Shown: positions 1-40,927, counted from the stretch's first letter. The stretch is DNA of 40,927 nucleotides from a virus (IMGVR_UViG_3300030207_003081:1-40927); one strand, 5' to 3'. A program made the numbers and translations. Notes: a model not told the origin generated them from the sequence alone.

Positions 1-665
1 ATTTGTTCGCTGGACAGCGAGGCTTGATGTCGGAAGTCGGCGACGTTGGTACGCAGGTTGCAGGCGTCGGCGATCAGGTCGGTGCCGTTCAGACTGGCGT
101 AACCGGCCTAGAACAGGCGGTCGGCACGCCGGAGGAAGGTGACCCTCGCACACTTTTTGAAGGGCAGTCAGGTCTGATGGCCGGGCAAGACCGGCTTGGT
201 CAGCAAATCGGTGGCGGTGTAGACCGCTTGACCGGCGAGATCACCAACGTCGGTGCAGACCTTACCGCCTTGCAACGTGCATCTGATGCGTACCAGCGCG
301 AAGCACAGCGTCAGCGTACCCTCGCTGCACAGGCTGGCCAGACAGGACGTGAGCAACTCCAACGTCAGGTTGCCGGCGTCGGTCAGCAGGCCAACCGCGT
401 AGCCGAGGCACAGGCTGCCCAGCGCCTTGCCGCCACCCCACGCGGCATGATGCAGATGGCCACGGGCGTTGCGCCGACTGCTGGTCCGCAGATTGCAGCA
501 CAGACTGCCCAGGCCGCACAGCAAGGCTTCCGTCCGCCGGCTCAAGGCGTGCCCGCGCCGGTCTCGCCACTCGGCCCGCAGGCGCAAGACCCGCGTGATT
601 TGGTGACGCAACTGCAACAACTGCAAGCGCAGCAAGCCGGTTTAATGGCACAGCTAGGTATTTAA
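1..665 (+). CDS. Virion-associated Gln/Gly/Ala-rich protein, 5'-truncated by window edge
   Basis: Open frame from window start to TAA at 663-665; low-complexity Q/G/A composition; upstream of other internal virion genes. Confidence 0.6.
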   Translation, partial: LFAGQRGLMSEVGDVGTQVAGVGDQVGAVQTGVTGLEQAVGTPEEGDPRTLFEGQSGLMAGQDRLGQQIGGGVDRLTGEITNVGADLTALQRASDAYQREAQRQRTLAAQAGQTGREQLQRQVAGVGQQANRVAEAQAAQRLAATPRGMMQMATGVAPTAGPQIAAQTAQAAQQGFRPPAQGVPAPVSPLGPQAQDPRDLVTQLQQLQAQQAGLMAQLGI

Positions 666-680
666 CGAAAGTTAACTGAT

Positions 681-2432
681 ATGACCGAAGAGCAAATACG
701 CGGCAAAATTCTGCTCCTACAAGAAAAGGCAAGCGGAGAAGAAGGAGGACTCGCTCCTTTTGAACAGCAGGAGTTGGCAGATCTCCAGCAGCAACTCACT
801 GATCTCACAACGGCTGCGACGCAACAGGCCGAGGCGACCGCTGCGTCGTTACCGACTGGTATCACACAAGATAATCTATCTCGTTTTGTCGAGACAGACG
901 CCGACGGCAACCCTATCGTCAAAGTGGATGCCACCACAAACCAGCAGTACTACGACATCCGTGAGGATCTAGCAGGTGGCGAGATTACCGACCGGCGTCT
1001 TGGCCTTGAGGGCGTGAACACTGGTGTGACCAGTGAACAGCTAACCACTCGTGCAGACGCCCGTGAGAAGGGCTTCCAGGGCGACATGCGCGACCAACTG
1101 GTCAGCAACTTTGTCACGGACGATGCAGGGCGTCGGGGCCTGGTAGATCCGTTTGGTTTTCAAACTGCGCTAGGTCAAACAAAAGATATCATCGACGACC
1201 CGGCCGGGACCATGCCCGAGGGCGCAACGTATGACCCCGCGCTGCTAGATGCACAGGCACCTGGCACGACGGTTGACCCCAACCAGTTCCAACTTAACCA
1301 ACAGGAAGCCGTGAGCACCGCTTTAGCTCAAGCACAGGACGCAACACGGGTCGCCGAAAAAGCCGCAAAAGAATACAACGCGACCACTGCTTTTAACAAA
1401 GTGCAACAACAAAATATGCAGGCCGAGCAAGTTGCGCGCGATATTCGTATGGTGCAGGCTCAACAGGCGCAGGTCGAAGAGCAGGCAACTGTCCGAGGAC
1501 AGCTAGGCCAGTTGATGAGAGATTTTGAAGGGGATCAAGTCCCTGCGTGGGCGTCTGCGTCTGTCCGTAAAGCAGAGCAAATTATGGCGGCACGGGGTTT
1601 AGGTGCATCTAGTATCGCGGGCCGTAGCATTTCTCAAGCTATTATGGAAGCAGCTTTGCCCATCGCGGCGCAAGATGCCTCTACTTTCGCGCAGTTTGCG
1701 CAACAAAACCTTTCTAATAGGCAACAGGCAGAGTTACAGAACGCGGCTAATTTGCTGACGGTCGATATTAAAAATCTAGAAGCTAGACAACAGACAGCGG
1801 TTCTTAATACACAAAATCGTGTCCAGGCTTTGTTTACAGACCAATCGGAAGAAAACGCCGCTCGTAAAATTAACGCAGCTAGTGTAAACCAAACACAGCA
1901 GTTTTTTTCTCAACTGCAACAGCAAGTCAATTTACAAAACGCGGCACAACGAACAGCTATCAGTCAGGCTAATGCGCAGGCACAAAACAGTAATAGCCAG
2001 TTTAACGCTACACTACAAAATCAGCGAGATATGTTTAATACGCAGAACAAGATTGCGATTGAACAAGCTAATGCCGTATGGCGTCGGGCAGTAAATACCG
2101 CAAACACTGCCGCAATCAACGCCCGAAATCAATTCGATGCGGTCAATATTTTAAATAGATCGAACACAGCACTTAATAACTATATGATGGTGTATCGAGA
2201 TAACGCCGACTATTTGTTTGAATCCTCTGAAAACGACAAAGACCGAGCGTACAATACAGCCATTGCCTCTATGAGAGCGGCAGGCGGTAGATCGAGTAGT
2301 CCTGGCTTTTTAGATCTTGCGCTACCTATTTTTGGTAACATGCTTTCGAACTTTGCCGGAACCAAAGCTGGCAGTAACTTAATCAAGTCTGGGCTAGGCT
2401 TTCTTGGTAGCAAAATTTTTGGGAAAGGCTAA
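681..2432 (+). CDS. Internal virion protein (Gln/Asn-rich coiled coil)
   Basis: 583 aa ORF; block ATVRGQL...PAWA...RGLGASS.AG...AALPIA..DA recalled from HMO-2011-like podovirus structural proteins; position in virion module. Confidence 0.65.
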   Translation: MTEEQIRGKILLLQEKASGEEGGLAPFEQQELADLQQQLTDLTTAATQQAEATAASLPTGITQDNLSRFVETDADGNPIVKVDATTNQQYYDIREDLAGGEITDRRLGLEGVNTGVTSEQLTTRADAREKGFQGDMRDQLVSNFVTDDAGRRGLVDPFGFQTALGQTKDIIDDPAGTMPEGATYDPALLDAQAPGTTVDPNQFQLNQQEAVSTALAQAQDATRVAEKAAKEYNATTAFNKVQQQNMQAEQVARDIRMVQAQQAQVEEQATVRGQLGQLMRDFEGDQVPAWASASVRKAEQIMAARGLGASSIAGRSISQAIMEAALPIAAQDASTFAQFAQQNLSNRQQAELQNAANLLTVDIKNLEARQQTAVLNTQNRVQALFTDQSEENAARKINAASVNQTQQFFSQLQQQVNLQNAAQRTAISQANAQAQNSNSQFNATLQNQRDMFNTQNKIAIEQANAVWRRAVNTANTAAINARNQFDAVNILNRSNTALNNYMMVYRDNADYLFESSENDKDRAYNTAIASMRAAGGRSSSPGFLDLALPIFGNMLSNFAGTKAGSNLIKSGLGFLGSKIFGKG

Positions 2433-2435
2433 GGG

Positions 2436-2630
2436 ATGAGAGACGATCTTAAAAAATTAACGGGCGAAGAGGAGTTATTGCCTGTCGGCGGCGCTGCAAA
2501 AACTACTGCGTTGGCTCGTCGTAAACGTCCGCAGACTGCCCCTAAACAAATACAAACAAGTGAAACGGTCTCGTTCCGCGTGTATCAGGACATTATCAAC
2601 AAGTTACGACAAGAGCTATCTCGGTCGTAA
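2436..2630 (+). CDS. Hypothetical protein
   Basis: 64 aa ORF with ATG 3 nt after previous stop, fills the gap. Confidence 0.55.
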   Translation: MRDDLKKLTGEEELLPVGGAAKTTALARRKRPQTAPKQIQTSETVSFRVYQDIINKLRQELSRS

Positions 2631-2646
2631 ATAAGAGGACGCACTG

Positions 2647-3165
2647 ATGTTAAATGAATTTGAAGCGCCCATACCGGGTCAATCACTGGCAGGAAAAGAG
2701 CTAGGTGCATACCCTTGGGAGAGCCCGCCAGACTTCCCCGATCCTAATGATGCGTATTTGTTTTTTATCAATCGCATCTTAGATGACCAAGAGATTTTAG
2801 GTGACATGGCTAGACTATTAGAATTAGGCACGCCAGCGGAAGTGCTTGCAGATGGCATCTTATTTAACGCGTTTCAGATTGGCCAAATCACTCCAGATGT
2901 AACTATTTTACTGCGCGAGCCGCTACAGGATCTAATTAAATTAGTTGGGGAACAAGCCGGCGTAGACATTCAGCCGTTAGACCCGATGATCGAAGAAGTG
3001 CAGGTACAGCTTGCGGAGGAGATCTTTGCCGAGCAAGAGGCCGAGCAACAGGATGAGCCGGAAATGCCACAGGCAATGATGGACGAGGAGCCCCTCGTGA
3101 AACCAGAACCACAAGGTATTATGGCGATGCCGCAAATGAGTGTAGAGGAGCAAGCTGATGGCTAA
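2647..3165 (+). CDS. Conserved virion-module protein (PIPGQSL motif)
   Basis: AGAGGA RBS; N-terminal FEAPIPGQSL...YPWESPP block recalled from related marine podoviruses; acidic. Confidence 0.65.
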   Translation: MLNEFEAPIPGQSLAGKELGAYPWESPPDFPDPNDAYLFFINRILDDQEILGDMARLLELGTPAEVLADGILFNAFQIGQITPDVTILLREPLQDLIKLVGEQAGVDIQPLDPMIEEVQVQLAEEIFAEQEAEQQDEPEMPQAMMDEEPLVKPEPQGIMAMPQMSVEEQADG

Positions 3166-4258
3166 CGGTGGTGGTTTGATGGCTATCGCGGAAAGCGATA
3201 TGTCCCCTTTAGAAAAATTTGCTTTAGGTTTTTTATCTGGTGCAGCCGAAAATCAAAGAAAAAGGTACAAAGAAGAGGCAGATTTTATCCGTGAGAAAGC
3301 CGTGAAAATTGCTGAGAATGTAGACAGACAAAGGGCTCTACTTGCAGACGAGAAGAAAACCGTATCAAATCAAATTAAACAAATTACGGATGTTGCTCCC
3401 GGCCTCGATAAAAGCGTAATCAAAACTATTCTAGCGGGCGGCAAAGATTCTGTAGAGAATTTTGTAAAAGATGCGCGCGCGGACAGAAAAATGTATGCGA
3501 ACAATCCTTTGCTGCTCGGTAAGTTTTTGCGGGTTGCAAACGAGAAGGGCGAGCTAGTGCCGATGGATGCTAGCATCTATGACAAAGGTGACATTAAAGC
3601 CAACAAACTAACTAATGAATTGTTTAGGAAAGCACAAAGAGTGAACCGGCCTCAGACACAAGCAGCACGAGACATGGATGATTTCGGTAGCGCTGTTGCC
3701 TCATTTTTCGGCGTGCCGAGTGATCCGAGGACTTTGCTAAATCAAGCACGGGAGCAAGCTATAGACACTCTCGGTTACGATAGCGCTCTATCCGGTGATG
3801 AGATGGATGCACGCGCCGCTGCGATTGAGTTTTTCGCTACGGGCGGCACGGCTAAACAACTCAAGAAAATTGACCCGGACGTCCAAATTAGTTTTGGCCC
3901 TCCGGCAAAGCCACTAGACAGGGATGCTGCTGCGCAGACTTTTATCAGTTTTCGCGATGAATTAAAGACCCGAGCCGCCCCACTATCTGACAGAATAGAA
4001 TCTAGTACTTTGAGTGCTGAAGAACGTGCGACAGCGGAGACTGCAAAGAAGCTTTTAGATCAATTAAACGGCGCGGAGGGTGCAAAAATCCGAAACGTTA
4101 TCACCAACGATTTGGCCAAGTTCGACCAGGCCGGTGACTTTGCAGGTTTTGAAGCAAGATACCGGGGTATATTGGGGCAAAATCTAGTAAATTATTTGAT
4201 CAACAACTTAGCAAATAAGAAGAGCCAATTGCAAATGCTGAGGCAAAGGGTCCAGTGA
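3158..4258 (+). CDS. Putative internal virion protein
   Basis: 366 aa ORF, GAGGAG RBS, overlaps previous stop; helical character; position before the large internal protein. Confidence 0.6.
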   Translation: MANGGGLMAIAESDMSPLEKFALGFLSGAAENQRKRYKEEADFIREKAVKIAENVDRQRALLADEKKTVSNQIKQITDVAPGLDKSVIKTILAGGKDSVENFVKDARADRKMYANNPLLLGKFLRVANEKGELVPMDASIYDKGDIKANKLTNELFRKAQRVNRPQTQAARDMDDFGSAVASFFGVPSDPRTLLNQAREQAIDTLGYDSALSGDEMDARAAAIEFFATGGTAKQLKKIDPDVQISFGPPAKPLDRDAAAQTFISFRDELKTRAAPLSDRIESSTLSAEERATAETAKKLLDQLNGAEGAKIRNVITNDLAKFDQAGDFAGFEARYRGILGQNLVNYLINNLANKKSQLQMLRQRVQ

Positions 4259-7200
4259 TGAGTGAGCCGTCGTTAGATTTTACCAAGTTACTACAAAGTG
4301 AAGGGGAATCAGAAGATACGCCTCCTGCGTCCACCACAGATGCGCCGTCCCCTGCACCTGCCGGCGACGAGGGCGTCCGCGAGCCCTCTTTGGATTTTGG
4401 TACGTTATTTCCAGAGGGCGTTCCTGATCCTGCGGGCGATTTCATAGATCCTGACACAGCAGGAGAGGGGCGTCGCTTTCCTATTCCCACCCCACGCCCA
4501 GATCGTGGGACAACGATAGGCGACTTCAGTTCGATCTTAGATGATGCGCCTCAGAACATTCCCAGAATGCGACAAGTTAATCCTGACCCATTTACTCTAG
4601 AAAGCATAATGACAAGGATGGCTCAGGGTCTTGCGCCAGGCATTCTACCGGAACAAGTTACTCGCACGACATACTACGTGCCAGTGGGTGGCGATGGTGA
4701 AAAAGATGCGAAGGTTGTTCCAGTCGAAAACCCACGTAAATACTACACACAAAACGTAGCGCAAGATTTGTTCCAAGCCGGTGCAAACGGGACGATCAAC
4801 GGCATCTTCGAAATATACGAATTTGCTACAGGCGTAAATCCACGTGAGGCATACCCAGAATATTTCAGTAAAGATTTCGCGACTAAGAAGCAAATTAATC
4901 AAAAAGATCTTGCTGCCCAACTTGTTTTCGAAATGGCAGAAATGCTGCCGGCTGGTTTCTTAACATTCAAAACAGGGGGCGTTGCCCTAAGTGCTTTGTC
5001 CAAAGGGGCTAAAGTAACCAGGATGTATGATCTCGCTAAAGCTATGTATGCAAACGGCTTCATCAGGCCTGCGTTGAACCCCATTCATTACACGAGCACG
5101 CGACTAGCCCGTCTGACGCCAAAAGCGCTTAAAGAGTCGGCAAAATACGGCACAGCGGGAGCGATAGGCGAACAGATAATCACTGACAAAGAAGAGATGA
5201 TGGAGATCGTCGAAAACGAAGACGGTGTGCTCCTGCCTCGTTTCGCTAATTTGTTGATAGAAGCTGATTATCCGCTAGCTAGTGACCTCGGAGAATACCT
5301 AAAACTTAACGCCGACAAACCAGAACTTGTAAACCGCGCTCTAAAGTTGGCGGACGATCTATTAATCGGCCTTACTTTTGATGGCACAGTGTACGGTATT
5401 ACTCTTTTCGGCATGAAAGTTTTGGCGCCGATGGCTAAAAAACTCTCTGACACCGATACGATCAAAAAAAACGTGGACGAGTTAGCGCTCGAAAACCAAA
5501 CGCTAGACCCTAGTGAATCGTTTATCGACGAAAATACATTTGATGATTTTCGGACTAAATACGGAGAGAGCTTAACCATCGAGCAGCTAGAAGAAATCGC
5601 TGTAATGATGGAGGAAGACGGCGGCATATCTAAGATTTTCCAATATCTAGATGACGCAGAAAAGCTCACACCAGAACTAGCTAAGTATTTGGGGTCTATC
5701 AACGCGACAAAAGTACAGACTAGCGAAATCGAAGCGCTGATGTTGATTAAACACACTGCGGAAGCGCTCCGAGACTCTGCGATCCGTAGAGGAGAAGAGT
5801 GGCCTCCGACCGTTGAGCAAATGGTTACGTCTGAAAATGCCACGCTATTTGGTTTAGAAAATCAGGACGAACTCCTCGCATTACTACAAGATCTCAACGA
5901 CGAGGGCAGCCCGTTAAAAATGCACAGTTTTATATCTGGCGTTGAACTAGGGCCAGATCTATCAGGTGCAGCGGTGTATGCTGTGGCGGCTAGGCGCGTC
6001 CTCGCAAACTCTGCCACTCACTTAGCGCGTATGGCTAAAGATGCGCAAAACGCTATCACCGGACACGAAGACGCCTACCAGATAGCGGCTGCTAAAGCTA
6101 GTTTTTTCCAAGCGTATCTATCTCATCGCAAGATTCAAGAGACGGTCAACGGCATCGCAAACAATGCGGGGCGTCTGCTCAATTCATTTAACATACCAGT
6201 GACAGGAGACGAAAAAGCCGAATACATCCGTAAACTGATGGATGTTGGAGGTAAAGATCTAGAACAATTCATCACTAAATTTGCACAGGCAGCCGATAGT
6301 GATGTGGATATGCAGAAGCTGCTGTATAGCGTAGACGATGAAAAAGTACCGTTTATGACAAAGATGCGCAGCTACTGGTACAATAACATATTGTCTGCTC
6401 TAGACACGCAAGCCGTAAACATTACTGGAAACGCCTACGTTCGCCTCATGCGGGATCTAGTCGAAACGCCTATTGCTGCCGCAATAAACACAGTGCGTGC
6501 AAATGACCCCACTGGAATTACTTTCGAAGATGCGTTTAATCGCGTTACAGCAAATTTTCGCCAATCGTCCGTAAACACTTTTATTGGTCCGACTGAAATA
6601 CAAACTAAGGTGTATCATATGCTAAATACCGGTCGGTTCGAGGAAATGTACGGCCAAAAATTTGCAAAGATAGAAGACGTATACGCACATCTCTCAGCAA
6701 AAGGCGTGAAAAATCCAGACCAATACTTAGGTAACATGGCTCTAAAAGAAATAGAAATGGAGACCATGGCCGGTATGTCGAACATGTTCAAAGCCTTAAA
6801 GCTAATGAAGGCCGCATTCTTTGAAGACCCGGCGCTGATGAGGCGGTTTAACATGGACGCTAACGAGTTTGTAGAGAGAGGATCGCAAAGGCTATTTAAT
6901 AATCCTCTAGATTACGTTGCTCGTTACGCCACCAGAGGTATGGGTGCATTCGATGCATTTTTTAAATCACTAAGTCAAAACGCTGCCCTGCATGAGGGCG
7001 CAGGCCGAATGATTCGTAATATGCGAATAGAAATACAAGAAAGTGGTAAGCCTATTACTCTAAAATTAGGCGACGGAACGACAGCAGTAGTGACCGAAAG
7101 AATGCTAGATCCAAATCTGGGCAATGGCGAAGTGGTCGCACAATTGATGAACAAAATTGTTTCTAGCCCACCTAAAACTCTTTTAGATTACGCAAATGCG

Positions 7201-8751
7201 GAGATGCGTAGAGATGTTTTTCAAGAGGATACTATCGTCAATCGATCAATTACAGGTATCCGGAACATCATGGACAAACTCCCGCTTCTGCCACTAGGCA
7301 CCATGTTAGCACCGTTCATCCGAACACCCGTAAATCTAGTGATCTATAACATCGACCGTGTGCCGCTGGTGGCGCTTTTAAATTCTCGTAATCGGGCAGA
7401 ATTAAAAGGGCCTACTGCCGCCAGAGACATGCAGTTAGCTCGACGATCTGCGGGTGTGGCAGTGCTATCTCTAGGGTATTATCTTGCTCAAGAAGGTTTA
7501 ATTACGGGCGGCGAACATTTTGATCCTAAACAAAGACAACTCCAGCAGACGACTGGTTTTCGCCCGTATGCTTACGTGGATAAAGAAACGGGCAAGCATT
7601 ACACGATGACTAGGTTCGACCCGGCAACAATGCTACTTGGTTTCGGAGCAAACATCTACAGATCCTATTATCAATTTTTAAACGACCCTAATTTGACTGA
7701 GGCCGAACGGCAAGATGCTGGAAAACGCATAGCATCCATGGCACACAGTTTGTACAAAACAACGGCCACACTCATGTCAGACCGATTGTTCCTACAGTCG
7801 CTGTCAGAAGTCGCAAATATTTTCGGCAATCCATACGTTGAGGATAAATTAAGTTACGCAGGTGAACAGCTAGCTAAAATTGTTGGTAATGCGGCCAGCG
7901 GCATGGTCCCGTTTTCGACGCTAGTCAGTCGCGCGGCTGAGGCGATCAATTTAACATCTAAGGAAATGCAAAATAAAGACGAGTACTATAAAAAGTTTTC
8001 GTTAGACGAGAGGGTAAAATTACGTCGCGATGCTTTTGCCGCATATGACGCTAATATGTTTGCTAACGCAGCAGTCAGAGAAGAATCTATTTTCCAAGGC
8101 ACGATGGAAAAAGTTCTTGTTTTAGCAACTCGTCGCTTTCCCGGCGTGCAAACAGCCCTTGTCGGTGATCTATTCCCAAAAGTCGATCAGTTTGGTCGAG
8201 AGAGACCACGGGACATTCCGATCCCAATTGGAGTGCCGGTTACTAGGACAGGGGCAAATCCGCCTCTGCGTCTAGTTACCGATGAGTCGGGTGACGAGCG
8301 AAAGGATATCGATGAGCTTGCCTTTTTATCGCACGAATTGATTAGATATGGCTTTAACGACGTGCGAGTAGATCGAGATATTGTGACAAACCAAGGCGTA
8401 AAAATACGCCTTAATGCTAAACAATATTACTACAGATCTAAAATTCAAGGCACGCACATGGCAAATCAATTACGGAATTTTTTTGTGCAGGAAGGACATG
8501 AGGACGGCACGTACAGCACCGAATATATCAAAGAAAAAATCAGGGCTATACAAACACATTCCAAAGAGTACGCAACAGCATTAGTGTTGCGGCATTTCGA
8601 TGACCTAGAAGATACGGGCAAACAGCGTATCAAAGCCAAAACTCTAATGGAAACAAAAGAGGCGGCAGACGAAACAGCATTAGAAACTTATGACAAAATT
8701 CGTGAGCTATCAAAACAAGGCTCTAAAATACAACTGAGAGACCCACAATGA
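4255..8751 (+). CDS. Large internal virion (ejection) protein
   Basis: 1498 aa ORF, last structural gene before lysis; motifs PFIRTPVN, GLITGG, GFRPYA and RFDP typical of large podovirus internal proteins. Confidence 0.7.
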   Translation: MMSEPSLDFTKLLQSEGESEDTPPASTTDAPSPAPAGDEGVREPSLDFGTLFPEGVPDPAGDFIDPDTAGEGRRFPIPTPRPDRGTTIGDFSSILDDAPQNIPRMRQVNPDPFTLESIMTRMAQGLAPGILPEQVTRTTYYVPVGGDGEKDAKVVPVENPRKYYTQNVAQDLFQAGANGTINGIFEIYEFATGVNPREAYPEYFSKDFATKKQINQKDLAAQLVFEMAEMLPAGFLTFKTGGVALSALSKGAKVTRMYDLAKAMYANGFIRPALNPIHYTSTRLARLTPKALKESAKYGTAGAIGEQIITDKEEMMEIVENEDGVLLPRFANLLIEADYPLASDLGEYLKLNADKPELVNRALKLADDLLIGLTFDGTVYGITLFGMKVLAPMAKKLSDTDTIKKNVDELALENQTLDPSESFIDENTFDDFRTKYGESLTIEQLEEIAVMMEEDGGISKIFQYLDDAEKLTPELAKYLGSINATKVQTSEIEALMLIKHTAEALRDSAIRRGEEWPPTVEQMVTSENATLFGLENQDELLALLQDLNDEGSPLKMHSFISGVELGPDLSGAAVYAVAARRVLANSATHLARMAKDAQNAITGHEDAYQIAAAKASFFQAYLSHRKIQETVNGIANNAGRLLNSFNIPVTGDEKAEYIRKLMDVGGKDLEQFITKFAQAADSDVDMQKLLYSVDDEKVPFMTKMRSYWYNNILSALDTQAVNITGNAYVRLMRDLVETPIAAAINTVRANDPTGITFEDAFNRVTANFRQSSVNTFIGPTEIQTKVYHMLNTGRFEEMYGQKFAKIEDVYAHLSAKGVKNPDQYLGNMALKEIEMETMAGMSNMFKALKLMKAAFFEDPALMRRFNMDANEFVERGSQRLFNNPLDYVARYATRGMGAFDAFFKSLSQNAALHEGAGRMIRNMRIEIQESGKPITLKLGDGTTAVVTERMLDPNLGNGEVVAQLMNKIVSSPPKTLLDYANAEMRRDVFQEDTIVNRSITGIRNIMDKLPLLPLGTMLAPFIRTPVNLVIYNIDRVPLVALLNSRNRAELKGPTAARDMQLARRSAGVAVLSLGYYLAQEGLITGGEHFDPKQRQLQQTTGFRPYAYVDKETGKHYTMTRFDPATMLLGFGANIYRSYYQFLNDPNLTEAERQDAGKRIASMAHSLYKTTATLMSDRLFLQSLSEVANIFGNPYVEDKLSYAGEQLAKIVGNAASGMVPFSTLVSRAAEAINLTSKEMQNKDEYYKKFSLDERVKLRRDAFAAYDANMFANAAVREESIFQGTMEKVLVLATRRFPGVQTALVGDLFPKVDQFGRERPRDIPIPIGVPVTRTGANPPLRLVTDESGDERKDIDELAFLSHELIRYGFNDVRVDRDIVTNQGVKIRLNAKQYYYRSKIQGTHMANQLRNFFVQEGHEDGTYSTEYIKEKIRAIQTHSKEYATALVLRHFDDLEDTGKQRIKAKTLMETKEAADETALETYDKIRELSKQGSKIQLRDPQ

Positions 8752-9197
8752 TTACAATAATCGGCTCGCTAATCGGGTTCGGCACGAGTCTGCTTCCGCG
8801 CGTGTTCGACATGTTCCAAGATTGGCAGGACCGGAAGCAAGAGCTAGAGATCATGGACCGCCAGATTAAGATGGCGGAAATGCGGCACACGCAGAAGCTA
8901 GAGCAACTAAATGTGCAGGCCGATATCGCCGAGAGCAAGGCGATCTACAAGCATGCCAGCAAAATGAAAAACGATGGCTGGGTGGGTAGCTTACGCGCTT
9001 CAGTCCGTCCGATACTCACGTACTTATTCTTTGCGGTGTTCGCTATCGTGAAAGGCGCCGCCTTGTATGCAGCTATCGCATACGACCATCAAGATCCTGT
9101 GACCGCCATCTCGCTGCTATGGGATGAAGAGACCGCCGGCATCTTCAGTGCTATCGTCGCGTTCTGGTTTGGGTCACGTACCCTGGCGCGTAAGTAA
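8748..9197 (+). CDS. Holin-like membrane protein (3TM-type)
   Basis: Hydrophobic segments, WV..LRASVRP.LTY and FWFGSR motifs; directly precedes lysozyme. Confidence 0.7.
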   Translation: MITIIGSLIGFGTSLLPRVFDMFQDWQDRKQELEIMDRQIKMAEMRHTQKLEQLNVQADIAESKAIYKHASKMKNDGWVGSLRASVRPILTYLFFAVFAIVKGAALYAAIAYDHQDPVTAISLLWDEETAGIFSAIVAFWFGSRTLARK

Positions 9198-9649
9198 TGT
9201 CTCGGCGGCCTACGCCCGACTGCGGCCTCGACCTAATCAAACACTTCGAGGGCTGGTCTGCTACGCCTTACATGTGCCCGGCGGCACATCCCACTATTGC
9301 GTGGGGGGCAATCTGGGGGCTGGACGGCAAGCGCGTTACCATGAGCCACCCTGCCGTGACCAAGGAGCAGGGCACCGACCTGCTGAGGCGCGACCTCAAG
9401 ATCTGTGAGAGATCGGTTATTCAACTAATTAACACGGAACTTAGCGACGAGCAGTATGCGGCGCTAGTGTCATTCTGCTTCAACTTAGGCAGTGGTTCCC
9501 TGGAGTGTTCCACTTTGCGTAAAAAACTAAATCGCGGCGACTACGATGGTGCCGCACGAGAATTTGGCCGCTGGGTGTTCGCCGGGGGAAAGCGACTACG
9601 CGGCCTGGTTCTCAGGCGACGAGCAGAGATGGAGTTATTTTTAGAGTGA
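9197..9649 (+). CDS. Endolysin, GH24 phage lysozyme
   Basis: LIKHFEG...Y.CPA..PTI.WG catalytic segment, ALVSFCFNLG, STLRKKLN, GL..RR.AE. Confidence 0.92.
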   Translation: MSRRPTPDCGLDLIKHFEGWSATPYMCPAAHPTIAWGAIWGLDGKRVTMSHPAVTKEQGTDLLRRDLKICERSVIQLINTELSDEQYAALVSFCFNLGSGSLECSTLRKKLNRGDYDGAAREFGRWVFAGGKRLRGLVLRRRAEMELFLE

Positions 9650-9798
9650 CTCCGTGCAAAGGGGTTTGCAACTACTGCCCTAAGACGGATCAGTGCCTGA
9701 CGTGCAAGCGCAGCTTAGAGCACATCACGAACTGGCGCACGTACTCTGCTTATGAACGACGTGAGATAATGCGTTTATTGAAACAAATAAACGACTGA
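9646..9798 (+). CDS. DUF1289-like small Cys-rich protein (not in ORF track)
   Basis: Manual translation MTPCKGVCNYCPKTDQCLTCKRSLEHITNW...; GTGA overlap with lysozyme stop; PCxxVC...CxxCxR...I..W pattern. Confidence 0.75.
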   Translation: MTPCKGVCNYCPKTDQCLTCKRSLEHITNWRTYSAYERREIMRLLKQIND

Positions 9799-9903
9799 CT
9801 ACATGCAGAGATCTTCATACTTCAATGTATGCAGCCGATGCACCGAAAGGTCTCGGCTTTTCTTTTGCCCGCCCCATATCTTTTTTAACCAATTAATAAT
9901 CAT
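9799..9903 (-). CDS. 34 aa micro-protein MIINWLKKIWGGQKKSRDLSVHRLHTLKYEDLCM (not in ORF track)
   Basis: ATGA overlap with the stop of 9900-10139; ends exactly adjacent to the convergent + gene. Confidence 0.6.
   Translation of the reverse strand: MIINWLKKIWGGQKKSRDLSVHRLHTLKYEDLCM
9833..9866 (+). terminator. Putative intrinsic terminator for the + strand late/lysis operon
   Basis: AGCCGA...ACC-GAAA-GGT..TCGGCT hairpin followed by TTTCTTTT at the convergence point. Confidence 0.5.
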
Positions 9904-10139
9904 AGCACTTTTCTCTCTACACAGTATATACTTTTTACTGTGACTGCATCTGGATACTGCGCCTTACCAAACTCCCTCAGTTTACTTAGATGTGTATCCA
10001 CGTAAGTAAGGCATTTTTCTTGAGTTGTAAAACGCAGAGGAACGCCATCATGGGCTTGTATCTCTACTGAATCATCTAGCCATGCCGGGCGGTTTGGATC
10101 TCCAAAAAACATCACGATTGCGATAATAAATATATTCAT
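9900..10139 (-). CDS. Small exported/membrane-anchored protein
   Basis: Start MNIFIIAIVMFFG hydrophobic N-terminus; two Cys; begins 1 nt after upstream stop. Confidence 0.6.
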   Translation of the reverse strand: MNIFIIAIVMFFGDPNRPAWLDDSVEIQAHDGVPLRFTTQEKCLTYVDTHLSKLREFGKAQYPDAVTVKSIYCVERKVL

Positions 10140-10140
10140 A

Positions 10141-10467
10141 CTAAAGGTTCTCACCTTTATCAATTATCAGTTCGCCCTCGTTGCCCGCAGACAGAGGACA
10201 TGCCTTGTGCGGCTCCGCAGGATGCACACCAAAAGCCGTCCACTTTTTGCTCTCGGCGCTAAAGTATATCATCACGTAATAACCTTCACTTGAGATCCCG
10301 CGAAACAGCGGCTTCTCTGCAAACCGTTGGGCCATCTCTTTGTTTAGGTTGTGCGTCGGAACGCACATCCCCGGCACCTTGCCGTGAGCGTATGTCGATA
10401 CGATAAACACCGCGAGCAGCGAGATAATTATCAAGCCACATATCTTCCCAATCGTTTTTATTGTCAT
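10141..10467 (-). CDS. Secreted/periplasmic hypothetical protein
   Basis: AGGAGG RBS; signal-peptide-like N-terminus ending TYAHG; Cys pair in mature part. Confidence 0.7.
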   Translation of the reverse strand: MTIKTIGKICGLIIISLLAVFIVSTYAHGKVPGMCVPTHNLNKEMAQRFAEKPLFRGISSEGYYVMIYFSAESKKWTAFGVHPAEPHKACPLSAGNEGELIIDKGENL

Positions 10468-10484
10468 AACTTTCCTCCTGTTTT

Positions 10485-11486
10485 TTATTCATTTGTTAAT
10501 TCCTCAAATGCTTTCATCAAATTAGTAGCAGTGCATTTCTCCCAAACATAAAATTGTTTGGGGCTGGAAAACTCATAACGCTCCCCTTTCTTTACGCCGA
10601 GGAGGCGCTCCTGTCCCTCGATACCCTCGTGCTCGATTACCTTTGGCAAGGCATCGACCGGTACGAAGCAGGCATATTTTGTATCTGGAATAAAAAAACT
10701 GAGAGCAGCGGCTGCACCGTTGTGCGAGAGTGAGGCGACCGCTCGCTGATACAGCGCTGCCCTCAGTTCTAAGTTGACCGGGCCGGGGAGGTACGGGACA
10801 GCCGGGTCATCTTTATAGTACTCGGGTGGGGCGATAGTTGCAACATCTGTATCGTGCAACATCACAGGAAAATATCCACGCTCTTTTAATTGTTTAGAAA
10901 AGCGAGAGAAGCTAGATAGATTACTGTTACGCTCTCCCTCTACTTGGCTCTGCCTAATAGTTAACGTGACCAGCTTCGACCGGTCGATGTCATTAGCGTC
11001 TAACCATTTATCTACATAATGTAAGGCGCCCTCTGGGGCCTGCATCACCACCGGTGTGATACCTTTGTCCTTCACCTGATTGTATATCTCGACCACCTGT
11101 TGCAGCATAAACGCGCCGACGGGCTGGTTGATGTGATATGTGTTGGGGAAAAGGATTGCCGGCGGCAGCATGGAAATCTCCTTCGCTGCCTCTGCCCTGT
11201 TCATGTAAATTGACACACCCTTGCACGCGGGGATCATCCATGCCATGGGCGTCAGGATCTGCCGCACCCGCCACAGTTTCTCGGCCTGTGACAGGGCCAT
11301 GTCCTTCGGCGTCTGTTGCCGAAAAGATTCGCCGGGGCCCAAGATAAAAATAAAGTGTAGTTCACTTAGATTGTTCGCCCTCCGAGCCATGTCGGCATTG
11401 ACCATCGAGTGCATGTGGTCAAAAGTACAAGGGCTAATAGCTAAATCAATAATCGCGTAAAGAGTATTATTTCCTTGGTGTAGCAC
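10485..11486 (-). CDS. Putative glycosyltransferase-like protein
   Basis: GTG start at 11486 with GCAGGAGG RBS; VTLTIR...RNSN and LELRAALY..A blocks resemble the C-terminal half of GT-B-like proteins; operonic with sugar aminotransferase. Confidence 0.45.
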   Translation of the reverse strand: MLHQGNNTLYAIIDLAISPCTFDHMHSMVNADMARRANNLSELHFIFILGPGESFRQQTPKDMALSQAEKLWRVRQILTPMAWMIPACKGVSIYMNRAEAAKEISMLPPAILFPNTYHINQPVGAFMLQQVVEIYNQVKDKGITPVVMQAPEGALHYVDKWLDANDIDRSKLVTLTIRQSQVEGERNSNLSSFSRFSKQLKERGYFPVMLHDTDVATIAPPEYYKDDPAVPYLPGPVNLELRAALYQRAVASLSHNGAAAALSFFIPDTKYACFVPVDALPKVIEHEGIEGQERLLGVKKGERYEFSSPKQFYVWEKCTATNLMKAFEELTNE

Positions 11487-12684
11487 GCAGATCCTCCTGC
11501 ATCTCAGTCTCTGTTTCTTTGATGGCATTCACGATGCGGCGCACATGCCATATGTCATATTTTTCATTTAGAAAAAGATTGAATGTGCTGTCGCGCGTGT
11601 GCCTCGCGTTTGGACTACGGGCAGCCCACGGCACATGCCCCTCGCTAAACGCGTGGTTGGGCTGCCAGTTCACCTGCTTTTCTATATGAAGCCAGTCGGC
11701 CACGAGACAGCCGTAGTGTTCAAGCAACGGGATGCCTTTTGTTTTTAGACGCATGGCAAATCCCATCTTGTCCCTGACCGGCACCCACACGGGTATATAG
11801 AAGGGAGCATACCCGCTGTGGAACTCTTGCAGTTCGCTTAGGCATCCTGCCATCTGCATCTTTTCACGTAAACTGTACAGAAACATGAGGCGATCTAGGT
11901 TAGTTCGCTTCAATCTCTTCAAGGATGCTGAGGCGATAGCGCTCTCCCACTCATTGAAGTTGTGATTTAACGCCGGAAAAAGGGCCGTCCCTGGATCGTT
12001 CTGGTTGATGTCGTCGCGCCAGGGCTGCTTGCCGCGATCTCGGTGCGCCATAACCTGCTTCATTAAGTCAGGGCTAACGCCATAAACAAAGCCACCGCTG
12101 CCGCCGCATTGCAAGTTCTTGCGATACATCATCGAACCTGCCGCAAGTGTGCCAAAAGAACCGACCAACCTGCCGTCGATGTTAGCGCCCATCGCTTGAC
12201 TGATATCTTCGATTAGCGGGATGGCACCGTTTTCACATAGTTTAGCGATAGCCTCTGTGTCTGCGACCGGCTCACCGGCTGTGTGTACCAGCATCACAGC
12301 GGCTGTAAGATCAGTGACACAGTCCGTGACCTGATCTAGGCCAGTGTTGTAGCCACCGGGTGCGGCATCTGCTACGACAGGCACGAGCCCTGCGGCCAAG
12401 ATTGCATGCACCGTGCCGCTGTCGGTGACGGGAGATACGATTATCTCTCGCCCCTGTTTTAGATTCAACGCACACAAGGCTATGTAGAGTGCGTTTGTGC
12501 CGCTGTTGACGGCAGCAGCCTCGCCCTTGCCGTAGAAGGCCGCCAGATCTTTCTCAAATTGTTTTTGGAAAAACCCATTGTAGCCTGGGTCTTCGTCACT
12601 GCGCCGATAGTAGGACACCACATCGTCGATAGCATCTTGCTCGTCTTCACCAAAGGCTTTGCGTGGCGGAAACTCACCAGTCAT
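11467..12684 (-). CDS. DegT/DnrJ/EryC1/StrS family PLP-dependent sugar aminotransferase
   Basis: AAAVNSGTNAL..AL, MLVHTAG, IEDISQAMGA, GSFG, S...KNL..G.GG (PLP lysine). Confidence 0.92.
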   Translation of the reverse strand: MTGEFPPRKAFGEDEQDAIDDVVSYYRRSDEDPGYNGFFQKQFEKDLAAFYGKGEAAAVNSGTNALYIALCALNLKQGREIIVSPVTDSGTVHAILAAGLVPVVADAAPGGYNTGLDQVTDCVTDLTAAVMLVHTAGEPVADTEAIAKLCENGAIPLIEDISQAMGANIDGRLVGSFGTLAAGSMMYRKNLQCGGSGGFVYGVSPDLMKQVMAHRDRGKQPWRDDINQNDPGTALFPALNHNFNEWESAIASASLKRLKRTNLDRLMFLYSLREKMQMAGCLSELQEFHSGYAPFYIPVWVPVRDKMGFAMRLKTKGIPLLEHYGCLVADWLHIEKQVNWQPNHAFSEGHVPWAARSPNARHTRDSTFNLFLNEKYDIWHVRRIVNAIKETETEMQEDLRATPRK

Positions 12685-13294
12685 TGAGGTTCTCCCCTGC
12701 GAGTTTGACGAGGGCAATAGGCGTGTCCCATCGGTCAGGGAACTGGCGCATCAATTCCTCTGACTGCGCACGGTTTTTGTACGGATCATGCCCCAGCGGC
12801 TCTTGGTCAAACGGCTGGCAGTCACATGCCTCGACGCGTTCCCACGTGCGTTGAAACAGTTGCTCTGCACGTCGCAGCAAGTGCGAGTAAAACGTCTGTA
12901 AAGTTTCAGCGGGGTTTGCCAGGCGCCACTCTCGCTCCCACCTCGGCATAAACTCTACATCAAGTAGCTTGCCTGTATCTATGCCAGGGTCGATAAGATG
13001 CACCGACACACCTATCGGGTGGCCTTCGTACAGCGCCCACACATTCGGATATATGCCCCGACCCCATGGCAGCGCAGCCGGATGTATATTGATGATGCGC
13101 GCGTGAAAGCTCTGGCAAACGAACTTGCTGAAGATAGGTCCGTAGCCGTTGCTAATTATGTAGTCTGGGTTGATCTGCGAAAAATAACGATCCTCTTTGC
13201 GACCGTCGTCCATCAAAACAGCATGACCCCGCGCCGTTAGCCACAGCGCGAGGCTTTGATTGCGCCACGATGGGCCCATCAACATGATCTTCAT
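12674..13294 (-). CDS. N10-formyl-THF-dependent formyltransferase (sugar N-formyltransferase-like)
   Basis: IINIHPAALPWGRG..P..W and GVSVHLIDPGIDTG motifs. Confidence 0.9.
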   Translation of the reverse strand: MKIMLMGPSWRNQSLALWLTARGHAVLMDDGRKEDRYFSQINPDYIISNGYGPIFSKFVCQSFHARIINIHPAALPWGRGIYPNVWALYEGHPIGVSVHLIDPGIDTGKLLDVEFMPRWEREWRLANPAETLQTFYSHLLRRAEQLFQRTWERVEACDCQPFDQEPLGHDPYKNRAQSEELMRQFPDRWDTPIALVKLAGENLNDW

Positions 13295-13677
13295 CGGACT
13301 GCGACCCGACGATGGACCTGCTTACTCGTTTCAGAGACATCATGCTGCATCTGTGTGTGCGTGTTGAAATCCACACTTAGCTTGAAGTCAGGGTATCGCA
13401 CATTTTCTACGTGTTTCGCCAAAAGAGAAGACAGCACGTCTTTCCTAAGAGTTACGCGCCATCTGTATTCCCGACCAGCCGTTTCAAAGATGCAGTTTTC
13501 TCTGGCGTTTTGTATTGACCAGTGGATATTCTCGTCATCAATATCCGCCGTCAAAAAACTCTGTAAATCCTTATGACGGTGACCAAGAATCAAGACGAGA
13601 TCACTGCAATGTGCATCTTCAACAATGTTCACAAAGCAGTTTTTAAGTGCTATCTGCATTTTGTTTGCCTCACTCAT
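13291..13677 (-). CDS. Conserved hypothetical protein
   Basis: 128 aa, overlapping junctions on both sides; EYRWR...RYPDFK block recalled from other phage hypotheticals. Confidence 0.65.
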   Translation of the reverse strand: MSEANKMQIALKNCFVNIVEDAHCSDLVLILGHRHKDLQSFLTADIDDENIHWSIQNARENCIFETAGREYRWRVTLRKDVLSSLLAKHVENVRYPDFKLSVDFNTHTQMQHDVSETSKQVHRRVAVR

Positions 13678-14128
13678 TGAATAGTTTCAATTGAGCATTA
13701 TCAGAATAAGCAGCTTCCGTCAAGATATTTTCATGCCATGGCACGTATTGTTCTTTAAATCTCACCCAGCCCTGTTCTCCAAAATGATAGCTGGGTATGT
13801 TTTCAAACGTGTACGTTCTCTTATCTATGTCGTCCATAGTCAGAAATGCTATATTGTCATCTCCAACATGATTTAATTTGACCAGAGCAATTCCGTCCAC
13901 ATCTGCAAGTTTGTACTGTTTCTTCCGATTACGCCCGCTTGCAACGCTCCATCTTCCTTTTGAGCTACATTTAATCTGTAAACGGTACAGCGTGCTGTGG
14001 TCATCGACAACTGCGTCAAAGACGCTAAAGTCAACCCTGCGACAATTTATATCACGTAGTAGAAAAAACCTCTCGACCGATAGCTCGCCAAGATAACCCG
14101 TGATCTGCTCTGCCATGCCCTGTTTCAT
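13670..14128 (-). CDS. PD-(D/E)XK endonuclease (group I intron-associated type)
   Basis: G..GE..V, FDAVVD, RLQIK motif series. Confidence 0.7.
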   Translation of the reverse strand: MKQGMAEQITGYLGELSVERFFLLRDINCRRVDFSVFDAVVDDHSTLYRLQIKCSSKGRWSVASGRNRKKQYKLADVDGIALVKLNHVGDDNIAFLTMDDIDKRTYTFENIPSYHFGEQGWVRFKEQYVPWHENILTEAAYSDNAQLKLFNE

Positions 14129-14367
14129 CGCAAAGAGGCAAGATTCCGGAAGTAGCTAGAATCAAAGCCCCGCTGCCATTCACGATGCTCCATCGTGTGC
14201 GGCTCGAACGGGCACGTGCTGTTGGCCCAAAAAGCATTTAGCCCCTCTTGGTAGGCCATGCCGTTCGGACAGCGCCAGGCATCAGGCTTGCGCCATTTGC
14301 CCTTTTTCTTTTTTACTTTATCAAACGCCACAACTGCCTCCCTGCCCAGAGATCTCGCAGATGTCAT
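14125..14367 (-). CDS. Ribosome modulation factor (Rmf)-like protein
   Basis: AYQEG..A.....CPF......EWQRGF matches the Rmf-family pattern; start uncertain. Confidence 0.65.
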   Translation of the reverse strand: MTSARSLGREAVVAFDKVKKKKGKWRKPDAWRCPNGMAYQEGLNAFWANSTCPFEPHTMEHREWQRGFDSSYFRNLASLR

Positions 14368-16024
14368 GCGTCTCGATGTGCTCGTCGAACTCCGTGCCGA
14401 GGCGATCTACTGCTTCGCTGTACGGGACTACGGAAAGTGGCTGGCCGCCGCGTGCGCCGTCGGGATAACAAGTGAAGCCGCGTAGTCTGGGTGCATAGCG
14501 AGCCAGCGTGTCAGCAAATAAGTCAACTGTGTCTTCATTGTTGTGCTTACTCCCCCAGGATGGCAGGTTGATGGTCGAACTGATGGACATATCCACGTAG
14601 TCTTGCACATCTGCCTGGAACGCCATCCGCCTCTCGTAGTTTTCGGCCAGATCCAGAGCGCTCTCAATGCTATCGGGCTCGACACCGTACATGTCGATGA
14701 GTTCTTGCGCGGCGCTGTCTACGACGTACTGATATTTCCAGCGAGTGCCGCCGGTCAGATACCGTCGCTTGTACGCCACAGCGAACAGCGGCTCGACACC
14801 GGTCGTGGTGCCGGCGAGGATGCCGATAGAGCCCGTCGGTGCGATTGCCCGGTTGGCCACGGGCCGCGAGATCGACAGGGAGTCCGCAAACTCACGTGAT
14901 GTTTTGTCACTCACGCCCCGGTAGATCTCTAGCCACTTGTGCAACTCAGGCACACACTCGTAGCGGTGGCCGTTTTTGATTAGCCATTCATGCATGCCCA
15001 TCAGCCCGAGGCCCAGCCGCCTGGTCGCCTCGCGCACGTCGTATACTTTTTGATAGGGCAGGTGCGCTCGCAGCGTGCCGCAGATTAAAAACTTCGTGCC
15101 GAGTTCTACGATATCTGAGAACTCTTCTAGTGATTGAACGCGGCCCATATTAATCGAAGCCAGGTTGCACACGTCGCTATCTCGCTCCGATGTAACTTCG
15201 GTGCACGCGTTGCGGAGCGTTTCGTTTTCCTTATCAAAAAAGTTAAACGAAAACCCTGGCTCCGCTGTGCGTAGCGCCTGGCGTACATTCTGCCTAAACA
15301 CGTCGCCCACATCGCCTGTCTTCCAATACTGCATCAGCCATTCAGTGTCGTAGTTTACACTGATGTTGGTCATATCTAGCGGCGCCGGGAAGTTAAAGTC
15401 CGCTTCCTTGATGTCCTTCAAGGTCTGGCCGGTGTTGCCTACCGGCATACTGTCCCAGTCTTTTGCACGTAAAAAAGCAGGGATGTCACCATGCTGCCAA
15501 TTTAAACTCGCGTAGATAGCGGAGCGCCGCGAGCCGCCTTGCATCACGTTGGCGCCGATGCTGTTGATAAGTTTCATGGCAGGGATTGGGCCTGACGCTG
15601 TGCCACCCGTGCCTTTCAGCGGAGCACCGGCAGCGCGATAGACGCTGTAATCTACACCAATACCACCGCCCGTCATGAGGCAAGACTCGGCCCGCCATGC
15701 CAGCGCAGCCCAATCCTCGCGCGTGTCTTCCTCTGCTTTGAGCAGAAAACAGTTGTTGTAGTAACGATTTTTGCGACCGGCGTAGTAAAGATATCTGCCA
15801 CCGGGCACAAACTTCAATTCGTTAATATAGTTTTCAAGCCGGTCTAGTTCGTCGTCCGACATCATCTTATATTCACCAGTGCGAAGGTCACCGCAAACGT
15901 CTTTGACAAGCAGCTTTGCCAGCACAGACCAAGTCTCTGCACCTTCGTGTTTATATTTTAAATTAAAAATATCTTCCGAAAACTTGCTACGGAACTGTGG
16001 ATTTAAATTAGATTTCCAGGCCAT
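14321..16024 (-). CDS. nrdJ: Ribonucleotide reductase, class II (B12-dependent)
   Basis: PGGR, NNCF, GGSRRSA, NACTE (thiyl Cys), CNLAS, LGLGLMG, IAPTG, C-terminal Cys pair; no beta subunit gene present. Confidence 0.9.
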   Translation of the reverse strand: MAWKSNLNPQFRSKFSEDIFNLKYKHEGAETWSVLAKLLVKDVCGDLRTGEYKMMSDDELDRLENYINELKFVPGGRYLYYAGRKNRYYNNCFLLKAEEDTREDWAALAWRAESCLMTGGGIGVDYSVYRAAGAPLKGTGGTASGPIPAMKLINSIGANVMQGGSRRSAIYASLNWQHGDIPAFLRAKDWDSMPVGNTGQTLKDIKEADFNFPAPLDMTNISVNYDTEWLMQYWKTGDVGDVFRQNVRQALRTAEPGFSFNFFDKENETLRNACTEVTSERDSDVCNLASINMGRVQSLEEFSDIVELGTKFLICGTLRAHLPYQKVYDVREATRRLGLGLMGMHEWLIKNGHRYECVPELHKWLEIYRGVSDKTSREFADSLSISRPVANRAIAPTGSIGILAGTTTGVEPLFAVAYKRRYLTGGTRWKYQYVVDSAAQELIDMYGVEPDSIESALDLAENYERRMAFQADVQDYVDMSISSTINLPSWGSKHNNEDTVDLFADTLARYAPRLRGFTCYPDGARGGQPLSVVPYSEAVDRLGTEFDEHIETHDICEISGQGGSCGV

Positions 16025-16203
16025 CAAGCGCTCCCCCGTCCTTTGCCTTTCATTCGACTTACGCTGATATCGAGAACGCCGTCTACCTCGTAGAGCAGGT
16101 CTTGTATCATGTCGATTAGTTCTTCTTCAATGTCGTCATCGACCGGCGTGACGTAAAAGTCTGGGTCGATAGTTAGTCCTACTTTAAAATTAATCCTTGG
16201 CAT
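16024..16203 (-). CDS. 59 aa acidic hypothetical protein (not in ORF track)
   Basis: Manual translation MPRINFKVGLTIDPDFYVTPVDDDIEEELIDMIQDLLYEVDG...; TGATG coupling to RNR start. Confidence 0.75.
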   Translation of the reverse strand: MPRINFKVGLTIDPDFYVTPVDDDIEEELIDMIQDLLYEVDGVLDISVSRMKGKGRGSA

Positions 16204-16702
16204 TTATCCCGCCGCCCCAAAAAAATAGACCGTCGTCCTCTTGCGGGCGGTTGGACTTACAGTCGATATCGGGCAGCGAGTCGAAGTCAAAGATGTCGCT
16301 GCTGCTTGAAACAAAAATGTTCTCGTCTAGTTCGTCATTTTCAAACATGTCTAGCTGGAAATCGAAAAATTCGTTCGGCGCTCGCGCTTGTGTCAGCAGA
16401 TCGTCAATGCCCATCGCTGTGGACACAACCTCAAAGTGATTAGCCACCTCGCCGCCGAGCGCCGCGTACCCTGCGATATCGATCCAGTTGTCGTTATTCA
16501 CACTTGTGTGGTTGATACGCGACAACTTGAGCGCGATCATACACTGCGCCACCTGATGAGGTTTCACCGGCGTGTCCAAGATCAGCGACCAGAACTTGGC
16601 GATCCGCTCAAAGGATTTGTCTGCTGGCCCGTGGTCGTTGTGACGGTCTTTACTAATTAAAGAATTAGCTTCTTCGAGTATCAACTCAGACTGCTTCAAC
16701 AT
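16190..16702 (-). CDS. DUF6378-like protein with acidic tail
   Basis: GAGGA RBS before MLKQ; ILEEA..LI..DR...HG...SF.RIA..WS, VA.CMIALK..R, D.WIDIAGYAAL. Confidence 0.8.
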   Translation of the reverse strand: MLKQSELILEEANSLISKDRHNDHGPADKSFERIAKFWSLILDTPVKPHQVAQCMIALKLSRINHTSVNNDNWIDIAGYAALGGEVANHFEVVSTAMGIDDLLTQARAPNEFFDFQLDMFENDELDENIFVSSSSDIFDFDSLPDIDCKSNRPQEDDGLFFWGGGINAKD

Positions 16703-16709
16703 GGCTTCC

Positions 16710-17012
16710 TCAATGTTTAGTGGGAAAGGGGATGATGTTTTCGTCATCAAACTCATCAGAGAAATCTTGAAAGTGCTCGAAATACGCAGCCACCATTGCC
16801 ATGATCTGCTCTTCGGGCATGCTCGAAACGGCGCACATAGCTCGCACTAAATCACGTAGAAAATGTTTGGTCGGATCTGAAACGTCGAGCACATCCGATT
16901 CTACCGGCATCACCGAGAAGCTGATGTCACCGTTTTTTTCGTCCTCTTCTACTTGAATTAGAACTGCGAGTTGATTTGCTTGTAGGCTTAAAAAATTCTT
17001 CATACGCGTCAT
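16710..17012 (-). CDS. Conserved hypothetical protein
   Basis: GAGGA RBS before ATG 17012; acidic C-terminus ending NIIPFPTKH. Confidence 0.65.
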   Translation of the reverse strand: MTRMKNFLSLQANQLAVLIQVEEDEKNGDISFSVMPVESDVLDVSDPTKHFLRDLVRAMCAVSSMPEEQIMAMVAAYFEHFQDFSDEFDDENIIPFPTKH

Positions 17013-17409
17013 TGATTTTTTCCTCGGCAATCCAGGCCGCTGGAATACTGTAATCCGCATATCTAAATGAATTGGCATCGCACCACATAGCGTATGTGGT
17101 CTTGCTGCCTTTACGGATCTTCTGTCTGGAGTTGTAAAATACAAAACGGATATCCAACTCAGGATGACAGTCGCGCACCCAGAGGTGCTTCTGCCTATCC
17201 TCGACAGTGAAGATACCTTTTGTTTCGACGATCACGCCGTTGGGAAGGACAAAGTCGGGCGTGTACACCCGGTCTTTGGCGGGCTGTATGTAAGGTATTT
17301 TGAGCGCCTCGTATGCACCGGCGACACCGGCATCGATTAGCTCTTTTGCCACCCTACCTTCGAGGCCACTTCGGTAGCCTTTTTTTAATTGATAATTAGA
17401 GCTTGTCAC
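16927..17409 (-). CDS. Endonuclease I / Holliday junction resolvase (T7 gp3-like)
   Basis: YRSGLE, YTPDFVLPNG..VETKG, DR.KH, HPELDIRFVF, KGSKTTYA.WC. Confidence 0.93.
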   Translation of the reverse strand: MTSSNYQLKKGYRSGLEGRVAKELIDAGVAGAYEALKIPYIQPAKDRVYTPDFVLPNGVIVETKGIFTVEDRQKHLWVRDCHPELDIRFVFYNSRQKIRKGSKTTYAMWCDANSFRYADYSIPAAWIAEEKINDAYEEFFKPTSKSTRSSNSSRRGRKKR

Positions 17410-17650
17410 CGCTGCGCAGTTTCAACGGATTCAAGTCAGCCATAGACTCTTGATACTCTGTAAACATATCGACGGCCTTAGCAGTTTGCTTGGCTAAGTT
17501 AATTTGTATACGTTTACTACGCTCCATCGATAATTCTTTTACGGCATTAAGAGCGTCGGTTAACATCATATCGATGGCTGCGTCAGAGCGTTCCTGCAAC
17601 GGGATAGTCGAACCCGGCATGTAATCGTAGTCTTGTTCCTCGTCATGCAT
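17396..17650 (-). CDS. Hypothetical protein
   Basis: 84 aa, AGGAG RBS, overlapping neighbours. Confidence 0.65.
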   Translation of the reverse strand: MHDEEQDYDYMPGSTIPLQERSDAAIDMMLTDALNAVKELSMERSKRIQINLAKQTAKAVDMFTEYQESMADLNPLKLRSGDKL

Positions 17651-18521
17651 ATGCTTTCTCCTGCTCAGGTATATTGTTGAGTTCTGTGTAGCTTACCATC
17701 GGCTTGCTCTTCGCCTTGCTGAACACAGACTCGCGCTCTTGCAAGGTAGGCCAACACTCGAACCGGTACTTACACCACGAGCACGTGGTGCCTAACTTGC
17801 GGTTGCCGGTCAGCGCTTTGTTAAACGTCTCCTCGACATCCTCAAAGCAACGCTCGAACGGGGCATCTGATTTTAATTTATCTATTTTATTCTTTAGTTC
17901 TTGTAGCCGGCGCTCTTGGGTTACGTCTGTGTCAAGCGCCTCAATCAGATTGATTTGACCGGTTGCAATGTTGACCGCCCAGATGCCGCCAGGTAGGTTG
18001 TCGTGGCCCTTGGCATAGATATGTAATTGATCTACATAACCAAACGCGTCGTCCTCTTTGAGCGCGCCCCACGATTCAAACTTTTTCTTGTAAGCCCAAT
18101 CGCTGCACGATTTAACATCGTAGACCTTGCCGTCGATCTTCAAGTCGTATTCGCCGTTGATCTGCTCGCCGGCGACATCAGCCGTGACCCGGCCACTGCT
18201 CTCGTAGTTGGGGACGCCGGCCTCACGTATCACGCCTTTAAGCACGGCCTCTACGATGTCGCCCAATACCATGCGCATCAGGAAGTTGTAGTCCGGATCG
18301 ATGCTGGGGGCGCCTGCCTTTTCCATCTGGAGTTGGCAGAGTGGGCGCCCGATGTTACTCGGGCGCACCTTAAATTTGCTGTCACGTTTCTCGACGAACT
18401 GCTTGCGCAGAGCCGCGCGCATGTCCTCTAAAACTACGTCAATAGTTTCGTCGGACATCTCCGTGTCGCCGCGCAGGTTGCGTTGCAACCACAGCACAAC
18501 CCGCGCAAGATTGGGTTCCAT
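17643..18521 (-). CDS. PD-(D/E)XK (Cas4/RecB-like) exonuclease
   Basis: R.SNIGRP.CQL, GEYDL.IDG.VYDVKS, GY..QL..Y, C-terminal CSWCKY...CW. Confidence 0.85.
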   Translation of the reverse strand: MEPNLARVVLWLQRNLRGDTEMSDETIDVVLEDMRAALRKQFVEKRDSKFKVRPSNIGRPLCQLQMEKAGAPSIDPDYNFLMRMVLGDIVEAVLKGVIREAGVPNYESSGRVTADVAGEQINGEYDLKIDGKVYDVKSCSDWAYKKKFESWGALKEDDAFGYVDQLHIYAKGHDNLPGGIWAVNIATGQINLIEALDTDVTQERRLQELKNKIDKLKSDAPFERCFEDVEETFNKALTGNRKLGTTCSWCKYRFECWPTLQERESVFSKAKSKPMVSYTELNNIPEQEKAYA

Positions 18522-18526
18522 GCGAC

Positions 18527-19387
18527 TTACTCGTCATCTACTTCGAGTTCAAGATACTCATCAACCACGTTGTCCTCCGCGTCAAGCATGGCCGACTTGT
18601 GCTTTTCCATGACCTTGCCGTTAATGCCGCCCACGTAATCCGTGAACCGCTGCATCAAGGCGATAGCATCCTCATCAAACTGGTGCTGCACACCTTCCTC
18701 GATCTTACAGGACAAGTCATAGAACGTGACACCGCCCTTCACTTCAAAAGGTAGCAACGTTACGCTTACAGAGTTTGGCGAGATCCGCTTCGAGTTCCAC
18801 AATTCTCTGTAGAAATTGACCAGCGTGCGACCAGAAGTCTTGTTCGATAGCTCCATCTCAACGGGGAGTTGCATACTGACGGTGCTACCGGTTTGGTCTT
18901 TGCCTTCGATGCGGACCTCGCCAAAGAAGATCGCCATTTGGCGACACGATTTAATGAACTCTTGTTCGTCCTTCGGCAACTCTTTCCAGTTGCGAATGTA
19001 GCCGACGGGCCGTCCGCACTGGTATTTGCCATCGTCTGACGGCGCTTCGTCTTGCAACGATTTGATGAGGATCGAGTGCGTGTAGCTACCCTTGACTGTG
19101 TCGCCGTCTTTGTTGCGCCGCACCGCGTCTGCGTCATACCGCTTGTATCTGAAGTATTGTTGATAGAGCCGCAATGATATAGACGGTGCGTAGATCTTAC
19201 CGGCGAGCGGATCGTCGATACTAAACTCACCAGCTAAAGCAATGAGATCTGTGCCGTTTTTCACGTTGTCTCGCAAGATCCTCACGCGTGGAATCACATC
19301 ACGTGCCATGTCTTCGGCAGCGAACTGGTCAGCAATCGATTGCAGATACTGAGCTTCAGCGTCGTTGGGTAGCACTAGCGCTGTCAT
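18527..19387 (-). CDS. Putative single-stranded DNA-binding protein
   Basis: Position between polymerase and exonuclease, own promoter, acidic C-terminus, G..CGRP.GYI..W block. Confidence 0.55.
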   Translation of the reverse strand: MTALVLPNDAEAQYLQSIADQFAAEDMARDVIPRVRILRDNVKNGTDLIALAGEFSIDDPLAGKIYAPSISLRLYQQYFRYKRYDADAVRRNKDGDTVKGSYTHSILIKSLQDEAPSDDGKYQCGRPVGYIRNWKELPKDEQEFIKSCRQMAIFFGEVRIEGKDQTGSTVSMQLPVEMELSNKTSGRTLVNFYRELWNSKRISPNSVSVTLLPFEVKGGVTFYDLSCKIEEGVQHQFDEDAIALMQRFTDYVGGINGKVMEKHKSAMLDAEDNVVDEYLELEVDDE

Positions 19388-19425
19388 TGTTTCCCCCCTG
19401 GAAAAGGTTTTGTGCTCAAGATGCG

Positions 19426-19456
19426 ATAGTTATATTCGGAAAGCATCCTAAGTCAA
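19426..19456 (-). promoter_or_regulatory. Sigma70-like promoter TTGACT-N16-TATAACTAT
   Basis: -35 at 19456-19451, -10 at 19434-19429, in the intergenic gap upstream of the SSB-like gene. Confidence 0.7.
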
Positions 19457-19521
19457 CTGATTTATCCGACGGTAACCTATTTCGTGCGGGCGCAAATGTG
19501 CCAAAGGGTCGCACGCACTTG

Positions 19522-21603
19522 TCAGTGCATGTCTAGCCAGTTATTTCCAACCTTTTGCTCAATCAAAAGAGGGACATACAGGTCTATATCGAACGTCGTT
19601 TTTATCAGGCGCTCGATGTTTTCCGGGCTCAATAGCTCGTCCAGCAGCAACGTGATCTCGATAATCTCGTCCGGCGGCACGTCAAGCAGCACGCTATCGT
19701 GAACGGTGTTGATAATAAGTGCGCGTCGGTTGTCTGCGCGCAGCGCGTCACGCAAGTGGATCAGGCAGGCGGGCACGAAGCAGGCCGTGGCAACAGACTG
19801 GCAGGGATAGTTTTTGATTTTCGTGGACCCAGATGCCCCACCTGACGGCGTGCGCTTGGCATCCGGGAACGCAAACTCCCGGCCCGTCGGTAATTTAATT
19901 AGTTTAGTCCGGATTGCTTCGTCTTGCAGCGCGCCATGCCAGCGCCGTATCCCTTCGTACTTGTCCACGAAGTGCATGTTGTACGCACGCTCTGCCGGTG
20001 TGCCGCTCACGCTGCCGTACAGTGGCGCGAACGTGCGCGACTTAGCCTCCTGCCTCGTGGTCGGCTGCCCGTTCGTGGTTAGATAGTCAGCGGTGTACTG
20101 GTGTACATCAAACCCGGTAAGAATCTCGTGCTTCGCAGTCTCATCCTGTGCCAGGTGCGCCGCGACGCGGAACTCTAACTGGGCAAAGTCGAACTCGATA
20201 AGCTGACCCTCGGCAAACCGAGACACGAATGCTTTCTTCACAGGGAAGGTGCCTGCCCTCGGCATGTTCTGTAGGTTTGGGCTCGATGACGACAGCCTAC
20301 CGGTCGCCGTGCGGCACTGGTTGAACTCTGCGTAAAGGTAGCCGTCGAGCATACGTTTGTGGATGCCCTCGACAAAACTACTTAAATAAGTGTCCAGTGC
20401 CCCGAGCCTCTCCACCTTTTTAATAAAGGACAGCGCCTCCTCAAACTTCATGTTTGGGCGCGCCTGCATCACGCTCTCTAGCTGCCGAGCTAAAGATTGC
20501 AGGCGGTTCTTGTCCGTGCTGAACCCGCCGGCGGTGGCCCACTGGCTGTTGGGTGGGTTAATTTTGAACCCTGCCAGTGTCGGGGTCGCCTGGTATCGGG
20601 TGCCCACGCCCCCGCACTCTGCGCACGTCTGCCCTCGCTTGTACTTTGTGCCGTCCTTGCGGGTTTTAAATATCTTGCCGGTTCCGTCACAAGCGGTGCA
20701 GTGAACCGCGAACGTGCGATACACCGGCTCGCATTGCTGGCGCAGGTATTGTTTGTACTTGCTCTCCGACATCTTGGGGCGGAACGGTCTATCTAATTGA
20801 AAAAACCTGGCGTGTTGCTGCTTAGATTTAGGCCGCCGGCTATACAGGATCTGACTAAGCTGTTCAGGCGATGCCAGATTGTACGGCATGTCGCCCATGA
20901 CATGGCTCACGATCTCGCGCAGGTCTTGTTCGAGCACGGCCTTCTCTTCGCGGAACTCGCGCTCGACCCGCAGCAATGTGCCTGCGTCAATTCGCATCCC
21001 TGCGTAGCACATTTCCGCGAGACACATCGTGAATTTACATGTAAGCAGAAGCGTCCTGTGCAGGGGTTCACCCATATAGTCAGCTAGTTGCGCAAGGTAC
21101 AGGTCCGTCGTAGCGCGCAGGTCTTGCTTGCCATATTCCTCGACAACTTCCCAGGGCATGGCCTCGTAACCGATACCCTTGTTGAAATATTCCTTGGTAG
21201 CGTCGGACTTTTGTTCACTTAGATTACGCCTTTCACATGACGCGGCTAGTGACATAGGCATGCGACGGCCTCGGGCCAGCAGATACTCACCCACCATAGT
21301 GTCATGTATTTCGCCATGATAATCGATACCCACGGCCCAGATCCATTGCAGGTCGAACTGCGCATTATGCATGACGAGCAGGCTGGCCTCTTGTTCAATC
21401 AGCCGCTTCACCTCGTTAAAACCATCAGCATCCACGGGCTTTTCTACGTGATTTACGGGCACGTACCAAATATCTTTAGTGTCGATATCCTGTAGGCCAA
21501 TAGAAACTATGTAGTTTTTAGGGTTCTGCGGCCTATTATCTACAGCCCGGCTCCCTAGCCATTCGACAGTCGTTTCTACGTCAAGTGTGAATCGTCTAGT
21601 CAT
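19522..21603 (-). CDS. DNA polymerase family A with 3'-5' exonuclease and DnaJ-like Zn insertion
   Basis: DVET (ExoI), HNAQFDL, TGRLSSS.PNLQN, DFAQLEFR (motif A), RQEAKSRTFAPLYG (motif B), VHDS (motif C); CxxCxGxG twice. Confidence 0.95.
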   Translation of the reverse strand: MTRRFTLDVETTVEWLGSRAVDNRPQNPKNYIVSIGLQDIDTKDIWYVPVNHVEKPVDADGFNEVKRLIEQEASLLVMHNAQFDLQWIWAVGIDYHGEIHDTMVGEYLLARGRRMPMSLAASCERRNLSEQKSDATKEYFNKGIGYEAMPWEVVEEYGKQDLRATTDLYLAQLADYMGEPLHRTLLLTCKFTMCLAEMCYAGMRIDAGTLLRVEREFREEKAVLEQDLREIVSHVMGDMPYNLASPEQLSQILYSRRPKSKQQHARFFQLDRPFRPKMSESKYKQYLRQQCEPVYRTFAVHCTACDGTGKIFKTRKDGTKYKRGQTCAECGGVGTRYQATPTLAGFKINPPNSQWATAGGFSTDKNRLQSLARQLESVMQARPNMKFEEALSFIKKVERLGALDTYLSSFVEGIHKRMLDGYLYAEFNQCRTATGRLSSSSPNLQNMPRAGTFPVKKAFVSRFAEGQLIEFDFAQLEFRVAAHLAQDETAKHEILTGFDVHQYTADYLTTNGQPTTRQEAKSRTFAPLYGSVSGTPAERAYNMHFVDKYEGIRRWHGALQDEAIRTKLIKLPTGREFAFPDAKRTPSGGASGSTKIKNYPCQSVATACFVPACLIHLRDALRADNRRALIINTVHDSVLLDVPPDEIIEITLLLDELLSPENIERLIKTTFDIDLYVPLLIEQKVGNNWLDMH

Positions 21604-22819
21604 CGTATCTCCCTATCCGGCCATCGATCACGCAATGGATCTGGCCATGCCATCCAGTTATTTTATTTTTAGCAATGTTGATGACCCGCCGGGGATCATT
21701 TTCCTGAGCGCCCTCTATCAAACCATATCGGCCTATCAAAATCATAATATCTGCTTCAGCCGCCTTGCCGGTTTTGCTGCCCTCAAGCATAGCCAAATTC
21801 AAGTTAGTCCTGCCCTCGGCGTCGGCACTTAATTGCGAGTAACCTACGATTACAATATCATGCCGCGTCGCCATGTCTCGTGTGCGCCGGTACAATTCAC
21901 GTAACTTTTCATGCAAAGGCAGCGCGTCTGACACACCGACGGATACCTTATCTAACATATCAATGATTAAAATATCGGGGCGATGTTGTTTAATATGTGC
22001 TTCGATGCCATCAAGACCTGCATCATCGGGGATGCGGCCTATCCATAACTTACCTAAATCAAATGGATTAAAATCACTGGCCCTTATCATATCAACATCT
22101 AGGTCCTCTTGCGGCACACCGAATGCACTTGTGTAATATCGTAGTGCGACCCGTGAAGTTTTTTCTTCATTACATAAAACGTGGACCCGCGCACCTTGCT
22201 CTACCCATCCGCCTGGTGCGACGGAAAACGAGGCATGTGATGTAGTTTTTCCAGTTTCTGGGCGAGATCCTATTACGCAAAAGTGGCCCGGTGATAATCC
22301 GGCTACTCTTTCACGTAGACTATTTAAATTGAATGCCCACTTCTCCTCTTGATTTAATGTAGAAAGCAGTGCTTCGGGGTCTAAGTTTTCTGCAACCATC
22401 GGCGATTGTTGACCGGCCATGTTGGAATCATAGCCATCCAGAAGACAACGCAATGTGTCTATGCTATTTGTGTTACCTTCCATCAGCGCAAAACCCGCCT
22501 CGCCAATCTGCCGCCCTAATTCTACGCGCATCATATCTCGTAGAACTTCCTCAACCATCTCAGGCGACATCGGCTCTACATCACGTAATTTAGCTAACAA
22601 TAAATCATATGCGTCTTTTTGAGATTTAGTGAGGCCAGGGTTTTTAGAATGAAAATAAACTTTGAGATCTGAGGGCGTTATATCGTGCTCGAACTTTTCA
22701 TGTGCCTCGCCTAAAGCGCGCACGATAGCTCTCGGTTCTTTCTCAAACGCGTCTAATGGTATACGAGATAGCCTGGAATAAACGTCTTTATCGCATAATG
22801 CTCTTATGACTTGGATCAT
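21596..22819 (-). CDS. Replicative SF4 (DnaB-like) helicase
   Basis: Walker A GSRPETGKT, NEE, ILIID, SQLS..AEG, SKTGK..EAD, IAKNK. Confidence 0.9.
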   Translation of the reverse strand: MIQVIRALCDKDVYSRLSRIPLDAFEKEPRAIVRALGEAHEKFEHDITPSDLKVYFHSKNPGLTKSQKDAYDLLLAKLRDVEPMSPEMVEEVLRDMMRVELGRQIGEAGFALMEGNTNSIDTLRCLLDGYDSNMAGQQSPMVAENLDPEALLSTLNQEEKWAFNLNSLRERVAGLSPGHFCVIGSRPETGKTTSHASFSVAPGGWVEQGARVHVLCNEEKTSRVALRYYTSAFGVPQEDLDVDMIRASDFNPFDLGKLWIGRIPDDAGLDGIEAHIKQHRPDILIIDMLDKVSVGVSDALPLHEKLRELYRRTRDMATRHDIVIVGYSQLSADAEGRTNLNLAMLEGSKTGKAAEADIMILIGRYGLIEGAQENDPRRVINIAKNKITGWHGQIHCVIDGRIGRYDD

Positions 22820-23555
22820 CGAACAGCCCCCCTATGTCTTCTAAATTCATATCTTTCAGATCAGACGATAACATCATGACTTTGCAGCGGTCAACGAACG
22901 CTGATAGGCGACGATGCATAGCGACGGCCTTATCAGTAGCGTCTTGATCTAAACAAATGAAAACAGATTTATACTGCCCTGCCGCAACAAGGTGCTCGGT
23001 AGTTAGGTTGGTGCCCAGAAGTGCCATTGACGCCGCTGCGGGGCATGCCAGACAGGCCTTACGCGCGGAGACGATATCCTCTACGATGATTAGCCAATCG
23101 CCGTCACCGACCACCACAGGCGCCTTGCTGTCGGTGTATCTATACCATTTAGGGTTTTGGTTGCAAATTGTCCTGCCGATGGCATCTACTGCCCGGCCTC
23201 TTAAATCACGTAAAATGAAGACGACTCTGCGTCGGATAGGATCGAAGGCCACATCCTCTTGAGTTATGCCAAAATTTTCGCATAGACGTAATACATCATC
23301 ACTCCAAACAAAATTAGGCAGATCTCGTCTGACACCATTTTCTAACTCGCCTTTTCTATGTGATATAGAGCGCCGCAGATCGTCGGCAGTGAGGCCCACT
23401 TTTTTGTGTCCTCGAAAGCCGCAGGACGCAGCATAACAATTGTAAATAAATGACTCGTTGACCCGAGATACGGTGAAAGTTTGAGGGCGATGACACTTTG
23501 GACACCGCCCCCGATACGTTTCGCCAATCGCCAGATCTGGAAGTTTTAAATCCAC
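22788..23555 (-). CDS. DNA primase (Zn finger + TOPRIM)
   Basis: CPKC...CY.ASC zinc finger; IIVED..SA; LLGT; LDQDA. Confidence 0.9.
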   Translation of the reverse strand: MDLKLPDLAIGETYRGRCPKCHRPQTFTVSRVNESFIYNCYAASCGFRGHKKVGLTADDLRRSISHRKGELENGVRRDLPNFVWSDDVLRLCENFGITQEDVAFDPIRRRVVFILRDLRGRAVDAIGRTICNQNPKWYRYTDSKAPVVVGDGDWLIIVEDIVSARKACLACPAAASMALLGTNLTTEHLVAAGQYKSVFICLDQDATDKAVAMHRRLSAFVDRCKVMMLSSDLKDMNLEDIGGLFDDPSHKSIMR

Positions 23556-23737
23556 GGGCTGTTCGCGTCCATGCGTGGCTTGCTGTTATAGCGTAGCTTT
23601 GCCTGCGTCTCCGCAGCGCGGCGCCCGCCTTCCCAGCCCTGTGCATGGCCTCGATTGAACCCGAGCCAAAACGCCACGGCGGCGGCGCAGCCGACTGCGC
23701 CTACCACCAACACCGATAGAATGAACTCCGCTGCCAT
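23546..23737 (-). CDS. Small membrane protein
   Basis: GGAGG RBS, TGATG coupling, hydrophobic N-terminal helix. Confidence 0.65.
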   Translation of the reverse strand: MAAEFILSVLVVGAVGCAAAVAFWLGFNRGHAQGWEGGRRAAETQAKLRYNSKPRMDANSPWI

Positions 23738-24003
23738 CAGTCGGCCTCCTCCCGCTGTGCGTGATACTCGCGGTGGAAATCAATCACAGCCTGCAACGCC
23801 AGTCGGCACTCCCATGCCTGGCGGCTGACCATTTCGAGGGCAATCTTTGTTTCGGGCTCAATACTGTCAAGCATTTGATCTTCCTCAAGCGCCTCCTGTG
23901 CGCTCGCTATCAGCCTCATCACATAGGCGAAGTCTGTGTTCAACATTTGCCTCACCATTTTAGCGAAGGCCTTTTCGCCTTCCTTCTGCTCGTCATCGTT
24001 CAT
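23737..24003 (-). CDS. Hypothetical protein
   Basis: AGGAGG RBS before MNDDEQ. Confidence 0.7.
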   Translation of the reverse strand: MNDDEQKEGEKAFAKMVRQMLNTDFAYVMRLIASAQEALEEDQMLDSIEPETKIALEMVSRQAWECRLALQAVIDFHREYHAQREEAD

Positions 24004-24028
24004 GTGTGTACCTCCTACATACGGGTAA

Positions 24029-24056
24029 AGCAGGGCGAGCAAGCGCCCACCCTGCT
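24029..24056 (-). terminator. 12-bp hairpin, weak terminator or processing site
   Basis: AGCAGGGUGGGC-GCUU-GCUCGCCCUGCU, fully paired only on the - strand via G.U; short U run after. Confidence 0.45.
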
Positions 24057-24066
24057 GTCTAGCTAA

Positions 24067-24315
24067 TTAAGTAATCCGCCAGATCTGCCAAAAATCTATT
24101 CCGTCATGCGTAGTGCGTTTCCGGATCGTGACAGTTTTCCCTTCCTTCCGAAACGCGTTTCGCGCGCTCTCGCCCTCTTGGAAAGTTTGCACGCGAAAAC
24201 TATCGTTGACCTTCATGTTGCGCACGAAAGGTTGCCAGCGACCATATCTCTTTGACGTGTAGACTGGCGCGTCTTCAATCACCGTGTAGAAAAAATTGCT
24301 AGTGCTGCTCTGCAT
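24067..24315 (-). CDS. Small putative DNA-binding protein
   Basis: GGAG RBS; ...M.V.DSF.V...R...IWRI pattern seen in small phage proteins. Confidence 0.6.
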   Translation of the reverse strand: MQSSTSNFFYTVIEDAPVYTSKRYGRWQPFVRNMKVNDSFRVQTFQEGESARNAFRKEGKTVTIRKRTTHDGIDFWQIWRIT

Positions 24316-24341
24316 GGTATGTCTCCCAGTTTATGCAGATT

Positions 24342-24369
24342 ACGGGGGCAGCGGGATTGCCGCCCCCGT
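24342..24369 (-). other. 11-bp GC-rich hairpin between early genes
   Basis: ACGGGGGCGGC-AAUCCC-GCUGCCCCCGU on - strand (one G.U). Confidence 0.5.
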
Positions 24370-24393
24370 TTGTTATGTATAGTGACACCAGTG

Positions 24394-24672
24394 TCAGACC
24401 GAATCCATCCGGTCTTGGCCGCATCCATATACGGTGAGCGCATGCATCATTTCATACTGAACTGACCTTTTTTCTGCGTCCCACTCACCGATAATGCAAT
24501 CGACGATATCATTGAAAAACCCGTAGAAGGTTTCATCGTCTTTGCAAAACTTACCTACCGCTGAGTATACCTCAGCATCAACAAGGTCCCAATTGATGTT
24601 GCCGTTTCTGTCGTAGTTTTCCTCATTCTCAGTGGCAACGTAGATGGCGTCCTTTATGATGTAGTAAATCAT
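24394..24672 (-). CDS. Hypothetical acidic protein
   Basis: ATG at 24672 after upstream stop with AAGGG; 92 aa. Confidence 0.65.
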   Translation of the reverse strand: MIYYIIKDAIYVATENEENYDRNGNINWDLVDAEVYSAVGKFCKDDETFYGFFNDIVDCIIGEWDAEKRSVQYEMMHALTVYGCGQDRMDSV

Positions 24673-24683
24673 GGGCTGCACCC

Positions 24684-25532
24684 TTACGCCGCTAATGCAA
24701 GTTGGAAACGCTCGCTCGCTGCCCACTGCGCGACATCAAAGGACCGGCGGTGCAGCCGTTCAACGGTGTTGTCGTTAGAAGTGCGACGCAACACACTGCC
24801 GTTGCGGTCATCCGCGTAGGTCGCCCAATTTGTCCACGTGTTGTAAAGAGCGAAGGCGTTATCGCCCCACTGATCCCGATGGTCGTGATAGCTAGACAAG
24901 ATAGCCTCCGCCTGCACATCGTTAGCGGATAACTCCCTCACGATCTGCTCGCCATGCGCCTCAAGCATCGGGCTGTTGGCCATGCGACGTAGCATGTCAA
25001 TTTGTTTAGAAAATCCATCATGGGCCTCGTCGATGGTTTCTACGAAGTTTTCCATGCTGAAATTTTTCGTGTTTTTACGCCGCAAACGGGTAATGTCCTC
25101 GCCCAGAACCATCGTGTTCAGGCACCACATCAAAATGGATCCGCTCACGAAATTGTTAGAGGTCAGCCCGTCGACTCCGTGCCATGCGAGTGCCTTGAAC
25201 TGCACCTCGCTAGAACGCCGGGCCGTTTCGACAGTGCTGGTAATGTGCGGAAACACGTACTCTCGCAAGGCCCACGCGCCGTGCCTACTAACCCATGTCC
25301 GCTGTTGGCTGTGACCTAAGCGGCCCTCTATCGCCTCGGTAATCGGGTGAAAAAACTGCGCGTGACTTACCTGTGCCTGGTTTCGCCCAACGATACCCAA
25401 CACGTCGCCTGTGTAGCTGTTGATGACGTAGTCTTTTTTGGCGAAGCGAGTTGGTTCCCGATGGATCGGGAAGTTATATTCATCGGCTGCTGCTTCCATG
25501 GCCTCACCGCCATGACCAAAACTAATTTTCAT
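24684..25532 (-). CDS. DUF932/DUF945-like phage/plasmid protein
   Basis: AGGAGG RBS before MKISF; T..VLGIVG, HGVDG, CLNTM, AFALYN..T.WAT pattern. Confidence 0.75.
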   Translation of the reverse strand: MKISFGHGGEAMEAAADEYNFPIHREPTRFAKKDYVINSYTGDVLGIVGRNQAQVSHAQFFHPITEAIEGRLGHSQQRTWVSRHGAWALREYVFPHITSTVETARRSSEVQFKALAWHGVDGLTSNNFVSGSILMWCLNTMVLGEDITRLRRKNTKNFSMENFVETIDEAHDGFSKQIDMLRRMANSPMLEAHGEQIVRELSANDVQAEAILSSYHDHRDQWGDNAFALYNTWTNWATYADDRNGSVLRRTSNDNTVERLHRRSFDVAQWAASERFQLALAA

Positions 25533-25570
25533 TTCGTACCTCCTACGTTTGGATATCTGGTGACTTATCA

Positions 25571-25650
25571 TCATCAGGCACCCGTTTCAAACATTTATTT
25601 TAGGTAGCGGGGTGCCCCATACAAATAGCACGCGGTTTTGTAGGCCACCT
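25571..25650 (-). ncRNA. Possible pseudoknotted RNA element ending in CUGAUGA
   Basis: Three complementary pairings, two of which cross; same gene-junction position as the hammerheads but no complete core. Confidence 0.3.
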
Positions 25651-25652
25651 TA

Positions 25653-25985
25653 TTAATTTAAATGGGAAGGTGCTGGATCTGTGCCGTTGAACAATGTGAA
25701 TATCCAGCCTATCGCGGTTTTAGCGGAGGACGCCTGGTGCCCATCATAGTTGTATAGGAAATCAACCATCTCCCCGAGCATATCCTGCGCGGGATCATCG
25801 CAGAAAATCCACGTGCTGTGATTATCGCGCCTGATAAAATCCTCGGCGGTTTCGATGCTCAATTCGCCAAATCGTTCGGAGTCGAATCCGGCCTTATCGA
25901 CAGCGTCTAAATATTCGCCGTCAGACCAGGCGATCCAGGCGCTAGCGTCGCCCCGGTGCGGTATCTCTAAGATGACTCGGATCAT
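25653..25985 (-). CDS. Early hypothetical protein
   Basis: 110 aa, AGGA RBS just 3' of the hammerhead at 26010-26071. Confidence 0.7.
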   Translation of the reverse strand: MIRVILEIPHRGDASAWIAWSDGEYLDAVDKAGFDSERFGELSIETAEDFIRRDNHSTWIFCDDPAQDMLGEMVDFLYNYDGHQASSAKTAIGWIFTLFNGTDPAPSHLN

Positions 25986-26009
25986 AGCTGTTGTCCTATT
26001 TCAAATAAT

Positions 26010-26071
26010 TGCGCTAGCTCATCAGGCCGGGTTTGCGCAGGGCCCGGCGACGCCCCGCAGGGCGTTTCGCT
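26010..26071 (-). ncRNA. Type II hammerhead ribozyme (canonical CUGAUGA-G core)
   Basis: AGC-GAA-ACGCCC(UGCG)GGGCGU-C^-GCCGGG(CCCUGCGCAAA)CCCGGC-CUGAUGA-GCU-A-GCGCA; predicted cut between 26049 and 26048. Confidence 0.9.
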
Positions 26072-26080
26072 TTATTAATT

Positions 26081-26308
26081 TCATGGTTTCACCCATGAAT
26101 GAAAGGGCAGGCTGGAGCGCAATCGCCAATAATTTGATGTTAGATCCGCCCTTTTTATTTTCCGCCCGCGCCTGCTCAAATCCGCGCGGCCTCCCTTATT
26201 AACTAAACCGGTCCATGCGCTTCCATCGGGCGCGGTGCAGGTTACATAGTCCCCAACAGATACAATCGCAAGAGTCCCGCTGGTAGTCTGCATAGTGACT
26301 CGACTCAT
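26081..26308 (-). CDS. Early hypothetical protein
   Basis: MSRVTMQ start with ATGA overlap on the upstream stop and AAGGA RBS; 75 aa. Confidence 0.65.
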   Translation of the reverse strand: MSRVTMQTTSGTLAIVSVGDYVTCTAPDGSAWTGLVNKGGRADLSRRGRKIKRADLTSNYWRLRSSLPFHSWVKP

Positions 26309-27051
26309 AGCGTTTGTTCCTTTGCTCTGTTGAAATGCCCTTTTCCGGCCCCGTGCGCGTAAATCGCAATGCTTTTCGCTTTCTTTCGTGTGCCAGCGCA
26401 TAAACCGCAATCTGTACATTTCACGCGCGGCGCAGGGCACATGATTTCCCGCCCTTCTACGGGTTTTTCGTGCGGCGCCATGACACGAAAAGTTCTTTCG
26501 CCCTGCGACCATGCGGACCACGCTTCTAATTCCGAGTCGCAGGATCGCATGGTCAAATCGGGGCGGTAATCCGCGCGGGGATTGTTAGCCTGATGCGAGT
26601 AACCGGTAAAACCGCTAGCCTCCGCAATTACATCATCCCATATGTATGAGGGCACCAGCGCGGGATCGCCGTAAGTTCCGAAACGCACCATAGCGCCGCG
26701 CGCGTGCTCTGTTATTTCCCGGCGATCACGGGCCCGCTCATAACCGCCGGCCTTGTAATGCTTCCATACTATTAGAACGCCCTGCTGGATTTGCACATAG
26801 CAGGACCTATTCTTGGCGAAAGTTCTTGTCAAAAAATCCGGATCTAGCGGATCAATCGGCGTGCCCTTGTGGATACAATCGCCGCAGATTGAAATATCCG
26901 CGCCCGTCTTATTCGCTAGGCGCGGATCCATATCGGCAAGCATGATATAAATTTGAACCATATCGCCCGTTTTATCGTTGCGCGCGCTGCGCACCGCAAT
27001 GGCGACAATCCTTGCGCCGTCCTGTAAGGACGGGCCTTCGTAAATAATCAT
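26305..27051 (-). CDS. Cys-rich conserved phage early protein (Gp88/DUF7227-like, possible Fe-S)
   Basis: N.KTGDMVQ, ICGDC, CYV, VRFGTYGDP, GYSHQ, CP....CxxCxxC. Confidence 0.65.
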   Translation of the reverse strand: MIIYEGPSLQDGARIVAIAVRSARNDKTGDMVQIYIMLADMDPRLANKTGADISICGDCIHKGTPIDPLDPDFLTRTFAKNRSCYVQIQQGVLIVWKHYKAGGYERARDRREITEHARGAMVRFGTYGDPALVPSYIWDDVIAEASGFTGYSHQANNPRADYRPDLTMRSCDSELEAWSAWSQGERTFRVMAPHEKPVEGREIMCPAPRVKCTDCGLCAGTRKKAKSIAIYAHGAGKGHFNRAKEQTL

Positions 27052-27072
27052 TTCGGGATCCCCCGTGGTTAT

Positions 27073-27135
27073 TGCGCTAGCATCATCAGGCCGGGTTTGC
27101 GCAGGGCCCGGCGACGCCCCGCAGGGCGTTTCGCT
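27073..27135 (-). ncRNA. Type II hammerhead ribozyme (extra U after A9)
   Basis: Same sequence as 26010 copy plus one U (CUGAUGA-U-GCU); predicted cut between 27113 and 27112. Confidence 0.88.
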
Positions 27136-27145
27136 TTATTAGGTA

Positions 27146-27355
27146 TTATTTCACGGCGCTAATTAATCCGTTGCGCATGGTAACTTCCGCGAAAAATTCC
27201 CGGCCCCCGTTGCCCTGGATTTTTGGCCGATGCGCCACCGGAAAACTACCGTTCTCTTGATATTCCGGCCCAAATGCGCTGGTCTCGGTGTACCGCAGCG
27301 GCTGGCCGATATTCTCTTTCAATTCCTTTTTGGTTTTGTAATGAACAAGCATCAT
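27146..27355 (-). CDS. Early hypothetical protein
   Basis: AAGGAG RBS then MMLVHYKTKKELKENIGQPL.Y.ETS.FG.EY; 69 aa. Confidence 0.8.
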   Translation of the reverse strand: MMLVHYKTKKELKENIGQPLRYTETSAFGPEYQENGSFPVAHRPKIQGNGGREFFAEVTMRNGLISAVK

Positions 27356-27377
27356 AGTCCGACTCCTTCCCGTGGGT

Positions 27378-27440
27378 TGCGCTAGCATCATCAGGCCGGG
27401 TTTGCGCAGGGCCCGGCGACGCCCCGCAGGGCGTTTCGCT
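27378..27440 (-). ncRNA. Type II hammerhead ribozyme (extra U after A9)
   Basis: Identical to the 27073 copy; predicted cut between 27418 and 27417. Confidence 0.88.
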
Positions 27441-27748
27441 TATAGTTGCTCAATATCATCCAATGTCCAATTGAACCGGGCCGGCCCTTTCGCCATCAGC
27501 TTCCGCGCCCGTGGAGTCGTTTCTTTAAGCGTGACTCGGGCGAGCTTGTTTTCGTAATTGGTCATGGCCAAATTAACCATGGCATCGGGCGAAGTGCGAA
27601 AAAGCATGTTCCCGCATTGCATAAAATACATCGGGCCCCCGTTTCTGGTATTTTTTAGACGTTCAACAATGGTGATGCGGCCTTCCGTGACCATGGTCGC
27701 GCGGCGGCGATGTTTACGCGTCGCCTGGATGATGTGTTTATCTGTCAT
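27440..27748 (-). CDS. Early hypothetical protein
   Basis: GAAAGGA RBS then MTDKHII; 102 aa; stop codon overlaps the next ribozyme. Confidence 0.7.
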   Translation of the reverse strand: MTDKHIIQATRKHRRRATMVTEGRITIVERLKNTRNGGPMYFMQCGNMLFRTSPDAMVNLAMTNYENKLARVTLKETTPRARKLMAKGPARFNWTLDDIEQL

Positions 27749-27770
27749 GGCTGGATCCTTTCCCGTGGGT

Positions 27771-27833
27771 TGCGCTAGCATCATCAGGCCGGGTTTGCGC
27801 AGGGCCCGGCGACGCCCCGCAGGGCGTTTCGCT
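27771..27833 (-). ncRNA. Type II hammerhead ribozyme (extra U after A9)
   Basis: Identical to the 27073 and 27378 copies; predicted cut between 27811 and 27810. Confidence 0.88.
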
Positions 27834-28004
27834 TTATGAGCGGTGGCGAGATCTGCGGCGGCCGCATGGTTTGCTTATGAAGCTGAATTGATCGGCGGCG
27901 AGTAAGACGACAACGAGCACCAGGCCGGCGATCAAAGGGACGCCCAGGGCAATGGTCATGAAACCTTGGGGCGTCAATATTTCGGGCGATACGCAATAGT
28001 TCAT
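27834..28004 (-). CDS. Small single-TM early protein
   Basis: GAGGG RBS, MNYCVSPE start, hydrophobic segment IALGVPLIAGLVLVVVLLAA; stop abuts the ribozyme. Confidence 0.6.
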   Translation of the reverse strand: MNYCVSPEILTPQGFMTIALGVPLIAGLVLVVVLLAADQFSFISKPCGRRRSRHRS

Positions 28005-28015
28005 GGCGGCGGCCC

Positions 28016-28252
28016 TCAATATGTGAAATCTGGATAAACAAGAGTCGACGGTTTGAGCTGAATGCTGCGACTAACATCGTCGGCATCAGTGCAGCAGAAA
28101 GACGCCGGGCCAAATGCGTCGCGGGGATTGTAATGTTCGCGGATGTAAACGGTGCGAGCATTTGGTTTACGTATGAAATAGGCGCCCCGTGGCAGTGTGC
28201 GGAGTTCAACCGGTTGATGGGCCCACCGTGGCGCGTCAATATCACGTTGCAT
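28016..28252 (-). CDS. First early gene, hypothetical protein
   Basis: GAAAGGA RBS then MQRDIDAPRW; 78 aa. Confidence 0.7.
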   Translation of the reverse strand: MQRDIDAPRWAHQPVELRTLPRGAYFIRKPNARTVYIREHYNPRDAFGPASFCCTDADDVSRSIQLKPSTLVYPDFTY

Positions 28253-28329
28253 AATTTGGATCCTTTCATGGTCATAAAAATTGAGCGTTCGGCTATCTAG
28301 CATGGAACAACATGGAAAGCAATGGGCCT

Positions 28330-28720
28330 TGTGCTGTATCTAATTTCAGCAAAAGGGCCCGGCGCGCCGTAAACCGTCCCCCGTACCGTATGCGGTGGGG
28401 ATATATTGCCCAAAATATGCGGGGCGGTATGGATCCAGGCCGCACCAGGCGAGCACCAGGGCGACAAGGGCCGCCGCAAGGCCGCCGGGCGCCATAATAG
28501 AACCCGCAGCGGGCGCAAATATTGCGCACCCGGTAAGCACCAGGCCGCCACCTCGATCGCAAGGGCCGCCAGGGCCGCCCCCGGCCCCCCGGTGGGTACG
28601 TTATGGAGTGTGCAACGGATTGGGATATAGAGTGTCAACCACTTTTCACGTGGTCTAGGACGGTACACCAGGGCTCCCACATTTTTTGCGCCAGATACAT
28701 GTAGTATTACATGCCGCCCT
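28330..28720. repeat. GC-rich probably non-coding region with short dispersed repeats (candidate genome terminus/origin)
   Basis: GCACCAGG at 28442, 28453, 28537 (ACACCAGG 28665); GGCCGCC at 28469, 28480, 28543, 28564, 28573; lies at the divergence of the two gene arms. Confidence 0.45.
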
Positions 28721-28818
28721 ACATCCTTTACCTACGTGCTGGTAACAATAAGCGCGGTGGGTGTGGTATAGTATAGCCTGGGGTAAAGGATACTTTAGTT
28801 ATATTCAGAAAGTATCTT

Positions 28819-28846
28819 TTGTAAAGTGCTTTTTATGTGATAAACT
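28819..28846 (+). promoter_or_regulatory. Sigma70-like promoter TTGTAA-N16-TAAACT with extended -10 TG
   Basis: AT-rich region upstream of the methyltransferase. Confidence 0.5.
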
Positions 28847-28886
28847 AATTTAAATAGGGAGGTGCCGGCAATCCACATAGAAAGAG

Positions 28887-29402
28887 ATGCCCGCTACCAT
28901 GTCTAATAAATATGTAACGAGTGGATACGCTCGGTTTGAAGACGATCATTATCCTACGATAGATCCTAGATGCATGAAAGCGCTGCTATCCGGATGGGAC
29001 ATCCCGTTCCCGGCGCTAGATCCCTTCTGTAGTAGCCCTGAGACAGGCCTAGCGCCTGCCCAGGTAGGTGACCTACGGGATGCGTCTCAGTACCGCTCAG
29101 TGGTCACTAATCCGCCATATGCACGTAATATCGTAAATGATTTAGTTAGCCAGTGCGTAGATAAAGTGAAATCAGGCGATGTAGAGGTCGCTGCGCTTCT
29201 AATGCGATTGCAGTGGGATTGTGCAAAGTCGAGGGTGGCGTTGTTCGAGTCCCCCTTCGCATGTTCTTTGCGGCTGTTGTTCCGGCCATACTGGCTTACG
29301 GAGCGTAAGTCATCACCAATCCATAATTATCAGTGGCTGATATGGGATAATCGATGGGAGGGTCCGCCGACTATTAGGCACATCGGAGTTAGTAATGATT
29401 AA
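28887..29402 (+). CDS. Putative DNA amino (N6-adenine) methyltransferase
   Basis: DDHYPT, LDPFC, VVTNPPY catalytic motif, Y.WLIWD. Confidence 0.75.
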   Translation: MPATMSNKYVTSGYARFEDDHYPTIDPRCMKALLSGWDIPFPALDPFCSSPETGLAPAQVGDLRDASQYRSVVTNPPYARNIVNDLVSQCVDKVKSGDVEVAALLMRLQWDCAKSRVALFESPFACSLRLLFRPYWLTERKSSPIHNYQWLIWDNRWEGPPTIRHIGVSND

Positions 29403-29805
29403 AAATAACTTGACAAATTCACGTAAATTAGTAGAACTATATAGCGAAACAGGAGTGCGCATATTAGAGCGCTTTTACGATACGCTAAAGACGGGTGAAT
29501 TAATCGACCCGGTAAAGTTAGCTTCCAGCGACGTTTATTACATCTGGGTTTACCTGCGTGAGAACATGCCTGGGGGCGGCGAGTTGAAGCTCGGCGATGT
29601 AGTCCGGGCATTGGACTTAGAGGGCCACCTAGATCCCGCTACGGGCATGCTACGCGGCTCCCTAAAGGAAGACGAGTCCCCCGGCGCCTATCTGGAAGTC
29701 GATCTCATGCTACGGGGCTCCCTAGAGGAAGACGAGTCCCCCGGCGCGCCCGATGGACTAGCGGCCACCGTACCTGTTTCTGCGGAGCTTGATGCGGACC
29801 CGTAA
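29395..29805 (+). CDS. Hypothetical protein with C-terminal duplication
   Basis: GGAG RBS; ILERFY...SDVYY block; MLRGSL.EDESPGA twice. Confidence 0.6.
   Translation: MIKNNLTNSRKLVELYSETGVRILERFYDTLKTGELIDPVKLASSDVYYIWVYLRENMPGGGELKLGDVVRALDLEGHLDPATGMLRGSLKEDESPGAYLEVDLMLRGSLEEDESPGAPDGLAATVPVSAELDADP
29410..29440 (+). promoter_or_regulatory. Promoter TTGACA-N16-TAGAACTAT
   Basis: Same spacing and AACTAT tail as promoters at 19426-19456 and 40036-40066. Confidence 0.55.
29646..29747 (+). repeat. 42-bp direct repeat, 60-bp period
   Basis: 29646-29687 vs 29706-29747, 2 mismatches. Confidence 0.9.
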
Positions 29806-29841
29806 ACCCATACTAATAATAATAACGGACGCACCGCGACG

Positions 29842-29911
29842 AGAGCGAGTGACGCAGCCATTCACCCTTTAAATTAATAACCAGGGCACGCGTTGCTCGC
29901 TCTTTTTATTT
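29842..29911 (+). terminator. Long-stem hairpin with U tract (terminator/attenuator or processing site)
   Basis: AGAGCGAGUGACGC pairs with GCGUUGCUCGCUCU (14 bp, 2 G.U), 34-nt loop, then UUUUAUUU. Confidence 0.5.
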
Positions 29912-29926
29912 AGGTAACTAACGCTT

Positions 29927-30217
29927 ATGGCAATCACAGTAAGAGGCGAAACATTTAGCGGCTACAACAAGCCGAAGAGGACGCCAAAGCATCCGAAGAA
30001 AAGTCACGCTGTGTTAGCTAAAGAAGGCGATAAAGTTAAGTTAATACGCTTTGGTCAACAAGGCGTAAGAGGAGCGGGTAAGAACCCTAAGACGGCTAAA
30101 GATAAAGCACGTAAAAAATCTTACTACGCCCGCCATGGTCCGGCACCCAAGACAAAGCTATCGGCTAAGTACTGGGCGCACAAAACCAAGTGGGCACGAG
30201 GAGGGCTAGTCGTATGA
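29927..30217 (+). CDS. Small Lys-rich conserved phage protein
   Basis: GYNKPKRTP.HPKKSHAVLAKEGDKVKLIRFGQQG...SAKYWA block recalled from marine phages. Confidence 0.8.
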   Translation: MAITVRGETFSGYNKPKRTPKHPKKSHAVLAKEGDKVKLIRFGQQGVRGAGKNPKTAKDKARKKSYYARHGPAPKTKLSAKYWAHKTKWARGGLVV

Positions 30218-30393
30218 CTGTATTGAATTTGCCCAATAAGCAGCGCATGAAAAAAGGAGGAACTACTATGAAGAAGATGATGGCGAAGAAGCCTGCCGCT
30301 AAAAAGAAAATGATGGGTGGTGGCATGGCCGCCGCTAAAAAGAAGCCGACCATGCAAAAGGGCGGCATGATGAAGAAAAACGCTAAGTACTAA
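30214..30393 (+). CDS. Small Lys/Met-rich protein with repeated xxGG motifs
   Basis: GAGGAGG RBS, ATGA overlap; MKKGG, MMGGG, MQKGG. Confidence 0.65.
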   Translation: MTVLNLPNKQRMKKGGTTMKKMMAKKPAAKKKMMGGGMAAAKKKPTMQKGGMMKKNAKY

Positions 30394-30398
30394 TCACT

Positions 30399-31115
30399 GT
30401 GGCATTGCTCACAGAAAATATCCCGTTTCAACGCGTCCTTGTACGCCGCGAGTACACAACGGGTTACAAACGCCACCATGGCGAATACCTGCAAGGTTTC
30501 GTCCATGCGGTCACCTCCTACATGGGAAGGCAGTTAAGTTTTCAGGTCTGTTTTACAGAGCCTGGATACGGCGGGTACGGCTGGTCGCGCATGCCACTCC
30601 GGGCCATAGTCACGCAGGAATGCGAGGACGATTGGACGGACTTCGCGATTCAGCCTTGGGACTGCGGTAGCTTTCAGTTTAGTGTCGTGAGGTTTGATAT
30701 GTTTCAAGACCTCCCGATGTTCGCACTGATAAATGGTGAAAAGCATGAAGGCCGGTATTGGTTCTCGGTGGACTACTTCAACTCTATGTACGCGGACGAT
30801 CACCGCCAGAATAAAATCACACATCTATGTAAGCTCAATTGTGGTCGCATTGTTGGCGTACCCAATAATCGTTCTCAGTTTTATGATCCTGCATTCTTTG
30901 AACTTGGCGGTGACCGCCCTGATTTCGAGCCTATGCATCGAGGATTTTCGTCGGAGTCTGAGAGCTTTATTGAGATGAGTGACGCCTACGATAACTTCCA
31001 TGGGGGGTACGATATCGTAGAAGAAGAGCACGATTGTGATGAGACATGCGAGTTATGTCCTCATGGCAATTGTCCTGACTGCGAGTATTGTAATGGCAGC
31101 GAAGAAGAAGAGTAA
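30399..31115 (+). CDS. Conserved phage protein with C-terminal Cys-rich acidic tail
   Basis: NIP...VRREY, HGE, RMP, QPWDC, Y.F.VDY, PNNR; tail CxxxCxxCP...CxxCxxC. Confidence 0.8.
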   Translation: MALLTENIPFQRVLVRREYTTGYKRHHGEYLQGFVHAVTSYMGRQLSFQVCFTEPGYGGYGWSRMPLRAIVTQECEDDWTDFAIQPWDCGSFQFSVVRFDMFQDLPMFALINGEKHEGRYWFSVDYFNSMYADDHRQNKITHLCKLNCGRIVGVPNNRSQFYDPAFFELGGDRPDFEPMHRGFSSESESFIEMSDAYDNFHGGYDIVEEEHDCDETCELCPHGNCPDCEYCNGSEEEE

Positions 31116-31281
31116 GTCGCGCGTTAACGAGGCAGGTAACTACACTAAACCTGCGATGCGTAAGCGGCAGTTCAATAGAATTAAAGCTGGGTCGAAAGGC
31201 GGGAAGCCGGGCCAGTGGTCAGCACGCAAGGCTCAGATGCTTGCGGCTGCATATAAGAAAGCCGGCGGAGGATATAAGTGA
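31093..31281 (+). CDS. Small basic protein (DUF5872-like N-terminal type)
   Basis: NYTKP.MR...IKAGSKGGKPGQWSARKAQMLA..YKKAGGGY. Confidence 0.8.
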   Translation: MAAKKKSKSRVNEAGNYTKPAMRKRQFNRIKAGSKGGKPGQWSARKAQMLAAAYKKAGGGYK

Positions 31282-31529
31282 TGCCTGCACCCAAAGCATC
31301 TACACTGAAAAAGAAAATCAAGGCGGGCAAGAAACTAGGCTCGACCGAAAAGGCGTCCGCCAAAGCGCGGGGTCTTATCAAACGCGCCGACGGCAGCAAG
31401 CGTAAATCTAAAAAGTATGCAGCTAAAGGCGGGGCTCTGGTAGGTAAGCAGGCGAAGTTAGATGTCGCGGCGCCCTACGGTAAGATTACCGGCGCTGACT
31501 TTGCGGTCCTGCGGAAACGAAAAACGTGA
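31281..31529 (+). CDS. Small Lys-rich protein
   Basis: GGAGG RBS; YAAKGG motif; C-terminal Q.KLD....GKI...DF..LR. Confidence 0.7.
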   Translation: MPAPKASTLKKKIKAGKKLGSTEKASAKARGLIKRADGSKRKSKKYAAKGGALVGKQAKLDVAAPYGKITGADFAVLRKRKT

Positions 31530-31759
31530 CCGAGTACTTAGTATTCAACGGGCGTCGGTACAAAAAGTCGCCGTTGAAAGACGGCCCTAAGAAAGATCGC
31601 TTGGTGCGGTTGTTGATGAGAGCGCGGCGCGCTGTGAAAGACGCTAAGAATAAACAACAAGAGCGCGCAGCCCGAGGACGGGTTCAGAAGTACAAAGTTG
31701 CGTTAGGTGAACGAGATGGCAAATCCGAGAATACCAAGAAAAAAAGGTCAGCCAGCTAG
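31526..31759 (+). CDS. Small basic protein
   Basis: GTGA overlap; LV..LM.ARRAVK...AR.RV...KVALGER. Confidence 0.7.
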   Translation: MTEYLVFNGRRYKKSPLKDGPKKDRLVRLLMRARRAVKDAKNKQQERAARGRVQKYKVALGERDGKSENTKKKRSAS

Positions 31760-32015
31760 ATCCAAAAAGCATAGCGATCTCTACACCGACGAAAACCCGA
31801 AAGGCACAATCCGGGGGCTCAAGTTTGCTACTACAGAGGATGCGCGGGCATCCGTAAATAAAATCAAAAACTCCGGGCGAGCGCACGCGCACAAGATACA
31901 GGCGGCGATTGCTATGGAGCAGCGGGCGAGGGTGGCCAAGAAAACGGGACCGGCTGCCGTCTACCGTAAATTTATTAATCAAATGAAAAAGAAAACGGAG
32001 GCGCGGAAGAAATGA
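31716..32015 (+). CDS. Small basic conserved phage protein
   Basis: HSDLYTDENPKGTI.GLKF.T..DA...V.K...MEQRA. Confidence 0.8.
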   Translation: MANPRIPRKKGQPARSKKHSDLYTDENPKGTIRGLKFATTEDARASVNKIKNSGRAHAHKIQAAIAMEQRARVAKKTGPAAVYRKFINQMKKKTEARKK

Positions 32016-32329
32016 ATTTCGACAACAAGATTCCGCTGGCCCTGATTGTCACCGTTTTGTTGCAGGCGGGCGGTATCATCTGGTGGGTCAGCCAACAAGC
32101 ACAGACGGTAGAGATTTTGAAAAAAGAAGTAGGCACAGTCGCCTCACGCATGGCTATCGAAAAGAACGTGAACCTACAGCGCGATGTGGCAGACCATGCT
32201 CGCACATTAGAGAATGTGCTCGAAGAGATGAAACGTTTGCATGCGATTGGTGACCACATGGCAGAGACGCGTCGTCGTCTGTCGGTCGTCGAAACACAAC
32301 TGAAGTTCATGGATGAACGGGGCCGTTGA
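32012..32329 (+). CDS. Single-TM coiled-coil protein
   Basis: IPLALIVTVLLQAGGIIWWVS followed by heptad-like region. Confidence 0.7.
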   Translation: MNFDNKIPLALIVTVLLQAGGIIWWVSQQAQTVEILKKEVGTVASRMAIEKNVNLQRDVADHARTLENVLEEMKRLHAIGDHMAETRRRLSVVETQLKFMDERGR

Positions 32330-32571
32330 TGGCGTTAGCTAAGTCACAAAAAAGTTTAAAGGATTGGACTAAGCAGAAGTGGCGGACAAAGTCCGGTAAA
32401 CCGTCGGGGAAAACAGGTGAGCGCTACTTACCCGAAAAGGCGATCAAGTCACTTAGTGCTGCTGAGTACGCTGCTACAACTCGTGCTAAACGTAAGGGCA
32501 CCAAAGCCGGAAAGCAGTTTGTTAAGCAGCCGAAAAAAATCGCAGCGAAAACGAGGAAGTTTAGGAAATGA
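32329..32571 (+). CDS. Small basic protein (DUF5872-like C-terminal type)
   Basis: SQKSLKDWTKQKWRTKSGKPS..TGERYLP.KAIKSLS..EYAATT.AKR. Confidence 0.8.
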   Translation: MALAKSQKSLKDWTKQKWRTKSGKPSGKTGERYLPEKAIKSLSAAEYAATTRAKRKGTKAGKQFVKQPKKIAAKTRKFRK

Positions 32572-32744
32572 CTATCAAAAAAGTAAAAAAAGTCGCCGGC
32601 CAACTCGCTAAAGCATCTAAATTACATGGCAAGCAGTCGGAGACGCTGGATGATTATCTAAAATCTACCAAAAAGATGGCGCGGGGCGGTGGTCTATTCA
32701 CCAAGCGGGGCGTGCTACGCGGCACCAAAAACGCTAAATATTAA
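32568..32744 (+). CDS. 58 aa basic protein (not in ORF track)
   Basis: Manual translation MTIKKVKKVAGQLAKASKLHGKQS...KMARGGGLF...KNAKY; ATGA overlap. Confidence 0.7.
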   Translation: MTIKKVKKVAGQLAKASKLHGKQSETLDDYLKSTKKMARGGGLFTKRGVLRGTKNAKY

Positions 32745-32761
32745 TTAGCAGAGATCGATAT

Positions 32762-32962
32762 ATGGCTCGCAGTCCAACCAAACGACAACAAAACAAAGTC
32801 GCCCGTGTTATGCGGGAGTTTAAAAATAAGAAACTGACTGTAGGACAATCGAGAAAAAAAGTAAAAAGCCCGAAGCAGGCGATAGCTATTGCGCTATCCG
32901 AAGCTGGGATATCCCGTAGAAACGCTAGGACTAAATCGAATGCAGCAAAAAAATCTAAGTGA
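32762..32962 (+). CDS. DUF6496-like small basic protein
   Basis: KV..VMREFK..KL..G....VKS.KQAIAIALSEAG. Confidence 0.8.
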   Translation: MARSPTKRQQNKVARVMREFKNKKLTVGQSRKKVKSPKQAIAIALSEAGISRRNARTKSNAAKKSK

Positions 32963-33320
32963 GCAACAGCAAGTTTTCTTAGACGCTTTAGTAGGCGAGG
33001 CGCAGGGGAATATCCGGGCGGCAATGGACGTGGCTGGCTACAGCAAAAACACTAAATCAATTGATATAGTGCGGCGTTTGAAAACAGAAATTTTAGAGGT
33101 CACTCAGACCTTTCTGGCGTCGAACGGCCCGCGAGCCGCCATGGCAATGACGGGCGTATTAGACGACCCCACCGCTCTTGGAAATCGAGATCGCATCAAC
33201 GCGGCCCGAGAAGTGTTAGACAGAGTAGGCATCGTTAAGACTGAGAAGGTTGCCGTCCAAGCTGACTCTGGGGGTTTGTTTATCTTACCTCCTAAAAAAC
33301 CGAAGGAAGAGGATGACTGA
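32940..33320 (+). CDS. Putative terminase small subunit
   Basis: AGGA RBS; LSEQQQ.FL...A...AGYS HTH-like start; AAREVLDRVG; FILPPK. Confidence 0.7.
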   Translation: MQQKNLSEQQQVFLDALVGEAQGNIRAAMDVAGYSKNTKSIDIVRRLKTEILEVTQTFLASNGPRAAMAMTGVLDDPTALGNRDRINAAREVLDRVGIVKTEKVAVQADSGGLFILPPKKPKEEDD

Positions 33321-33726
33321 GAAAAAACCTCGGTGGCGCCCAATACCACGTTTCAGTAGACAAATACCTTTTGGCTACGAGCAGGATCCGGACGACCCAG
33401 ATATCTTAAACCCAATCGAAGAGCAACTAGAGGCGCTAGAACAAGCTAAAGAGTATTTAAAAACATGCAGCTTTCGAGAGGTAGCTCGTTGGTTATCAGC
33501 CACCACAGGACGCCGAATATCTTTCCAGGGATTACATAAGATTGTCCGATCAGAAAAGAAGCGAAAAGACATTGCCAAACTCTACCACTATTACGCCACC
33601 AAAGCCAAAGAGTGTGCGGAAAAAGAAAAACTCATCCAGTCGCGCCTCATCTACGTCGCCGAAGAAGACCGCGTCCCGCCCGTTGATATCTCAAGCCTCG
33701 ACGAAGGAGACGCCCGAGCCCGATGA
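33313..33726 (+). CDS. Putative DNA-binding protein upstream of terminase
   Basis: IPFGY, S.REVA.WLS..TGR.IS..GL pattern resembling a recombinase-type DNA-binding domain. Confidence 0.7.
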   Translation: MTEKKPRWRPIPRFSRQIPFGYEQDPDDPDILNPIEEQLEALEQAKEYLKTCSFREVARWLSATTGRRISFQGLHKIVRSEKKRKDIAKLYHYYATKAKECAEKEKLIQSRLIYVAEEDRVPPVDISSLDEGDARAR

Positions 33727-35131
33727 ACTCCCAGTCCGCTACATTTTTCAGCCGAACCCAGGACCACAGGAGGAGTTCTTCGAGGCGCCGGAAAGAGAAG
33801 TTTTGTATGGAGGCAGTGCGGGCTCTGGTAAATCTTACGCTCTTTTGATTGACCCGCTGCGCTACACTGACAATCCCAATCATGTCGCGTTAATTTTAAG
33901 GAGAACCAACGATGAGCTTAGGGAGCTTATACACAAATCTACAGAGCTTTACCCAAAAGCTGTCCCCGGCGCCAAGTGGTCTGAGCGAAAAAGCCAATGG
34001 ACTTTTCCTTCGGGTGCGCGGATTTGGATGTCGTATCTCGAGCAAGATAAAGACGTTCTTCGTTACCAAGGTCAGTCTTTTACGTGGGTGGGTTTCGATG
34101 AGCTTACACAGTATCCGACGCCGTTTGCGTGGGATTATCTCCGGTCTCGCCTACGTTCTACGGATCCGGAGATAGAGTTGTACATGCGGGCTACTAGCAA
34201 TCCAGGCGGCCCCGGTCACGCCTGGGTCCGCAAAATGTTCATTACCCCGTCAACGCCCGGTAAATCTTTTTGGGCAACGGATGTAGAAACCGGGGAGGTG
34301 TTGAAGTATCCGCAACGGCATAGCAAGGCGGGTAAGCCTCTTTTTCGTCGGCGTTTTATACCAGCACAGTTGAAAGACAATCCGTATCTTTACGAAAGCG
34401 GTGATTATGAAGCGATGCTACTGTCTCTGCCTGAGACACAGCGGAGGCAGTTACTAGAGGGTAACTGGGACATTGCCGAAGGGGCGGCCTTTACAGAGTT
34501 TGACAGAACCGTCCATGTGACTGAACCTTATGACATTCCTTATGGCTGGCGTAAATTCAGAGCATGCGATTACGGGTACGGCTCACATAGCGCAGTTTTA
34601 TGGTTTGCAGTGACACCAGAAAATACGCTGATTGTATATCGCGAGTTGTATGTAAGCAAAGTCTTAGCCGTTGATCTAGCTCGTATGATTTTAGAGTTAG
34701 AGCGAAACGACGGTAAAATATCTTACGGTGTTTTAGACTCAAGCTGCTGGCACAAACGAGGTGATACTGGCCCCTCTTTGGCAGAACAAATGATTTTGAC
34801 TGGGTGCAGATGGCGTCCTTCAGATAGAAGTAAAGGGACGCGAGTTAGCGGCAAAAACGAGCTACATAGGTTGCTCCAAGTTGACAGTGACACGGGCGAG
34901 CCAGGCATTACCTTTTTTTCAAACTGCGTGAATACTGTTGCCCAGCTTCCTGTTTTACCTCTCGACAAAAAAAATCCGGAAGACATAGACACGAACGCCG
35001 AAGATCATTTATACGATGCGTTACGATATGGAATTAGTTCGCGTCCTATCGCTCGTAATATATTCGATTTGGAAAAACCGACAGAAAGTTTAAAAAAGTT
35101 TCAACCGGCTGACCAAGTCTTCGGCTACTGA
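33542..35131 (+). CDS. terL: Terminase large subunit (start uncertain)
   Basis: YGGSAGSGKS Walker A, FDELT Walker B, ATSNPGG, RACDYG, EDHLYDALRY nuclease motifs. Confidence 0.93.
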   Translation: MSDQKRSEKTLPNSTTITPPKPKSVRKKKNSSSRASSTSPKKTASRPLISQASTKETPEPDELPVRYIFQPNPGPQEEFFEAPEREVLYGGSAGSGKSYALLIDPLRYTDNPNHVALILRRTNDELRELIHKSTELYPKAVPGAKWSERKSQWTFPSGARIWMSYLEQDKDVLRYQGQSFTWVGFDELTQYPTPFAWDYLRSRLRSTDPEIELYMRATSNPGGPGHAWVRKMFITPSTPGKSFWATDVETGEVLKYPQRHSKAGKPLFRRRFIPAQLKDNPYLYESGDYEAMLLSLPETQRRQLLEGNWDIAEGAAFTEFDRTVHVTEPYDIPYGWRKFRACDYGYGSHSAVLWFAVTPENTLIVYRELYVSKVLAVDLARMILELERNDGKISYGVLDSSCWHKRGDTGPSLAEQMILTGCRWRPSDRSKGTRVSGKNELHRLLQVDSDTGEPGITFFSNCVNTVAQLPVLPLDKKNPEDIDTNAEDHLYDALRYGISSRPIARNIFDLEKPTESLKKFQPADQVFGY

Positions 35132-35143
35132 TAAGGAACAGAG

Positions 35144-37270
35144 ATGGCTTACAACGACATGTCCTCCGTGGACACTGACGGCAACCCTATCGAAGTAGAT
35201 AGCGACGATGTCCGCTTGATGAATGGCTTGGCTGGCTATGTCCGCAAGCAATTCAATCGCGCAGAGGATGCGCGATACACCGAAGAATCTAAATGGATAA
35301 AAGCCTACAAAAATTATCGCGGCGTTTATGACGCCGATGTGCAATTTCTAGAAACAGAAAAATCTCGGGTTTTTATCAAAGTAACAAAAACTAAAGTGTT
35401 AGCCGCCTATAGTCAAATTGTTGACGTGCTACTAGCTAACGATACATTTCCAATCACAATCGAGCCATCTATCCTTCCAGAAGGGGTTGCTGAAAGCGTA
35501 TCTTTTGACCCGAAAGAACCACCGGATGTAGACACGGGGAGAGAGCCTGTTGATTTATACGGTTACGAGGGGGACGGACAGCCGCTGCCACCCGGCGCAA
35601 CTCAACAGACGTTGGAGGAGCGTCTCGGCCCACTAGAAGATCTACTGGGTGATGTGCCAAATTTACGTGAAGGCGAAGGCAAAACGCAGTCCTCTGTTAC
35701 TTTCCATCCAGCGATGATCGCCGCAAAAAAGATGGAAAAACAAATCAAAGATCAGCTAGAGGAATCACATGCCTCCACTCATCTGCGCTACTCTGCTTTC
35801 GAGTGCGCGCTTTTTGGAACTGGCATTATCAAAGGACCGTTTGCATCTACAAAAGAGTACCCAAACTGGGACGATGAGGGGGAGTACAACCCAACCCTGC
35901 GCACCGTGCCAGAAGTATCTCACACGTCTATTTGGGACTTCTACCCAGACCCGGACGGCTACACGATTAATGAATGCGATTTTATCATCGAGCGTCACAA
36001 GCTGACCCGCTCGCAGTTGCGTGCCCTGCGCCGTCGTCCGTTCTTCAACTCTGAGGCTATTGCAGAGGCTATCGACGAGGGCGAAAACTATGAAGTCAAA
36101 TGGTGGGAGTACGATCTCATTAATACTAATGAGGATAACAGCCGACCGTTTTCTACCAAGCGTTACGAGGCGCTTGAGTTCTGGGGTGTCATCGACCGGC
36201 AAACCGCTGATGATTACGCGATTGAGATTCCGGAAGAGTTTGAAGACGCGGAAGAACTTCACGTAAATATCTGGGAATGCAATGGCCAGATCCTGCGGTT
36301 CGTAATGAACCCGTTCACGCCAAAGCGTCTGCCGTACTCGGCCTGCCCTTACGAGGTCAACCCCTACAACATCTTCGGTATCGGCGTCGGCGAAAACATG
36401 GACGATACCCAAACCTTGATGAACGGCTTTATGCGGATGGCCGTCGATAACGCGGTACTGTCGGGTAACTTGCTTATTGAAGTAGATGAAACAAACCTGA
36501 CGCCGGGCCAAGACCTAACTGTGTACCCTGGCAAAGTGTTTCGTCGTCAGGGAGGAGCACCAGGCCAGGCAATCTTTGGCACTAAGTTTCCAAACGTGTC
36601 ATCAGAAAATATGATGCTGTTCGACAAAGCTCGCATCTTGGCTGATGAAAGCACAGGGATCCCCTCCTTTTCACATGGTCAGACAGGCGTCACCGGCATC
36701 GGCAGGACAGCCGCCGGCATCTCTATGCTTATGGGAGCAGCCGCAGGATCGATAAAAACCGTGGTGAAAAATTTTGACGATTACATGCTAAAACCACTCG
36801 GTGAGGCGCTGTTCCAATTCAATATGCAGTTTAATTACAATCCAGATATTAAGGGCGATTTGGAAGTACGTGCTCGCGGACTGGCATCTCTTATGCAGAA
36901 CGAAGTCAGATCGCAAAGGCTCATGTCTTTCTTGCAGATTACCAGTAATCCTGTTTTAGCACCTTTCGCTAAATTTCCTTACATTATACGTGAAATCGCT
37001 AGAACTATGAGCCTAGACCCAGAAAAGGTAACAAACACACCAGAGGAGATGCTACGTCAGGCAGCGCTGATGCAAGAGGCTCTTGAGCAGCAGCAACAGC
37101 AGCAGGGGGCAACAGGCCCGCTTGACATGACGGGCGGCGGCGGTGGCGTTCCAGGGGTTGGTGCGGCTGCGGTTCCGGGCGAGCAACAGTTCACAGGGGC
37201 GCCTCCAGCCGAGGAGCAGCTAGCTGAACCGCCACCGGGCGCGGGCCTACCGCCGGGGCTTCTGCAATAA
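35144..37270 (+). CDS. Portal protein
   Basis: 708 aa after TerL; KSRVF.KVTKTKVLAAY, FYPDP, FGIGV.ENM, RTAAGISML. Confidence 0.88.
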   Translation: MAYNDMSSVDTDGNPIEVDSDDVRLMNGLAGYVRKQFNRAEDARYTEESKWIKAYKNYRGVYDADVQFLETEKSRVFIKVTKTKVLAAYSQIVDVLLANDTFPITIEPSILPEGVAESVSFDPKEPPDVDTGREPVDLYGYEGDGQPLPPGATQQTLEERLGPLEDLLGDVPNLREGEGKTQSSVTFHPAMIAAKKMEKQIKDQLEESHASTHLRYSAFECALFGTGIIKGPFASTKEYPNWDDEGEYNPTLRTVPEVSHTSIWDFYPDPDGYTINECDFIIERHKLTRSQLRALRRRPFFNSEAIAEAIDEGENYEVKWWEYDLINTNEDNSRPFSTKRYEALEFWGVIDRQTADDYAIEIPEEFEDAEELHVNIWECNGQILRFVMNPFTPKRLPYSACPYEVNPYNIFGIGVGENMDDTQTLMNGFMRMAVDNAVLSGNLLIEVDETNLTPGQDLTVYPGKVFRRQGGAPGQAIFGTKFPNVSSENMMLFDKARILADESTGIPSFSHGQTGVTGIGRTAAGISMLMGAAAGSIKTVVKNFDDYMLKPLGEALFQFNMQFNYNPDIKGDLEVRARGLASLMQNEVRSQRLMSFLQITSNPVLAPFAKFPYIIREIARTMSLDPEKVTNTPEEMLRQAALMQEALEQQQQQQGATGPLDMTGGGGGVPGVGAAAVPGEQQFTGAPPAEEQLAEPPPGAGLPPGLLQ

Positions 37271-37504
37271 ATGGCTAAGAAAGAGATCACGTACAAAGAG
37301 TTAGCCGGATCTGTATCACATCCAGCTTACGGGGCCTACGAGCAGCACCTTGAGCAGACGCTGGAAAAGTACGTCCGAATTATGGAAAACACGGATAGCA
37401 CGGAGGCAATTTATAGGGCCCAGGGGGCAATCCGCTGTTTAAGACAATTGCTCAATTTGAAGGAAAATGTATTAGCTGATGTCAAAAGAAACAGAAACGA
37501 ATAG
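37271..37504 (+). CDS. Conserved small protein after portal
   Basis: IYRAQGAI..LR.L..LK motif. Confidence 0.75.
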   Translation: MAKKEITYKELAGSVSHPAYGAYEQHLEQTLEKYVRIMENTDSTEAIYRAQGAIRCLRQLLNLKENVLADVKRNRNE

Positions 37505-37637
37505 TGAAAACGAAAAAGCTCTCGTGGCCGATGAGACGGAGATCCAAAAAGAGCCGAAAAGTGAGCCGGTTCAATTAGAGTTATCTCCAATATGCCAACA
37601 GACGGAGAATTTATTCAATAGAAAAGGCGAAACCTAA
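37479..37637 (+). CDS. 52 aa acidic hypothetical protein (not in ORF track)
   Basis: MSKETETNSE...; fills gap; TAATG coupling to next ORF. Confidence 0.45.
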   Translation: MSKETETNSENEKALVADETEIQKEPKSEPVQLELSPICQQTENLFNRKGET

Positions 37638-37957
37638 TGACCATGATGAAACTCAATGTTCTCGGCACAAATGAACTCGATGACATGTTTACGCCACAAT
37701 ACTCAGTAGATGAGATGCCGCCGCAAGAAGCGGAGGGCGAAGCGCCATTCGGCGCTCTTCCAGAAGAAGTAGAGGATGATATACCTGTGATGTTGTCCGA
37801 GGGTGAATACGTGATGCCCGCTGATGTAGTTCGTTACTGGGGTATTAAGTTTTTAGAGGATCTTAGGGCTGAAGCAAAAAGCGGCCTGATGTTCATGCAG
37901 ATGGATGGGCGACTGCATTATGCCGACGAGGAAATGCCCGAGGAAAGCGACGACTGA
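37637..37957 (+). CDS. Virion-module protein with LSEGEYV domain
   Basis: P.GA..EEV.DDIP..LSEGEYVMPADVVRY.G. Confidence 0.75.
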   Translation: MTMMKLNVLGTNELDDMFTPQYSVDEMPPQEAEGEAPFGALPEEVEDDIPVMLSEGEYVMPADVVRYWGIKFLEDLRAEAKSGLMFMQMDGRLHYADEEMPEESDD

Positions 37958-39084
37958 TGCAAACTAACGTCAACGAGTTTCGCACCTTCGATTTTAATGT
38001 TGAGTTAAGTGATGCGGTCTTAGACTTCATAGCAACTGAGCTTGATTTAGCAAAAGAGTTTCCGTCGGAGATTGCTAAACAGGGCGGCGTTTTTTCACGC
38101 ATGAACTCTTATAGAGGACTCGCGGGGCAGACCCTGGATGTTTTTGGAGATCTTTCACTAAAAGGCATAGGCAAGATGGCAGCCTCGCAATTCGATCCCC
38201 TTGGCTTGGGCGGATTAGCGTTTAGTGCATTTTTTCCCAACCCCCCGGCCCCAGAAATTGTTAAAGGCATGGGCCCTATTGCGCAGCTAGGCCACCCGAT
38301 AGCGGACTTAGTTACTGCAAAGGTCATGGATCAGCACATCGAAAATATCCAACGTAGCAAGGGCAGAGATGCGGTTTTTGTGGACGGAGAGCTTGTTACG
38401 ATTAGTGAAAGTAAGTTGCCGGGAACCGACATTACCTTGCGCTCTATCACGGGCAATGCAGACATTACAGTGGAGCAGGTCGAACGAGCACAGGCCGTAA
38501 ATATAGATAACGTGCATCCCGAAACTAAACAAGCCACGTTGGCCGAAGTGTCCTCTGGTTTTATCGACACAGCAACTGGAAATTTTGTCAGCCGCAGTGG
38601 AGACATTTTTAGTTATGGGCCAGAAGGCGCAATGCGAGAGCTAGAGATTTCTAACCCTGCTGCGTATGCCCAAGCGATGGAGTCTCGCAAAACCGGATCC
38701 TTGAGCCGAGTGTTTGATAATATTGTGGATGCTTTTTTTGGCTCTACGCCCACTCCAAAAGATGTGATTGTCGAAGACCCCTTGGCGATAGGCCCAGAAA
38801 GTAGGCCGTCACAAGGGGCTGGCCCGACATATGAAACAAGGTCTGTGCCCGCCACAGATGCTAGAGGGCGTGGAATTATGTCTGGTAGGCCGGGCGTGCA
38901 AGTCATCTCAGGGATGGTTGAGACGGTGCGTAAAGACCCCGACCCAGCGCCAGCACCGGTAGATACGTCCCCAAATGACCCGTCCATTCCTGACGACATA
39001 GAGGGCGCGACAGAGCTAGATTTTGGGTACGAGGCATCCGATATGGCTGCCGACGACCCAGCTACGGACGAAGCAGAAGTTTAA
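37957..39084 (+). CDS. Putative virion protein
   Basis: 375 aa ORF, TGATG coupled, between portal and scaffold. Confidence 0.6.
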   Translation: MQTNVNEFRTFDFNVELSDAVLDFIATELDLAKEFPSEIAKQGGVFSRMNSYRGLAGQTLDVFGDLSLKGIGKMAASQFDPLGLGGLAFSAFFPNPPAPEIVKGMGPIAQLGHPIADLVTAKVMDQHIENIQRSKGRDAVFVDGELVTISESKLPGTDITLRSITGNADITVEQVERAQAVNIDNVHPETKQATLAEVSSGFIDTATGNFVSRSGDIFSYGPEGAMRELEISNPAAYAQAMESRKTGSLSRVFDNIVDAFFGSTPTPKDVIVEDPLAIGPESRPSQGAGPTYETRSVPATDARGRGIMSGRPGVQVISGMVETVRKDPDPAPAPVDTSPNDPSIPDDIEGATELDFGYEASDMAADDPATDEAEV

Positions 39085-39152
39085 AAAGATTGGGCAACCC
39101 AACACCCCTGCCATGAGGGCAGGCTACTGGAGGCCCCCACACGGAGAAGACC

Positions 39153-40028
39153 ATGTCGATGGAAAACGAACACGAACCTTCAGAAACACCTGCGTTGCAG
39201 GGCCACGTTGTACAGGCGAAGCGGCGCTACCGTCGTGCAGCCGATGAAGAACGCGAGCTAGACGAACTAATTAAAGCACGGGAATCAGAACGACAGGGAG
39301 GCGAGGCAGCAGAGCCCGACGACGATACAGAGGGCCTCGATGCTGAAGAGGCAACATTTAAAAAACGATACGGCGACTTGCGCCGGCACTCCCAGAAACT
39401 ACAAGAAGAGCACAAAAAAGAAATTGCGAAGCTGAAGGAGCAGCTTACTTCCGTTTCCTCCCAAGAAATGAAAATGCCTAAAACGCAAGAAGAATTAGAA
39501 GAATGGTCTAAACAGTACCCGGATGTTGCACAGATGGTAGAAACCATCGCGATGAAAAAATCCAAAGAATCTGCTGAAGGCATCGAAAAACAACTTGAAC
39601 AGCTACAAGAAATGCGTCGTGAGGTCGTCCGCGCTAAAGCAGAGCAAGAGCTAAAAGAACTACATCCTGACTATGAAAAAATCAGACAGGATCCGGAGTT
39701 TCACGAATGGGCGTCCGTGCAGCCACGCATGATTCAAGAGGCACTGTACGACAATCAAGACGACGCACTGGCGGCTGGCAAAGCGATTACCCTATACAAA
39801 GCAGAGATGAAGGGCCGTAAAAAGAGCCCTCCTCGTACAGAGGCAGCCGAAAGCGTTAGTCCTAAAAGTAAAACCCGCGCTGACGATCAAGCGGGGCAAC
39901 GTATCACGTTTTCTGAATCTATGGTCCGTAAGATGACCGCGCGTGAATACGACAAATACGAAGCCGATATTGAAAAAGCTATTCAAAACGGCACGTTCGA
40001 GTACGACATCAGTGGCGCTGCTCGATAA
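39153..40028 (+). CDS. Capsid scaffolding protein
   Basis: Coiled coil, FKKRYGDLRRH, HPD...I....FH.W, C-terminal F.YDISGAAR; directly before capsid gene. Confidence 0.8.
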   Translation: MSMENEHEPSETPALQGHVVQAKRRYRRAADEERELDELIKARESERQGGEAAEPDDDTEGLDAEEATFKKRYGDLRRHSQKLQEEHKKEIAKLKEQLTSVSSQEMKMPKTQEELEEWSKQYPDVAQMVETIAMKKSKESAEGIEKQLEQLQEMRREVVRAKAEQELKELHPDYEKIRQDPEFHEWASVQPRMIQEALYDNQDDALAAGKAITLYKAEMKGRKKSPPRTEAAESVSPKSKTRADDQAGQRITFSESMVRKMTAREYDKYEADIEKAIQNGTFEYDISGAAR

Positions 40029-40035
40029 AAAGAAC

Positions 40036-40066
40036 TTGACAGTTACAGGTAAATCTATATAACTAT
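40036..40066 (+). promoter_or_regulatory. Capsid promoter TTGACA-N16-TATAACTAT
   Basis: -35 at 40036-40041, -10 at 40058-40063. Confidence 0.75.
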
Positions 40067-40236
40067 TACCTGACAGGATAAATGTGGGCTGTCCCTCGTA
40101 GAGTAATCCGAGCCACGCAGCCCACATTACCTACTTTCCCAAGCCTAGCTACCCTTCGACGACACTGACCCCGCCTCGCGGTTACTCAGTTCGCGAATGC
40201 CCTGGACTTTAGCAGCCTTTTCCGTAGGAGGAACCA

Positions 40237-40927
40237 ATGGCTTTTCGTTCCGCCGCTGGTTATGCGAATTTACCGAATGGCAACTTTTCGCCAATCATTT
40301 ATAGCAAAAAGGTCCAGAACGCCTTTCGCAAGACCAGTGTTGTAGAGGACATTACCAACTCTGACTACTTCGGTGAGATCAGCAACTTTGGTGATACTGT
40401 CCGCATTATTAAAGAACCAGAAATCTCCGTGCAGGAATATTCGCGCGGCACCCAGATCGTCCCGCAAGAACTGGACGATGAAGACTTTACTCTTGTCGTT
40501 GACCAGGCCAATTACTTCGCCTTCAAAATCGACGACATTGAAGAAGCGCACAGCCACGTCAACTTCGAGGCTCTTGCTACCGACCGCGCCGGCTACCGCC
40601 TGCGTGACCAGTACGACCAAGAGGTTCTCGGTTACATGTGTGGCTTCAAGCAAGCCTCGCTGCATGCGAACGCCAGCACGGCTCGCGTTGCTGGTGACAA
40701 AGCCGGCACCGACCCGATCTCGACTGTCGATGCCGACGGCTTGCTGAATAGCATGAAGCTGACCTCCACCGACATGGGGGTCGGGTCCACCACTGCGAAC
40801 TCAATTCCGATTACGTCGTCCGTAACGAGCACTAACTCCTCGGCTCTGGCGATTCTCAATCGTATGGCCCGCAAGTTGGACCAACAGAACGTGGACCGCG
40901 ACGGTCGCTGGGTTGTGATCGACCCGG
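40237..40927 (+). CDS. Major capsid protein, 3'-truncated (not in ORF track)
   Basis: AGGAGG RBS; manual translation MAFRSAAGYANLPNGNFSPIIYSKKVQ...ITNSDYFGEI...GDTVRIIKEP...FKIDDIE..HSH; open to the window end. Confidence 0.9.
   Translation, partial: MAFRSAAGYANLPNGNFSPIIYSKKVQNAFRKTSVVEDITNSDYFGEISNFGDTVRIIKEPEISVQEYSRGTQIVPQELDDEDFTLVVDQANYFAFKIDDIEEAHSHVNFEALATDRAGYRLRDQYDQEVLGYMCGFKQASLHANASTARVAGDKAGTDPISTVDADGLLNSMKLTSTDMGVGSTTANSIPITSSVTSTNSSALAILNRMARKLDQQNVDRDGRWVVIDP

What the first reader, a model, noticed from the sequence alone, without database searches (positions are those of the whole stretch)
26010..27833. Array of four type II hammerhead ribozymes punctuating the phage early operon
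Seen: four direct repeats at 26010-26071, 27073-27135, 27378-27440 and 27771-27833, identical except for one nucleotide. On the coding (-) strand each reads AGC GAA ACGCCC-UGCG-GGGCGU C^ GCCGGG-CCCUGCGCAAA-CCCGGC CUGAUGA (U) GCU A GCGCA. This gives a full core (CUGAUGA, GAAA, GUC triplet), a 6-bp stem III with a UNCG tetraloop, a 6-bp stem I and an open 3-bp stem II. Loop I UGCGC can also pair with the 3' tail GCGCA as a 5-bp pseudoknot. Every copy lies between a stop codon and the next RBS. Known: pseudoknotted type II hammerheads occur in bacterial and phage sequences with mostly unknown roles, and T7 uses host RNase III to split its early mRNA. Inference: this phage splits its early polycistronic mRNA by self-cleavage, independent of host nucleases.
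Basis: partly seen in the sequence, partly recalled or inferred. Interest (0 to 1): 0.95.

Follow-up and report, generated by a model that had tools for sequence, protein, structure and literature searches.

The report
Four hammerhead ribozymes punctuating phage operon
A marine phage carries four almost identical hammerhead-type RNA motifs, each placed between one gene's stop codon and the next gene's ribosome-binding site, which likely cut its first long message into gene-sized pieces; this layout has been known in phages since 2011, though copies this alike are uncommon.

Summary
Four copies (three identical, one lacking a U) match Rfam Hammerhead_II. Each has a full core, 6+6+3-bp stems and a possible 5-bp pseudoknot, and lies 0-10 nt after a stop codon. 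Contig depth in runs of other studies supports several real copies. The phage is HMO-2011-type, and the array heads its replication arm; 'early' is inferred from position. Best reading: self-cleavage divides the message into five pieces with hairpin-capped ends (0.68, untested). The idea is not new. Perreault 2011 described clustered phage hammerheads, proposed this role and showed cleavage. 28 of 122 viral loci fetched here hold 2-6 such ribozymes, and this scan has noted such arrays on other DNA many times. What is particular here: none found in 50 related records, near-perfect copy identity, and an extra U that sits in different copies in different strains. That hints at gene conversion, so the repeats may also serve as recombination sites. 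Verdict: new member of a known kind, interest 0.3.

The parts
27771..27833 (-). Type II hammerhead copy 1 (extra U after A9); predicted cut after 27811
27378..27440 (-). Type II hammerhead copy 2 (extra U); predicted cut after 27418; first base shared with the e3 stop codon
27073..27135 (-). Type II hammerhead copy 3 (extra U; absent in a related strain, run X14); predicted cut after 27113
26010..26071 (-). Type II hammerhead copy 4 (canonical core, no extra U); predicted cut after 26049; the only copy above the Rfam gathering score
28295..28322 (-). Putative sigma70-type promoter (TTGC...CTAGAT, alphaproteobacterial style; consensus recalled) ahead of the first gene; inferred
   Evidence: pattern scan; not found by the E. 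coli-type scan
28016..28252 (-). e1, 78-aa ORF of unknown function, first gene of the arm
   Evidence: no family
27834..28004 (-). e2, 56-aa ORF with a hydrophobic stretch; its stop codon abuts copy 1
27440..27748 (-). e3, 102-aa ORF between copies 1 and 2 (predicted 393-nt piece)
   Evidence: weak phrog_20597 hit
27146..27355 (-). e4, 69-aa ORF between copies 2 and 3 (predicted 305-nt piece); phrog_37117
26305..27051 (-). e5, 248-aa Cys-rich DUF7227/GP88-like protein, first gene of the predicted 1064-nt piece
26081..26308 (-). e6, 75-aa ORF overlapping the e5 stop; ends 9 nt before copy 4
25653..25985 (-). e7, 110-aa ORF, first gene after copy 4
24684..25532 (-). e8, DUF932-like protein shared with HMO-2011, CRP-1 and CRP-345 (about 30-32% identity); followed by primase, helicase and DNA polymerase
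19522..21603 (-). DNA polymerase A with two CXXCXGXG motifs; marks the phage as HMO-2011-type

Best explanation
The four repeats are type II hammerhead ribozyme motifs at gene junctions that likely cut themselves after GUC, and so would divide the phage's presumed early transcript into five separately capped messages. Shown by sequence: full core, stems, pseudoknot pairing, coding-strand orientation, position between stop codon and RBS, and conservation in related strains. Inferred: host RNA polymerase transcribes the arm from a promoter near 28.3 kb, and each motif cleaves soon after synthesis, giving pieces e1-e2, e3 (393 nt), e4 (305 nt), e5-e6 (1064 nt) and e7 onward. Because stem II is the open, 3-bp helix, the two halves should part easily and each keeps its own hairpin. 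The upstream piece would end in the stem III/UGCG hairpin with a cyclic phosphate. The downstream piece would begin with a 5'-OH on a 6-bp all-G-C stem I, about 60 nt ahead of its AUG. The likely gain is insulation and end protection, so that swappable accessory genes are translated and turned over independently of their neighbours, without needing host RNase III for the cut.
For: Rfam RF02276 hits and a descriptor with a shuffle control. Both product-end hairpins are the minimum-energy fold in all four contexts. The junction position is typical of the family: 106 of 144 distinct hammerheads from viral loci have a stop within 30 nt and an ATG within 50 nt. The extra U is a common natural variant (41 of 144); 34 of 42 insertion-bearing motifs keep a pseudoknot of 4 bp or more, against a mean of 10.8 with swapped tails. 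In related strains the ribozyme contigs show 0 differences (X10, X12, X16) or 1 (X14), while flanks differ at 11/538, 19/366, 17/377 and 18/465 sites. One X16 variant changes only loop I and keeps the pseudoknot through a U-G pair (loose end). Three comparable arrays cleaved in vitro and one in E. coli, and 14 of 18 consensus hammerheads tested were active (PMC3088659). In E. coli, RNase E's 5' sensor favours monophosphate over hydroxyl ends, and no efficient RNA 5' kinase was seen (PMC4191395 passages).
Against: There is no cleavage assay or RNA end map. The nested-energy model puts the active fold 1.5-3.6 kcal/mol above the minimum locally (48th-81st percentile of the 144 natural motifs) and 4-9 kcal/mol above it in long contexts, with stem I probability near 0 for copies 2 and 3; the pseudoknot is not counted. 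In copies with the extra U, a 7-bp helix can sequester the GUC triplet. Predicted RBS accessibility does not rise consistently after the cut (up in 1 of 4, flat in 1, down in 2). RNase E also cuts by direct entry whatever the 5' end. Related phages and homologues of the flanked genes do without ribozymes (0 of 50 records; 0 of 8 and 0 of 43 e5-homologue loci), so processing is not required for this gene set. A 2019 review calls this role suggested but undefined (PMC6765202).
Confidence: 0.68

Rival explanations
1. The motifs matter mainly, or also, at the DNA level: identical 62-63-nt repeats act as recombination sites that add, drop or reorder accessory gene cassettes (like PeSL cassettes of T4-type phages), each cassette arriving with its own processed 5' end and RBS.
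For: Copy identity here is 62-63 of 63 nt, whereas 27 of 28 other multi-hammerhead loci have a best pair at 0.90 or lower. The extra U sits in different copies in different strains: missing from copy 3 in X14, and from the copy before the e3-like gene in X12 and probably X10 (loose ends, piece 3 and depths). That fits gene conversion. Relatives of e4 and e5 occur in unrelated phages. PeSL recombination and mini-circles are described in PMC2839356 (abstract only).
Against: No skipped cassette was listed, and the loose ends there match the same neighbours as in the window; contigs broken at a 62-nt repeat cannot show deletion or order, so this is weak either way. Recent duplication alone would also give identical copies. 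An intact catalytic core is not needed for recombination.
Confidence: 0.13
2. The ribozymes cut, but the effect is to shorten the life of the early message or to uncouple downstream genes, switching the first genes off quickly, as glmS cleavage triggers decay.
For: glmS cleavage leads to degradation (PMC6765202 passage). Alphaproteobacteria carry a 5' exonuclease, RNase J (recalled). RNase E direct entry ignores the 5' end.
Against: Both product ends fold into 6-bp G-C-rich hairpins with at most one unpaired terminal base. Copy 4 lies upstream of all the replication genes, whose message the phage needs.
Confidence: 0.1
3. The copies are slow, misfolded or conditionally active, for example switched by a terminating ribosome or by the competing helix that the extra U allows, and most transcripts stay uncut.
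For: Alternative folds are lower in energy in the nested model. Stop codons lie within 0-10 nt, so a ribosome would cover stem II. Three copies score just under the Rfam cut-off. 4 of 18 consensus hammerheads were inactive in PMC3088659.
Against: The energy gap lies within the range of natural motifs and omits the 5-bp pseudoknot. The phage RC1 hammerhead has the same extra U and scores 65 bits. The core is perfect and conserved across strains.
Confidence: 0.07
4. Cut pieces are re-ligated into circular mRNAs, since each internal piece begins with one half and ends with the other half of the same ribozyme; or the stem III hairpin serves as a terminator for antisense transcripts.
For: Identical halves are compatible by sequence. 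flags terminator-like sites on the plus strand at copies 3 and 4.
Against: Only a 3-bp stem II would hold the halves together. Perreault et al. looked for circular or spliced products and found none. The catalytic core reads only on the coding strand, and only 2 of 4 copies have the U-rich tail.
Confidence: 0.03

Closest known systems
Clustered hammerhead ribozymes flanking genes in prophages (Clostridium scindens, Azorhizobium caulinodans, Agrobacterium tumefaciens; Perreault et al. 2011, PMC3088659)
   Same: Several hammerheads flank single genes or short gene blocks of phage operons; processing into gene-length mRNAs was proposed; short stem II and a loop I/3'-tail pseudoknot.
   Different: Here the setting is a marine HMO-2011-type podovirus contig with no integrase found among 57 ORFs scanned (76% complete). 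The four copies are almost identical, and activity is untested.
Rfam RF02276 Hammerhead_II
   Same: All four copies align over model positions 1-66, with full core and three stems.
   Different: Three copies carry a U between A9 and stem II and fall 0.1-0.2 bit below the gathering score; that U is common in other viral copies (41 of 144).
RNase III processing of phage T7 early mRNA (recalled, not read here)
   Same: One early transcript cut at gene junctions, leaving structured ends.
   Different: The cut is by a host protein, giving 5'-phosphate and 3'-OH ends; a hammerhead cuts itself and gives 5'-OH and cyclic-phosphate ends.
PeSL cassettes of T4-type phages RB49/phi1 (PMC2839356, abstract)
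   Same: Short repeated regulatory elements between non-essential early genes that can recombine.
   Different: PeSLs are promoter-terminator units; these are ribozymes, and recombination among them is only hinted at.
HMO-2011-type phages (Qin et al. 2022, PMC9038755, passages)
   Same: DNA polymerase with a DnaJ-like insert, primase-helicase-polymerase module, shared DUF932-like gene.
   Different: None of 7 cultured genomes searched has an RF02276 match.

Membership tests
Hammerhead ribozyme, type II (RF02276) | Core C3-U4-G5-A6-N7-G8-A9, G12-A13-A14, A15.1-U16.1 pair and NUH triplet | tested here: met
   CUGAUGA, GAAA and GUC in all four copies
Hammerhead ribozyme, type II (RF02276) | Stems I and III closed by loops, stem II open | tested here: met
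   6-bp III, 6-bp I, 3-bp II; III and I form in the product folds
Hammerhead ribozyme, type II (RF02276) | Loop I / 3'-tail pseudoknot | tested here: met
   5-bp pairing in all four; one strain variant keeps it through a U-G pair (single contig); about 6% by chance alone
Hammerhead ribozyme, type II (RF02276) | Rfam gathering score of 37 bits | tested here: inconclusive
   1 of 4 above (38.4); 3 of 4 at 36.8-36.9, E about 5e-4
Hammerhead ribozyme, type II (RF02276) | Self-cleavage after C17 giving a cyclic phosphate and a 5'-OH | not testable with these tools
   needs an in vitro assay or RNA end mapping
Clustered phage hammerheads (Perreault 2011) | Several hammerheads, same strand, flanking single genes or short blocks in a phage operon | tested here: met
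Clustered phage hammerheads (Perreault 2011) | All sites cleaved in the native polycistronic RNA | not testable with these tools
   no transcript data
HMO-2011-type phage | [quoted passage not shown] | tested here: met
   motifs at residues 302 and 327; weak PF00684 hit; best hits CRP-1, CRP-345 and HMO-2011 at 43-45%; definition
HMO-2011-type phage | Capsid protein and whole-genome phylogeny | not tested
   contig 76% complete; no capsid family among the 57 ORFs scanned; no tree built
PeSL-like recombination cassette | Recombination between copies shuffles or excises genes | tested here: inconclusive
   no skipping joint listed, but contigs break at the repeat; the U indel moves between copies
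PeSL-like recombination cassette | Promoter plus terminator inside the repeat | tested here: not met
   no promoter-like site in any copy, and no terminator-like site on the coding strand

The most novel reading that the evidence does not exclude
The phage has a ribozyme-bounded cassette array. One hammerhead sequence, kept identical by gene conversion, acts both as the RNA cutter that gives each accessory gene its own protected message and as the DNA recombination site through which such genes are gained, lost or excised as mini-circles: a catalytic-RNA counterpart of PeSLs, with a single movable U tuning how fast each copy cuts.
Probability: 0.15. Interest if true: 0.62.

Novelty: new member of a known kind. 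Interest (0 to 1): 0.3.

Why it matters
Why bacterial and phage genomes carry so many self-cleaving ribozymes is an open question (PMC6765202). This array is a clean test object. Four copies differ by one base and sit in four different contexts, so context and the extra U can be tested apart; it fits a 2.3-kb construct, and it recurs in marine samples of several studies. It extends a known layout to an HMO-2011-type phage, a group in which my search found no paper linking it to hammerheads (1 paper, irrelevant mention). It does not by itself answer the question, since the phage is uncultured and its host unknown, and many larger arrays exist. If the repeats also drive cassette exchange, that would link RNA processing to modular genome evolution in phages.

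Tried and rejected
Expression: no RNA holder listed among 24 runs; not used as evidence. Runs with a small share of words were used only after being laid (X14, X16, X12, X10). Exact search for the copy's stem I-loop sequence in viral contigs found 0. The primase query found 1 weak, unrelated locus. L138 and L139 are 100% identical to the window and may be the same source material, so they were not counted as independent. Type I and type III hammerheads: none in the window, in 80 helicase-related loci or in 6 cultured early regions. Rfam on 8 helicase-related loci found 0; on 8 e5-homologue loci plus L124 it gave 2 weak unrelated matches. Assembly artefact rejected on depth ratios. A CRISPR-like or tandem array was rejected: spacers are 240-1000-nt ORF-bearing segments, and the tandem finder reports nothing here. 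No tRNA or tmRNA, so this is not a tRNA-linked ribozyme setting. A fifth hammerhead at 25560-25600 was rejected as a complete ribozyme: only 6 nt lie between GAAAC and CUGAUGA, there is no Rfam hit and the stem III/stem I block is missing in the alignment. Paper searches with no useful result: DUF932 + ribozyme, 0; extra base 'between A9 and G10.1', 0 (tolerance of such a base in a viroid hammerhead is recalled only); RiboJ/RNase E, 1 unread review; HMO-2011-type termini, unhelpful. Families for e1-e7 in NCBIfam and Pfam: nothing above a curated cut-off. No covariance model of my own, structure prediction or tree was built. The supplements of PMC3088659 (Dataset S1) were not opened and may list close marine examples.

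Full report
1. Observation. The repeat finder reports one four-copy family with start-to-start spacings of 1064, 305 and 393 nt. Three copies (27771-27833, 27378-27440, 27073-27135) are identical over 63 nt; the fourth (26010-26071) lacks the U that follows CUGAUGA. A scan of the whole window against Rfam gives 4 matches at E<=1, all Hammerhead_II (RF02276) on the minus strand over the full model: 38.4, 36.9, 36.9 and 36.8 bits against a gathering score of 37. My structure descriptor finds the same 4 and nothing else on either strand, each with a 6-bp stem III, a 6-bp stem I and a 3-bp open stem II. In 100 first-order Markov simulations it gave 6 hits in all and none with 6+6 stems. The upstream stop codons lie 0, -1, 10 and 9 nt from the motif. 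The next AUG is 61-63 nt after the cut, preceded by a Shine-Dalgarno-like purine run (-5.7, -8.9, -8.6 and -3.9 kcal/mol).

2. The copies are real. In run X4, from a study other than the possible source, the ribozyme collapses into a 54-nt contig of depth 66 while the flanking contigs have 14.5-19. In X12 the figures are 279 against 70-78, and in X10 66 against 24-28. Two stored assemblies repeat the window's order, but they are 100% identical to it and may be the same material.

3. The phage. The window is one virus contig, 76% complete. Structural and lysis genes run on the plus strand. A minus-strand arm from about 28.3 kb to 9.9 kb carries small unknown genes, then primase, helicase, DNA polymerase A, exonuclease, endonuclease I and a class II-like ribonucleotide reductase. 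The polymerase's best matches are Roseobacter phages CRP-1 and CRP-345 and HMO-2011 at 43-45%. It has two CXXCXGXG motifs, the defining mark of HMO-2011-type phages (PMC9038755 passages). No RNA polymerase or integrase family was found among the 57 ORFs scanned, but a quarter of the genome is missing. The array heads the replication arm, where cultured relatives also have small variable genes, and a promoter-like site lies at 28322-28295 (consensus recalled). 'Early operon' is thus an inference from position. The flanked genes have no known function: e4 matches phrog_37117 and e5 is DUF7227/GP88-like; both have relatives in unrelated phages.

4. How common is this? A pattern with this stem III and the core found 123 stretches in about a fifth of the viral collection, about 660 by estimate; flanks were fetched for 80 only. 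Of the 122 loci stored, 28 hold 2-6 type II hammerheads (four pairs of these loci overlap or duplicate each other, so about 24 are distinct). Of 144 distinct motifs, 106 have a stop within 30 nt upstream and an ATG within 50 nt downstream. The extra U occurs in 41 of 144. Motifs with an insertion keep a pseudoknot of 4 bp or more in 34 of 42 cases, against a mean of 10.8 (maximum 19) with swapped tails, so the U is a standing variant and not decay. The cultured phage RC1 has one such motif with the same U at a gene junction (65 bits). Within the phage's own kin the array is rare. There is no RF02276 match in 50 records (7 complete cultured HMO-2011-type genomes and 43 of the 80 fragments), while the same search found 5 of 5 positive controls. 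The descriptor found none in all 80 helicase-related loci, 17 of which had 5 kb or more upstream. Homologues of e5 elsewhere have none (0 of 8; 0 of 43 non-identical loci). Most of these records are fragments, so absence is firm only for the 7 complete genomes.

5. Selection and copy identity. In related strains the flanks differ from the window at 11/538, 19/366, 17/377 and 18/465 sites. The listed ribozyme contigs differ at 0 sites in X10, X12 and X16 and at 1 in X14 (4 difference rows and 12 pieces were not shown, and contigs drop rare variants). One X16 contig changes four loop I bases: three unpaired ones, and one that turns the last pseudoknot pair into U-G (one loose end). Copy identity of 62-63 of 63 is unusual: 27 of the 28 multi-hammerhead loci have a best pair at 0.90 or lower. 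The extra U is missing from copy 4 in the window, from copy 3 in X14, and from the copy before the e3-like gene in X12 and probably X10. A one-base indel turning up at different copies suggests gene conversion (inference). No cassette-skipping joint was listed, but contigs that break at a 62-nt repeat cannot show one.

6. Mechanism. Shown: anatomy, position, orientation, conservation. Inferred: transcription by host polymerase, cleavage after GUC, and five pieces (e1-e2; e3, 393 nt; e4, 305 nt; e5-e6, 1064 nt; e7 onward). In type II topology each product keeps a hairpin, and both hairpins are the minimum-energy fold of the product ends in all four contexts. The 3' piece would start with a 5'-OH on a fully paired G. 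In E. coli the RNase E 5' sensor prefers a monophosphate and no efficient 5' kinase was seen, though direct entry is also a major route (PMC4191395 passages). I therefore favour insulation and end protection (0.68). Against it: the nested model ranks the active fold 1.5-3.6 kcal/mol above the minimum locally (48th-81st percentile of natural motifs) and 4-9 kcal/mol above it in long contexts, where stem I of copies 2 and 3 is displaced. The extra U permits a 7-bp helix that buries the GUC triplet, and RBS accessibility does not improve consistently after the cut. These calculations omit the pseudoknot and ribosomes. The rivals are a recombination-cassette role (0.13), cleavage to speed decay (0.10), weak or conditional activity (0.07), and circles or antisense termination (0.03).

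7. What is known. Perreault et al. 2011 (PMC3088659; I read the abstract, sections 6, 8 and 11, and passages; supplements not opened) described type II hammerheads and their pseudoknot. They noted that multiple copies often flank single genes in prophages, proposed processing into operon- or gene-length mRNAs, showed cleavage of three such arrays in vitro and one in E. coli, and found no circles. Reviews repeat the pattern and call the purpose undefined (PMC6155905 passages; PMC6765202 passages). The T7 RNase III comparison is recalled. PeSLs were seen in abstract only (PMC2839356). A search for HMO-2011 with ribozyme returned one paper whose mention concerns introns. The scan's own notes list 247 findings matching the words of my query in at least 212 genomes, among them arrays of 9-17 motifs; these are unchecked leads, and none was on this DNA or a look-alike.

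8. Verdict. These are genuine type II hammerhead motifs in a known layout: a new member of a known kind. Membership is met on every sequence and structure feature I could test, apart from three copies a fraction under the Rfam cut-off; cleavage is untested. The distinctive points are the host lineage, the near-identity of the copies and the mobile U. Interest 0.3. The most novel reading, a ribozyme that doubles as a recombination cassette boundary, has probability 0.15 and would deserve about 0.6.

Noticed in passing
window 25555-25615, minus strand: The intergenic stretch before e8 has both hammerhead core words (GAAAC, then CUGAUGA-U-GAU-A) only 6 nt apart, at the foot of a 7-bp long-loop hairpin. 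There is no Rfam hit. No differences were listed from 25500 to 25603 in four related-strain runs. It may be a deleted hammerhead, a promoter (TTGAAA, 17 nt, TAAGT) or another structured RNA.
   Followed up: partly
window 28887-29402, plus strand: A DNA methyltransferase-like ORF (phrog_799) is skipped in contigs of runs X6 and X8 (joints 28804 or 28842 to 29401): probably an accessory insert.
   Followed up: no
window 29646-29747: A 42-nt direct repeat at 60-nt spacing, 95% alike, inside ORF 29395-29805.
   Followed up: no
window 29400-29440 and 40026-40066: Two similar A+T-rich stretches containing TTGACA on the plus strand, likely promoters of the structural arm (family D9).
   Followed up: no
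window 28400-28630: A G+C-rich non-coding stretch between the divergent arms, with many loose ends at 28595-28609 and raised depth in X8; possibly the genome end or terminal repeat.
   Followed up: no
spacers after copies 1-3 (27748-27770, 27355-27377, 27051-27072): All share CCACGGG just before the RBS, kept in related strains whose spacers otherwise diverge (one variant CCAUGG). Its GGG pairs with stem III's CCC in a predicted inactive fold.
   Followed up: partly
window 26079-26096, minus strand: An extra hairpin sits just upstream of copy 4, at the end of e6.
   Followed up: no
window 11467-13294, minus strand: A DegT/DnrJ-family aminotransferase and a formyltransferase lie side by side at the end of the replication arm, suggesting a sugar or base modification pathway.
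   Followed up: no
L033/L097, L061, L099: Type II hammerheads with 4-bp stem II, short loop I and no pseudoknot, in arrays of up to six.
   Followed up: no
L264:2501-2557 (Rhodobacter phage RC1): A cultured phage with a close type II hammerhead (65 bits) between a DNA-binding protein gene and the next ORF, not annotated in the record; a possible in vivo test system.
   Followed up: partly
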